NCBI GenBank assembly: GCA_964016885.1
Contig: OZ024741.1
Coordinates: forward strand, 83,576,001-83,640,000
DNA from: Eledone cirrhosa
Taxonomy: Eukaryota
Length of the DNA stretch: 64,000 bases
Reading direction: 5' to 3'
Shown: in pieces, positions 1 through 64,000 of the stretch
Position numbering within the stretch: position 1 is the stretch's first letter
How the letters are laid out: each line of letters opens with the position of its first letter
Notes under the pieces: model-generated
Told to the model about the DNA's origin: nothing
Seen by the model: the letters and a program-made list of their open reading frames with translations, nothing else
Database searches by the model: none
Program-made: the position numbers and the translations under genes

Positions 1-649
1 CACCATGTTGACACTGTGGAGGACTTTTGTCCTAAGCCGCCTGGACTACTGCTCCCAGCTGTGGTCACCCCATAGTGTCAAACTAACCACGGAGCTTGAG
101 GCAATCCAGCGAAGCTACACCAAGAGGATTGCCAAGATGAGGGAGACAAGCTACTGGGAGAGGCTAAAGGAACTGAACCTCTACTCCTTGGAGCGAAGAC
201 GGGAGAGATACGCAGTGATCTACATGTGGAAAATCCTGGAGGGACTAGCACCAAACTTTGGCATTGGGAGCTGGACCAACCGTCGAACAGGACGTCACTG
301 TGTGGTGACAAAGGTCCCGTCTTCCACATCTAGAATAAGGAGCAGGTATTGCAATAGCCTGGGATTCAAGGGCCCTCAACTCTTCAACAGGCTGCCGAGG
401 CATCTGAGAGACTTGCATGACGTGGAGGTGGATGTCTTTAAGAAACATCTCGACACCTTGTTATCCAGGATCCCGGATGGGCCCACAGCAAGACACGAGG
501 GAAACCTAAGGGCAGCAGCAACAAACTCCCTCCTACACCAGTGGCCAACCTATACAGGCTGGAGATAAAATGTGTAGCAACAAGGGCGGTGCCCCAGCAT
601 GGCCTCAGCCGGAAGGCTGAAACAGGTAAAAGAGTAAAAGAGTAAAAGA
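1..649 (+). mobile_element. 3' end of CR1/L2-group LINE (family A), cut by the window edge
   Basis: ORF 5..568 has post-RT motifs LDYCSQLWSPH and YWERLKELNLYSLERRRER and is nearly identical to 13018-13660. The 3' UTR has hairpin TCAGCC-GGAA-GGCTGA and a (GTAAAAGA)x3 tail running into (TA)n. Confidence 0.93.
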
Positions 650-694
650 ATATATATACATATATATATATATTTATATATACATATATATATA

Positions 695-921
695 CGATAT
701 TAACAAGTGGAAACTATATTTATAAAACCATATTTATTTCATTATACATATTTCAAGGATACCAAGTTAAATTATGGTATGCCTTCATCACACAAAATAC
801 AATATATACCAGTTTTATAAATACACATTGACGTACCCTTTCAAAATGCGACCGTTACTTTTAGAAGACATCAGGAAAGGGTACGTCAATGTTTATTTAT
901 AAAACTGGTATATATTGTATT
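695..921 (-). mobile_element. Short PLE pseudo-LTR-like element with partial inverted duplication and degenerate hammerhead
   Basis: 797-842 is inverted at 875-921. The minus strand reads GTGATGA-AGGCATACC..GGTATCCTT-GAAA-TATGTA. Homologous to 28535-28682; flanked by (TA)n. Confidence 0.7.
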
Positions 922-1135
<214 letters not shown>

Positions 1136-1136
1136 T

Positions 1137-2367
<1,231 letters not shown>

Positions 2368-3656
2368 CTAGTAGAAGTACCTGGTGTTGCCCGGGTGTAA
2401 GTCAACTTTTGGTCTGTTGTTAAAACATTTGAAAGTTACTTCCCGCGCATCACAGGTGCAAAAACCTTCGAATCTCAAGGAAAAAAACAGAGGTTAGTAT
2501 ACGCAGGTGTGTAATTGAGCATAAATAATGGATCAATTGTAGGCTCACAGTGTATCATTGAAATTGGTCTTTGCAAGACTGACGGAAGTCAAATTCACTT
2601 GAAATTGAATTTTTAGTAGATTTTTAAAGCAGGGTGAAAAAGTCGATTTTTTCAAATATTTTTTTTTTTTACAATTTTGGCGCTCACATGTGCAGAAGAA
2701 GAAATAAAAGGGACTTTATCTGAATCACGGCATAATGGCGAGTCTTACGTTACAGTTTTCCAGAATATAGGACGATTGATTTTCGACAGTTTTCACGAAA
2801 ATCGGATGTTCCTGTAAAAAATTATCCCATCTACAACTTTGCCTTGTTTTTTGCGCAAAGTCGAACCCCCGCTTCAGTTTTATTGATTTTTTACATGAAC
2901 GCGTGACCTCTGAATTAGATTTGAGTAGCTAAAGACTTGTCCCGGTAAATTTGCTATATGTGAAAAAAAGTTGATCAAAATTGCGTCTAGGGTTATTGCC
3001 TTTGCAACAGCCTCAAAACATGTAATTAAAAAGATTTACCATGGATAATCGTGCACGTTGGTATTGTGTTTAGCCTGCGAAAATCGGTGATCAAATGAGG
3101 CAACAATAAGCCATACTTATGACGTTTAAGCGGGTGGCAAGGAATTGATGCGGCATAGATAGCCATGGGAGTCTTGAAGGAGCACGGCGTTGACGCAAAA
3201 GAAAGGGCCGAGGATGGGATGGTGGCTGACAGTGCATGGAGGCGGCATCCTGAGGCATGAAGATATAGTGGGGCGACGGCCAGCAGGCAAGGAAGAGGGC
3301 AGGGGTGGTCGGTGGCAAGGATGCCGCATGGTGATCCATGGCAGTCTTGAAGGAGCACTGTGGTCAGGAAAAAGAAAGGGCCAAGGAGGGGATGGCGGTT
3401 GACAGAACATTGATGCGGCATGGTGATGCATGACGATGCAGTGAGACGACGGCGTGCAGGGAAGGGAGATGGTCGGAATTGACGGTTGCAGGGATTCCGC
3501 ATGGTGAACCATGGCACTCGTGAAGGAACGGGAGGGCATGGTGGCTGACAGAGCATGGATCCGGCATGGTGAGGCATGACGATGCAGTGGGACGACATAT
3601 ATATACACACACACATATATATACATATATATATATATATACACACACACATATAT

Positions 3657-3701
<45 letters not shown>

Positions 3702-4110
3702 TACATATATACATGACTATATATGTGTGTATTTATCTATGTATATATTTTATCAGCAGGCAGGAGGTGTGGCTGCGCCAGTGAGGTGGAAGAGAGGGAA
3801 TGAGAGTAAGTTAGAGTTGTCCTGATTTTTGCGTCTGGTGATCCAATTATCGATTTTTCGAAAATTTAATGTAGCGCACGTTTATCCGCGGATCAAAATA
3901 CACACTTGCGTCAAGTTTCATCGATTTTTGAAAATATTGATTTTTTGCTTCTGGGGTCCAGATTATCGATTTTTCGAAATTTTCAGGTAGCCTATTCCAC
4001 TCTACGCGTTGAGTTTTATATATGTGTGTGGTTTCATGAAAATAGGATGAACGGTGTAGCATGCAATTTCGGTAAACCAAACGACGCCCAACTTCACTTT
4101 ATATATAAGA
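2368..4110 (-). mobile_element. Non-autonomous Helitron
   Basis: The minus strand starts A|TCTTATATATAAAG at 4110 and ends with a GC-rich hairpin-like CCCGGGCAACACCAGG followed by TACTTCTACTAG|T at 2368. This gives 5'-TC and CTAG-3' ends in an A|T target with no TSD. No RepHel ORF. Confidence 0.8.
3140..3596. repeat. GC-rich degenerate tandem repeat (~175 bp, about 3 units) inside the Helitron
   Basis: Recurring GCATGGTGA.CCATGGCA.TC.TGAAGGA and GATGG.GG.TGACAG blocks near 3150, 3325 and 3500. Confidence 0.75.
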
Positions 4111-4122
4111 TATATATATATA

Positions 4123-4250
<128 letters not shown>

Positions 4251-4308
4251 TATACATATATATATATGTATATATGTATATATATATATATATGTATATA
4301 TGTATATA

Positions 4309-4395
<87 letters not shown>

Positions 4396-4421
4396 GTATA
4401 TATATATGTATATATATATGT

Positions 4422-4485
<64 letters not shown>

Positions 4486-4488
<3 letters not shown>

Positions 4489-4871
4489 AATATAGACATA
4501 GAATATTCGAAAATATTCTGTATGTTTATAATAAACATTTTGAAGACCTAATCGCTATAGAATAGAATACGTCACGTATTACAATTAGATTCTCGATAAA
4601 AGCAAGGGAAGTAATCTACGCGTTTCATTCTCGTTAGAAATCATCAGGACTACATATCCAGTGCTTTTATCGAGAATGACACAGCTAGAGACTTATAGAA
4701 TACTTAGCTGTGTACAGGAACTGGTTTGAAAGAGCGGTTGCCGGTCCGGCAGAAATTAGAAATTGGAATAAATGCTCTGAAATAGCGATATATATGTGAA
4801 TATAGACATAGAATATTCGAAAATATTCTGTATGTTTATAATAAACATTTTGAAGACCTAATCGCTATAGA

Positions 4872-4874
<3 letters not shown>
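4486..4874 (-). mobile_element. Retrozyme-like non-coding element, 310 nt monomer with ~80 bp terminal direct repeat
   Basis: GTGAATATAGACATAG... starts at both 4486 and 4796. One HHR inside, no ORF, flanked by (TA)n. Confidence 0.78.
4611..4653 (-). ncRNA. Minimal type I hammerhead ribozyme
   Basis: GTAGTC-CTGATGA-tTTCT aacg AGAAt-GAAA-CGCG-TA-GATTAC: 6 bp stem I, palindromic stem III ACGCGT, GUA site. Confidence 0.88.
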
Positions 4875-4930
<56 letters not shown>

Positions 4931-5019
4931 TATAACTTTGAATAACTTTGAAATGTTTTGGCCAGTATTGGCCCAGGCCATGTCCAACTTAATAGCACCA
5001 CCTGGCGAAGTCTTTCAAT

Positions 5020-8000
5020 TCAGGATTTGGGCACCATGGCCCATTCGAGAAGAGAATTACTGTTTGCGGAGACATATCCGGGTGTGGGTGGTTTGTCCGG
5101 GATTACTTGGTGGAATTTGTCCAAAGACTTCTTGAATTTTGTGTGGTCAGTTTCTGTTTTGACGTGTCCTGGTGTGATGTTGAAGAGAGCAGGGCCGATT
5201 GAGGTGAAATAAGTGTGCCGTATTGTTGTTATGAGTTGCGATTTAGATTTTTGTATGGGACGGATAGCACGGGGCCCAAGCCTTGGGTGTATCTTGAAGG
5301 CGATGCCAACATCATTTTGGCAGTGATGATGGAACATTTTCCACATCATGCAGATAATATAACGCTCACGGCGACGTTGGAGTGAGTAAAGTTTCAGCTT
5401 TTCTAGTCGACCCCAGTAGTCAAGGTCTGACATGCCATCTATCTTTTTCGTGATTGCCCTTTGAGGAGCTTCAAGTTTCATGATACTTTGTTTCGTGTGG
5501 GGAGACCACAGTGGACAACAGTATTCAAGGTGTGGTCGGGCAAATGTAGAGAAGAGAAGGATAATGGTGTGGGAATCTCTCGACTGGAAGGTTCTGAGGA
5601 TCCAGGAACACATTCTGCGGGCCATGTCAACTTTGCTGCTTATATGCGTGGCCCAGCTTATGTTGCTGTCCACGGTTACTCCCAAGTCTCTGATGTTGTT
5701 AGATGCCACGAGAGTTTCCCCGGAGGGAAGGGAGTACGGGAGTTTCAGAGCATCCTCTTTTCCAAAGTGGATCAGTTCGAATTTGTCTTCGTTCAGTAAC
5801 ATGTTGTTCTTTTCCGCCCATTGGGTAACAGCCAGTAGGTCTGACTGAAGGCTTATCCGGTCATCCACGCCATTGATGACCTTTTGGAGCTTGGAATCAT
5901 CAGCGAAAATTTTAATGTTGCTGTGTTTGATGATGTCAGTGATGTCATTAATATAGATGATGAAGAGAAGTGGGCCCAACACAGTGCCTTGTGGGACCCC
6001 ACTGCTGACTTTGGCTGGGCAGGATTTGTCTCCTTCAACTACAACATGTTGGGTTCTGTTTGACAGGAAGTTCTTGATTCACTGCATCAGCTTTCCAGTG
6101 ACACCAATATTGGACAGCTTTCTCAGTAGTATGTTATGATCAACCCTGTCAAAGGCCTTGCTGAAATCAAGATAGATAACATCAGTGTTGGCACCCTCTC
6201 CCAAGGCTCTCAAAATGTCATCAAAGTGATGCAGTAGCTGCGTCAGGCAATCCCTTCCATTACGGAATCCATGCTGGTTGGAGCTCAGCATATTGTTACT
6301 CTCAAGGAAGTGGGTCATTCGCGATCTCACCACTCTCTCAAATACCTTAATGATATGAGAGGTGAGTGAGATTGGACGGTAATACACGGCAAGGGATTTG
6401 TTTCCTTTTTTGAAAACTGGGACAATAGACTGGGATAGAAGGTTTTCTGGCACATATCCAGCATCCAGTGAGTTCCGCCACAGATTGGCAAGAGGAGATG
6501 CAAGTTGGTGTTGACACGCCTTCAAGACACAATCAGGGAACCTATCGGGACCTACTGCTGAATTATGCTTGATTTCCTTTATTGCCGCTAAGACATCAGG
6601 GCGCCAAACGTTATGTCCGATAAGGTGTAATGGGGAGTAACATCGCGGATACAGCCCAGATCGGCCATATCAGGATTGCTGAAAACAGAGCAGTATTGTT
6701 TCTGCAGTATCTCACCCATGGTTTTAGCATTGTCCTGAAGAGTGCCATTTTCATCAATTAGAGGGCCAACAGTAGAGCCAGTGATTTTGTGTTTGTTTGC
6801 AAATGAAAAGAACACTTTGGGATTGAGTTTGATCTTTTCAATGGCACAGGCCTCTTCAGCTCTTCTCTGATTGTTGATGAGGGACATTATGTTGTTTTGG
6901 AGGTTATGTTTTTTAATCTCTAGTGATGAAATGGCAGTCAAGTTGATGTGTTGCTGCTGACAGTATTTCAGCTTGTTGATTTTTTTGTTTGTTCTCTTAA
7001 TTTTTCTGGTGAGCGTTTTTCTATTTCTAGGGATTCTGCTCTTAGATTTGTTTATAGTTTTTAATGGGATGTGTTTTGCACATATGTTTGTAACAGTGTC
7101 CACAAATGTCTGCCAGGACTTTTTGATGTTAGTGGGTGTATGAGTGTGCGTGAAGGACCAGTCGACATTTGCAAGATCATGACTGATCGCTTCCCAGTTT
7201 GCATGGTGGAAATCCATAGCGTCAAACGGATGGACAGGAGAGATGACATTGGGTTTGTATATTGGACGGTGGAATCTCAGATCACAGAGAACCATGTCAT
7301 GATCAGAGAGTAGAGTTGTCTCCACTGCAATATTGTGGATATTGTCAGTGTGATTGCTGAAAATTAAGTCTAGGAGGTTTTTGTGGCACCTCGTTGGTTC
7401 GAGCACCAGTTGGGATAGGAAGAAATCATCCATGAAGTCAAGAAGCGATTACACTGCTTCCCTGTCAGAGGTTGAGGCAGAAGAACCTGGTGGCAGGCTG
7501 TTTGTGGACCAGTCAACTCCGGAGAGGTCGAAGTCCCCCATCATTAAGATGTTGTCAGGGTGACACTCTTGGATGAAACACTTTATGCTGTTGAGGCATT
7601 CCTTGAAGCATGGTACAGGCGTTTGGGGTGGCCTATAGAGCCCAACTACTATTAGGTTGTTGGTTTGACTGAATACAGTGACTGCTTCGCAGTATCCATT
7701 AGTGAATATGTTCATAGCCTCTGTTGAGAAAGAATTATGGACATAAATGGCAGTCCCGCCCTTTCTTCTGCCAGCGCGATCAGCACGGATGGCTTTGAAA
7801 TTTTTCACTTTCACCTCGGCTTCCAAGTGGAGGTTACTGAGATGGGTTTCAGTGAGGACGAAGAAAGAGATGTGGTTTGGATGGACATCAATGCAGTCCT
7901 CCAGGAATTTGATCTTCCATTTTTGAGTATTGGTGGAAGGGCTGATGCCTTGGGCGTTAAGCAAAAATGTAGAGGCGAGAATGGATGGTTTTAATTGTTT

Positions 8001-8039
8001 TGGTGTGTTGTTAATTTGTTTGTTTGTTAATGGCAGCAA
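5020..8039 (-). pseudogene. LINE B ORF2: APE endonuclease + reverse transcriptase, disrupted
   Basis: APE motifs LLNAQG, LTETHL, YRPP, GDF, LDLIFSN, SDH; RT motifs YRPISLTS, YLDFSKAFD, LGPLLF, FADD. Nonsense codons at 7449-7451 and 6079-6081, and a frameshift near 6600. Confidence 0.93.
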
Positions 8040-8797
8040 TGGGAGTTTGTGCAGTGGGGTGATAGTGGAGGGTGGTGCTGGGTGATAGCTCGAATGTTTT
8101 TTTCCAGTTCTTTTGCCAGATTCATTATGGCTAAAAAAGAGGAAGAAGTATCCTGTTTAGAAGACTGTTGGTGACTGTGGTAGTGGTTATTTTTATGTAG
8201 GTTATGGTTTTTGTTTTTGCTTTTATTTTTAATTTTATTTTCATTTGTCCGACGGGTCCCCGGGAGATGGGTAAAGGGACAATCCCGGTCTAAACACAAT
8301 CTGTCTCGCAGGGAAAAGGGGCAGATTTGTGGATTCCTTGTTTGAGTTATTGGTGGTCGTGTTGGTGTTAAATTAGAGTATGTATTATGGTGGTGGCTGT
8401 TTGTGGGGATAGATCGTTTTGTCCTAGGTAAATGGGTGAATTTGCAGCCACTATCCGTACATATTCTAAAGCGTAGAGAGTAGCGGCAAATGATGGGGTT
8501 TCGAGTGGGTGGGTATGTGGGTGTGTGTGTTGTGAGAGGTGTAGATGATGGTCTGAGTAGGATTTGACGACCTTTGTGGACTGTGGGAGGGAGAGTTCTT
8601 GTACTGTTATTAGAAGGTAAATTCCTTGAGATAGCAGTAGCCAAAGATGTTGTAGTAGTAGTAGTAGTAGTAGGCAGAGAAGAAGATGCTGGCAGTGGTG
8701 ATGATTGGACTGCTGGGCCAGAGAAAGGATGTGGCGTTTCCTGCTGTGAGACAGAGGCTACTGGGAGGTCAATAGTTTCATTTAGTAGATCGGCCAT
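8027..8797 (-). CDS. LINE B ORF1 (partial), two CCCH-type zinc fingers
   Basis: CRYSLRFRICTDSGCKFTH and CPFSLRDRLCLDRDCPFTH (C-x8-C-x4-C-x3-H); lies immediately upstream of and overlaps ORF2. Confidence 0.82.
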   Translation of the reverse strand: MADLLNETIDLPVASVSQQETPHPFSGPAVQSSPLPASSSLPTTTTTTTTSLATAISRNLPSNNSTRTLPPTVHKGRQILLRPSSTPLTTHTPTYPPTRNPIICRYSLRFRICTDSGCKFTHLPRTKRSIPTNSHHHNTYSNLTPTRPPITQTRNPQICPFSLRDRLCLDRDCPFTHLPGTRRTNENKIKNKSKNKNHNLHKNNHYHSHQQSSKQDTSSSFLAIMNLAKELEKNIRAITQHHPPLSPHCTNSHCCH

Positions 8798-8863
8798 TGT
8801 TGATGAATCAAGGAGTGGTTCACACTGTTGTTGTTATTGTCGTTGTTGTTGTTGCTGTTGTTG

Positions 8864-8903
<40 letters not shown>

Positions 8904-9303
8904 GTATTTATATATATATAGGCTTGGCACTTGTTGGTATAAGACGTGAATTGTCGTCTCTCCAGATTCGAAATTTTAATATTTTAAATCGACAGTAATC
9001 GGATTTATGTATGGTTTTAATTCTTCGGAGGACAAGGAAAACATACAAAAAAGATAAGTTTTTGTGCTTTGACGCAATTATTTTGAAGTATATTTTACAT
9101 ATATTACCGTTTTGAACATGTTTATTTTCACTGTATGATTCCTTGATAGGAGACAACACACACACGTGCTTTCTATTTCTCTTGCCTACCATACAGAGCA
9201 TTTTGGTTTAACTTAAGTAGATCTTGTATTAATTTAAATTTAAAAATGTATTTTTATATTTATGAACTGCTGTTGCTCACGCTGTCTCTATCTCTCTCCT
9301 TCC

Positions 9304-9339
<36 letters not shown>

Positions 9340-9344
9340 TCTCT

Positions 9345-9421
9345 CTCTCTCGATCAACGAGCTCTCTTTCTCCCTCTCTCTCGATCAACGAGCTCTCTTT
9401 CTCCCTCTCTCTCGATCAACG

Positions 9422-9430
<9 letters not shown>
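9345..9430 (+). repeat. Three tandem ~30 bp units containing CTCGATCAACGAG hairpin inside a (CT)n tract
   Basis: CTCG-ATCAA-CGAG occurs three times, separated by CTCTCTTTCTCCCTCTCT. Confidence 0.85.
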
Positions 9431-9486
<56 letters not shown>

Positions 9487-9680
9487 TGAACTTCCCCCCC
9501 ACTCTTCCCGCTATCTCTCTCGCTCCCCTCATCTGTCTCCCCCTTTTCTTTTCTTTTCTTCTGTTTCTCTTTCTTCTTTTTCTCGCTGGAGTTATATCTC
9601 TATCTCCCTCCCTCACTCTGTCCCTCTCTAACCTCTACCCTACACTTCCCACTGTCTTTCTTTCTCCCCTCCACAGCGAA

Positions 9681-10625
9681 ATGGACTGCATGCAGGAAAA
9701 ATGTGAAATCAGGAGTCAACGAAACTGGTCTAAGATGGAACTAGCGGTTTTGATCAAGGGGTGGACCATGGCTGATGGGTCTCCACCAAGCAAAAAGATG
9801 GCGGAGAACCTGAAGAGCCATGGGTTTCTGAGGACCCTGGCACAGATAGAGAGAAAGAGAAAAGAAATTGAGAAGGCGTATGTCCTCATAGCGCCTCATA
9901 TGGCGATGCTAAGCCGTGTCCTCAGGGAGGAGAAAACCGAAGGGAGGGATGAGAAGGAGAGGGAAAAGGAAGAGGAAAAAGAAAAAGAAAAGGAGGAGAG
10001 CACAAGCACGGACCTGAAAGAAAATGATATACCCTCCGTCACAGGCAGGGAGGGCAGGCCGGGCAACCAACAAGCTAAGGGCAAAGGTGAAAAGCGAAAT
10101 CACCTTCCGAAGGAGAACCAAGCGCAGAGGGACCAGTGGACAACTGTTCAAAGAAAGAACAGAAAGCACCGAGACACTGGGAGCAATAAACCCCAAGTAA
10201 TGTGCAAGTTTTTCAAGAACGGGACATGCTGGCATGGAGAGACAGCGATGGGATGCAGATTCGCCCACCCTAGGTCTCAAACGAACTATGCCCATCATAC
10301 TCGCACAACATGCCCCAGCCAAAGCCGAAATAAGCCGCTCCAGAAGTATGCTGATGTCGCGCGTGCTGCACCAAGAAGGAGAAGGCACGCACATGCCGAC
10401 GAGATACAGATGGCAGCAGCAGATCAGAAAAATTTTTTAGTGATGGCAGAGAAGATTGTGGGACAGCTGACCTCGCTGCATCGTCTCCAGAACCAGGGTC
10501 ATCCACACGAGCACTCGAGACCACCGCAGTTAAGGGACCCAGAGTGGCCGCCGCTGACACCAGACCAGGTGTCATACCGACAGCCATTACTGGCACCCCA
10601 AAAGTCACACCAGTGCTGCTGCTGA
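9681..10625 (+). CDS. LINE A ORF1: Myb/SANT-like (trihelix) domain, charged linker, CCCH finger
   Basis: RNWSKMELAVLIKGW...KMAENLKSHGFLRTLAQIERKRKEIEKAY resembles the trihelix Myb/SANT pattern; CKFFKNGTCWHGETAMGCRFAH is CCCH-like. The ATG at 9681 is preferred over 9246 because the upstream part is translated (CT)n. Confidence 0.8.
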   Translation: MDCMQEKCEIRSQRNWSKMELAVLIKGWTMADGSPPSKKMAENLKSHGFLRTLAQIERKRKEIEKAYVLIAPHMAMLSRVLREEKTEGRDEKEREKEEEKEKEKEESTSTDLKENDIPSVTGREGRPGNQQAKGKGEKRNHLPKENQAQRDQWTTVQRKNRKHRDTGSNKPQVMCKFFKNGTCWHGETAMGCRFAHPRSQTNYAHHTRTTCPSQSRNKPLQKYADVARAAPRRRRHAHADEIQMAAADQKNFLVMAEKIVGQLTSLHRLQNQGHPHEHSRPPQLRDPEWPPLTPDQVSYRQPLLAPQKSHQCCC

Positions 10626-13585
10626 ATGTCAGGGGCCTGGTGAAACTCAGCAACATGAGTAAAATTTCCTACCTGGGAGACTTAGCCATAAGCAATCAAG
10701 CACTATGCATGGCACTAACCGAAACGCACCTGACAAGCAGTATAGCAGATGCAGAAATACATATACCGAAATATACTGTATTTCGTTCGGACAGGAAGGA
10801 GAGAACTCATGGTGGGTTTGCTCTGTATATCCGTGAAGATGTCACACCAATTGTACTGTTGACACATTCAAACTCAGTCTGTGACACACTGATAATACAT
10901 ATGAAGCAACTACAGACGGTAATATGTGTCACCTATCGGCCGCCCGATGCCCCCAGTCATGAGGGTAAATTTGAGGATAGCCTAAGTAGGATAGAAGAGG
11001 TCCTTGACAAACTGGACCAGGGTCTCAAAATCCTACTGCTGGGAGACTTCAACCTACCAAAGGTCAAATGGCCTGAGGGCCACCTCCTCCCTGGAATGAC
11101 GTCAATAGAACAGAGACAGACGGAATCCCTGCTGGCCCTCACACACAGGCTGTTCATGGAGCAAGCAATACTCCTCCCAACAAGAGGCGAAAATGTCCTG
11201 GACCTCTGTTTTACGAACAACGAAGTGCTCATCCACAATGTAAAGGTGACACCAGCAATTCTCTCGGATCATAACTTAGTAGAGCTAATGATATGTGGTC
11301 CAAGAGAACCAACAGAGACAAAACCACCAAGAAGCTCCGGGACGCTATCCAACCTTAACTTATACAAGGCTAACTGGAAAAAGATTAAGAGTGAAATCCG
11401 GAAGCAAACATGGAGTGAAAACATCGCCACACAAGACACTAACACACAATTTCAACACTTCATGACAACGATACACACCTTATGCAAAAAGTGTGTCCCG
11501 GAGAAAGAGGCAAACAGACACAAAAATCTTATTCCCAGAGATAGGAAAATCCTTATGAGACGTAGAACTAAACTCTCAAACCAGTTGAATAGTCAACAAA
11601 ACCAAAACAAGAAGTAATCCTATTTGAAACGTGCACTACTTGACACCGAGATTGCACTCAAACTTTCACATGAGAATGAGAGGGCAAAGAAAGAGAACAG
11701 GGCCAGAGAAAACATTAAAACAAACCCTAAGGCCTTCTTTAAATTTGCAAAAGAAACTGCCTCAGTACACTGCAAGATTGGACCACTCTTCCACACGGAC
11801 GGTTCATTAACCGAAAATCCCCAAGAGATATGTGAAATACTGAACGAACAGTACAAAAGTGTCTTCACATGTCCACTGAGGCACATGCAAATAACGAAGC
11901 CAGAGGAGTTATTTGATGCCACAACACTGCATCAAGAAATGGCAACCATCAACCACATAGACATAACGGAGGAGGATGTGGTGTACGCCATTGATGAAAT
12001 TAGAACAGACTCGGCTGCTGGACCTGATGGATTCCCAGCAGTTCTCCTAAAAATATGTAAGCGGGCCTTAGCAACTCCACTGAAGATGCTCTTCAGAAGC
12101 TCCTTGGCTAGCGGTGTACTACCCAGGGAGCTGAAAGAAGGCACAATATGCCCTATCCATAAAGGAGGTAGTAGAGCGGAGGCCAAGAACTATAGGCCAG
12201 TCTCCCTGACGTCGCATATCAGTAAGGTCATGGAGCGAGTCGTCAGAAAGAAACTAATCACTTTCCTCGAAGAAAATGACCGCCTGACTAGCACGCAACA
12301 TGGCTTCCGCCCAGGAAGAAGCTGCCTTACAGAGCTGCTACATCACTACGACTGGGTACTGAGACAACTACTAGACAGCTCACATGTAGACGTGATATAT
12401 CTTGACTTTGCGAAGGCCTTTGACAAGGTTGACCACGGAATGATATGTCACAAACTACACGGTCTCGGCATAACTGGAAAAGTAGGTGAGTGGCTGCATG
12501 GCTTCCTAAGGGACAGAAGCCAGGCAGTCGCAGCAAATGGGGCCCTCTCGAGGGAAACACCGATAACAAGTGGGGTGCCCCAGGGGACAGTCCTGGGACC
12601 ACTACTGTTTTTGGTGGCTCTCTCGGACATGCCCTCTGTGGTGCATGCAACAACATCCCTCACTAGCTATGCTGATGACACTAAGGTAGCACAGGCAATC
12701 AAAAACCCGGCTGACGCTGCCCTCTTACAGCAGGATCTGGATGCCATATACAGATGGGCGGAAGACAACAACATGCAGTTTAATGCTGGCAAATTCCAAG
12801 CCCTACAATACAAACCTGCAAACACAAACACAAATATAGCGGAACACAGCTACACAGGACCAGGAGGGACCGATATCCCCGTGTCAAAATCGATACGAGA
12901 CCTGGGCATAGACATGAGCGATGATGCATCTTTTTCTTCACACATCATGAAGGTGGCGACAACATGCAGACGATTTGCTGGCTGGATCTTGAGGACTTTC
13001 CTTACAAGAGATCGAGACACTATGTTGACACTGTGGAGAACTTTTGTCCTAAGCCGCCTGGACTACTGCTCCCAGCTGTGGTCACCCCATAGTGTCAAAC
13101 TAACCACGGAGCTTGAGGCAATCCAGCGAAGCTACACCAAGAGGATTGCCAAGATGAGGGAGACAAACTACTGGGAGAGGCTAAAGGAACTGAACCTCTA
13201 CTCCTTGGAGCGAAGACGGGAGAGATACGCAGTGATCTACATGTGGAAAATCCTGGAGAGACTAGCACCAAACTTTGGCATTGGGAGCTGGACCAACCGT
13301 CGAACAGGACGTCACTGTGTGGTGCCAAAGGTCCCGTCTTCCACGTCTAGAATAAGGAGCAGGTATTGCAATAGCCTGGGATTCAAGGGCCCTCAACTCT
13401 TCAACAGGCTGCCGAGACATCTGCGAGACTTGCATGACGTGGAGGTGGATGTCTTTAAGAAACATCTCGACACCTTATTATCCAGGATCCCGGATGAGCC
13501 CACAGCAAGACACGAGGGAAACCTAAGGGCAGCAGCAACAAACTCCCTCCTACACCAGTGGCCAACCTATACAGGCTGGAGATAA
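10544..13585 (+). pseudogene. LINE A ORF2: APE endonuclease + reverse transcriptase with a single premature stop
   Basis: ORFs 10544..11617 and 11624..13585 are in the same frame, split by one TAA at 11615-11617. Motifs LLNVRGL, LTETHL, YRPP, GDFN, SDHN, YLDFAKAFD, GVPQGTVLGP, YADD. Confidence 0.95.
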
Positions 13586-13658
13586 AATGTGTAGCAACAA
13601 GGGCGGTGCCCCAGCATGGCCTCAGCCGGATGGCTGAAACAGGTAAAAGAGTAAAAGA

Positions 13659-13762
<104 letters not shown>

Positions 13763-13771
13763 AAATATATG

Positions 13772-13803
<32 letters not shown>

Positions 13804-13945
13804 TATATGTGTATATATATGTATATATATATATATATATATGTGTGTATATATATATATATGTATATATATATGTATATATATATATATATATATGTAC
13901 ATATATATATGTTTATATATATGTATATATATGTATATATATATG

Positions 13946-14038
<93 letters not shown>

Positions 14039-14173
14039 GTATATATATATGTATATATATATATATATATATGTACATATATATATGTATATATATATAT
14101 ATGTATATATATATATGTACATATATATATGTATATATATCTATATATCTATATATATATATATATATTTATA

Positions 14174-16070
14174 TTAAGAGAGTAAAACAAAGAATCCTTT
14201 AATACATCAAAAGTTTTTATTAGCCGACAATGTTAAGGACTCATCAGGGCAATCAAAACAACAAGAGGTAATATCGGCAGATACAAGCCGGAAACTCTGA
14301 GCGCACATAAACTTATTGCCAACCCCTCCAGACTGACTATGATTATATTTAACACCCCCCCCCCTTTTTTTATGCTCCGTTCTATTATTTATTATAGTAT
14401 ATCGACTATATTTTATGCCACTTCGCACCCTCCATATATTTCGTCAATTCTGTCCCCATTAGCCTACCTTAATTCTACTTAAGTCAGTTTTTTAGATATC
14501 GTTGCGTATATGATAGTATAACATTTTCATTCCTTTTTGTAAACATTTGTAACGATACATTAAAGTTTATATACTTTAATGACTTAAACTACAGCTAATA
14601 TTATACTACCTTATTGGACGGGTTTGATATTTTTAATATTAATTTATCAAATAGGGTTTGGAGTCAATTAAAATGATTGTTTTCCTTAGTGTTTACCTAA
14701 TTTCTTAAATGCACGCGAGGCCTAAGTGTGTATATATTTGCTTTTGTTTTGTAGTTTCCGGTTGATTGTATTTATTTATTTTCTTCTATATTCTATTTGC
14801 TATTCACTGTCTGGCGTTGCTTACTCATCCACATATGTCTGTCTACTAACCTTGTAATTATAAGTATTTATATATTTTATGCCAATTTATAATATATTAT
14901 ATTATATTGTATTGTAATATTGATCCTTATTACTTACTGTTCATTATATGTAACATTATGATATTTAAACTTTATATATCATGTAAGATGTCTGGATTTT
15001 TGTAATATTGTAATATTGATCCTTATTACTTACTGTTCATTATATGTAACATTATGATATTTAGACTTTACATATCATGTAAGATGTCTGTATATTTTTT
15101 TCTGTAACATCATAATTTTTCCCTGTACCTTTATAGTGTTTTTTTGAGTATTATATAATTTATTTTTCCTCATTTATTCTGTAACCCAGTATGAATAGAT
15201 TTGTATATATTGTTTATGGTAAATGTTAGTACACTGTTAACGTATTATCATTGTATTTTATTGTGACATCTATATTGTTTCTGTAAATTAACCGGGGATT
15301 ATCTATTTTATTTTATTATATTATATTGAATTATATAATTTTGTTGTTTATTATTTGTTATATGTGTTTCTTGTAATTATATCATATTATTGCCTCATGT
15401 ATATTGGGTAGATGTATTAGTATTATTTTCACTCTTATCATGCTTATTTTTATATTCAAACTTCTAATAGGGCTCAATTTTGTGTAGTGGAACATAGATG
15501 GGTGTGTTGTTATATATGTGTGTGTGTGTGTGCGCACATATATACATGTATATATTGTACCTTTTGATTTTTAATTTGTAATTTTAATGTTGGTAAAAGT
15601 ATATTATTATTATAATGTATTATATTGTGTTATATATAATTCCTGCTCTATATAACCAAATTTGTTTAGATTTAGGTTAGTTGCTTTGGACTATATTTGT
15701 AATATGGTTCTTAATGTTATCTACATCCTTAATTATTCTTATTATATATTTTTATTATTTTTATTTTTATTTTCATTTTTATTATCATATATTTTTGTAA
15801 GACATTAGTGTATGTACACTCCATATTCTTCAGAGTTTCCGGCTTGTATCTGCCGATATTACCTCTTGTTGTTTTGATTGCCCTGATGAGTCCTTAATAG
15901 GACGAAACATTGTCGGCTAATAAACACTTTTGATGTATTAAAGGATTCTTTGTTTTACTCTCTTAATTTTTTGGCTCTGTTTAACTGCATTGAGCTGTAC
16001 CTTTTACTGTCATTTCTATAATACGAAGAGGGTGTTTGACTCTAACACGCTCCAGTATTCTAATCCTTAT
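14174..16070 (+). mobile_element. Non-coding PLE-derived element with inverted pseudo-LTR at its 5' end
   Basis: 14174-14300 is the reverse complement of 15830-15966. AT-rich interior with an ~85 bp duplication (14911-14995 / 15008-15090). HHR in the right arm; flanked by (TA)n. Confidence 0.75.
15877..15921 (+). ncRNA. Minimal type I hammerhead ribozyme
   Basis: ATTGCC-CTGATGA-GTCC ttaata GGAC-GAAA-CATTG-TC-GGCtAAT; canonical core, GUC site. Confidence 0.9.
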
Positions 16071-16109
16071 ATATATTTATATATATATATGTATATATAT
16101 ATATGTATG

Positions 16110-16169
<60 letters not shown>

Positions 16170-16477
16170 GAAATTACATGAATCAAAGTTCAGTTTAAAT
16201 CATTTATTTGCTTACAATTGTTTTCTCCAAACCGAGGTTTGGATTCTTCGGAGCAACTATTTAGTGATTTTTTACATACTTGACCTCCTTTTCAACACAA
16301 GAGACATATAAAAACATATGTATACATTGACCCACAGTGGGTTGACACCCATCATAATAATATAGCGTGGCAATTTACATACAAAGGTTACATTCATATT
16401 AAAGGACAAAATTAAAGTTAAAATAAAAATTAAAATAAAAGTAAAACATTGGCAGTTTAGATAAAAAATGGTTAATC

Positions 16478-16855
16478 AAGGATATCTTATACTCATGCAC
16501 AGTCACAACTATCAACTGTTCTGAAACCTATATAGGCTCTACTTCTAACTGCTTCAAAACTAGATACAATTCGCACCTCCACTCTTTCAAAAACCACAAT
16601 CTAGCCAACTCCACTTCACTATCTAGCTACATACACTATCTAAAAACTAAAAATAAACCATATACACTTAAATGGCAAGTGATAGATAATGCGACATCGT
16701 ACAAACCACCTAATAAATGTTGTAACCTCTGTCTACTAGAGACCCATACTATCATCTTCTCTAACCATAACCTCCTTAATAAAAAATCAGAAGTGTTCGC
16801 GTCTTGCCAACACCGCTTCCGACACTCTTTCCAAAACTTTAAACCCAATATATAA
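16478..16855 (+). pseudogene. PLE GIY-YIG endonuclease domain (no start codon; absent from ORF track)
   Basis: Manual translation: KDILYSCTV...ETYIGSTSNCFKTRYNSHLHSF...TLKWQVI...CNLCLLE...LLNKKSEVFASCQHR...KPNI*. Uninterrupted and homologous to the C-terminus of 39133..40497. Confidence 0.9.
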
Positions 16856-18337
16856 CAATGTCAGACTTGAACCCGTCACCACCTCTAGCAACTAGCATCA
16901 GAGGCACACCTTACACCTCATCTCCACACCCATTAATCCACTTTAACGCAAATAGTGGAACCCTAATAGTACCTTTTTACCCTAGAGATATCCCCATGTA
17001 CTTCTACTTTTGGTATATTGGCCTTGAATTACTTGGACTACATTGCACTAATATATAATTAATGTAAACTGTAGGCACTGAATTGGTTGTGCTAACATTG
17101 TCCTGTGCATGGAGTGCCACCATAGGATAGATAGAAGATTAAGTAATTAATTTATTAAAAGGGCTATATATTCTATATGCTGAGTATAATGAATTGTGTA
17201 CAGGTGATATATGAGTTATCAGTATATGTATGGCTTGATGGCCAGATTAATGTCTTTGTGTGAGAGAATTGATCTCTGGACCACCCTGGTGATATTTAAC
17301 TTTGCCATGCATTCAGACATACAATGACCCAAAGCTTGCCGGGAATCATATATAGTAATAAGACCCTGCCAGGTTCTGCGGGTGGACTACACTTACTTAG
17401 ATCATTGATTTGGAGGTCTGACTCTTCTTGTAGAATGTTCTGTTGTGGCCCTCCATGATAGAAGGTAATCATCCTGACATGAACACCTTTAGTACTTCTT
17501 GATAGACTACACTGTAATTTATAGATAAGATACTTAAATTTAGAAATCGTTTATAACCTTATATGATAGGGACTCATTTGAAACACCAATAATGTACTTT
17601 AGGATAATAAATTTAACTATGAAAATCAGCTAGTTACCTCCCCTTACGCAATAACTCCCCTTAATCACACACACACTTCCGGAATATAATACAACGTCAT
17701 CTCTCACAACAAAAACAACCTGATCTATGAATCAAATTAAGGAACGACAAGATGATTTATAACATGGTTCACCAGGCACCCAATGTTGAATCATCGTGGA
17801 TTGTTTGATGGACATGTAGTCTATAAATTGCGTTTCCTGGATTGTGTGAGTGGTGGTGGGTGCGAGGACAGTGGTGTGTTTTGCTTCTCATTTGTAATAT
17901 CTTTGATATTTTTGGTGTTTCTCTACAAACGGGCTTATATATCATACAGGTGTGTGTGAAAAATACTTTAACAATACAGCCCCCATGATGCTATTAATTG
18001 CCTGCTTTAACAGCTTGTATTTACATGTAACAATCTGCCGCAATATAATCCTGTATAAATAAGACACGCGTGCATGCCACACGTGAGACTTTTCATACAC
18101 TGACTATTATAAACTTTCCTCTTGCGTTATCTTCATAAACTGCCAAAGTTTTATTTTTATTTTAATTTTAATTTTAACTTTCATTTTGGCCTTTAATATG
18201 AATGTAACCTTTGTATGTAAATTGCCATGCTATATTATTATGATGGATGTCAACCCACTGTGGGTCAATGTATACATATGTTTTTATATGTCTCTTGTGT
18301 TGAAAAGGAGGTCAAGTATGCAAAAAGCACTAAATAG

Positions 18338-18386
18338 TTGCTCCGAAGAATCCAAACCTCGGTTTGGAGGAAACAATTGTAAGCAA
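18338..18386 (+). ncRNA. Type I hammerhead ribozyme, U4C core variant
   Basis: TTGCT-CCGAAGA-aTCCAAAC ctcg GTTTGGAg-GAAA-CAATTG-TA-AGCAA. Further copies at 16209-16257 (-, mutated), 24182-24230 (-) and 24570-24618 (+). Confidence 0.85.
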
Positions 18387-18588
18387 ATAAATGATTTAAA
18401 CTGAACTTTGATTCATGTAATTTCTATATAACTGCTCTGTAAAACAACTGATCTTATTACATTGAGCTATTTATCTTACTGGTAATAAGATAGTAATGAA
18501 TTACTGTCTTTCACTATTTAGAGATTAAAATATATATAACCATAAAAGGTTTTATTATATACATAACCATAAATAGTATCCTTAATAC

Positions 18589-18682
<94 letters not shown>

Positions 18683-18683
18683 G

Positions 18684-19005
<322 letters not shown>

Positions 19006-19011
19006 AATGTT

Positions 19012-19134
<123 letters not shown>

Positions 19135-19157
19135 GTATATATGTATATATATATATG

Positions 19158-19311
<154 letters not shown>

Positions 19312-19322
19312 CATATATATAC

Positions 19323-19387
<65 letters not shown>

Positions 19388-19444
19388 TACATATATATAC
19401 ATATATATACATATATACATATATATACATATATATATATATAT

Positions 19445-19520
<76 letters not shown>

Positions 19521-19562
19521 TGTATATATATGTATATATGGATATATATGTATATATATGTA

Positions 19563-19635
<73 letters not shown>

Positions 19636-19648
19636 GTATATATATATG

Positions 19649-20189
<541 letters not shown>

Positions 20190-20203
20190 TATATATATAC
20201 ATG

Positions 20204-20239
<36 letters not shown>

Positions 20240-20245
20240 AATATG

Positions 20246-20277
<32 letters not shown>

Positions 20278-20278
20278 A

Positions 20279-20454
<176 letters not shown>

Positions 20455-20466
20455 TTAGTATAGATG

Positions 20467-20517
20467 AGATTCTACAGGACTAGAACTGTTTCATTCTTTA
20501 GAAATCATCAGGAATCT
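20467..20517 (-). ncRNA. Type I hammerhead ribozyme in a ~155 bp element (20451-20606)
   Basis: AGATTC-CTGATGA-tTTCT aa AGAAt-GAAA-CAG ttctagtc CTG-TA-GAATCT: 6 bp stem I, 4 bp stem III, GUA site. Confidence 0.88.
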
Positions 20518-20604
20518 GGGTATCAAAAAATAAAAATGTTATTTATAGGTCTCTACAAGTGGTAGGAGAGGGTGGGGGTTACCTCCGATTCAACCCGGAA
20601 TAAC

Positions 20605-20716
<112 letters not shown>

Positions 20717-20764
20717 GTATATATATGTATATATGTATATATATGTATATATATGTATATATGG

Positions 20765-20796
<32 letters not shown>

Positions 20797-20822
20797 GTAT
20801 ATATATATGTATATATATATTG

Positions 20823-20937
<115 letters not shown>

Positions 20938-20942
20938 GTATA

Positions 20943-21233
<291 letters not shown>

Positions 21234-21252
21234 GTATATATATACATATATG

Positions 21253-21304
<52 letters not shown>

Positions 21305-21311
21305 TATATGC

Positions 21312-21409
<98 letters not shown>

Positions 21410-21415
21410 GTGTAC

Positions 21416-21453
<38 letters not shown>

Positions 21454-21494
21454 GTACATATATATATATATGTATATATATATATGTATATATG

Positions 21495-21559
<65 letters not shown>

Positions 21560-21574
21560 GAATATATATCTATA

Positions 21575-21626
<52 letters not shown>

Positions 21627-21628
21627 TA

Positions 21629-21703
<75 letters not shown>

Positions 21704-21704
21704 G

Positions 21705-22630
<926 letters not shown>

Positions 22631-22640
22631 TTCATTATGA

Positions 22641-22735
<95 letters not shown>

Positions 22736-22784
22736 GTATATATATATATGCATATATATATATGCATATATATATATTATATGC

Positions 22785-22816
<32 letters not shown>

Positions 22817-22829
22817 GCATATATATATA

Positions 22830-22890
<61 letters not shown>

Positions 22891-22901
22891 GCATATTTAT
22901 A

Positions 22902-22940
<39 letters not shown>

Positions 22941-22978
22941 ATATATATGTATATATATATATGTATATATATATATGC

Positions 22979-23050
<72 letters not shown>

Positions 23051-23082
23051 GTATTTATATATATATATATATGTGTACATAA

Positions 23083-23202
<120 letters not shown>

Positions 23203-23281
23203 GCATATATATATGTATATGCAAATATATATGCATATATATATATATATGCATATATATATATATGTGTATATATATATC

Positions 23282-23312
<31 letters not shown>

Positions 23313-23371
23313 GCATATATATATATATATATATATGCATTATGTATATATATATATATGCATATATACAC

Positions 23372-23440
<69 letters not shown>

Positions 23441-23544
23441 TATATACTTATATGAGGTTGAAGGAACAGAATAGCGGTCGCCCTCGGGTCTTCGATTTTC
23501 AGCCCCATGGATTTTATCTATTACATTCACGTATTATATTTCGA

Positions 23545-23602
23545 ATACCTGATGATATCACCGGATACATACGGAACCCGGTCATTGAAATGATCATAGT
23601 AT
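23545..23602 (+). ncRNA. Type I hammerhead ribozyme in a ~200 bp element (23452-23655)
   Basis: ATAC-CTGATGA-tatcACCGG..CCGGTcatt-GAAA-TGATCA-TA-GTAT; palindromic stem III ATGATCAT, AUA site. Confidence 0.78.
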
Positions 23603-23749
23603 AATAAACCTTTCAAGGATTTACACAAATCCAGCCTCCTGTCATTTCATTATGATATATGTATATATATATATATATATATGTAGATATATATATGTAT
23701 ATATATATATGTATATATATAAGTATATATATATATGCATATATATATA

Positions 23750-23824
<75 letters not shown>

Positions 23825-23837
23825 GCATATATATATA

Positions 23838-23898
<61 letters not shown>

Positions 23899-24007
23899 GT
23901 ATATATATATATGCATATATATATATATGTATATATATATATATGTATGTATATATATATATGTATATATATATGTGTATATATATATATGCATATATAT
24001 ATATATA

Positions 24008-24075
<68 letters not shown>

Positions 24076-24085
24076 CATATATATG

Positions 24086-24116
<31 letters not shown>

Positions 24117-24140
24117 ATATAAATATATATATATATATGT

Positions 24141-24827
24141 ATAGAGATTACAGTAATCAAAGTTCAGTTTAAGTCATTTATTTGCTTACAATTGTTTCCT
24201 CCAAACCGAGGTTTGGATTCTTCGGAGCAACTATTTATAACATACTTGACCTCCTTTTCAACCCAAGAGACACATAAAACATATGCGCATATTGATCAAC
24301 AGTGGGGTGACATTCATCAAATGATATAGCATGGCAATTTACATATAAAGGTTACAGGATAAAAATAAAATAAAATAAAGACAAGAGTGAAAATAAGGGT
24401 GAAAATAAAGATAAACATGAAGCGTTGGCAGTCTATGAAGATAAAGCAAGTTGAAAGCTTAGAGTAGTCAGTGTATGAAACAATCTCCCGTGTAGCATAC
24501 ACGGGTGTCTTATCTTTATGTTTTACGTGTCTCTTGGGTTGAAAAGGAGGTCAAGTATGTTATAAATAGTTGCTCCGAAGAATCCAAACCTCGGTTTGGA
24601 GGAAACAATTGTAAGCAAATAAATGACTTAAACTGAACTTTGATTACTGTAATCTCTATATAACTGCTCTGTAAAACATCTGATGTTATTACATTGAGCT
24701 ATTTATCTTACTGGTAATAGGATAGTAATTAATGACTATCTCTCACTATTTAGGGTTTGTGTAAATATAATATATTACCATCAAAGGTGTTATTGCATAC
24801 ATAACCATAAATAGTACCCTTAATACT
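24141..24827 (+). mobile_element. Fold-back pseudo-LTR of the same PLE family as 16167-18587, no coding part
   Basis: 24141-24280 is inverted at 24520-24660, with intact HHRs on both strands. Same 3' terminus (CTTAATAC-TA) as 18587. Confidence 0.85.
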
Positions 24828-24832
24828 ATATA

Positions 24833-24902
<70 letters not shown>

Positions 24903-24909
<7 letters not shown>

Positions 24910-25220
24910 GTGAGGTTTTTTTTACAAAATGAAAAATAACCGAGGTGTCCTACACGAGTGGAAGTATAAAGAAAAAGGGATGAAATCGAAAATGCAACTG
25001 AAGTCTTATTTTTTTTTAAATATATATATTTATTTGGGTGCTTTACCGGTTTCGCAGTTCTTCTGCTTTTCAAAAGGTGAGTTGAGATGGAGGGTCTGTG
25101 GTTTTTCTCACCTTTTGAAAAGCAGAAGAACTGCGAAACCGGTAAAGGAACCAAATAAATATATATATTTTTAAAAAAATAAGTCTTCAGTTGCATTTTC
25201 GATTTCATCCCTTTTTCTTT
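24903..25220. mobile_element. Fold-back pair of HHR element family F1
   Basis: Same sequence as 1137-1510 with a different inversion junction (~25107); HHRs at 25040-25077 (-) and 25111-25148 (+). Confidence 0.88.
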
Positions 25221-25250
25221 ATATATATATATATATATATATTATATATG

Positions 25251-25285
<35 letters not shown>

Positions 25286-25343
25286 GTATATATATATATG
25301 TATATATATATGCATATATATATGTATATGCAAATATATATGC

Positions 25344-25378
<35 letters not shown>

Positions 25379-25452
25379 TATATAGATATGTATATATATA
25401 TATGCATATATATATATGCATTATGTATATATATATATATATGCATATATAC

Positions 25453-25505
<53 letters not shown>

Positions 25506-25561
25506 TATATACTTATATATATATATGTATATTTATATATATATATATATGCATATATACT

Positions 25562-25632
<71 letters not shown>

Positions 25633-25695
25633 ATATATATACATATATACATATATATGTATATATATATATGCATATATACATATGTATATATG

Positions 25696-25882
<187 letters not shown>

Positions 25883-25883
25883 T

Positions 25884-25925
<42 letters not shown>

Positions 25926-25935
25926 TGTATATATA

Positions 25936-26658
25936 GTATAGAATGAAACGAAATTTCATTTCTCACTCTTAGTACGGCACTTATTTAAATGTAAATATGT
26001 ATGTATACGTACATACATATATGTATACAGACGTACAGTACCATGTATATATATACATACAGGCACACATATATATATATGCACGTATCAGTTTACCGAA
26101 CATTTATTATAATGCTCGGTTTGTTCGTTTGTAAACAAACAAACAGCCTGAATTACGCCGTACAGTGTTTAGGCAACCACGTCACCTTTTTGTTCAACAC
26201 TGACACAGGAACGATGTACTAGTTTCAAGCTTATTAGCTATCGTCAGCACCGTATACCTTTCTGCCAGATGGTTGAACGTCCGAAAGTATATACTTTCCT
26301 TATGAAAATTAACGGCTGAGCAGCCTCATTTGCATATCGAGTGAGTTCAGTCGGCCAGGCGCACCGAAAACGATAAATGGAATAGAATGAAACGAAATTT
26401 CATTTCTCACTCTTAATACGGCACTTACTTAAATGTAAGTATGTATGTATACGTACATACATATATGTATACAGACGTACAGTAGCATGTATATATATAA
26501 TTCAGGCTGTTTGTTCACAAACGAACAAACCGAGCATTATAATAAATGTTCGGTAAACTGATACGTGCATATATATATATGTGTGCCTGTATGTATATAT
26601 ATACATGCTACTGTACGTCTGTATACACATATGTATGTACGTATACATACATACTTAC
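25936..26658 (-). mobile_element. Retrozyme-like element, ~444 nt monomer with terminal direct repeat and inverted segment
   Basis: GAATGAAACGAAATTTCATTTCTCACTC at 25941 and 26385; 26498-26658 inverts ~25995-26155. Homologous to the 38001 family. Confidence 0.8.
26212..26252 (-). ncRNA. Minimal type I hammerhead ribozyme
   Basis: CGGTG-CTGACGA-tAGCT aata AGCTt-GAAA-CTAG-TA-CATCG; palindromic stem III ACTAGT, GUA site. Confidence 0.87.
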
Positions 26659-26883
26659 CTTCGTGAGCCTCTTTGTTTCAAGTAAAAAGAAATTCAAACA
26701 CTCATATATGAAAAAACAACCTGTGACAACCCCCCCCCCCCTCTTATTTGAAGAACTATTGTAACGCGAACTGGCGCGAAATTTATTATAATTATTGACA
26801 AACCAATCAAATTACTTCTCGAAAAACCTGGAATTTCGAGTCACTTTTTCCATATAAAACAAGTAACATTCAGAGACCAACCA

Positions 26884-27026
26884 GATGTAAGAAAAACCAC
26901 AGACCCTCCATCTCAACTCACCTTTTGAAAAGCAGAAGAACTGCGAAACCGGTAAAGGAACCAAATAAATATATATATTTTAAAAAAAATAAGACTTCAG
27001 TTGCATTTTCGATTTCATCTCTTTTT

Positions 27027-27030
<4 letters not shown>
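26884..27030 (+). mobile_element. HHR element family F1 copy
   Basis: Matches 1362-1510; U3-A8 HHR at 26921-26958. Confidence 0.85.
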
Positions 27031-27057
<27 letters not shown>

Positions 27058-27062
<5 letters not shown>

Positions 27063-27231
27063 AAGAGGGATTCCTTTTAATTCCTCATCTGAGACATGTG
27101 ACCTCTGCGTGGAGGAGATATTCTTTATATTAAAATCTAAAAATTCCCTTAATCTAAGGAGCAATTTATTCAGTTGCTGCAGACATAGATTGAACTCAAC
27201 GTTTAAATATAAATATAAATTTAAAATGTAG
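27058..27231 (+). pseudogene. C-terminal fragment of PLE GIY-YIG endonuclease
   Basis: CDLCVEEIFFILKSKNSLNLRSNLFSCCRHR matches the CxLCxxE...LNxRxE...CRH tail of the other PLE ORFs in the window. Confidence 0.75.
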
Positions 27232-43027: not shown

Positions 43028-43615
43028 AAGGCGGGTAAAATTCCCGAGATCCATGGACGAGATCTCTCCAGCGGTGTCTGTCCCTCATTATCGCTGCCAT
43101 ATCCTGCATCTCCAACAGACCAGTTTCTGTCCTTAGGGCATCTACATATGTTAACCTTGGTCTTCCTCTTCTAGTGTGTCCATGTAGGGGCTCCCAAAGC
43201 AGAACAGAGTTCAATGTCAACCCTGGATGTCGGTGAGCATGTCCAGCCAACCTCAGTCACCTCTGTTTCACTTTTGAGCTGACTTTTGGGATGCTCCCAT
43301 ACAGCTCTGAGTTTTTCATCCTCAGTGTATACTGATTAATGTTCAGAGCCATCCTCAGCATTCTCGTGTAGCACCCATCCACCATCTGAGTGAGTCTCTT
43401 GGTCAGTGTCCAAGTTTCAGACCCATACAGCAGCACAGACTCCACTACAGCAATGAAGAGGCGGATTTTCATGTCTCTACGAAGGTCCGACTTCCACACC
43501 GATCTCAAGCTGTGACACGCCGACCAGGCCTTGCTCTTCCTCTCAACCACATCATCTTCCGTATTCCCAATCTTTGCTCCCAAATACAGGAAGTCCTCAA
43601 CCAATTCCAGCGGCT
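43026..43615 (-). mobile_element. RTE-clade LINE 3' fragment
   Basis: [41 protein letters not shown]; in-frame TGA at 43257-43259; embedded in (TA)n. Confidence 0.87.
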
Positions 43616-43621
43616 ATATTG

Positions 43622-43652
<31 letters not shown>

Positions 43653-43669
43653 TGTATATATATATATAT

Positions 43670-43796
<127 letters not shown>

Positions 43797-44130
43797 ATAT
43801 ATATATATATACACAATATATATATGTATACAATATCTATATATATATATACTATATATATATATATATATATACAATATATATATATATATATACAATA
43901 TATATATATATATACAATATATATATATATATACAATATATATATATATATATACAATATATATATATATACAATATATATAAATATATATACAATATAT
44001 ATATATATATACAATATATATATATATATACAATATATATATATATATATACAATATATATATATATAGAATATATATATTCTATATATATATATATATA
44101 CATACATATATATATATATATATATACATA

Positions 44131-44800
44131 CAGACTAGCTGACACTCACTGTAAAGTGTCTAGTGAAAAGCTGAGTACATGTACATATGTATACATGTGT
44201 GTATTTATATGCATACTAATACTTCCGTATACATATGTAGATGTACACTTTAACTTAATTGTTTAAGCGTCAGTCATACAAAAGTGAGTTAGAAGCGAAA
44301 CGAAATTTAATTTCGTTTCGTTATTTGTTTTTATCGTTTCCGCTGAACCGGTGCGTACAATGACTCACGTTCTATGCAAGTTAGTCTACCCACTACTAAT
44401 TTTCATAGAAAAAGCATATAACGATATGTGCTTTTACAATTCTCCAGAGAAGCCGGAAGATGGGTAAATATTGCTGATGAGATGTAATAACATCGAAACT
44501 AGTCCAATATTCCTGTCTGGCCCTCTGGAGAATAGAGGAAATGTGTTTCCTTGAAAACCCGTATGACTCTAAAACCCGGTCCGTCTGTGTGGTTACATAC
44601 AGACTAGCTGACACTCACTGTAAAGTGTCTAGTGAAAAGCTGAGTACATGTACATATGTATACATGTGTGTATTTATATGCATAATAATACTGCCGTATA
44701 CATATGTAGATGTACACTTTAACTTAATTGTTTAAGCGTCAGTCATACAAAAGTGAGTTAGAAGCGAAACGAAATTTAATTTCGTTTCGTTATTTGTTTT
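44131..44800 (+). mobile_element. Duplicate of the 469 nt retrozyme-like element; HHR at 44467-44511
   Basis: Near-identical to 38001-38670. Confidence 0.82.
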
Positions 44801-44852
<52 letters not shown>

Positions 44853-45138
44853 CAATATATATATATACATATATATACATATTTATACAATATATATATA
44901 TATACAATATATATATATATATATATACATATATACAATATATATATATATATATATACAATATATATATATATATATACAATATATATATACAGGAGCT
45001 TCAGAAGATTTCATCTGAACGAAACAGTACTAGTCCTGTAGAAGCTCCTTCTATAAAATAAAAAAAAAAAAATGTTACTCTGCCATGTATTGAGTACCTT
45101 ACTTACTGTGGTTATCCCCGACTCAACCGGGGACCTAC

Positions 45139-45181
<43 letters not shown>

Positions 45182-45245
45182 ATATATATACAATATACAT
45201 ATATATATATATATACAATATATATATATATAAATATATATATAC

Positions 45246-45291
<46 letters not shown>

Positions 45292-45352
45292 ATATATATA
45301 TATATATACAATATATATATATATATATAGATATATACAATATATATATATA

Positions 45353-45411
<59 letters not shown>

Positions 45412-45482
45412 ATATATATATATACTATATATATATATATACTATATATATATATATACTATATATAAATATATATATGATA

Positions 45483-45513
<31 letters not shown>

Positions 45514-45540
45514 CTATATATATATATATTTATATATATA

Positions 45541-45647
<107 letters not shown>

Positions 45648-45759
45648 ACTATATATATATATATATATATATATTGTATATATATATATATATATCGTAT
45701 ATATATATATAATATATATATATATATATACGATATATATATATATATATATATACAAT

Positions 45760-45799
<40 letters not shown>

Positions 45800-46420
45800 T
45801 ATATATATATATACAATATATATATATATATATATATACAATATCTATATATATATATACAATATATATATATATATACATTATATATATATACAATATA
45901 TATATATATATACAATATATATATATATACAATATATATATATATATACAATATATATATATATATATATACAATATATATATATATATACAATATATAT
46001 ATATATATATACAATATATATATATATATATATATACAATATATATATATATATATACAATATATATATAAATATATACAATATATATATATATACAATA
46101 TATATATATATATACAATATATATATATATACAATATATATATATATACAATATATATATATATATACAATATATATATATAATGTATATATATATATAT
46201 ATTGTATATATATATATATATTGTATATATATATATATATATATATACAATATATATATATATATACAATATATATATATATACAATATATATATATATA
46301 TACAATATATATATATATACAATATATATATATATACAATATATATATATACAATATATATATATATACAATATATATATATATACAATATATATATATA
46401 TATACACAATATATATATAT

Positions 46421-46518
<98 letters not shown>

Positions 46519-46582
46519 TATATATATTGTATATATATATATATATATTATATATTTTAAATATATATATATATATATATTA

Positions 46583-46619
<37 letters not shown>

Positions 46620-46849
46620 ATATATATATATATATATTGTATATATATATAGTGTATATATATATATATATGTTATATAAATATATTGTATATTTATATA
46701 TATTGTATATATATATATATTGTATATATATATATATATATCGTATATATATATATATTGTATATATGTATATTGTATATATATATATATACAATATATA
46801 TATATATATATATACAATATATATATATACAATATATATATATATATAT

Positions 46850-46900
<51 letters not shown>

Positions 46901-46927
46901 TGTATATATATATATATATATACAATA

Positions 46928-46978
<51 letters not shown>

Positions 46979-46980
<2 letters not shown>

Positions 46981-47568
46981 AAGGCGGGTAAAATTCCCGA
47001 GATCCATGGACGAGTTCTCTCCAGCGGTGTCTGTCCCTCATTATCGCTGCCATATCCTGCATCTCCAACAGACCAGTTTCTGTCCTTAGGGCATCAACAT
47101 ATGTTAACCTTGGTCTTCCTCTTCTAGTGTGTCCATGTAGGGGCTCCCAAAGCAGAACAGAGTTCAATGTCAACCCTGGATGTCGGTGAGCATGTCCAGC
47201 CAACCTCAGTCACCTCTGTTTCACTTTTGAGCTGACTTTTGGGATGCTCCCATACAGCTCTGTGTTTTTCATCCTCAGTGTATACTGATTAATGTTCGGA
47301 GCCATCCTCAGCATTCTCGTGTAGCACCCATCCACCATCTGAGTGAGTCTCTTGGTCAGTGTCCAAGTTTCAGACCCATACAGCAGCACAGACTCCACTA
47401 CAGCAATGAAGAGGCGGATTTTCATGTCTCTACGAAGGTCCGACTTCCACACCGATCTCAAGCTGTGACACGCCGACCAGGCCTTGCTCTTCCTCTCAAC
47501 CACATCATCTTCTGTATTCCCAATCTTTGCTCCCAAATACAGGAAGTCCTCAACCAATTCCAGCGGCT
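46979..47568 (-). mobile_element. RTE-clade LINE 3' fragment, duplicate
   Basis: Same ends and same stop as 43026-43615, with a few substitutions. Confidence 0.87.
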
Positions 47569-47574
47569 ATATTG

Positions 47575-47705
<131 letters not shown>

Positions 47706-47724
47706 ATATTGTATATATATATAT

Positions 47725-47840
<116 letters not shown>

Positions 47841-47875
47841 TGTATATATATATATCTATATATATATATATGTAT

Positions 47876-47990
<115 letters not shown>

Positions 47991-47999
47991 ATATATACA

Positions 48000-49275
48000 T
48001 TATGAAGAGAGAAGAAACATTTAGATATAATTATTAATAAAATGTATCATACCTAAACTGCTCCTAGATTCCTCGAATACGTAGTTTCGTGGCATAAACA
48101 AAAACAATACATCATAAAGATATAGAGTCTTTGCGAGGTCTGCCGACTTATCAAGAGGATACCTCATTTTACTAGCTTCCAGAACGCGTCTACACGACGT
48201 GAGAAAGAATCCCAAAAGGCGGAGGGGGTGATAGGCACGCGATATAACGGTCGAGAAACAGAGCTAAGCCTCTTATAACCCCGAAGAAAATACCACGGAG
48301 GCGAAGGGGGTATTTATATCGAAGCCGTAGAAGAGGTGATGAAGGGGGCGAGAAGTATGAGTAATGGCGGCTTTCCAGCAGTCACCACACTTCAAAGATT
48401 ACTCGACCAGAGGGAGTTATTAATATATTTAGAAACACACAGATACATGCGGACACACACATATACATGACTGCATGCACACCCAACCGTGAGTTAATGG
48501 TGCCAACCTCACCGATGTTGCTCAATGAATGACTGGGACAGACCAATCCGGTTGAATGAGACTGAACCAGTATCAGAGTTAAAAATACATTATGAAGAGA
48601 GAAGAAACATTTAGATATAATTAGTAATAAAATGTATCATGTATATGTGTGTGTCCGTATGTATCTGTGTGTTTCTAAATATATTAATAACTCCCTCTGG
48701 TCGAGTAATCTTTGAAGTGTGGTGAATGCTGGAAAGCTGCCATTACTCATACTTCTCGCCCCCTTCACCACCTCTTCTACGGCTTCGATATAAATACCCC
48801 CTCCGCCTCCGTGGTATTTTCTTCGGGGTTATAAGAGGCTTAGCTCTGTTTCTCGACCGTTATATCGCGTGACTATCTCCCCTTCCGCCTTTTGGGATTC
48901 TTTCTCACGTCGTGTAGACGCGTTCTTGAAGCTAGTAAAATGAGGTAGCTTCTTGATAAGTCGGAAGACCTCGCAAAGACTCTATATCTTTATGATGTAT
49001 TGTTTTTGTTTATGCCACGAAACTACGTAGTCGAGGAATCTAGGAGCAGTTTAGGTATGATACATTTTATTACTAATTATATCTAAATGTTTCTTCGTTC
49101 TTCATAATGTATTTTTAACTCTGATACTGGTTCAGTCTAATTCAACCGGATTGGTCTGTCCCAGTCATTCATTGAGCAACATCGGTGAGGTTGGCACCAT
49201 TAACTCACGGTTGGGTGTGGATGCATTCATGTATATGTGTGTGTCCGCATGTATCTGTGTGTTTCTAAATATATT
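48000..49275. mobile_element. Two inverted, differently permuted 590 nt retrozyme-like monomers
   Basis: Direct repeats 48000/48590 (minus-sense copy) and 48638/49228 (plus-sense copy); U3-A8 HHRs at 48070-48159 (-) and 48948-49037 (+). Confidence 0.85.
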
Positions 49276-49343
49276 GTATATATATATATATATATATATT
49301 GTATATATATATATATATATTGTATATATATATATATATATAT

Positions 49344-49381
<38 letters not shown>

Positions 49382-49424
49382 ATATATATATATATATATT
49401 GTATATATATATATATATATATAT

Positions 49425-49492
<68 letters not shown>

Positions 49493-50251
49493 ATATATAT
49501 ATATATATTTTATATATATATTGTATATATATATATATATATATATATTTTATATATATATATATATTTTATATATATATATATTGTATATATATATATA
49601 TATATTGTATATATATATATATATATTGTATATATATATATATATATTGTATATATATATATATATATATTGTATATATATATATATATATATTGTATAT
49701 ATATATATATATGTTGTATATATATATATATATATTGTATATATATATATATATATATTGTATATATATATATATATATATATTGTATATATATATATAT
49801 ATATTGTATATATATATATATTGTATATATATATTGTATATATATATATTTATATATTGTATATATATATATATATATTGTATATATATATATATATATA
49901 TTGTATATATATATATATTGTATATATATATTGTATATATATATATATATATATTGTATATATATATATATATATATTGTATATATATATATATATTGTA
50001 TATATATATATATATATATATTGTATATATATATAGATATATATTGTATATATATATATTGTATATATATATATATATATATATTGTATATATATATATT
50101 GTATATATATTGTATATATATATATACATTGTATATATTGTATATATATTGTATATATATATAAATATTGATATATCGTATATGTATTGTATATATATAT
50201 ATATATATTGTATATATTGTATATATTGTATATATTTATATATATATATAT

Positions 50252-50299
<48 letters not shown>

Positions 50300-50352
50300 A
50301 TATAGTATATATATATATATATTGTATATAATATATATATATGTATATATTG

Positions 50353-50387
<35 letters not shown>

Positions 50388-50490
50388 TGTATTTATATAT
50401 ATAGATATATACATATTGTATATATATATATATATATTGTATATATATATTGTATATATATATATATTGTTTATATATATATATATATAG

Positions 50491-50522
<32 letters not shown>

Positions 50523-50534
50523 ATATATATATTG

Positions 50535-50590
<56 letters not shown>

Positions 50591-50718
50591 ATATATATTG
50601 TATATATGTATATATATATATATATATATATTGTATATATATATATATATATATGTATTGTATATATATATGTATTGTATATATATATATATATATGTAA
50701 TGTATATATATATATATA

Positions 50719-50795
<77 letters not shown>

Positions 50796-50800
50796 TATAT

Positions 50801-50831
<31 letters not shown>

Positions 50832-51841
50832 TGTATATATATATATATATATATATATCGTATATATATATATATATATATATATTGTATATATATATAT
50901 ATATTGTATATATATATTGTATATATATATATATATTGTATATATATATTTATATTTTATTTATATATATATATCGTATATATATATATATATTGTATAT
51001 ATATATATATATATATTGTATATATATATATATATATATATTAAGTATAGGATTATCCAAAATGCAGTGGTGGTTAATTACTACACTGGATATGGTTGAC
51101 GTACGGTAAGAGGTTACTCTACGAGTTATGGAAGAATTGTTCAAGAAACTTAGTTCCTGATCCTTCAGTATTCCGGAGTGTATATAAAGAATGAATAATA
51201 ACAGGTAGACATCATAAAAAGGTAGTTTATTCCGTGTGCTTACAAGTGTTTCCACGGTGGTACTGCAGCCTAGTTCCGCTACGTGCAAATTCACAAGTAT
51301 TTGCAGAACTCGAATATCCAATGCTGTGACCACTGTTTCCTCAGAGCAGAATGGTAAATATACAATGTAAAAACCCTTAAGTGGGGTTGTTGGGGAAGAT
51401 AGAGTGGAACAGGAAGAGAGAAAAGTAGGGAAAATGGAGAGAGAAGGAAAGATATGCAGGGGTTGGAGAAGTAGGAGAGAGTGGCTTGTAGATATCTTAA
51501 TCAAAATGTTATGGTAGGGGTTTTATTAGTTACTTTTGGAGAGATGCGTAGATAGTTGAGGTCGGAATTATTTATTGCCCCAGAGGTCAAGTTCATAGAT
51601 GTTGAGAGGGAGGTAGGTCAAAGGTGAGAGAGAGAGAGTGTAATGGATGTAGAGAGAGATATATAGGTAGAGAGGGGACAGATAAAGTATATGTGGTGAG
51701 TGAACTTTTGGTTTTGTAGTAGTAATCTAGGAATTGTACTGAGTTACCATGTATAGTGATAAGCAGTGTATTGTCTTGTAGTGAGGGGGAGAAGAGAAGG
51801 TTGTTAGCTAGAAAGTGGTGTTGTCGTTACGGGTTCGAATG

Positions 51842-52483
51842 TTAAGTTATTTTATAGTGAGAGAATTTAGCTTTTAGTTTGTGGTTGCAGTATAATGATC
51901 GTTCAATTCTATCGTTAAGTAGTTTGTTTTGGGATTTTAGTATGTAAAATAGCTCAAGGTTACATAACCTGCAGTACTTCAAACCACTCCGATATGCATT
52001 TGCGCTGGAAAGTATATCCCATTTTAAGGTGAACTGTTGGTTGTGTTCACGGAGTTGCCAGGTCTTGTTGGCGAGCGTGGTCACAAAACGGTGATTCTGA
52101 TGTTTGATTGAGAATCGATGACGGTACCAGCGAGATTTAAACGATGTGGTGGTAGATCCGATATAGTACCATTTCTGGTCGTCCGATTCAACCGTGCATT
52201 GGTAAACAATGTTGGACTTTAGGCATTCATTCTGCAATGGACATCTTTCAGGTAGATGGCAGTTACATGCTTTGTTGTGGGTAGCGGGTATACCATGGAT
52301 AGGTTGTGATAGCGGTACAGGTGGGTTGTGCAATACCCGTCTCCCATTTAGTGGTTGGGAGGCAGATATTGCGTTCTGCCCATCTGTTACTAAAATGTTT
52401 TGTTTTGTAGAGTTGTTTAATTGCCTTAAGTTAAGTTTTTTTATGTATGCTTCAAGGTTTGGTGCCGTGGAGTATGATAGTCC
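51842..52483 (-). pseudogene. PLE linker + GIY-YIG endonuclease (5'-truncated)
   Basis: LSYSTAPNL...CNCHLPERCPLQNEC..IVYQC..YIGSTTTSFKSR..CRLCNLE..LLNDRIE..CNH. Confidence 0.9.
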
Positions 52484-52720
52484 TCTGGGGCAATAAATAA
52501 TTCCGACCTCAACTATCTACGCATCTCTCCAAAAGTAACTAATAAAACCCCTACCGATAACATTTTGATTAAGATATCTACAAGCCACTCTCTCCTACTT
52601 CTCCAACCCCTGCATATCTTTCCTTCTCTCTCCATCTTCCCTACTTTTCTCTCTTCCTGTTCCACTCTATCTTCCCCAACAACCCCACTTAAGGGTTTTT
52701 ACATTGTATATTTACCATTC

Positions 52721-52832
52721 TGCTCTGAGGAAACAGTGGTCACAGCATTGGATATTCGAGTTCTGCAAATACTTGTGAATTTGCACGTAGCGGAACTAGG
52801 CTGCAGTACCACCGTGGAAACACTTGTAAGCA
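52721..52832 (+). ncRNA. Type I hammerhead ribozyme with long branched stem II
   Basis: TGCT-CTGAGGA-aACaGTGGT..(~65 nt)..ACCACcGTg-GAAA-CACTTG-TA-AGCA. Copies at 51237-51348 (-), 55379-55490 (-) and 56862-56973 (+). Confidence 0.75.
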
Positions 52833-52879
52833 CACGGAATAAACTACCTTTTTATGATGTCTACCTGTTATTATTCATT

Positions 52880-52923
<44 letters not shown>

Positions 52924-53043
52924 GTATATATATATATATATATATTGCATATATATATATATTGTATATATATATATATATTGATATATTGTATATATAT
53001 ATATATATATATAGTATATATATATATATACATATATATATCT

Positions 53044-53105
<62 letters not shown>

Positions 53106-53111
53106 ATATAT

Positions 53112-53154
<43 letters not shown>

Positions 53155-53196
53155 TGTATATATATATATATATGTATTGTATATATATATATATTG

Positions 53197-53228
<32 letters not shown>

Positions 53229-53703
53229 CGCTGTATATATATATATATATATATTGTATATATATATATATATATATATATGTTTGTATATATATATATA
53301 TATTGTATATATATATATATATTGTATATATATATATATATATTGTATATATATATATATATATTGTATATATATATATATATATATATTGTATATATAT
53401 ATATATATTGTATATATATATTTATATATATATTGTATATATATATATATATATATTGTATATATATATATATATATTGTATATATATATATATATATTG
53501 TATATATATATATATATATATATAGTGTATATATATATATATATTGTATATATATATATATATATATTGTATATATATATATATATTGTATATATATATA
53601 TATTGTATATATATATTTTATATATATATATATATTATATATATATATATATATTGTATATATATATATATATTGTATATATATATATATATTGTATATA
53701 TAT

Positions 53704-53734
<31 letters not shown>

Positions 53735-53772
53735 TGTATATATATATATATATTGTATATATATATATATAT

Positions 53773-53815
<43 letters not shown>

Positions 53816-53896
53816 TATATATGTCTAATATATTCTATATATATATATATATTGTATATATATATATATATATATTGTATATATATATATATATAT

Positions 53897-53927
<31 letters not shown>

Positions 53928-54343
53928 TGTATATATATATATATATATTGTATATATATATATATATATTTTATATATATATATATATATATTGTATATA
54001 TATATATATATATTGTATATATATATATATATATATTGTATATATATATATATATTGTATATATATATATATATAATGTATATATATATATTGTATATAT
54101 ATGTTGTATATATATATATATATATATATTGTATATATATATATATATATTGTATATATATATATATTGTTTATATATATATATATATTGTATGTATATA
54201 TATTGTATATATATTGTATATATATATACATTGTATATATTGTATATATATTGTATATAAATATTGATATATCGTATATATATTGTATATATATATATTG
54301 TATATATTGTATATATTGTATATATTTATATATATATATATTT

Positions 54344-54399
<56 letters not shown>

Positions 54400-54404
54400 A
54401 TATA

Positions 54405-54439
<35 letters not shown>

Positions 54440-54470
54440 ATATAGTATATATATATATATATTGTATATA

Positions 54471-54509
<39 letters not shown>

Positions 54510-54658
54510 ATATAGTATATATATATATATATTGTATATAGTATATATATATATTTATATATTGTATATAGTATATATATATATATATATATTGTATATA
54601 ATACATATATATATATATATTGTATATATATATATATATATATTGTATATATATATTG

Positions 54659-54727
<69 letters not shown>

Positions 54728-54728
54728 A

Positions 54729-54759
<31 letters not shown>

Positions 54760-54848
54760 TGTATATATATATATATATAGATGTATTGTATATATATATG
54801 TATTGTATATATATATATATATATGTATTGTATATATATATATATATA

Positions 54849-54923
<75 letters not shown>

Positions 54924-54955
54924 TATATATTGTATATATATATATATATATATAT

Positions 54956-54988
<33 letters not shown>

Positions 54989-55142
54989 TATATATATATA
55001 TATATATATATATTGTATATATATATATATATTGTATATATATATTGTATATATATATATATATTGTATATATATATTTATATTTTATTTATATATATAT
55101 ATCGTATATATATATATATATTGTATATATATATATATATAT

Positions 55143-55182
<40 letters not shown>

Positions 55183-55186
<4 letters not shown>

Positions 55187-57020
55187 GTATAGGATTATCC
55201 AAGATGCAGTGGTGGTTAATTACTACACTGGATATGGTTGACGTACGGTAAGAGGTTACTCTACGAGTTATGGAAGAATTGTTCAAGAAACTTAGTTCCT
55301 GATCCTTCAGTATTCCGGAGTGTATATAAAGAATGAATAATAACAGGTAGACATCATAAAAAGGTAGTTTATTCCGTGTGCTTACAAGTGTTTCCACGGT
55401 GGTACTGCAGCCTAGTTCCGCTACGTGCAAATTCACAAGTATTTGCAGAACTCGAATATCCAATGCTGTGACCACTGTTTCCTCAGAGCAGAATGGTAAA
55501 TATACAATGTAAAAACCCTTAAGTGGGGTTGTTGGGGAAGATAGAGTGGAACAGGAAGAGAGAAAAGTAGGGAAAATGGAGAGAGAAGGAAAGATATGCA
55601 GGGGTTGGAGAAGTAGGAGAGAGTGGCTTGTAGATATCTTAATCAAAATGTTATGGTAGGGGTTTTATTAGTTACTTTTGGAGAGATGCGTAGATAGTTG
55701 AGGTCGGAATTATTTATTGCCCCAGAGGTCAAGTTCATAGATGTTGAGAGGGAGGTAGGTCAAAGGTGAGAGAGAGAGAGTGTAATGGATGTAGAGAGAG
55801 ATATATAGGTAGAGAGGGGACAGATAAAGTATATGTGGTGAGTGAACTTTTGGTTTTGTAGTAGTAATCTAGGAATTGTACTGAGTTACCATGTATAGTG
55901 ATAAGCAGTGTATTGTCTTGTAGTGAGGGGGAGAAGAGAAGGTTGTTAGCTAGAAAGTGGTGTTGTAGTTACGGGTTCGAATGTTAAGTTATTTTATAGT
56001 GAGAGAATTTAGCTTTTAGTTTGTGGTTGCAGTATAATGATCGTTCAATTCTATCGTTAAGTAGTTTGTTTTTGGATTTTAGTATGTAAAATAGCTCAAG
56101 GTTACATAACCTGCAGTACTTCAAACCACTCCGATATGCATTTGCGCTGGAAAGTATATCCCATTTTAAGGTGAACTGTTGGTTGTGTTCACGGAGTTGC
56201 CAGGTCTTGTTGGCGAGCGTGGTCACAAAACGGTGATTCTGATGTTTGATTGAGAATCGATGACGGTACCAGCGAGATTTAAACGATGTGGTGGTAGATC
56301 CGATATAGTACCATTTCTGGTCGTCCGATTCAACCGTGCATTGGTAAACAATGTTGGACTTTAGGCATTCATTCTGCAATGGACATCTTTCAGGTAGATG
56401 GCAGTTACATGCTTTGTTGTGGGTAGCGGGTATACCATGGATAGGTTGTGATAGCGGTACAGGTGGGTTGTGCAATACCCGTCTCCCATTTAGTGGTTGG
56501 GAGGCAGATATTGCGTTCTGCCCATCTGTTACTAAAATGTTTTGTTTTGTAGAGTTGTTTAATTGCCTTAAGTTAAGTTTTTTTATGTATGCTTCAAGGT
56601 TTGGTGCCGTGGAGTATGATAGTCCTCTAGGGCAATAAATAATTCCGACCTCAACTATCTACGCATCTCTCCAAAAGTAACTAATAAAACCCCTACCATA
56701 ACATTTTGATTAAGATATCTACAAGCCACTCTCTCCTACTTCTCCAACCCCTGCATATCTTTCCTTCTCTCTCCATCTTCCCTACTTTTCTCTCTTCCTG
56801 TTCCACTCTATCTTCCCCAACAACCCCACTTAAGGGTTTTTACATTGTATATTTACCATTCTGCTCTGAGGAAACAGTGGTCACAGCATTGGATATTCGA
56901 GTTCTGCAAATACTTGTGAATTTGCACGTAGCGGAACTAGGCTGCAGTACCACCGTGGAAACACTTGTAAGCACACGGAATAAACTACCTTTTTATGATG
57001 TCTACCTGTTATTATTCATT

Positions 57021-57022
<2 letters not shown>
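55183..57022 (-). mobile_element. Duplicate of the PLE at 51042-52882
   Basis: Same truncation and inversion junction, offset ~4142 bp; EN ORF 55984..56475 differs by one residue. Confidence 0.9.
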
Positions 57023-57070
<48 letters not shown>

Positions 57071-57185
57071 TGTATATATATATATATATATATTGTATAT
57101 ATATATATATTGTATATATATATATATATTGTATATATATATATATATATATATAGTATATATATATATATACATATATATATCT

Positions 57186-57235
<50 letters not shown>

Positions 57236-57241
57236 ATATAT

Positions 57242-57288
<47 letters not shown>

Positions 57289-57332
57289 TGTATATATATA
57301 TATATATATGTATTGTATATATATATATATTG

Positions 57333-57364
<32 letters not shown>

Positions 57365-57876
57365 CACTGTATATATATATATATATATTGTATATATATA
57401 TATTTATATATATATATATGTTGTATATATATATATATATATTGTATATATATATATTGTATATATATATATATATATATTGTATATATATATATATATA
57501 TTGTATATATATATATATATATATTGTATATATATATATATATATATATATTGTATATATATATATATATTGTATATATATATTTATATATATATTGTAT
57601 ATATATATATATATATATATTGTATATATATATATATATATTGTATATATATATATATATATATTGTATATATATATATATATATATATAGTGTATATAT
57701 ATATATATATTGTATATATATATATATATATTTTGTATATATATATATATATTGTATATATATATATATTGTATATATATATTTATATATATATATATAT
57801 ATATATAGTATATATATATATATATTGTATATATATATATATATTGTATATATATATATATATATTGTATATATAT

Positions 57877-57907
<31 letters not shown>

Positions 57908-57945
57908 TGTATATATATATATATATTGTATATATATATATATAT

Positions 57946-57989
<44 letters not shown>

Positions 57990-58092
57990 ATATATATGTC
58001 TAATATATTGTATATATATATATATATTGTATATATATATATATTGTATATATATATATATATATATATTGTATATATATATATATATATAT

Positions 58093-58132
<40 letters not shown>

Positions 58133-58537
58133 ATATATATATATATTGTATATATATATATATATTTTATATATATATATATATATTGTATATATATATA
58201 TATATATTGTATATATATATATATATATTGTATATATATATATATATATATATTGTATATATATATATAATGTATATATATATATTGTATATATATGTTG
58301 TATATATATATATATATATATATTGTATATATATATATATATTGTATATATATATATATTGTTTATATATATATATATATTGTATGTATATATATTGTAT
58401 ATATATTGTATATATATATATACATTGTATATATTGTATATATATTGTATATAAATATTGATATATCGTATATATATTGTATATATATATATTGTATATA
58501 TTGTATATATTGTATATGTTTATATATATATATATTT

Positions 58538-58599
<62 letters not shown>

Positions 58600-58670
58600 A
58601 TATAGTATATATATATATATTTATATACATATATATTGTATATAGTATATATATATATATATTGTATATA

Positions 58671-58707
<37 letters not shown>

Positions 58708-59003
58708 ATATAGTATATATATATATATATTGTATATAGTATATATATATATTTATATATTGTATATAGTATATATATATATATATATATTGTATATAAT
58801 ACATATATATATATATATTGTATATATATATATATATATTGTATATATATATATATATATATATATTGTATATATATATTGTATGTATATATATATATAT
58901 ATATATTGTATATATATATATATTGTATGTATATATAGTATATATATATTTATATATATATACATATATATATATTGTATATATATATATATATATATTG
59001 TAG

Positions 59004-59203
59004 NNNNNNNNNNNNNNNNNNNNNNNNNNNNNNNNNNNNNNNNNNNNNNNNNNNNNNNNNNNNNNNNNNNNNNNNNNNNNNNNNNNNNNNNNNNNNNNNN
59101 NNNNNNNNNNNNNNNNNNNNNNNNNNNNNNNNNNNNNNNNNNNNNNNNNNNNNNNNNNNNNNNNNNNNNNNNNNNNNNNNNNNNNNNNNNNNNNNNNNNN
59201 NNN
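59004..59203. other. Assembly gap (200 N)
   Basis: Run of N. Confidence 1.
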
Positions 59204-59264
59204 TTTAACTCATGATAAAACAAAGTTTGAAACACTTATCCTTCAATTTGGAATAACATCAAAT

Positions 59265-59346
59265 GCTCTGTATAGTCTTAAAAGACTATTTCATGAAAAC
59301 TTTCAGTGGAGATGGTCACGGTTGGAATATCATTCATCAGCAGAGC
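59265..59346 (-). ncRNA. Type I hammerhead ribozyme with full stem III
   Basis: GCTCTG-CTGATGA-ATGA..TCAT-GAAA-TAGTCT ttta AGACTA-TA-CAGAGC; AUA site. Confidence 0.85.
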
Positions 59347-59413
59347 TCAACAGAAAATTGTATATATATATTGTATATATATATATTGTTATATATATAT
59401 TGTATATATATAT

Positions 59414-59449
<36 letters not shown>

Positions 59450-59472
59450 ATATATATATATATTGTATATAT

Positions 59473-59510
<38 letters not shown>

Positions 59511-59705
59511 CTGTATATATATATATATATTGTATATATATATATATATTGCATATAGATTTTGAGTTTATGTTGGTTGTATGCCAACACCTCAGTATGC
59601 AGCCTTGAGCACTCGACGAAGTGCGCAGGTTGGTTTGGTTACTCCGGAGTAGTGTAAAATAAAGTTAAATAAAAGTCAAATGATTAAAATTTAGCTTCGT
59701 TTATT

Positions 59706-59760
59706 ACTGCTATATATATTTCAGTGACAGCCATCTTTGGCTGTGACCTCTTCAGGCAGT
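59706..59760 (-). ncRNA. Minimal type I hammerhead ribozyme with (AU)n stem III
   Basis: ACTGC-CTGAAGA-GGTcACAGCC aaagat GGCTGTcACT-GAAA-TATATA-TA-GCAGT. Confidence 0.88.
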
Positions 59761-60940
59761 TTGAATTAGTATGGTATAGACAAGTACATATGTTGTTTAG
59801 GTGTATGATATTGTCAATACTCTGATATGCCCAGTTCCTTGCTGGGTTGTTAATTCACTGGGAACTGGAGTCATATGAATTCAAACAAACGAATTTTCGT
59901 GTCACAGGTCCCCTTCTCCTCTCATTGGTCAGTTATTAGTGTTGTCATTGTTGGAGTTAGCTTAAAAATTGATAAAATGGTAGAAGGTACAAGGTGTTGA
60001 AGGAACAAAATATCAAAAAATGTGTCAAACTTCCCATTGTTCAGTTCTGAGAGCATTCCTCAATCAGAAGTCTATAGAATTCTTTCTTGAGTGAGGCTCC
60101 CTGTAGTGTTTATGCCTGCTATTGTTCAGTACATTTGACCTCCACCATTATTTTGGTACTGTTGTTGTAGTGGTCAGCTTATATCTTGCTGCTGCTAACA
60201 ATTTAGAAGTATTCAGTTTGTGTTTTCTCTTCATCCCACCCGCCACCATCGTAGTGGTGGTGGCGGGGGGTGGGTGTTATTTCATGTATATGAAGAAATA
60301 TAAGGCAATAAATGAAGAAAACAGAAGATAAATAAATAATATAATAAAATAAAATAATTAATATAATTTGTGTAATTTGAAAATAAATAAATAAATAGAG
60401 AATAAAGAATAAAGAGTAAATGAGAGATTGGTGAAAAAGTAATGATAATGTATATGGAGAAGTGAGAAATAATGTAGGATAAAGTGTGTGTGTGTGTGTG
60501 CTATAACCAATCTCAAGGTCAGAATCTGTTGGATAGATTGGTATGATACAAGATGTTAAGATGAGATATTCAATGTGTTTGTGTTATAATCTATCTCAAC
60601 TTAAAATAAATATAAGGTTATACAGTGAAGAGGGCAGAAAACAAATAACAAATTAATATAGAGAAATCAAGATTTAAGATTGGAACTTTAAAGTCAGAAA
60701 TCTGGTAAATTAAAGTGTTTGTGTTATAGATGTTGGCCAGATTATTATGGCTGTGTCCGATTCTGTCTCTAGGCGATCATGGTGTCTGCTCCGCCTGGGT
60801 TGTTCCCTATGGCTTGAGGGAGTTCACAACCTAGGGTGTTGTAATTGTCCATATAGCTTGAGGGAGGTCTGGCCGAGAGGTGTTTTCATGTTCTGTAGAA
60901 GTCCCTATAGCTTGAGGGGAGTTCACATCTTCTTGTGTTG

Positions 60941-61610
60941 CTACTGTACATATATTTTGAGAAAGGTCCCGGCTCTAAGGTGTCTGCATGTCCCGAAGAA
61001 GTCGGTTCTGAGGTTTATCAGGCCGCTTCCACCTCTTAGTATCTCGAGGGTCTCGTTCAGGCATAGTTTGCATATGCAAGATCCCCCTTTATCGGGTGGT
61101 ACTTTCCTGATTATGTACCAGGCCAGAGAGTATGGGGTCCTGTCCAGCTTAAGCTTCCAGATCAGGTCGGAGAGAGCTGTGCTTTTCCTTTTGGCCTCCT
61201 TCTTGAATGAATGGCGATGGTTGTACCAGCGGTCCTTAAAGCTCGTTGATGTGGCTCCTATGTAGAGGTGTTCGGAGTTGGGGGTTTTAACCCTACAACC
61301 GTACACTATGTTCTTCTTGAGACATTCATTACCAAGGGGGCATGATTCGGGGTTTCTACAGTTGCAGAGGGTGGGCGGCCTCTGCGTGCTTAGATTAGGG
61401 TTCTCATTATGTGTTACATGTTGGTCTTCCCCCATGCTCGGTGGGGGGTCCTTGGGTCTGTTTGTGTTTCTTGGGTGGGCTCTGGGTCCCCCCTTCCCTC
61501 CTTTCACATGGTTCTGCTGAGTGTTTGTATTGCCATCTTCTGGTTGTGTGTGGTTTTTAAGCCTACTTCTGTTGATGCTAGCTATGTGTTGGGCCAAATT
61601 TCTCGTGGTG
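60941..61610 (-). pseudogene. PLE linker + GIY-YIG endonuclease (5'-truncated)
   Basis: STTRNLAQHI...CNCRNPESCPLGNEC..IVYGC..YIGATSTSFKDR..CKLCLNE..LINLR..CRH. The first residues of the listed ORF come from the inverted pLTR. Confidence 0.9.
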
Positions 61611-61781
61611 GAATTCATATGACTGCAGTTCCCCAGTGAATTAACAACCCAGCAAGGAACTGGGCATATCAAAGTATTGACAATATCATACACCTAAACA
61701 ACATATGTACTTGTCTATACCATACTAATTCAAACTGCCTGAAGAGGTCACAGCCAAAGATGGCTGTCACTGAAATATATA

Positions 61782-64000
<2,219 letters not shown>

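Follow-up and report, generated by a model that had tools for sequence, protein, structure and literature searches.

The slippery heptamer T TTT TTA lies where the two open reading frames (ORFs) of LINE B, a retrotransposon of Eledone cirrhosa, overlap, and we estimate with a probability of about 80% that programmed −1 frameshifting there yields an ORF1–ORF2 fusion, probably at low efficiency. An X XXY YYZ heptamer stands in the upstream frame, the downstream ORF overlaps in the −1 frame and is open from the site, the LINE B downstream ORF has no usable AUG, and the site is conserved beyond the constraint on the protein. Site, register, overlap and conservation are directly observed, as is the absence of an AUG in the families of this genome. 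The site is real and strongly conserved, and it probably serves −1 frameshifting, as judged from sequence comparison; the copying enzyme would likely be made in the manner of retroviruses, by a one-base slip-back of the ribosome that fuses both proteins.

Retroviruses and LTR elements are well-established cases of −1 frameshifting, and element descriptions of the 1990s suggested frameshifts without tests. To our knowledge, ORF2 production from bicistronic LINE RNAs has been tested in very few elements, and the answer was reinitiation. If a −1 signal is conserved across many animal LINE families, ORF2p would be a fusion protein, which would alter its predicted N terminus, the ORF1p:ORF2p ratio and RNP assembly, and the ORF2 starts in databases would be wrong. 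The LINE families would also provide a naturally occurring set of slippery sites that seem to lack RNA structure.

Layout of LINE B

The window analysed here is a stretch of 64,000 nucleotides from a TA-rich host genome of 3.0 Gb. LINE B spans about 8920 to 4933 on the minus strand, to which all LINE B coordinates below refer, and the window copy is 5′-truncated. Positions 8138–8132 spell TTTTTTA, which is read T TTT TTA in the ORF1 frame and is followed by G. As the first-pass annotation had stated, the codons at this site (8132..8138) are TCT TTT TTA GCC, encoding SFLA; the heptamer specifies F-L in ORF1 and F-F in the −1 frame. The 3′ part of ORF1 occupies 8027..8797 and continues for 34 codons past the heptamer to a TAA at 8029–8027. 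The last upstream stop of the −1 frame (TAA) is located at 8157..8159, and the frame opens 6 codons ahead of the heptamer and is stop-free from 8156 to 7449, reading FFSHNESGKRTGKKHSSYHPAPP... on into the APE motifs, which bears out the earlier claim of an open −1 path into the endonuclease frame. The annotation had placed the entry into APE at 8039; the frame arithmetic is correct, but 8039 lies in the linker, and the first APE strand (FLLN) begins at about 7967. The linker (7968..8131) comprises about 55 codons, contains no AUG and is dual-coding in its first 34 codons. After the site, no in-frame Met occurs before codon 141 (7715), which is inside the endonuclease domain and beyond the LLNAQG and TETH motifs, in agreement with the claim that no AUG precedes the first endonuclease motif.

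Upstream of the slip site, regular-expression matching located two CCCH zinc fingers, at 8432..8488 (C-x8-C-x4-C-x3-H) and 8267..8323. The ORF1 segment that follows F-L (AIMNLAKELEKNIRAITQ, 8078..8131) occurs clade-wide, is helix-like by pattern as judged by eye, and would be absent from the shifted product. It contains a second in-register heptamer, A AAA AAC (8096..8102), which is a possible minor slip site. In longer LINE B copies, ORF1 starts with MANQQ and carries a Myb/SANT-like domain and poly-Q; the domain match of a full-length ORF1 (L102:1638-2405), which likewise carries poly-Q, falls slightly short of the Pfam cut-off (E value 2.5e-5). The CCCH-bearing ORF1 of the window copy had no Pfam match, and its Atlas neighbours are annotated zf-CCCH with a score of about 0.82, a weak lead. 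The ORF1 C termini are Cys-rich, with HCCH in B (8030-8041, minus strand) and QCCC in A (10611-10622, plus strand), and ORF1 ends in SSC or SCY in several relatives. In run X4, the summed contig depth over window positions 8051-8337 was about 2,500–13,000 versus about 250–400 on either side; this peak covers the ORF1 C-terminal part, and the stretch is partly A-rich.

The APE–RT ORF2 (5020..7967) is broken in the window by stops at 7449-7451 and 6079-6081 and by a 1-nt loss near 6600, and this copy is dead. An intact ORF2 is found in L092 as one open 1045-codon frame that begins TGNFFLFFSH and contains APE and RT by Pfam. A 10-nt unit present in two copies forms the 3′ tail (4933..4952). An ORF2 with APE and RT and no RNase H by Pfam, together with a short tandem 3′ tail in place of poly-A, are traits of the CR1 group, to which we assume these elements belong on the basis of their CR1-like motifs. 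LINE B and a second element, LINE A, are both young members of the same clade and lie head to head about 400 bases apart (window 4933-13660). Each ends in a (TA)n array and many further copies also sit within TA repeats, an insertion pattern that may reflect a target preference.

Conservation within the LINE B family

The family is young, the best 40 matches among 1152 candidates being 99% identical. The heptamer is kept in 29 of the 30 best copies, and in all 30 the −1 frame is open from six codons before it. As this 30-copy sample is biased to similar copies, we added a genome-wide count of copies matching a 21-nt anchor just downstream of the site (n = 650). The exact 8-mer TTTTTTAG is present in 619 of them, and seven have T7 or T8 at the site. 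Heptamer and open frame thus came through the family-wide conservation check proposed in the annotation; given the age of the family, this conservation shows only that the site belongs to an active element. Among six atypical copies that we inspected, five carry point or 1-nt changes, and T5 occurs in three of the six; the other (L226) begins at about the slip site and abuts a microsatellite flank rather than a LINE exon. One further copy (L077) is an in-frame ORF1–ORF2 fusion created by an indel in the overlap, and open frames of unusual length (1325, 1328 and 1514 amino acids) occur in a few copies among the G000 matches.

Related families in the same genome

LINE A extends on the plus strand to about 13660 and has the same heptamer at 10433..10439, with ORF1 running to 10625 and the −1 frame open from 10355. 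The annotation had called this an independent match; the heptamer is identical, but A and B fall in one clade, with APE domains 35% identical, and independence is at best partial. In LINE A, T TTT TTA is accompanied by a tandem A AAT TTT; the heptamer is kept in 28 of the 30 best copies, and the diverged A variants L241 and L251 retain it with changed adjacent codons. T TTT TTA is retained in five of the eight copies of the older sister family B2, where a 3-nt indel directly follows the site, and in family D the heptamer lies two codons past the −1 stop at 17 of 22 loci. In the more distant family C, ORF1 ends with G GGA AAC TAA (L098:4903-4954, minus strand) and no AUG precedes APE; many of its copies have an intact ORF2 of 957 codons. 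The genome therefore contains four related families with T TTT TTA (A, B and two more) and a fifth with G GGA AAC. In a separate LINE group, ORF2 starts with its own Met; the contrast with these ATG-started families (L103-L132 except family C) was read by eye and stands outside the counts.

Slippery heptamers across LINE families

A four-sequence APE alignment was used as the query in a scan of metagenome contigs, from which the best 80 of at least 449 relatives were taken, and the same query provided 11 further loci from genome contigs. Short weak matches (L220-L223) and loci with a cut or broken APE start (L155, L160, L186 and L195) were left out before the family count. The final set, 87 fetched loci plus 6 own-genome loci minus 4 unusable ones, grouped into 74 families at 70% APE identity. 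B2 and D entered as broken copies, B2 being scored as a miss and D as having no overlap. ORF1 is long and overlaps ORF2 in the −1 frame in 32 families and in the +1 frame in 8; a long overlapping frame is missing from another 30, and contig ends truncate the remaining 4.

In the register that permits the shift, 26 of the 32 −1-overlap families show a canonical heptamer, a count that includes L167 and L178, whose heptamers are doubtful. The two wrong registers contain heptamers in 2/32 and 8/32, and heptamers occur in none of the eight +1-overlap families and in 10 of the 30 without a long overlapping ORF1. Background rates predict 4–6 heptamer families out of 32, and synonymous recoding that kept the ORF1 protein (2,000 runs) gave a mean of 9.3 and a maximum of 20, never reaching 26. 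The site is thus more than chance, as 619 of 650 copies are exact and 26 of 32 families are in register against 0 of 2,000 recodings, although the family counts are not independent trials because the families share ancestry. The first in-register site lies 0–26 codons past the opening of the −1 frame, in overlaps of 7–148 codons. The six misses comprise three near-canonical sites (G GAU UUU, G GAA AAC and U UUU UUG), the broken B2 copy and two families with nothing; L175 and L198 have a −1 overlap without any slippery-like site. Among sister lineages, G GAU UUU, A AAA AAC and U UUA AAC have been swapped in. At the level of sequence, the strong points for frameshifting are these swaps between slippery types and the retention of a site across APE domains that are 30–40% identical.

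An AUG in the −1 frame of the linker is absent from 15 of the 26 heptamer families and present at scattered places in 11. Called ORF2 starts among the relatives are likewise scattered, many of them at or inside the APE start. A search with the full ORF2 found 165 relatives, including one protein relative from the ctenophore Mnemiopsis, and the best 51 of the 165 contained no in-frame fused CCCH finger. The searches found no homologues of the short APE piece within longer proteins and no relatives among viral contigs. Seven loci (L213-L219) are animal-type LINEs inside bacterial MAGs and are probably host contamination.

Codon choice in the A/B clade

A FastTree phylogeny of the LINE families, built without named references from CR1, L2 or Daphne, places A, B, B2 and D in one 23-row clade with a support of 100; its deep nodes are weak. 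Where visible, ORF1 of this clade usually carries between one and three CCCH fingers, followed by a linker, the xFL motif, a segment of helix-like pattern and a tail rich in Q and P, and in A and B weak Myb/SANT-like matches lie further upstream. As xFL is itself a protein motif, we tested its codon choice. The motif is coded T TTT TTA in 15 of 19 visible cases and F-L pairs in the ORF2 bodies in 0 of 44; by codon use, the chance of T TTT TTA given F-L is 0.014. Of the remaining four, two (both from the sister group to B) have G GAT TTT, and the others have T TTT TTG or A TTT TTA. One clade member and several lineages outside the clade use A AAA AAC, and 2 of 25 K-N pairs in the ORF2 bodies of those lineages are coded this way. 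The ORF1 amino acids at the site are partly constrained, because F-L with the helix and K-N are also protein motifs.

Predicted mechanism and stimulatory elements

At U UUU UUA, ORF1 overlaps the AUG-less ORF2, and a small share of the ribosomes would slip back one base there, with the Phe and Leu tRNAs presumably re-pairing on UUU UUU in the manner of HIV-1. The fusion would retain the N-terminal part of ORF1 and its CCCH fingers and would exchange the helix and Q/P-rich tail for a linker of 55–155 residues, followed by APE–RT, while unshifted ribosomes would produce ORF1p. As folding revealed no stable downstream structure, the efficiency is probably low, and it may be governed by slow decoding of UUA, which these elements use less than any other Leu codon (145/1463).

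Minimum-energy folding revealed no classic 3′ stem-loop 5–9 nt after the site. The LINE B 3′ fold has z = +0.45 and −0.37 against shuffles, and that of LINE A is likewise no more stable; across 29 sites the mean z is −0.26, with 3 of 29 below −2, similar to control windows. In family C, the segment 30–90 nt past G GGA AAC has a predicted fold with z −5.8, the best candidate stimulator that we observed. A long-distance frameshift element at the 3′ end is not supported either: for pairing with the LINE tail, the region immediately behind the site comes 22nd among 216 windows in B and 11th among 218 in A, and it comes first in 3 of 18 elements (L140, L167 and L169, the end of L169 being cut). G follows the heptamer at 12 of 13 sites, giving TTTTTTAG, and also creates a −2 frame stop at 12 of 13.

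A broader model, to which we give somewhat less than even odds, is that ORF2 is expressed in Gag-Pol style across much of the CR1-like LINE radiation, through a bare heptamer with no local RNA structure. In the A/B clade, the RT would then carry the CCCH RNA-binding fingers of ORF1 on a disordered linker, which would give cis preference a physical explanation, and the supply of rare tRNA-Leu(UAA) would determine how much RT is made.

Alternative explanations

As in SART1 and human L1, ORF2 of LINE B could be made by termination-reinitiation or by non-AUG initiation close to the end of ORF1, in which case the heptamer would be incidental or vestigial. Near-cognate TTG, CTG and ATT do occur at ORF2-frame codons 33, 34 and 41, around the ORF1 stop, the linker contains an in-frame AUG in 11 of the 26 heptamer families, and reinitiation is stated for SART1 (PMC10275272). 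In many relatives ORF1 also ends a few codons from the APE start, but that stop is often forced by the Leu-Asn codons, and in several families ORF1 stops 0–2 codons past the heptamer, far from APE. As reinitiation further leaves unexplained both the codon choice (15/19 versus 0/44) and a −1 frame that is open far upstream, closing just before an in-register heptamer, we consider it improbable. Selection on the ORF1 protein motif alone could account for the clade-wide conservation of xFL and the helix, and F-L is coded TTT CTG in L136 and L153. At these two loci, however, G GAU UUU stands in register, and this heptamer is known as a slip site of umbraviruses (PMC5009743). The low chance of T TTT TTA given F-L and its absence from the F-L pairs elsewhere also speak against this explanation, which would moreover leave ORF2 without a start; we regard it as extremely unlikely.

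Two further explanations place the event at the RNA level, and both fit the genomic copies poorly. If TTTTTTAG were a 3′ splice acceptor joining an upstream exon to ORF2, the G after 12 of 13 heptamers would be accounted for, the upstream run richest in pyrimidines is that of LINE B (0.71), and L226, one of the six atypical copies inspected, starts close to the site. The upstream pyrimidine fraction nevertheless averages 0.43, the other heptamers are not acceptors, and the next AUG belongs to the ORF1 frame. Splicing would be expected to leave its mark in retrocopies, yet 0 of 650 copies fit the splice-retrocopy pattern, which would catch a substantial share of junctions; the other five atypical copies have small changes only, and the L226 flank is microsatellite. 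Contigs from four runs contain no joint at 8131. The splice-acceptor reading, which the annotation had named as a refutation, is therefore very unlikely. Slippage of RNA polymerase on the T6 run could instead add a base that puts ORF2 in frame, and the site is homopolymeric, with T7 or T8 in seven copies. LINE RNAs that encode the enzyme are preferentially copied in cis, and an extra T should thus be common among the copies, but it is found in only 7 of 650, T5 copies also exist, and neither G GGA AAC nor U UUA AAC is a homopolymer; we judge this the least likely explanation. A −1 ribosomal frameshift, as the annotation had proposed, is supported by sequence conservation within the family and across deeply diverged families and probably explains the site.

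Comparison with known systems

In a literature search largely confined to freely accessible papers, we found no description of −1 frameshifting in CR1-like LINEs. The elements resemble the CR1 group as surveyed in PMC4120745 and PMC13343379 in having APE and RT, no RNase H match and a short tandem tail, whereas an ORF1 with CCCH and Myb/SANT-like domains is not among the ORF1 types in the consulted parts of these surveys, and 'frameshift', 'overlap' and 'CCCH' are absent from the main text there. LTR retrotransposon gag-pol (survey cited in PMC5009743) is similar in that pol lies in the −1 frame with well-placed heptamers in many animal elements. The sections of PMC5009743 available to us name no heptamer-based shift for two-ORF LINEs; their 'non-LTR' passage concerns HeT-A gag, within which a frameshift is described, and TART. 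For Paramecium elements, a +1 shift or reinitiation has been suggested (PMC5405496).

The Dictyostelium elements TRE5-A and TRE3-A are, like LINE B, APE-type LINEs, and are said to require a −1 frameshift for ORF2 (PMC5911963); they belong to a different lineage and host, their ORF2 has a zinc finger, and the excerpted text gives no site or test. SART1 likewise has a bicistronic LINE RNA that needs ORF2 expression, but there a UAAUG stop-start mediates reinitiation and yields a separate ORF2p (PMC10275272, in part), whereas LINE B has no in-frame AUG and a long −1 overlap. The HIV-1 gag-pol site (PMC6547452, in part) has the identical U UUU UUA heptamer with Phe-Leu in frame 0, the same fusion of an RNA-binding structural ORF to a polymerase ORF, and the same rare UUA codon. 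LINE B differs from HIV-1 in being a non-LTR element, known here from sequence alone, with no stable stem-loop detected 3′ of the site, and in that its shift would put a long linker in place of the helix and Q/P tail of ORF1.

Follow-up and report, generated by a model that had tools for sequence, protein, structure and literature searches.

A candidate −1 frameshift site linking ORF1 to an AUG-less ORF2 in LINEs of Eledone cirrhosa and their relatives

A LINE with no usable AUG for ORF2

The stretch of Eledone cirrhosa DNA analyzed here (64,000 nucleotides, hereafter the window) contains a LINE, termed LINE A, that raises the question of how ribosomes reach an ORF2 without a usable AUG. In the accessible text of PMC3708506, translation of LINE ORF2 from a bicistronic RNA is called unclear and the worked example is reinitiation. 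LINE A has an ORF2 with APE endonuclease and reverse transcriptase (RT) and no LTR, which defines it as an APE-type non-LTR retrotransposon (Table 1); its RT motifs suggest that it is CR1-like. As an earlier note on this DNA had read it, the ORF1 codons AAT TTT TTA GTG (10431–10442) place the heptamer T TTT TTA in the X XXY YYZ register, ORF2 in the −1 frame is open through this heptamer from the codon after TGA at 10352, and its first AUG comes after the motif LLNVRGL, 10 codons past the motif Asn. Since the residue aligned to this Asn in the L1 endonuclease is residue 14, an ORF2 started at 10655 would lose the first strand together with the aligned Asn. The ORF1 stop falls within the first endonuclease motif, and upstream of the endonuclease we found neither an AUG adjoining the ORF1 stop nor a UAAUG stop-start of the SART1 type. 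The features of a frameshift signal that LINE A does have are an in-register heptamer and a −1 ORF open from the site without a usable AUG. Judging from the sequence comparisons described below, we consider it likely that ORF2 of the LINE A family is made by programmed −1 frameshifting at U UUU UUA (10433–10439).

Table 1. Positions of the LINE A and LINE B features in the window
Feature	Positions	Strand	Remarks
LINE A ORF1	9681..10625	+	314 aa; ATG 9681, stop 10623-10625
LINE A slippery heptamer T TTT TTA	10433..10439	+	X XXY YYZ register, next base G
LINE A dual-coding overlap after the site	10439..10625	+	61 codons; ORF1 tail and T/S/P-rich linker in the ORF2 frame
LINE A ORF2 frame (−1), AUG-less 5' part, APE endonuclease	10355..11617	+	PF14529 E 3e-12, PF03372 E 1.1e-8
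LINE A rest of ORF2, reverse transcriptase	11618..13585	+	PF00078 E 1.8e-29
LINE A first in-frame ORF2 AUG	10655..10657	+	downstream of the Asn aligned to L1 endonuclease residue 14
LINE A in-frame GTG	10544..10546	+	across ORF1 Glu-Trp codons (EWPPL); no counterpart in three relatives
LINE A 3' tail	13643..13658	+	8-nt unit twice, then (TA)n
LINE B slippery heptamer T TTT TTA	8132..8138	−	same register as LINE A
LINE B ORF1 open frame	8027..8833	−	CCCH-like fingers, FL plus helix
LINE B ORF2 frame (−1)	5020..8156	−	APE and RT; stops interrupt the window copy

LINE A belongs to a young family. In its own genome (3.0 Gb), 39 other copies of the junction were found at 99% identity and a 26-nt family tag had 320 exact matches; the copies are dispersed and 5'-truncated, lack LTRs and carry a short-repeat 3' tail. 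The copy in the window is broken by a premature ORF2 stop (11615–11617), the commonest ORF2 stop-to-stop length among 150 scored copies is 1076 aa, and one other copy has a 1076-aa ORF2 frame in which the first Met has index 100. Pfam returned a weak Myb/SANT-like match and one CCCH finger match for ORF1, both below cut-off. The residues FL encoded at the heptamer are followed by a helix-like segment, and the C-terminal part of the protein comprises a helix and a Q/P-rich tail. Searches for relatives of this ORF1 gave a single one, an Octopus vulgaris protein (53%), and the ORF1 of a further family, C, is 91–94% identical to O. vulgaris proteins.

Several other features were seen around the element. 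The end of its 5' leader (9650–9676, +), a long pyrimidine tract and a CAG that is 4 nt away from the ATG of ORF1, resembles a 3' splice site far better than the LINE A heptamer does; a contig from run X1 begins at 9677, after TA repeats. A second family A copy contributes its 3' end at 2–568 (+), and (TA)n often flanks copies of families A, B and C, for instance from 13660 onward, which suggests that their insertion prefers TA microsatellites. ORFs resembling Penelope-type RT/GIY-YIG elements occupy 39103–40497 (+), 51842–52516 (−), 55984–56658 (−) and 60941–61693 (−).

In-register heptamers in other families and other hosts

Families C, D and E were recovered from the same genome through endonuclease searches, independently of the heptamer (30 loci examined of 150 profile matches, plus follow-up searches). 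An in-register shift site was present in all six CR1-like families with a recovered junction (A, B, B2, C, D and E), and it reads T TTT TTA G in A, B, B2 and C. The octamer occurs three times in the window (shuffle mean 0.50, three reached in 1 of 100 shuffles); this is only modestly above chance, and the strong evidence is cross-family. In the very divergent LINE B this heptamer recurs at the equivalent place, as the earlier note had stated (8138–8132, −), with an ORF2 frame open from 8156 and the first Met 81 codons past the motif Asn. In family C, T TTT TTA comes two codons after the opening of the ORF2 frame. Family D has G GGA AAC immediately before the ORF1 stop (5 of 5 copies match). 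In family E, G GAT TTT follows the opening of the ORF2 frame by one codon, and a 10-bp stem is predicted 5 nt on (G GAT TTT in 7 of 12 copies viewed, G GGT TTT in one, pattern unmatched in four). G_GGA_AAC counts as one of the shiftiest sites and G_GAU_UUU has been described in viruses, according to the accessible text of PMC5009743. An AUG ahead of the first endonuclease motif was found in none of the six families; in B, C and D the first Met lies even beyond the TE[TS]H/W motif, so that, by alignment to the L1 endonuclease, an AUG start would cost residues of the active site. For two other groups of endonuclease loci (L036/L037/L040 and L038/L043), none of the copies viewed had its junction intact. 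When the genome was searched with related proteins, family A came up again (20 loci); a CCCH query gave family C and two weak, uninformative matches, and viral contigs yielded no relatives.

Scans of metagenome and MAG contigs provided 160 loci of host-derived LINEs (the best 80 of 442 and the best 80 of 265), which made 165 with five own copies; 104 of the 165 had an endonuclease match and 70 a readable junction. ORF1 was called in the −1 arrangement at 34 of the 70 junctions, from which five were dropped, leaving 29: L185 and L186 (both of the L184 family, in which the site is present in L185 and absent from L186), L207 (whose motif was misplaced), L113 (whose main ORF1 shares the frame) and L145 (whose ORFs do not overlap). 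The remaining 36 junctions were of the +1 or same-frame type or had no called ORF1, so −1 frameshifting does not extend to the whole group.

Canonical heptamers within the overlaps of the 29 elements were strongly concentrated in one register (22, 1 and 5 elements for registers 0, 1 and 2), and were absent from seven, two of which had relaxed forms and five no recognisable site. For comparison with chance, the ORF1 proteins were resampled with synonymous codons, with no requirement that the −1 frame be open, and L199 was set aside as near to L118. An in-register heptamer occurred in 21 of these 28 elements versus 7.4 ± 2.0 expected (maximum 14 in 400 resamplings), and in 2 of 27 upstream windows of equal size. 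U UUU UUA, G GGA AAC or U UUA AAC was found in 12 of 28 elements versus 0.62 expected. Many of the A-rich heptamers have a high null probability (0.35–0.88).

The same set yielded some further observations. L117, L146, L183 and L209 have a −1 overlap with G GGG GAA where relatives carry G GGA AAC or G GAA AAC, and G GGG GAA is possibly a non-canonical shift site in them. In L108 and L184 the site is U UUA AAC, followed by a stop. In L106, L127, L134, L135, L140, L182, L194, L213 and L215, ORF1 and an AUG-less ORF2 share a frame with one stop between them; these nine are candidates for readthrough, or else for broken copies. Four ORF1 relatives (P0173, P0175, P0176 and P0178) have a 2A-like NPGP motif near the N-terminus; some elements may thus combine two recoding events, 2A-like and frameshift. 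2A in LINEs is already reported in the accessible text of PMC3708506. Animal-type LINE contigs were also found in many bacterial and archaeal MAGs (L178–L257), where they are probably host contamination.

Codon choice at the site and rival explanations

Families A, B and C form an ORF2 clade with L098, L100 and L179 (SH-aLRT 100) in a quick, midpoint-rooted tree of 63 rows, built from fetched loci only and leaving out L099, B2 and L264; branch lengths of 0.6–1.1 changes per column separate its members. T TTT TTA is present in five of the six clade rows, all but L179, and also in L099, B2 and L180, while L204 has T TTT TTG. The ORF1 of the clade contains CCCH fingers, often a PHD (10 of 19 aligned ORF1 relatives), and then FL and a helix. 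FL is retained even in ORF1 relatives with unalignable flanks, and some protein constraint on it is real because it begins an amphipathic helix. However, the choice of its codons is far narrower than the codon usage of each element: the chance of T at the third position of the preceding codon, TTT and TTA, given the amino acids, is 0.005–0.026 per element. The ORF2 frame opens 1–6 codons ahead of the site in seven of eight elements (26 in A) and stays open for 34–132 codons past it. The products of these chances, 1.6e-13 for the codons over eight elements (TTG allowed) and about 2e-9 for the frame, overstate significance because the lineages were assumed independent. The earlier note had proposed synonymous conservation as a check, and between families the FL codons show no free synonymous variation; on this comparative evidence the putative shift site is conserved beyond protein-coding need.

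L179, inside the clade, lacks FL, and an in-frame AUG precedes its ORF1 stop by 97 nt; its only heptamer is A AAA AAC, likely a chance occurrence (null 0.67). Among dead copies of family A there was no conservation of the site beyond that of the flanks: in 30 copies chosen irrespective of the site, the heptamer was kept in 20 versus 25.7 expected from flank divergence, which may reflect neutral decay at the boundary of the A/T run. Three of these copies share TTG and two share C at position 1, which could be once-active variants or reflect a mutable A/T run. A triple-CCCH ORF1 with FL and the heptamer was also seen in L180 and L204 on an ORF2 of another branch. This arrangement suggests that ORF1 and the candidate site have been exchanged together between ORF2 branches.

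A separate start of ORF2, by termination-reinitiation or at a non-AUG codon such as GTG 10544, with FL a mere conserved ORF1 motif, is the strongest of the rivals and is still unlikely. AUG-independent starts of L1 ORF2 are a precedent, and in-frame near-cognate codons exist in A, B, L098, L100 and L180, as does an AUG in L179; FL does begin a helix. Stop-start reinitiation in SART1 is a second precedent, in the accessible texts of PMC3708506 and PMC10275272. However, C, L099 and L204 have no ATG, GTG, CTG, TTG or ACG in the ORF2 frame ahead of the motif, and the LINE A ORF1 stop lies inside the first endonuclease motif. A separate start also leaves unexplained the fixed FL codons and a −1 frame that is open back to the heptamer and closes just before it. 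GTG 10544 itself was rejected as a conserved start, having no counterpart in three relatives.

Splicing, in which TTTTTTAG would be a 3' splice site and a donor in ORF1 would join ORF1 to ORF2, would likewise fix the codons and open the frame from the site onward, and an AG does follow the T run in A, B, B2, C, L098, L099 and L180, with pyrimidine-rich upstream sequence in B and L098. We nevertheless judge it very improbable. The upstream sequence of A, C and L180 is purine-rich with another AG 2–7 nt before the T run, L100 reads TTA CAG in the other phase, L204 has no AG, and the sites of D, E, L103, L108 and L184 are not acceptors. Cis-preference would favour copying of a spliced RNA, but in none of 30 genomic family A copies is other element sequence joined at the AG, the result of a check that the earlier note had put forward; 29 of them continue into ORF1 and one enters (TA)n about 12 nt upstream. 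Among 15 listed joints in four contig sets from one study none ends at 10441, which is not counted as evidence because contigs drop rare forms.

Slippage of a polymerase or RT on T6, adding one U and fusing the ORFs in some transcripts, is the least probable of the three: L264 (MAG contig G004:C340, minus strand) does have T7, with fingers and ORF2 in one 916-aa frame that equals the product of a −1 shift, but this T7 may be an assembly error, the T6 run is short, no frame-changing T7 appeared in the 30 unbiased A copies or in the censuses of B, B2 and C (in another set, one A copy combines a T-to-G change with an extra base), and G GGA AAC and G GAU UUU are left uncovered.

A predicted ORF1–ORF2 fusion and its relation to known systems

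For −1 frameshifting, which we prefer, the codon fixation, the in-register enrichment, the lack of spliced copies and the unconserved GTG 10544 all favour the ORF1–ORF2 fusion that the earlier note had put forward. Most ribosomes would complete ORF1 (314 aa), and a minority would slip by −1 after ORF1 residue 253, cross the T/S/P-rich linker and go on through the endonuclease and RT. The predicted fusion is about 1,300 aa in intact copies and would retain the CCCH finger region without the C-terminal helix of ORF1. It would remain uncleaved, since no protease domain was found in LINE A by Pfam.

The proposal of a downstream stem, GATGGCAG (10442–10449) pairing with CTGCATC (10476–10482) on the + strand, fared less well and was not supported by folding; it would begin merely 2 nt past the heptamer. 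The region 3' of the LINE A heptamer is predicted to fold less stably than its shuffled versions (z +1.41 and +1.50), as is that of a young family A copy (z +1.16 and +0.28). By the same comparison no stable fold was found 3' of the site in A, B and C, and no 3' stimulatory structure common to the focal clade (z −1.5 to +2.0). Hairpins were predicted in E, L099, L108, L118 and L199; within focal-clade elements only L099 has one, at a 7-nt spacer. UUA is rare in family A (4% of Leu codons), and our guess is that, in place of a common structure, this rare codon would aid a low shift rate. Apart from the clade, L118, L199 and L108 have the heptamer, an ORF1 stop within 0–1 codon and a strong 8–9-bp hairpin about 10–12 nt on (z −1.6 to −3.9), and are the most textbook frameshift cassettes of the set.

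The U UUU UUA heptamer is also the site of Semliki Forest virus 6K/TF. There, −1 frameshifting proceeds without functional 3' secondary structure (PMC5009743, accessible text), although in an RNA virus and for a short trans-frame protein rather than an enzyme fusion. The same text describes for HIV-1 gag-pol the same U_UUU_UUA, register and next G, with a zinc-finger ORF before the RT ORF, and also covers the HeT-A gag frameshift. Unlike HIV-1, LINE A is non-LTR, has no protease found by Pfam, and family A has no stable 3' hairpin.

Among LINEs, TRE5-A and TRE3-A of Dictyostelium are L1-like. The earlier note had set frameshifting against studied LINEs that reinitiate, a contrast that does not hold, since these two APE-type non-LTR elements are a −1 precedent, their ORF2 needing a −1 frameshift according to a figure legend in the review PMC5911963. 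They differ in being amoebozoan and tRNA-gene-targeting, and the accessible text of that review gives neither a site nor a test. SART1 and mammalian L1, whose RNAs are likewise bicistronic and of APE-type LINEs, face the same problem in reaching ORF2; SART1 uses a UAAUG stop-start (PMC3708506, accessible text), whereas LINE A has a 61-codon −1 overlap and no usable AUG. For Paramecium LINEs, a +1 shift, reinitiation or readthrough has been suggested (PMC5405496, accessible text). CR1-lineage LINEs with a PHD-type ORF1 (Metcalfe and Casane 2014) have APE, RT and PHD in common with the present elements; the accessible text of PMC4120745 describes no CCCH-type ORF1 and has no match for 'frameshift'. 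The prior-work set also contained PMC7175516 and PMC5006619, the latter with nothing on a slippery site in its accessible text. A search of the main texts in a largely open-access collection found no slippery site described at a CR1-type ORF1/ORF2 junction.

A broader reading, to which we give an even chance, is that in many animals the CR1-group LINEs reach ORF2 mainly through −1 shifts, as one of their chief routes, at sites that can replace one another, and that in the CCCH lineage the shift operates with no RNA stimulator, the site travels with a swapped ORF1, and an uncleaved Gag-Pol-like protein keeps the RT attached to RNA-binding fingers of its own. Because the site is a defined 7 nt, ORF2 translation can be tested with a simple reporter. 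If frameshifting is confirmed, the ORF2 protein of these LINEs would be fused to ORF1, annotated ORF2s that begin at the first AUG would lack active-site residues, and LINEs and retroviruses would have a common means to set the ratio of structural protein to enzyme.

Follow-up and report, generated by a model that had tools for sequence, protein, structure and literature searches.

The closest described counterparts of the repeat discussed here are the non-LTR retrozymes of animals and the Penelope-like elements (PLEs). Units of animal retrozymes are given as 170-400 nt in the account of Cervera & de la Pena (2020, PMC7229834), and as 51-972 bp in the 2026 survey of Li, Clavereau & Pollet (bioRxiv 10.64898/2026.07.22.740005), where retrozymes are argued to derive from the pseudo-LTRs (pLTRs) of PLEs. 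A PLE insertion typically consists of a partial tandem, an inverted copy adjacent to its 5' end and a tail at one end, as set out in PMC8557442 and PMC3846280. For the Poseidon PLE, Frangieh et al. (2024, PMC11167929) describe extension of both target strands from two internal starts that bound the tail. By the same account cleavage by the hammerhead ribozyme (HHR) is unneeded, insertion being equally good with a dead hammerhead, and the substrate that dominates in vitro is unprocessed RNA. U3:A8 covariation combined with a palindromic helix III has been described as an HHR variant of PLEs (PMC4209133). For the integration of PLEs and animal retrozymes, circular and linear tandem templates are a matter of proposal rather than of demonstration (PMC4209133, PMC7229834). 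The O. vulgaris repeat paper (PMC13282606) reports 31 recently active Penelope-like families, in an account of them that leaves ribozymes unmentioned.

The DNA analysed, referred to as the window, is a 64,000-nt stretch of Eledone cirrhosa. It is eukaryotic repeat DNA, 37% of which is (TA)n array, and it contains a 590-nt unit in the form of four arms (A to D) at two loci. At the 48 kb locus, arm A (47995..48640, minus strand, 1.09 units) and arm B (48637..49277, plus strand, 1.08 units) meet head-to-head over 4 nt common to both (48637..48640). The RNA sense of each arm, minus for A and plus for B, was assigned from the orientation of its ribozyme. Arm A extends from unit position ~25 at its 5' end to ~77-80 at its 3' end, which abuts (TA)n and is called start site 1. 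In arm B the 5' end is at ~195-197 and the 3' end, start site 2, at ~242-245. It thus reaches some 165 nt past the end of A, and this additional stretch is the 'tail'. An earlier note on this DNA described the first copy as one unit plus ~50 bp of redundancy and the inverted copy as one unit plus ~48 bp with another opening, and in both respects its measurements and coordinates were right: 47995..48050 in A (minus strand) matches 48585-48640 with 1 mismatch in 56, and 49227..49275 in B (plus strand) matches 48637-48685 with 1 mismatch in 49. It was equally correct that the copy at 21.8 kb has the same opening as A. This is arm C (21818..22459, minus strand, 1.07-1.08 units of 593 nt, with start site 1 as its 3' end), in which the redundancy is 40-49 nt according to how the junction is read. 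C is followed by arm D (22471..22632, plus strand), an inverted arm of 162 nt that is 5'-truncated and also has start site 1 as its 3' end. Each of the three full arms exceeds one unit, by 53-56 nt in A, 48-49 nt in B and 40-49 nt in C. At both loci the arms are arranged head-to-head, their 3' ends pointing outward into TA. The ends of A, C and D lie ~77-82 nt from the predicted ribozyme cut site and that of B ~242-245 nt from it, so that the offset between arm ends is nil at 21.8 kb and ~165 nt at 48 kb.

The target array on the left of the 48 kb locus (47565..47994) is (TA)n with TTG interruptions, and since the interruptions have the same orientation in the array on the right (49278..51055), the array is probably older than the insertion. 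Reiterative copying of the end of B was rejected as the origin of the (TA)nTTG flank, given that the array has one orientation on both sides and continues far beyond them. The closed unit is non-coding, as the earlier note had it, its longest frame having 85 codons from stop to stop and 48 codons from an ATG; the open reading frame for reverse transcriptase (RT) and GIY-YIG endonuclease that marks an autonomous PLE is absent from the 590 nt. Compared with C, arms A and B agree in 16 alignment columns, and they have 11 and 8 private differences, respectively. The shared letters at 48761 and 48977 are rare in run X1, in which C's letter accounts for ~99% and ~97% of the depth. On these alignments A and B may well be one insertion from a single source that subsequently decayed, a reading that fits both the shared and the private letters.

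The hammerhead motif of the unit is of type I. Its core is U3:A8, helix I has 5 bp, the helix II domain comprises 59 nt, helix III is a palindrome of 10 nt, and the cut site is GUC. A descriptor, built after the motif had been spotted by eye, matches B and C and none of 5000 dinucleotide shuffles of the unit. The ribozyme of C (minus strand within 21818..22459, core 21977, predicted cut after 21898) is intact, and it is the only one. That of B (48948..49037, plus strand, U3:A8 core from 48953, predicted cut after 49032) has private changes at 48948, 48950 and 48965 that affect helices I and II, where reads and contigs have the intact letters (e.g. 123/123 and 191/191 reads). That of A (48070..48159, minus strand, predicted cut after 48075) has lost the base 5' of the cut-site UC, and it escapes the descriptor because a single change breaks the helix III palindrome. 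The claim of one HHR per unit thus stands for the motif and must be qualified for its state, both copies at 48-49 kb being damaged. A scan for the canonical CUGANGA missed the ribozyme because its core is U3:A8. Rfam gave no hammerhead at the gathering score over the 64 kb, nor at E<=10 over 47900-49400, and its matches were chance miRNA hits on TA/TG repeats. When the closed unit was folded computationally, the predicted active fold lay 4.2 kcal/mol above the minimum. A ribozyme that switches on and off during transcription was also considered and found unsupported, the probability of helix I swinging between 0.0 and 0.95 with length.

Other hammerheads occur in the window. A second U3:A8 family, with a short helix II and a 6-nt palindrome, is found at 1143-1504, 19758-19962, 24910-25214 and 26882-27024, often as near-perfect palindromes. 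Three more non-coding HHR units of 310, 444 and 469 nt lie at 4478-4874, 25935-26661, and 37995-38673 with 44133-44797; each forms a copy of 1.3-1.45 units with one ribozyme and is strongly structured (z -3.7 to -9.4). Hammerhead-like CUGANGA...GAAA motifs are present in further TA-embedded elements at 15883, 20511, 23549, 41453, 59340, 59755 and 61739.

An internal control came from six further head-to-head insertions of the window, each independent, with one 99.7% duplicate left uncounted. In five of them one arm is longer at its 3' end, by 102, 162, 170, 144 and 159 nt, and three of these five carry GIY-YIG frames; the sixth (1143) has no offset value, and its left arm is ~60 nt longer. The script used for this control gives 157 nt for the 48 kb locus, with a TA boundary that over-extends A. 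Five 5'-truncated PLE frames lie in TA arrays (16445-16852, 39103-40494, 51845-52516, 55987-56658 and 60944-61693), and their one-sided tails measure 144-162 nt wherever an inverted arm exists. The motifs CxxC-E and CxH occur in all five GIY-YIG frames, and all four that are long enough also contain the CxCX5C linker; in PMC8557442 these features are given for the Hydra clade, whose members insert into (TA)n. The frames are accordingly taken to be Hydra-type by motif alone. Three of the four scanned have Pfam matches, below the curated cut-off. No longer relatives turned up for the 464-aa PLE frame, and two weak Octopus matches were obtained for a PLE frame. Since coding PLE insertions show a similar one-sided offset and two start sites have been published, the second opening at 48 kb is most likely a PLE tail rather than a free permutation.

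Read data point in the same direction. Four runs were mapped onto one unit (48639-49228), with 1758 contigs of the family in X1. In raw reads from another sample under the same species label, a reduced-representation library whose junction reads may stem from few loci, loose ends in TA stand behind 48684 in 216 reads and behind 49112 in 208 reads (both among 18 listed of 153). In unit terms 48684 is the end of B and 49112 that of A, C and D, so that two 3' ends recur, at ~80 and ~243 nt counted from the predicted cut site, and four X1 contigs also enter TA behind 48684. The junction of B itself continues TGTA, unlike the pure TA of the reads, and its private letters are absent from these reads (at 48965, another letter in 191/191 and 29/29); the TA-junction reads therefore derive from other loci. 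The 'permutation' is most likely not free, as the two openings recur in independent reads. At 48948 the depth is 297,048 units, ~11 with B's own letter, and while depth is not copy number, we read it as a family of thousands of copies or more. The 590-nt repeat is thus a high-copy, non-coding family with one hammerhead motif per unit.

No contig spans the whole unit, and joints that go back by ~590 were rejected as evidence of tandems or circles, since arms A and C themselves cross that point. Library cuts presumably account for the read ends and the mixed loose ends seen at 49074-49075 and 49145-49150, positions that coincide with AATT and CCGG or are close to them. Dips in depth along the unit were left out of account because divergence from the reference lowers depth. 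Run X5, small and of unrecorded kind, offers no more than a lead: a single main variant was seen with even contig depths of ~109-163 round most of 48639-49228, in contrast to the mixed variants of X1. Sixteen runs of other organisms had shares of 0.07-0.23; X4, the only one of them that was mapped, yielded 2 contigs, 95-99% alike, and the shares of the rest carry no weight as evidence.

It is suggested here, with a probability of roughly 0.55, that the 590-nt repeat is a non-autonomous passenger of a TA-targeting PLE, probably of the Hydra clade, with two fixed internal starts and most likely a linear tandem RNA as template. That a PLE reverse transcriptase pasted it into (TA)n is likely, in agreement with the earlier note, which had drawn on the inverted arrangement and the TA target. 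The enzyme would introduce nicks into each strand of (TA)n and use an RNA longer than the unit. A tandem source locus elsewhere would be transcribed, and PLE protein made in trans would bind the RNA and extend both nicked target strands, one from site 1 and the other from site 2 at 48 kb, and both from site 1 at 21.8 kb. Each cDNA might then pass an uncleaved hammerhead and stop before the next one upstream, after which the two 5' ends could be joined via the few bases that they share. In this case the redundancy would be a partial tandem, or pseudo-LTR, and a PLE tail would account for the second opening. The 5' end of each of the six full arms, from four non-coding families, falls on the downstream side of the upstream cut site, at 0.30-0.81 of the distance to the 3' end (x/e); a linear RNA with a single upstream cut would fit these positions too. 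All four arms could be copied from a single linear RNA if it measured 1.37 units or more. Since the window has no arm of such a length, the family would need a tandem source, or else template jumping or a circle. The 64-kb window holds no such source locus, nor any array with two or more complete HHRs. The explanation also has to accommodate a tail of ~165 nt, as against the 30-40 bp described, and a unit that has no sequence in common with the coding PLEs of the window. A point against a linear template is that the overshoot is only 40-56 nt from either start site, a narrow range that such a template does not predict; if stops were uniform we estimate about 1 chance in 20 for B, from n=3.

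A covalently closed 590-nt RNA could account for the narrow overshoot. The element and its two start sites would be the same, the circle would be made by double hammerhead cleavage and ligation, and the RT would complete one lap and stall ~50 nt into its own RNA:cDNA hybrid. An excess of 53-56 (A), 48-49 (B) and 40-49 nt (C) would then follow whichever start site was used, and all six full arms of the four non-coding HHR families measure 1.07-1.45 units with one ribozyme. The closed unit also folds better than its shuffles on the ribozyme strand (z -3.4, 0/40), whereas the other strand has no such excess (z +1.1, 35/40); z is -9.4, -8.5 and -3.7 for the three other non-coding units, and only -1.9, +1.3 and -0.7 for the last 590 nt of three coding PLEs. 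Coral, mussel and axolotl are described as expressing animal retrozyme repeats in the form of circles (PMC7229834), and for PLE tandems a circular template has been proposed (PMC4209133). We nevertheless regard this as a possible but less probable origin. The overshoot is not constant across families, being 87, 129-136 and 210 nt in the others, and the offset between arms, which the earlier note had taken as the footprint of a circle, needs none: the two openings recur in reads, fragments of coding PLEs are offset as well, and two starts are described in PMC11167929. No arm here has the two ribozymes required to excise a monomer. PLE-type HHRs are reported to cleave poorly in vitro (PMC4209133), only 1 of 9 frog dimers was cleaved according to bioRxiv 10.64898/2026.07.22.740005, and in PMC11167929 the PLE substrate was predominantly unprocessed RNA. 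Should the circle, less probable as it is, prove real, thousands of copies would record circular-template retrotransposition and explain the origin of pseudo-LTRs.

The linear passenger reading must also be set against two explanations in which the unit is no independent element or the arrangement is not a product of retrotransposition. It would be surprising if the unit were only the pLTR or 3' region of a longer coding PLE known here from truncated copies. The HHR type, the tail and the inverted arms are those of coding PLEs, and pLTRs and retrozymes are considered related by descent (bioRxiv 10.64898/2026.07.22.740005), yet A, B and C pass from the end of the unit into its own start with no coding body between, and the share of the 1758 X1 contigs that continue into unlike sequence is 0. 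Homology to the coding PLEs of the window is likewise lacking: just 9 of 270 matches of the unit to the rest of the window fall outside a TG-rich stretch (best E 0.44), and no 3' or pLTR sequence is held in common with the PLE fragments in the 64 kb. A rare coding relative may exist beyond the window. Still harder to credit is an artefact of assembly or fold-back, or rearrangement at the DNA level in unstable TA arrays, even in a window that is 37% TA array and includes a gap of 200 N and several block duplications of 99% identity. The 11 and 8 private differences of A and B mean that B is no mirror artefact of A, both types of TA junction are present in independent raw reads, and the same architecture recurs in unrelated families.

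Comparison with known systems supports filing the 590-nt repeat as a non-autonomous PLE/retrozyme-type family, not as a proven circRNA element. Like the non-LTR retrozymes (PMC7229834; bioRxiv 10.64898/2026.07.22.740005) it is a non-coding repeat with one type I HHR in each unit (that of A with one-base damage), GC below 50%, a high copy number and co-existing PLEs. The earlier note considered it larger than most reported animal retrozymes, which holds against 170-400 nt (PMC7229834) but not against the 51-972 bp of the 2026 survey, within which it falls. It differs from the retrozymes of these accounts in being seen in the window as head-to-head arms of 1.07-1.09 units and not as tandem arrays, and in its PLE-type U3:A8 HHR with the 59-nt helix II domain. 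With the EN+ PLEs of the Hydra clade, as presented by Craig et al. (2021, PMC8557442), it has in common the (TA)n target, the partial tandem (40-56 nt in A, B and C), the HHR, the 5'-adjacent inverted copy at both loci and the one-sided tail, and Hydra-type frames occur in the same window. It differs from them in having no ORF, a tail of ~165 nt in place of 30-40 bp, and no match to local coding PLEs. Poseidon PAc of Anolis (PMC11167929) has two internal RT starts downstream of the HHR cut, which define two 3' ends as seen here, and its starts lie 85-92 nt after the cut site compared with ~80 here; PAc is, however, autonomous and has a 30-40 bp tail, and the starts in our case are inferred from genomic ends. 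MRC1 of Chlamydomonas, a non-autonomous PLE in PMC8557442, is similarly non-coding, pLTR-forming and moved in trans, but elements of its type have 3' sequence in common with autonomous families, and HHRs are lacking from most Chlamys elements. Plant LTR retrozymes (bioRxiv 10.64898/2026.07.22.740005) are also HHR-bearing, non-autonomous and of similar size, but they are characterised by a type III HHR in true LTRs, a PBS and PPT, a 4-bp TSD and dependence on Gypsy elements, whereas the topology here is type I with one HHR per arm. By analogy, the mode of working would be that of a PLE-mobilised non-LTR retrozyme.

In this sense the family is one more PLE-dependent hammerhead repeat, and its use is as a test bed: with two fixed starts 165 nt apart, circular and linear models predict opposite copy lengths. 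The window further suggests that TA-targeting Hydra-type PLEs have tails of 100-170 nt and move non-coding passengers, neither of which was found in searches of the published articles.

Some other features of the window may be mentioned. The same short non-TA stretch precedes TA both after arm D (22633-22650) and at 23646-23662, after an unrelated element at 23455, and could be a shared target motif or a template switch. From 36349 to 64000 the TA arrays have periodic TTG interruptions, whose reading strand is mostly minus up to ~46 kb and plus from 47.5 kb, with mixed orientations at 41.6-43 kb and 45.1-47 kb. Block duplications of at least 99% identity within these arrays (38003-38667/44133-44797, 43031-43614/46984-47567 and 51050-52876/55192-57017) represent either recent tandem duplication or assembly error. 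At 30400-33405 there is a 3-kb palindrome with arms 94% identical, in which the one short frame scanned gave no protein family. Two LINE-type elements with AP endonuclease and RT lie on opposite strands at 4944-8855 and 8924-13650; the second has relatives 67-68% identical in other assemblies, and the best named match of a nearby LINE frame is to Argonauta, at 56%.
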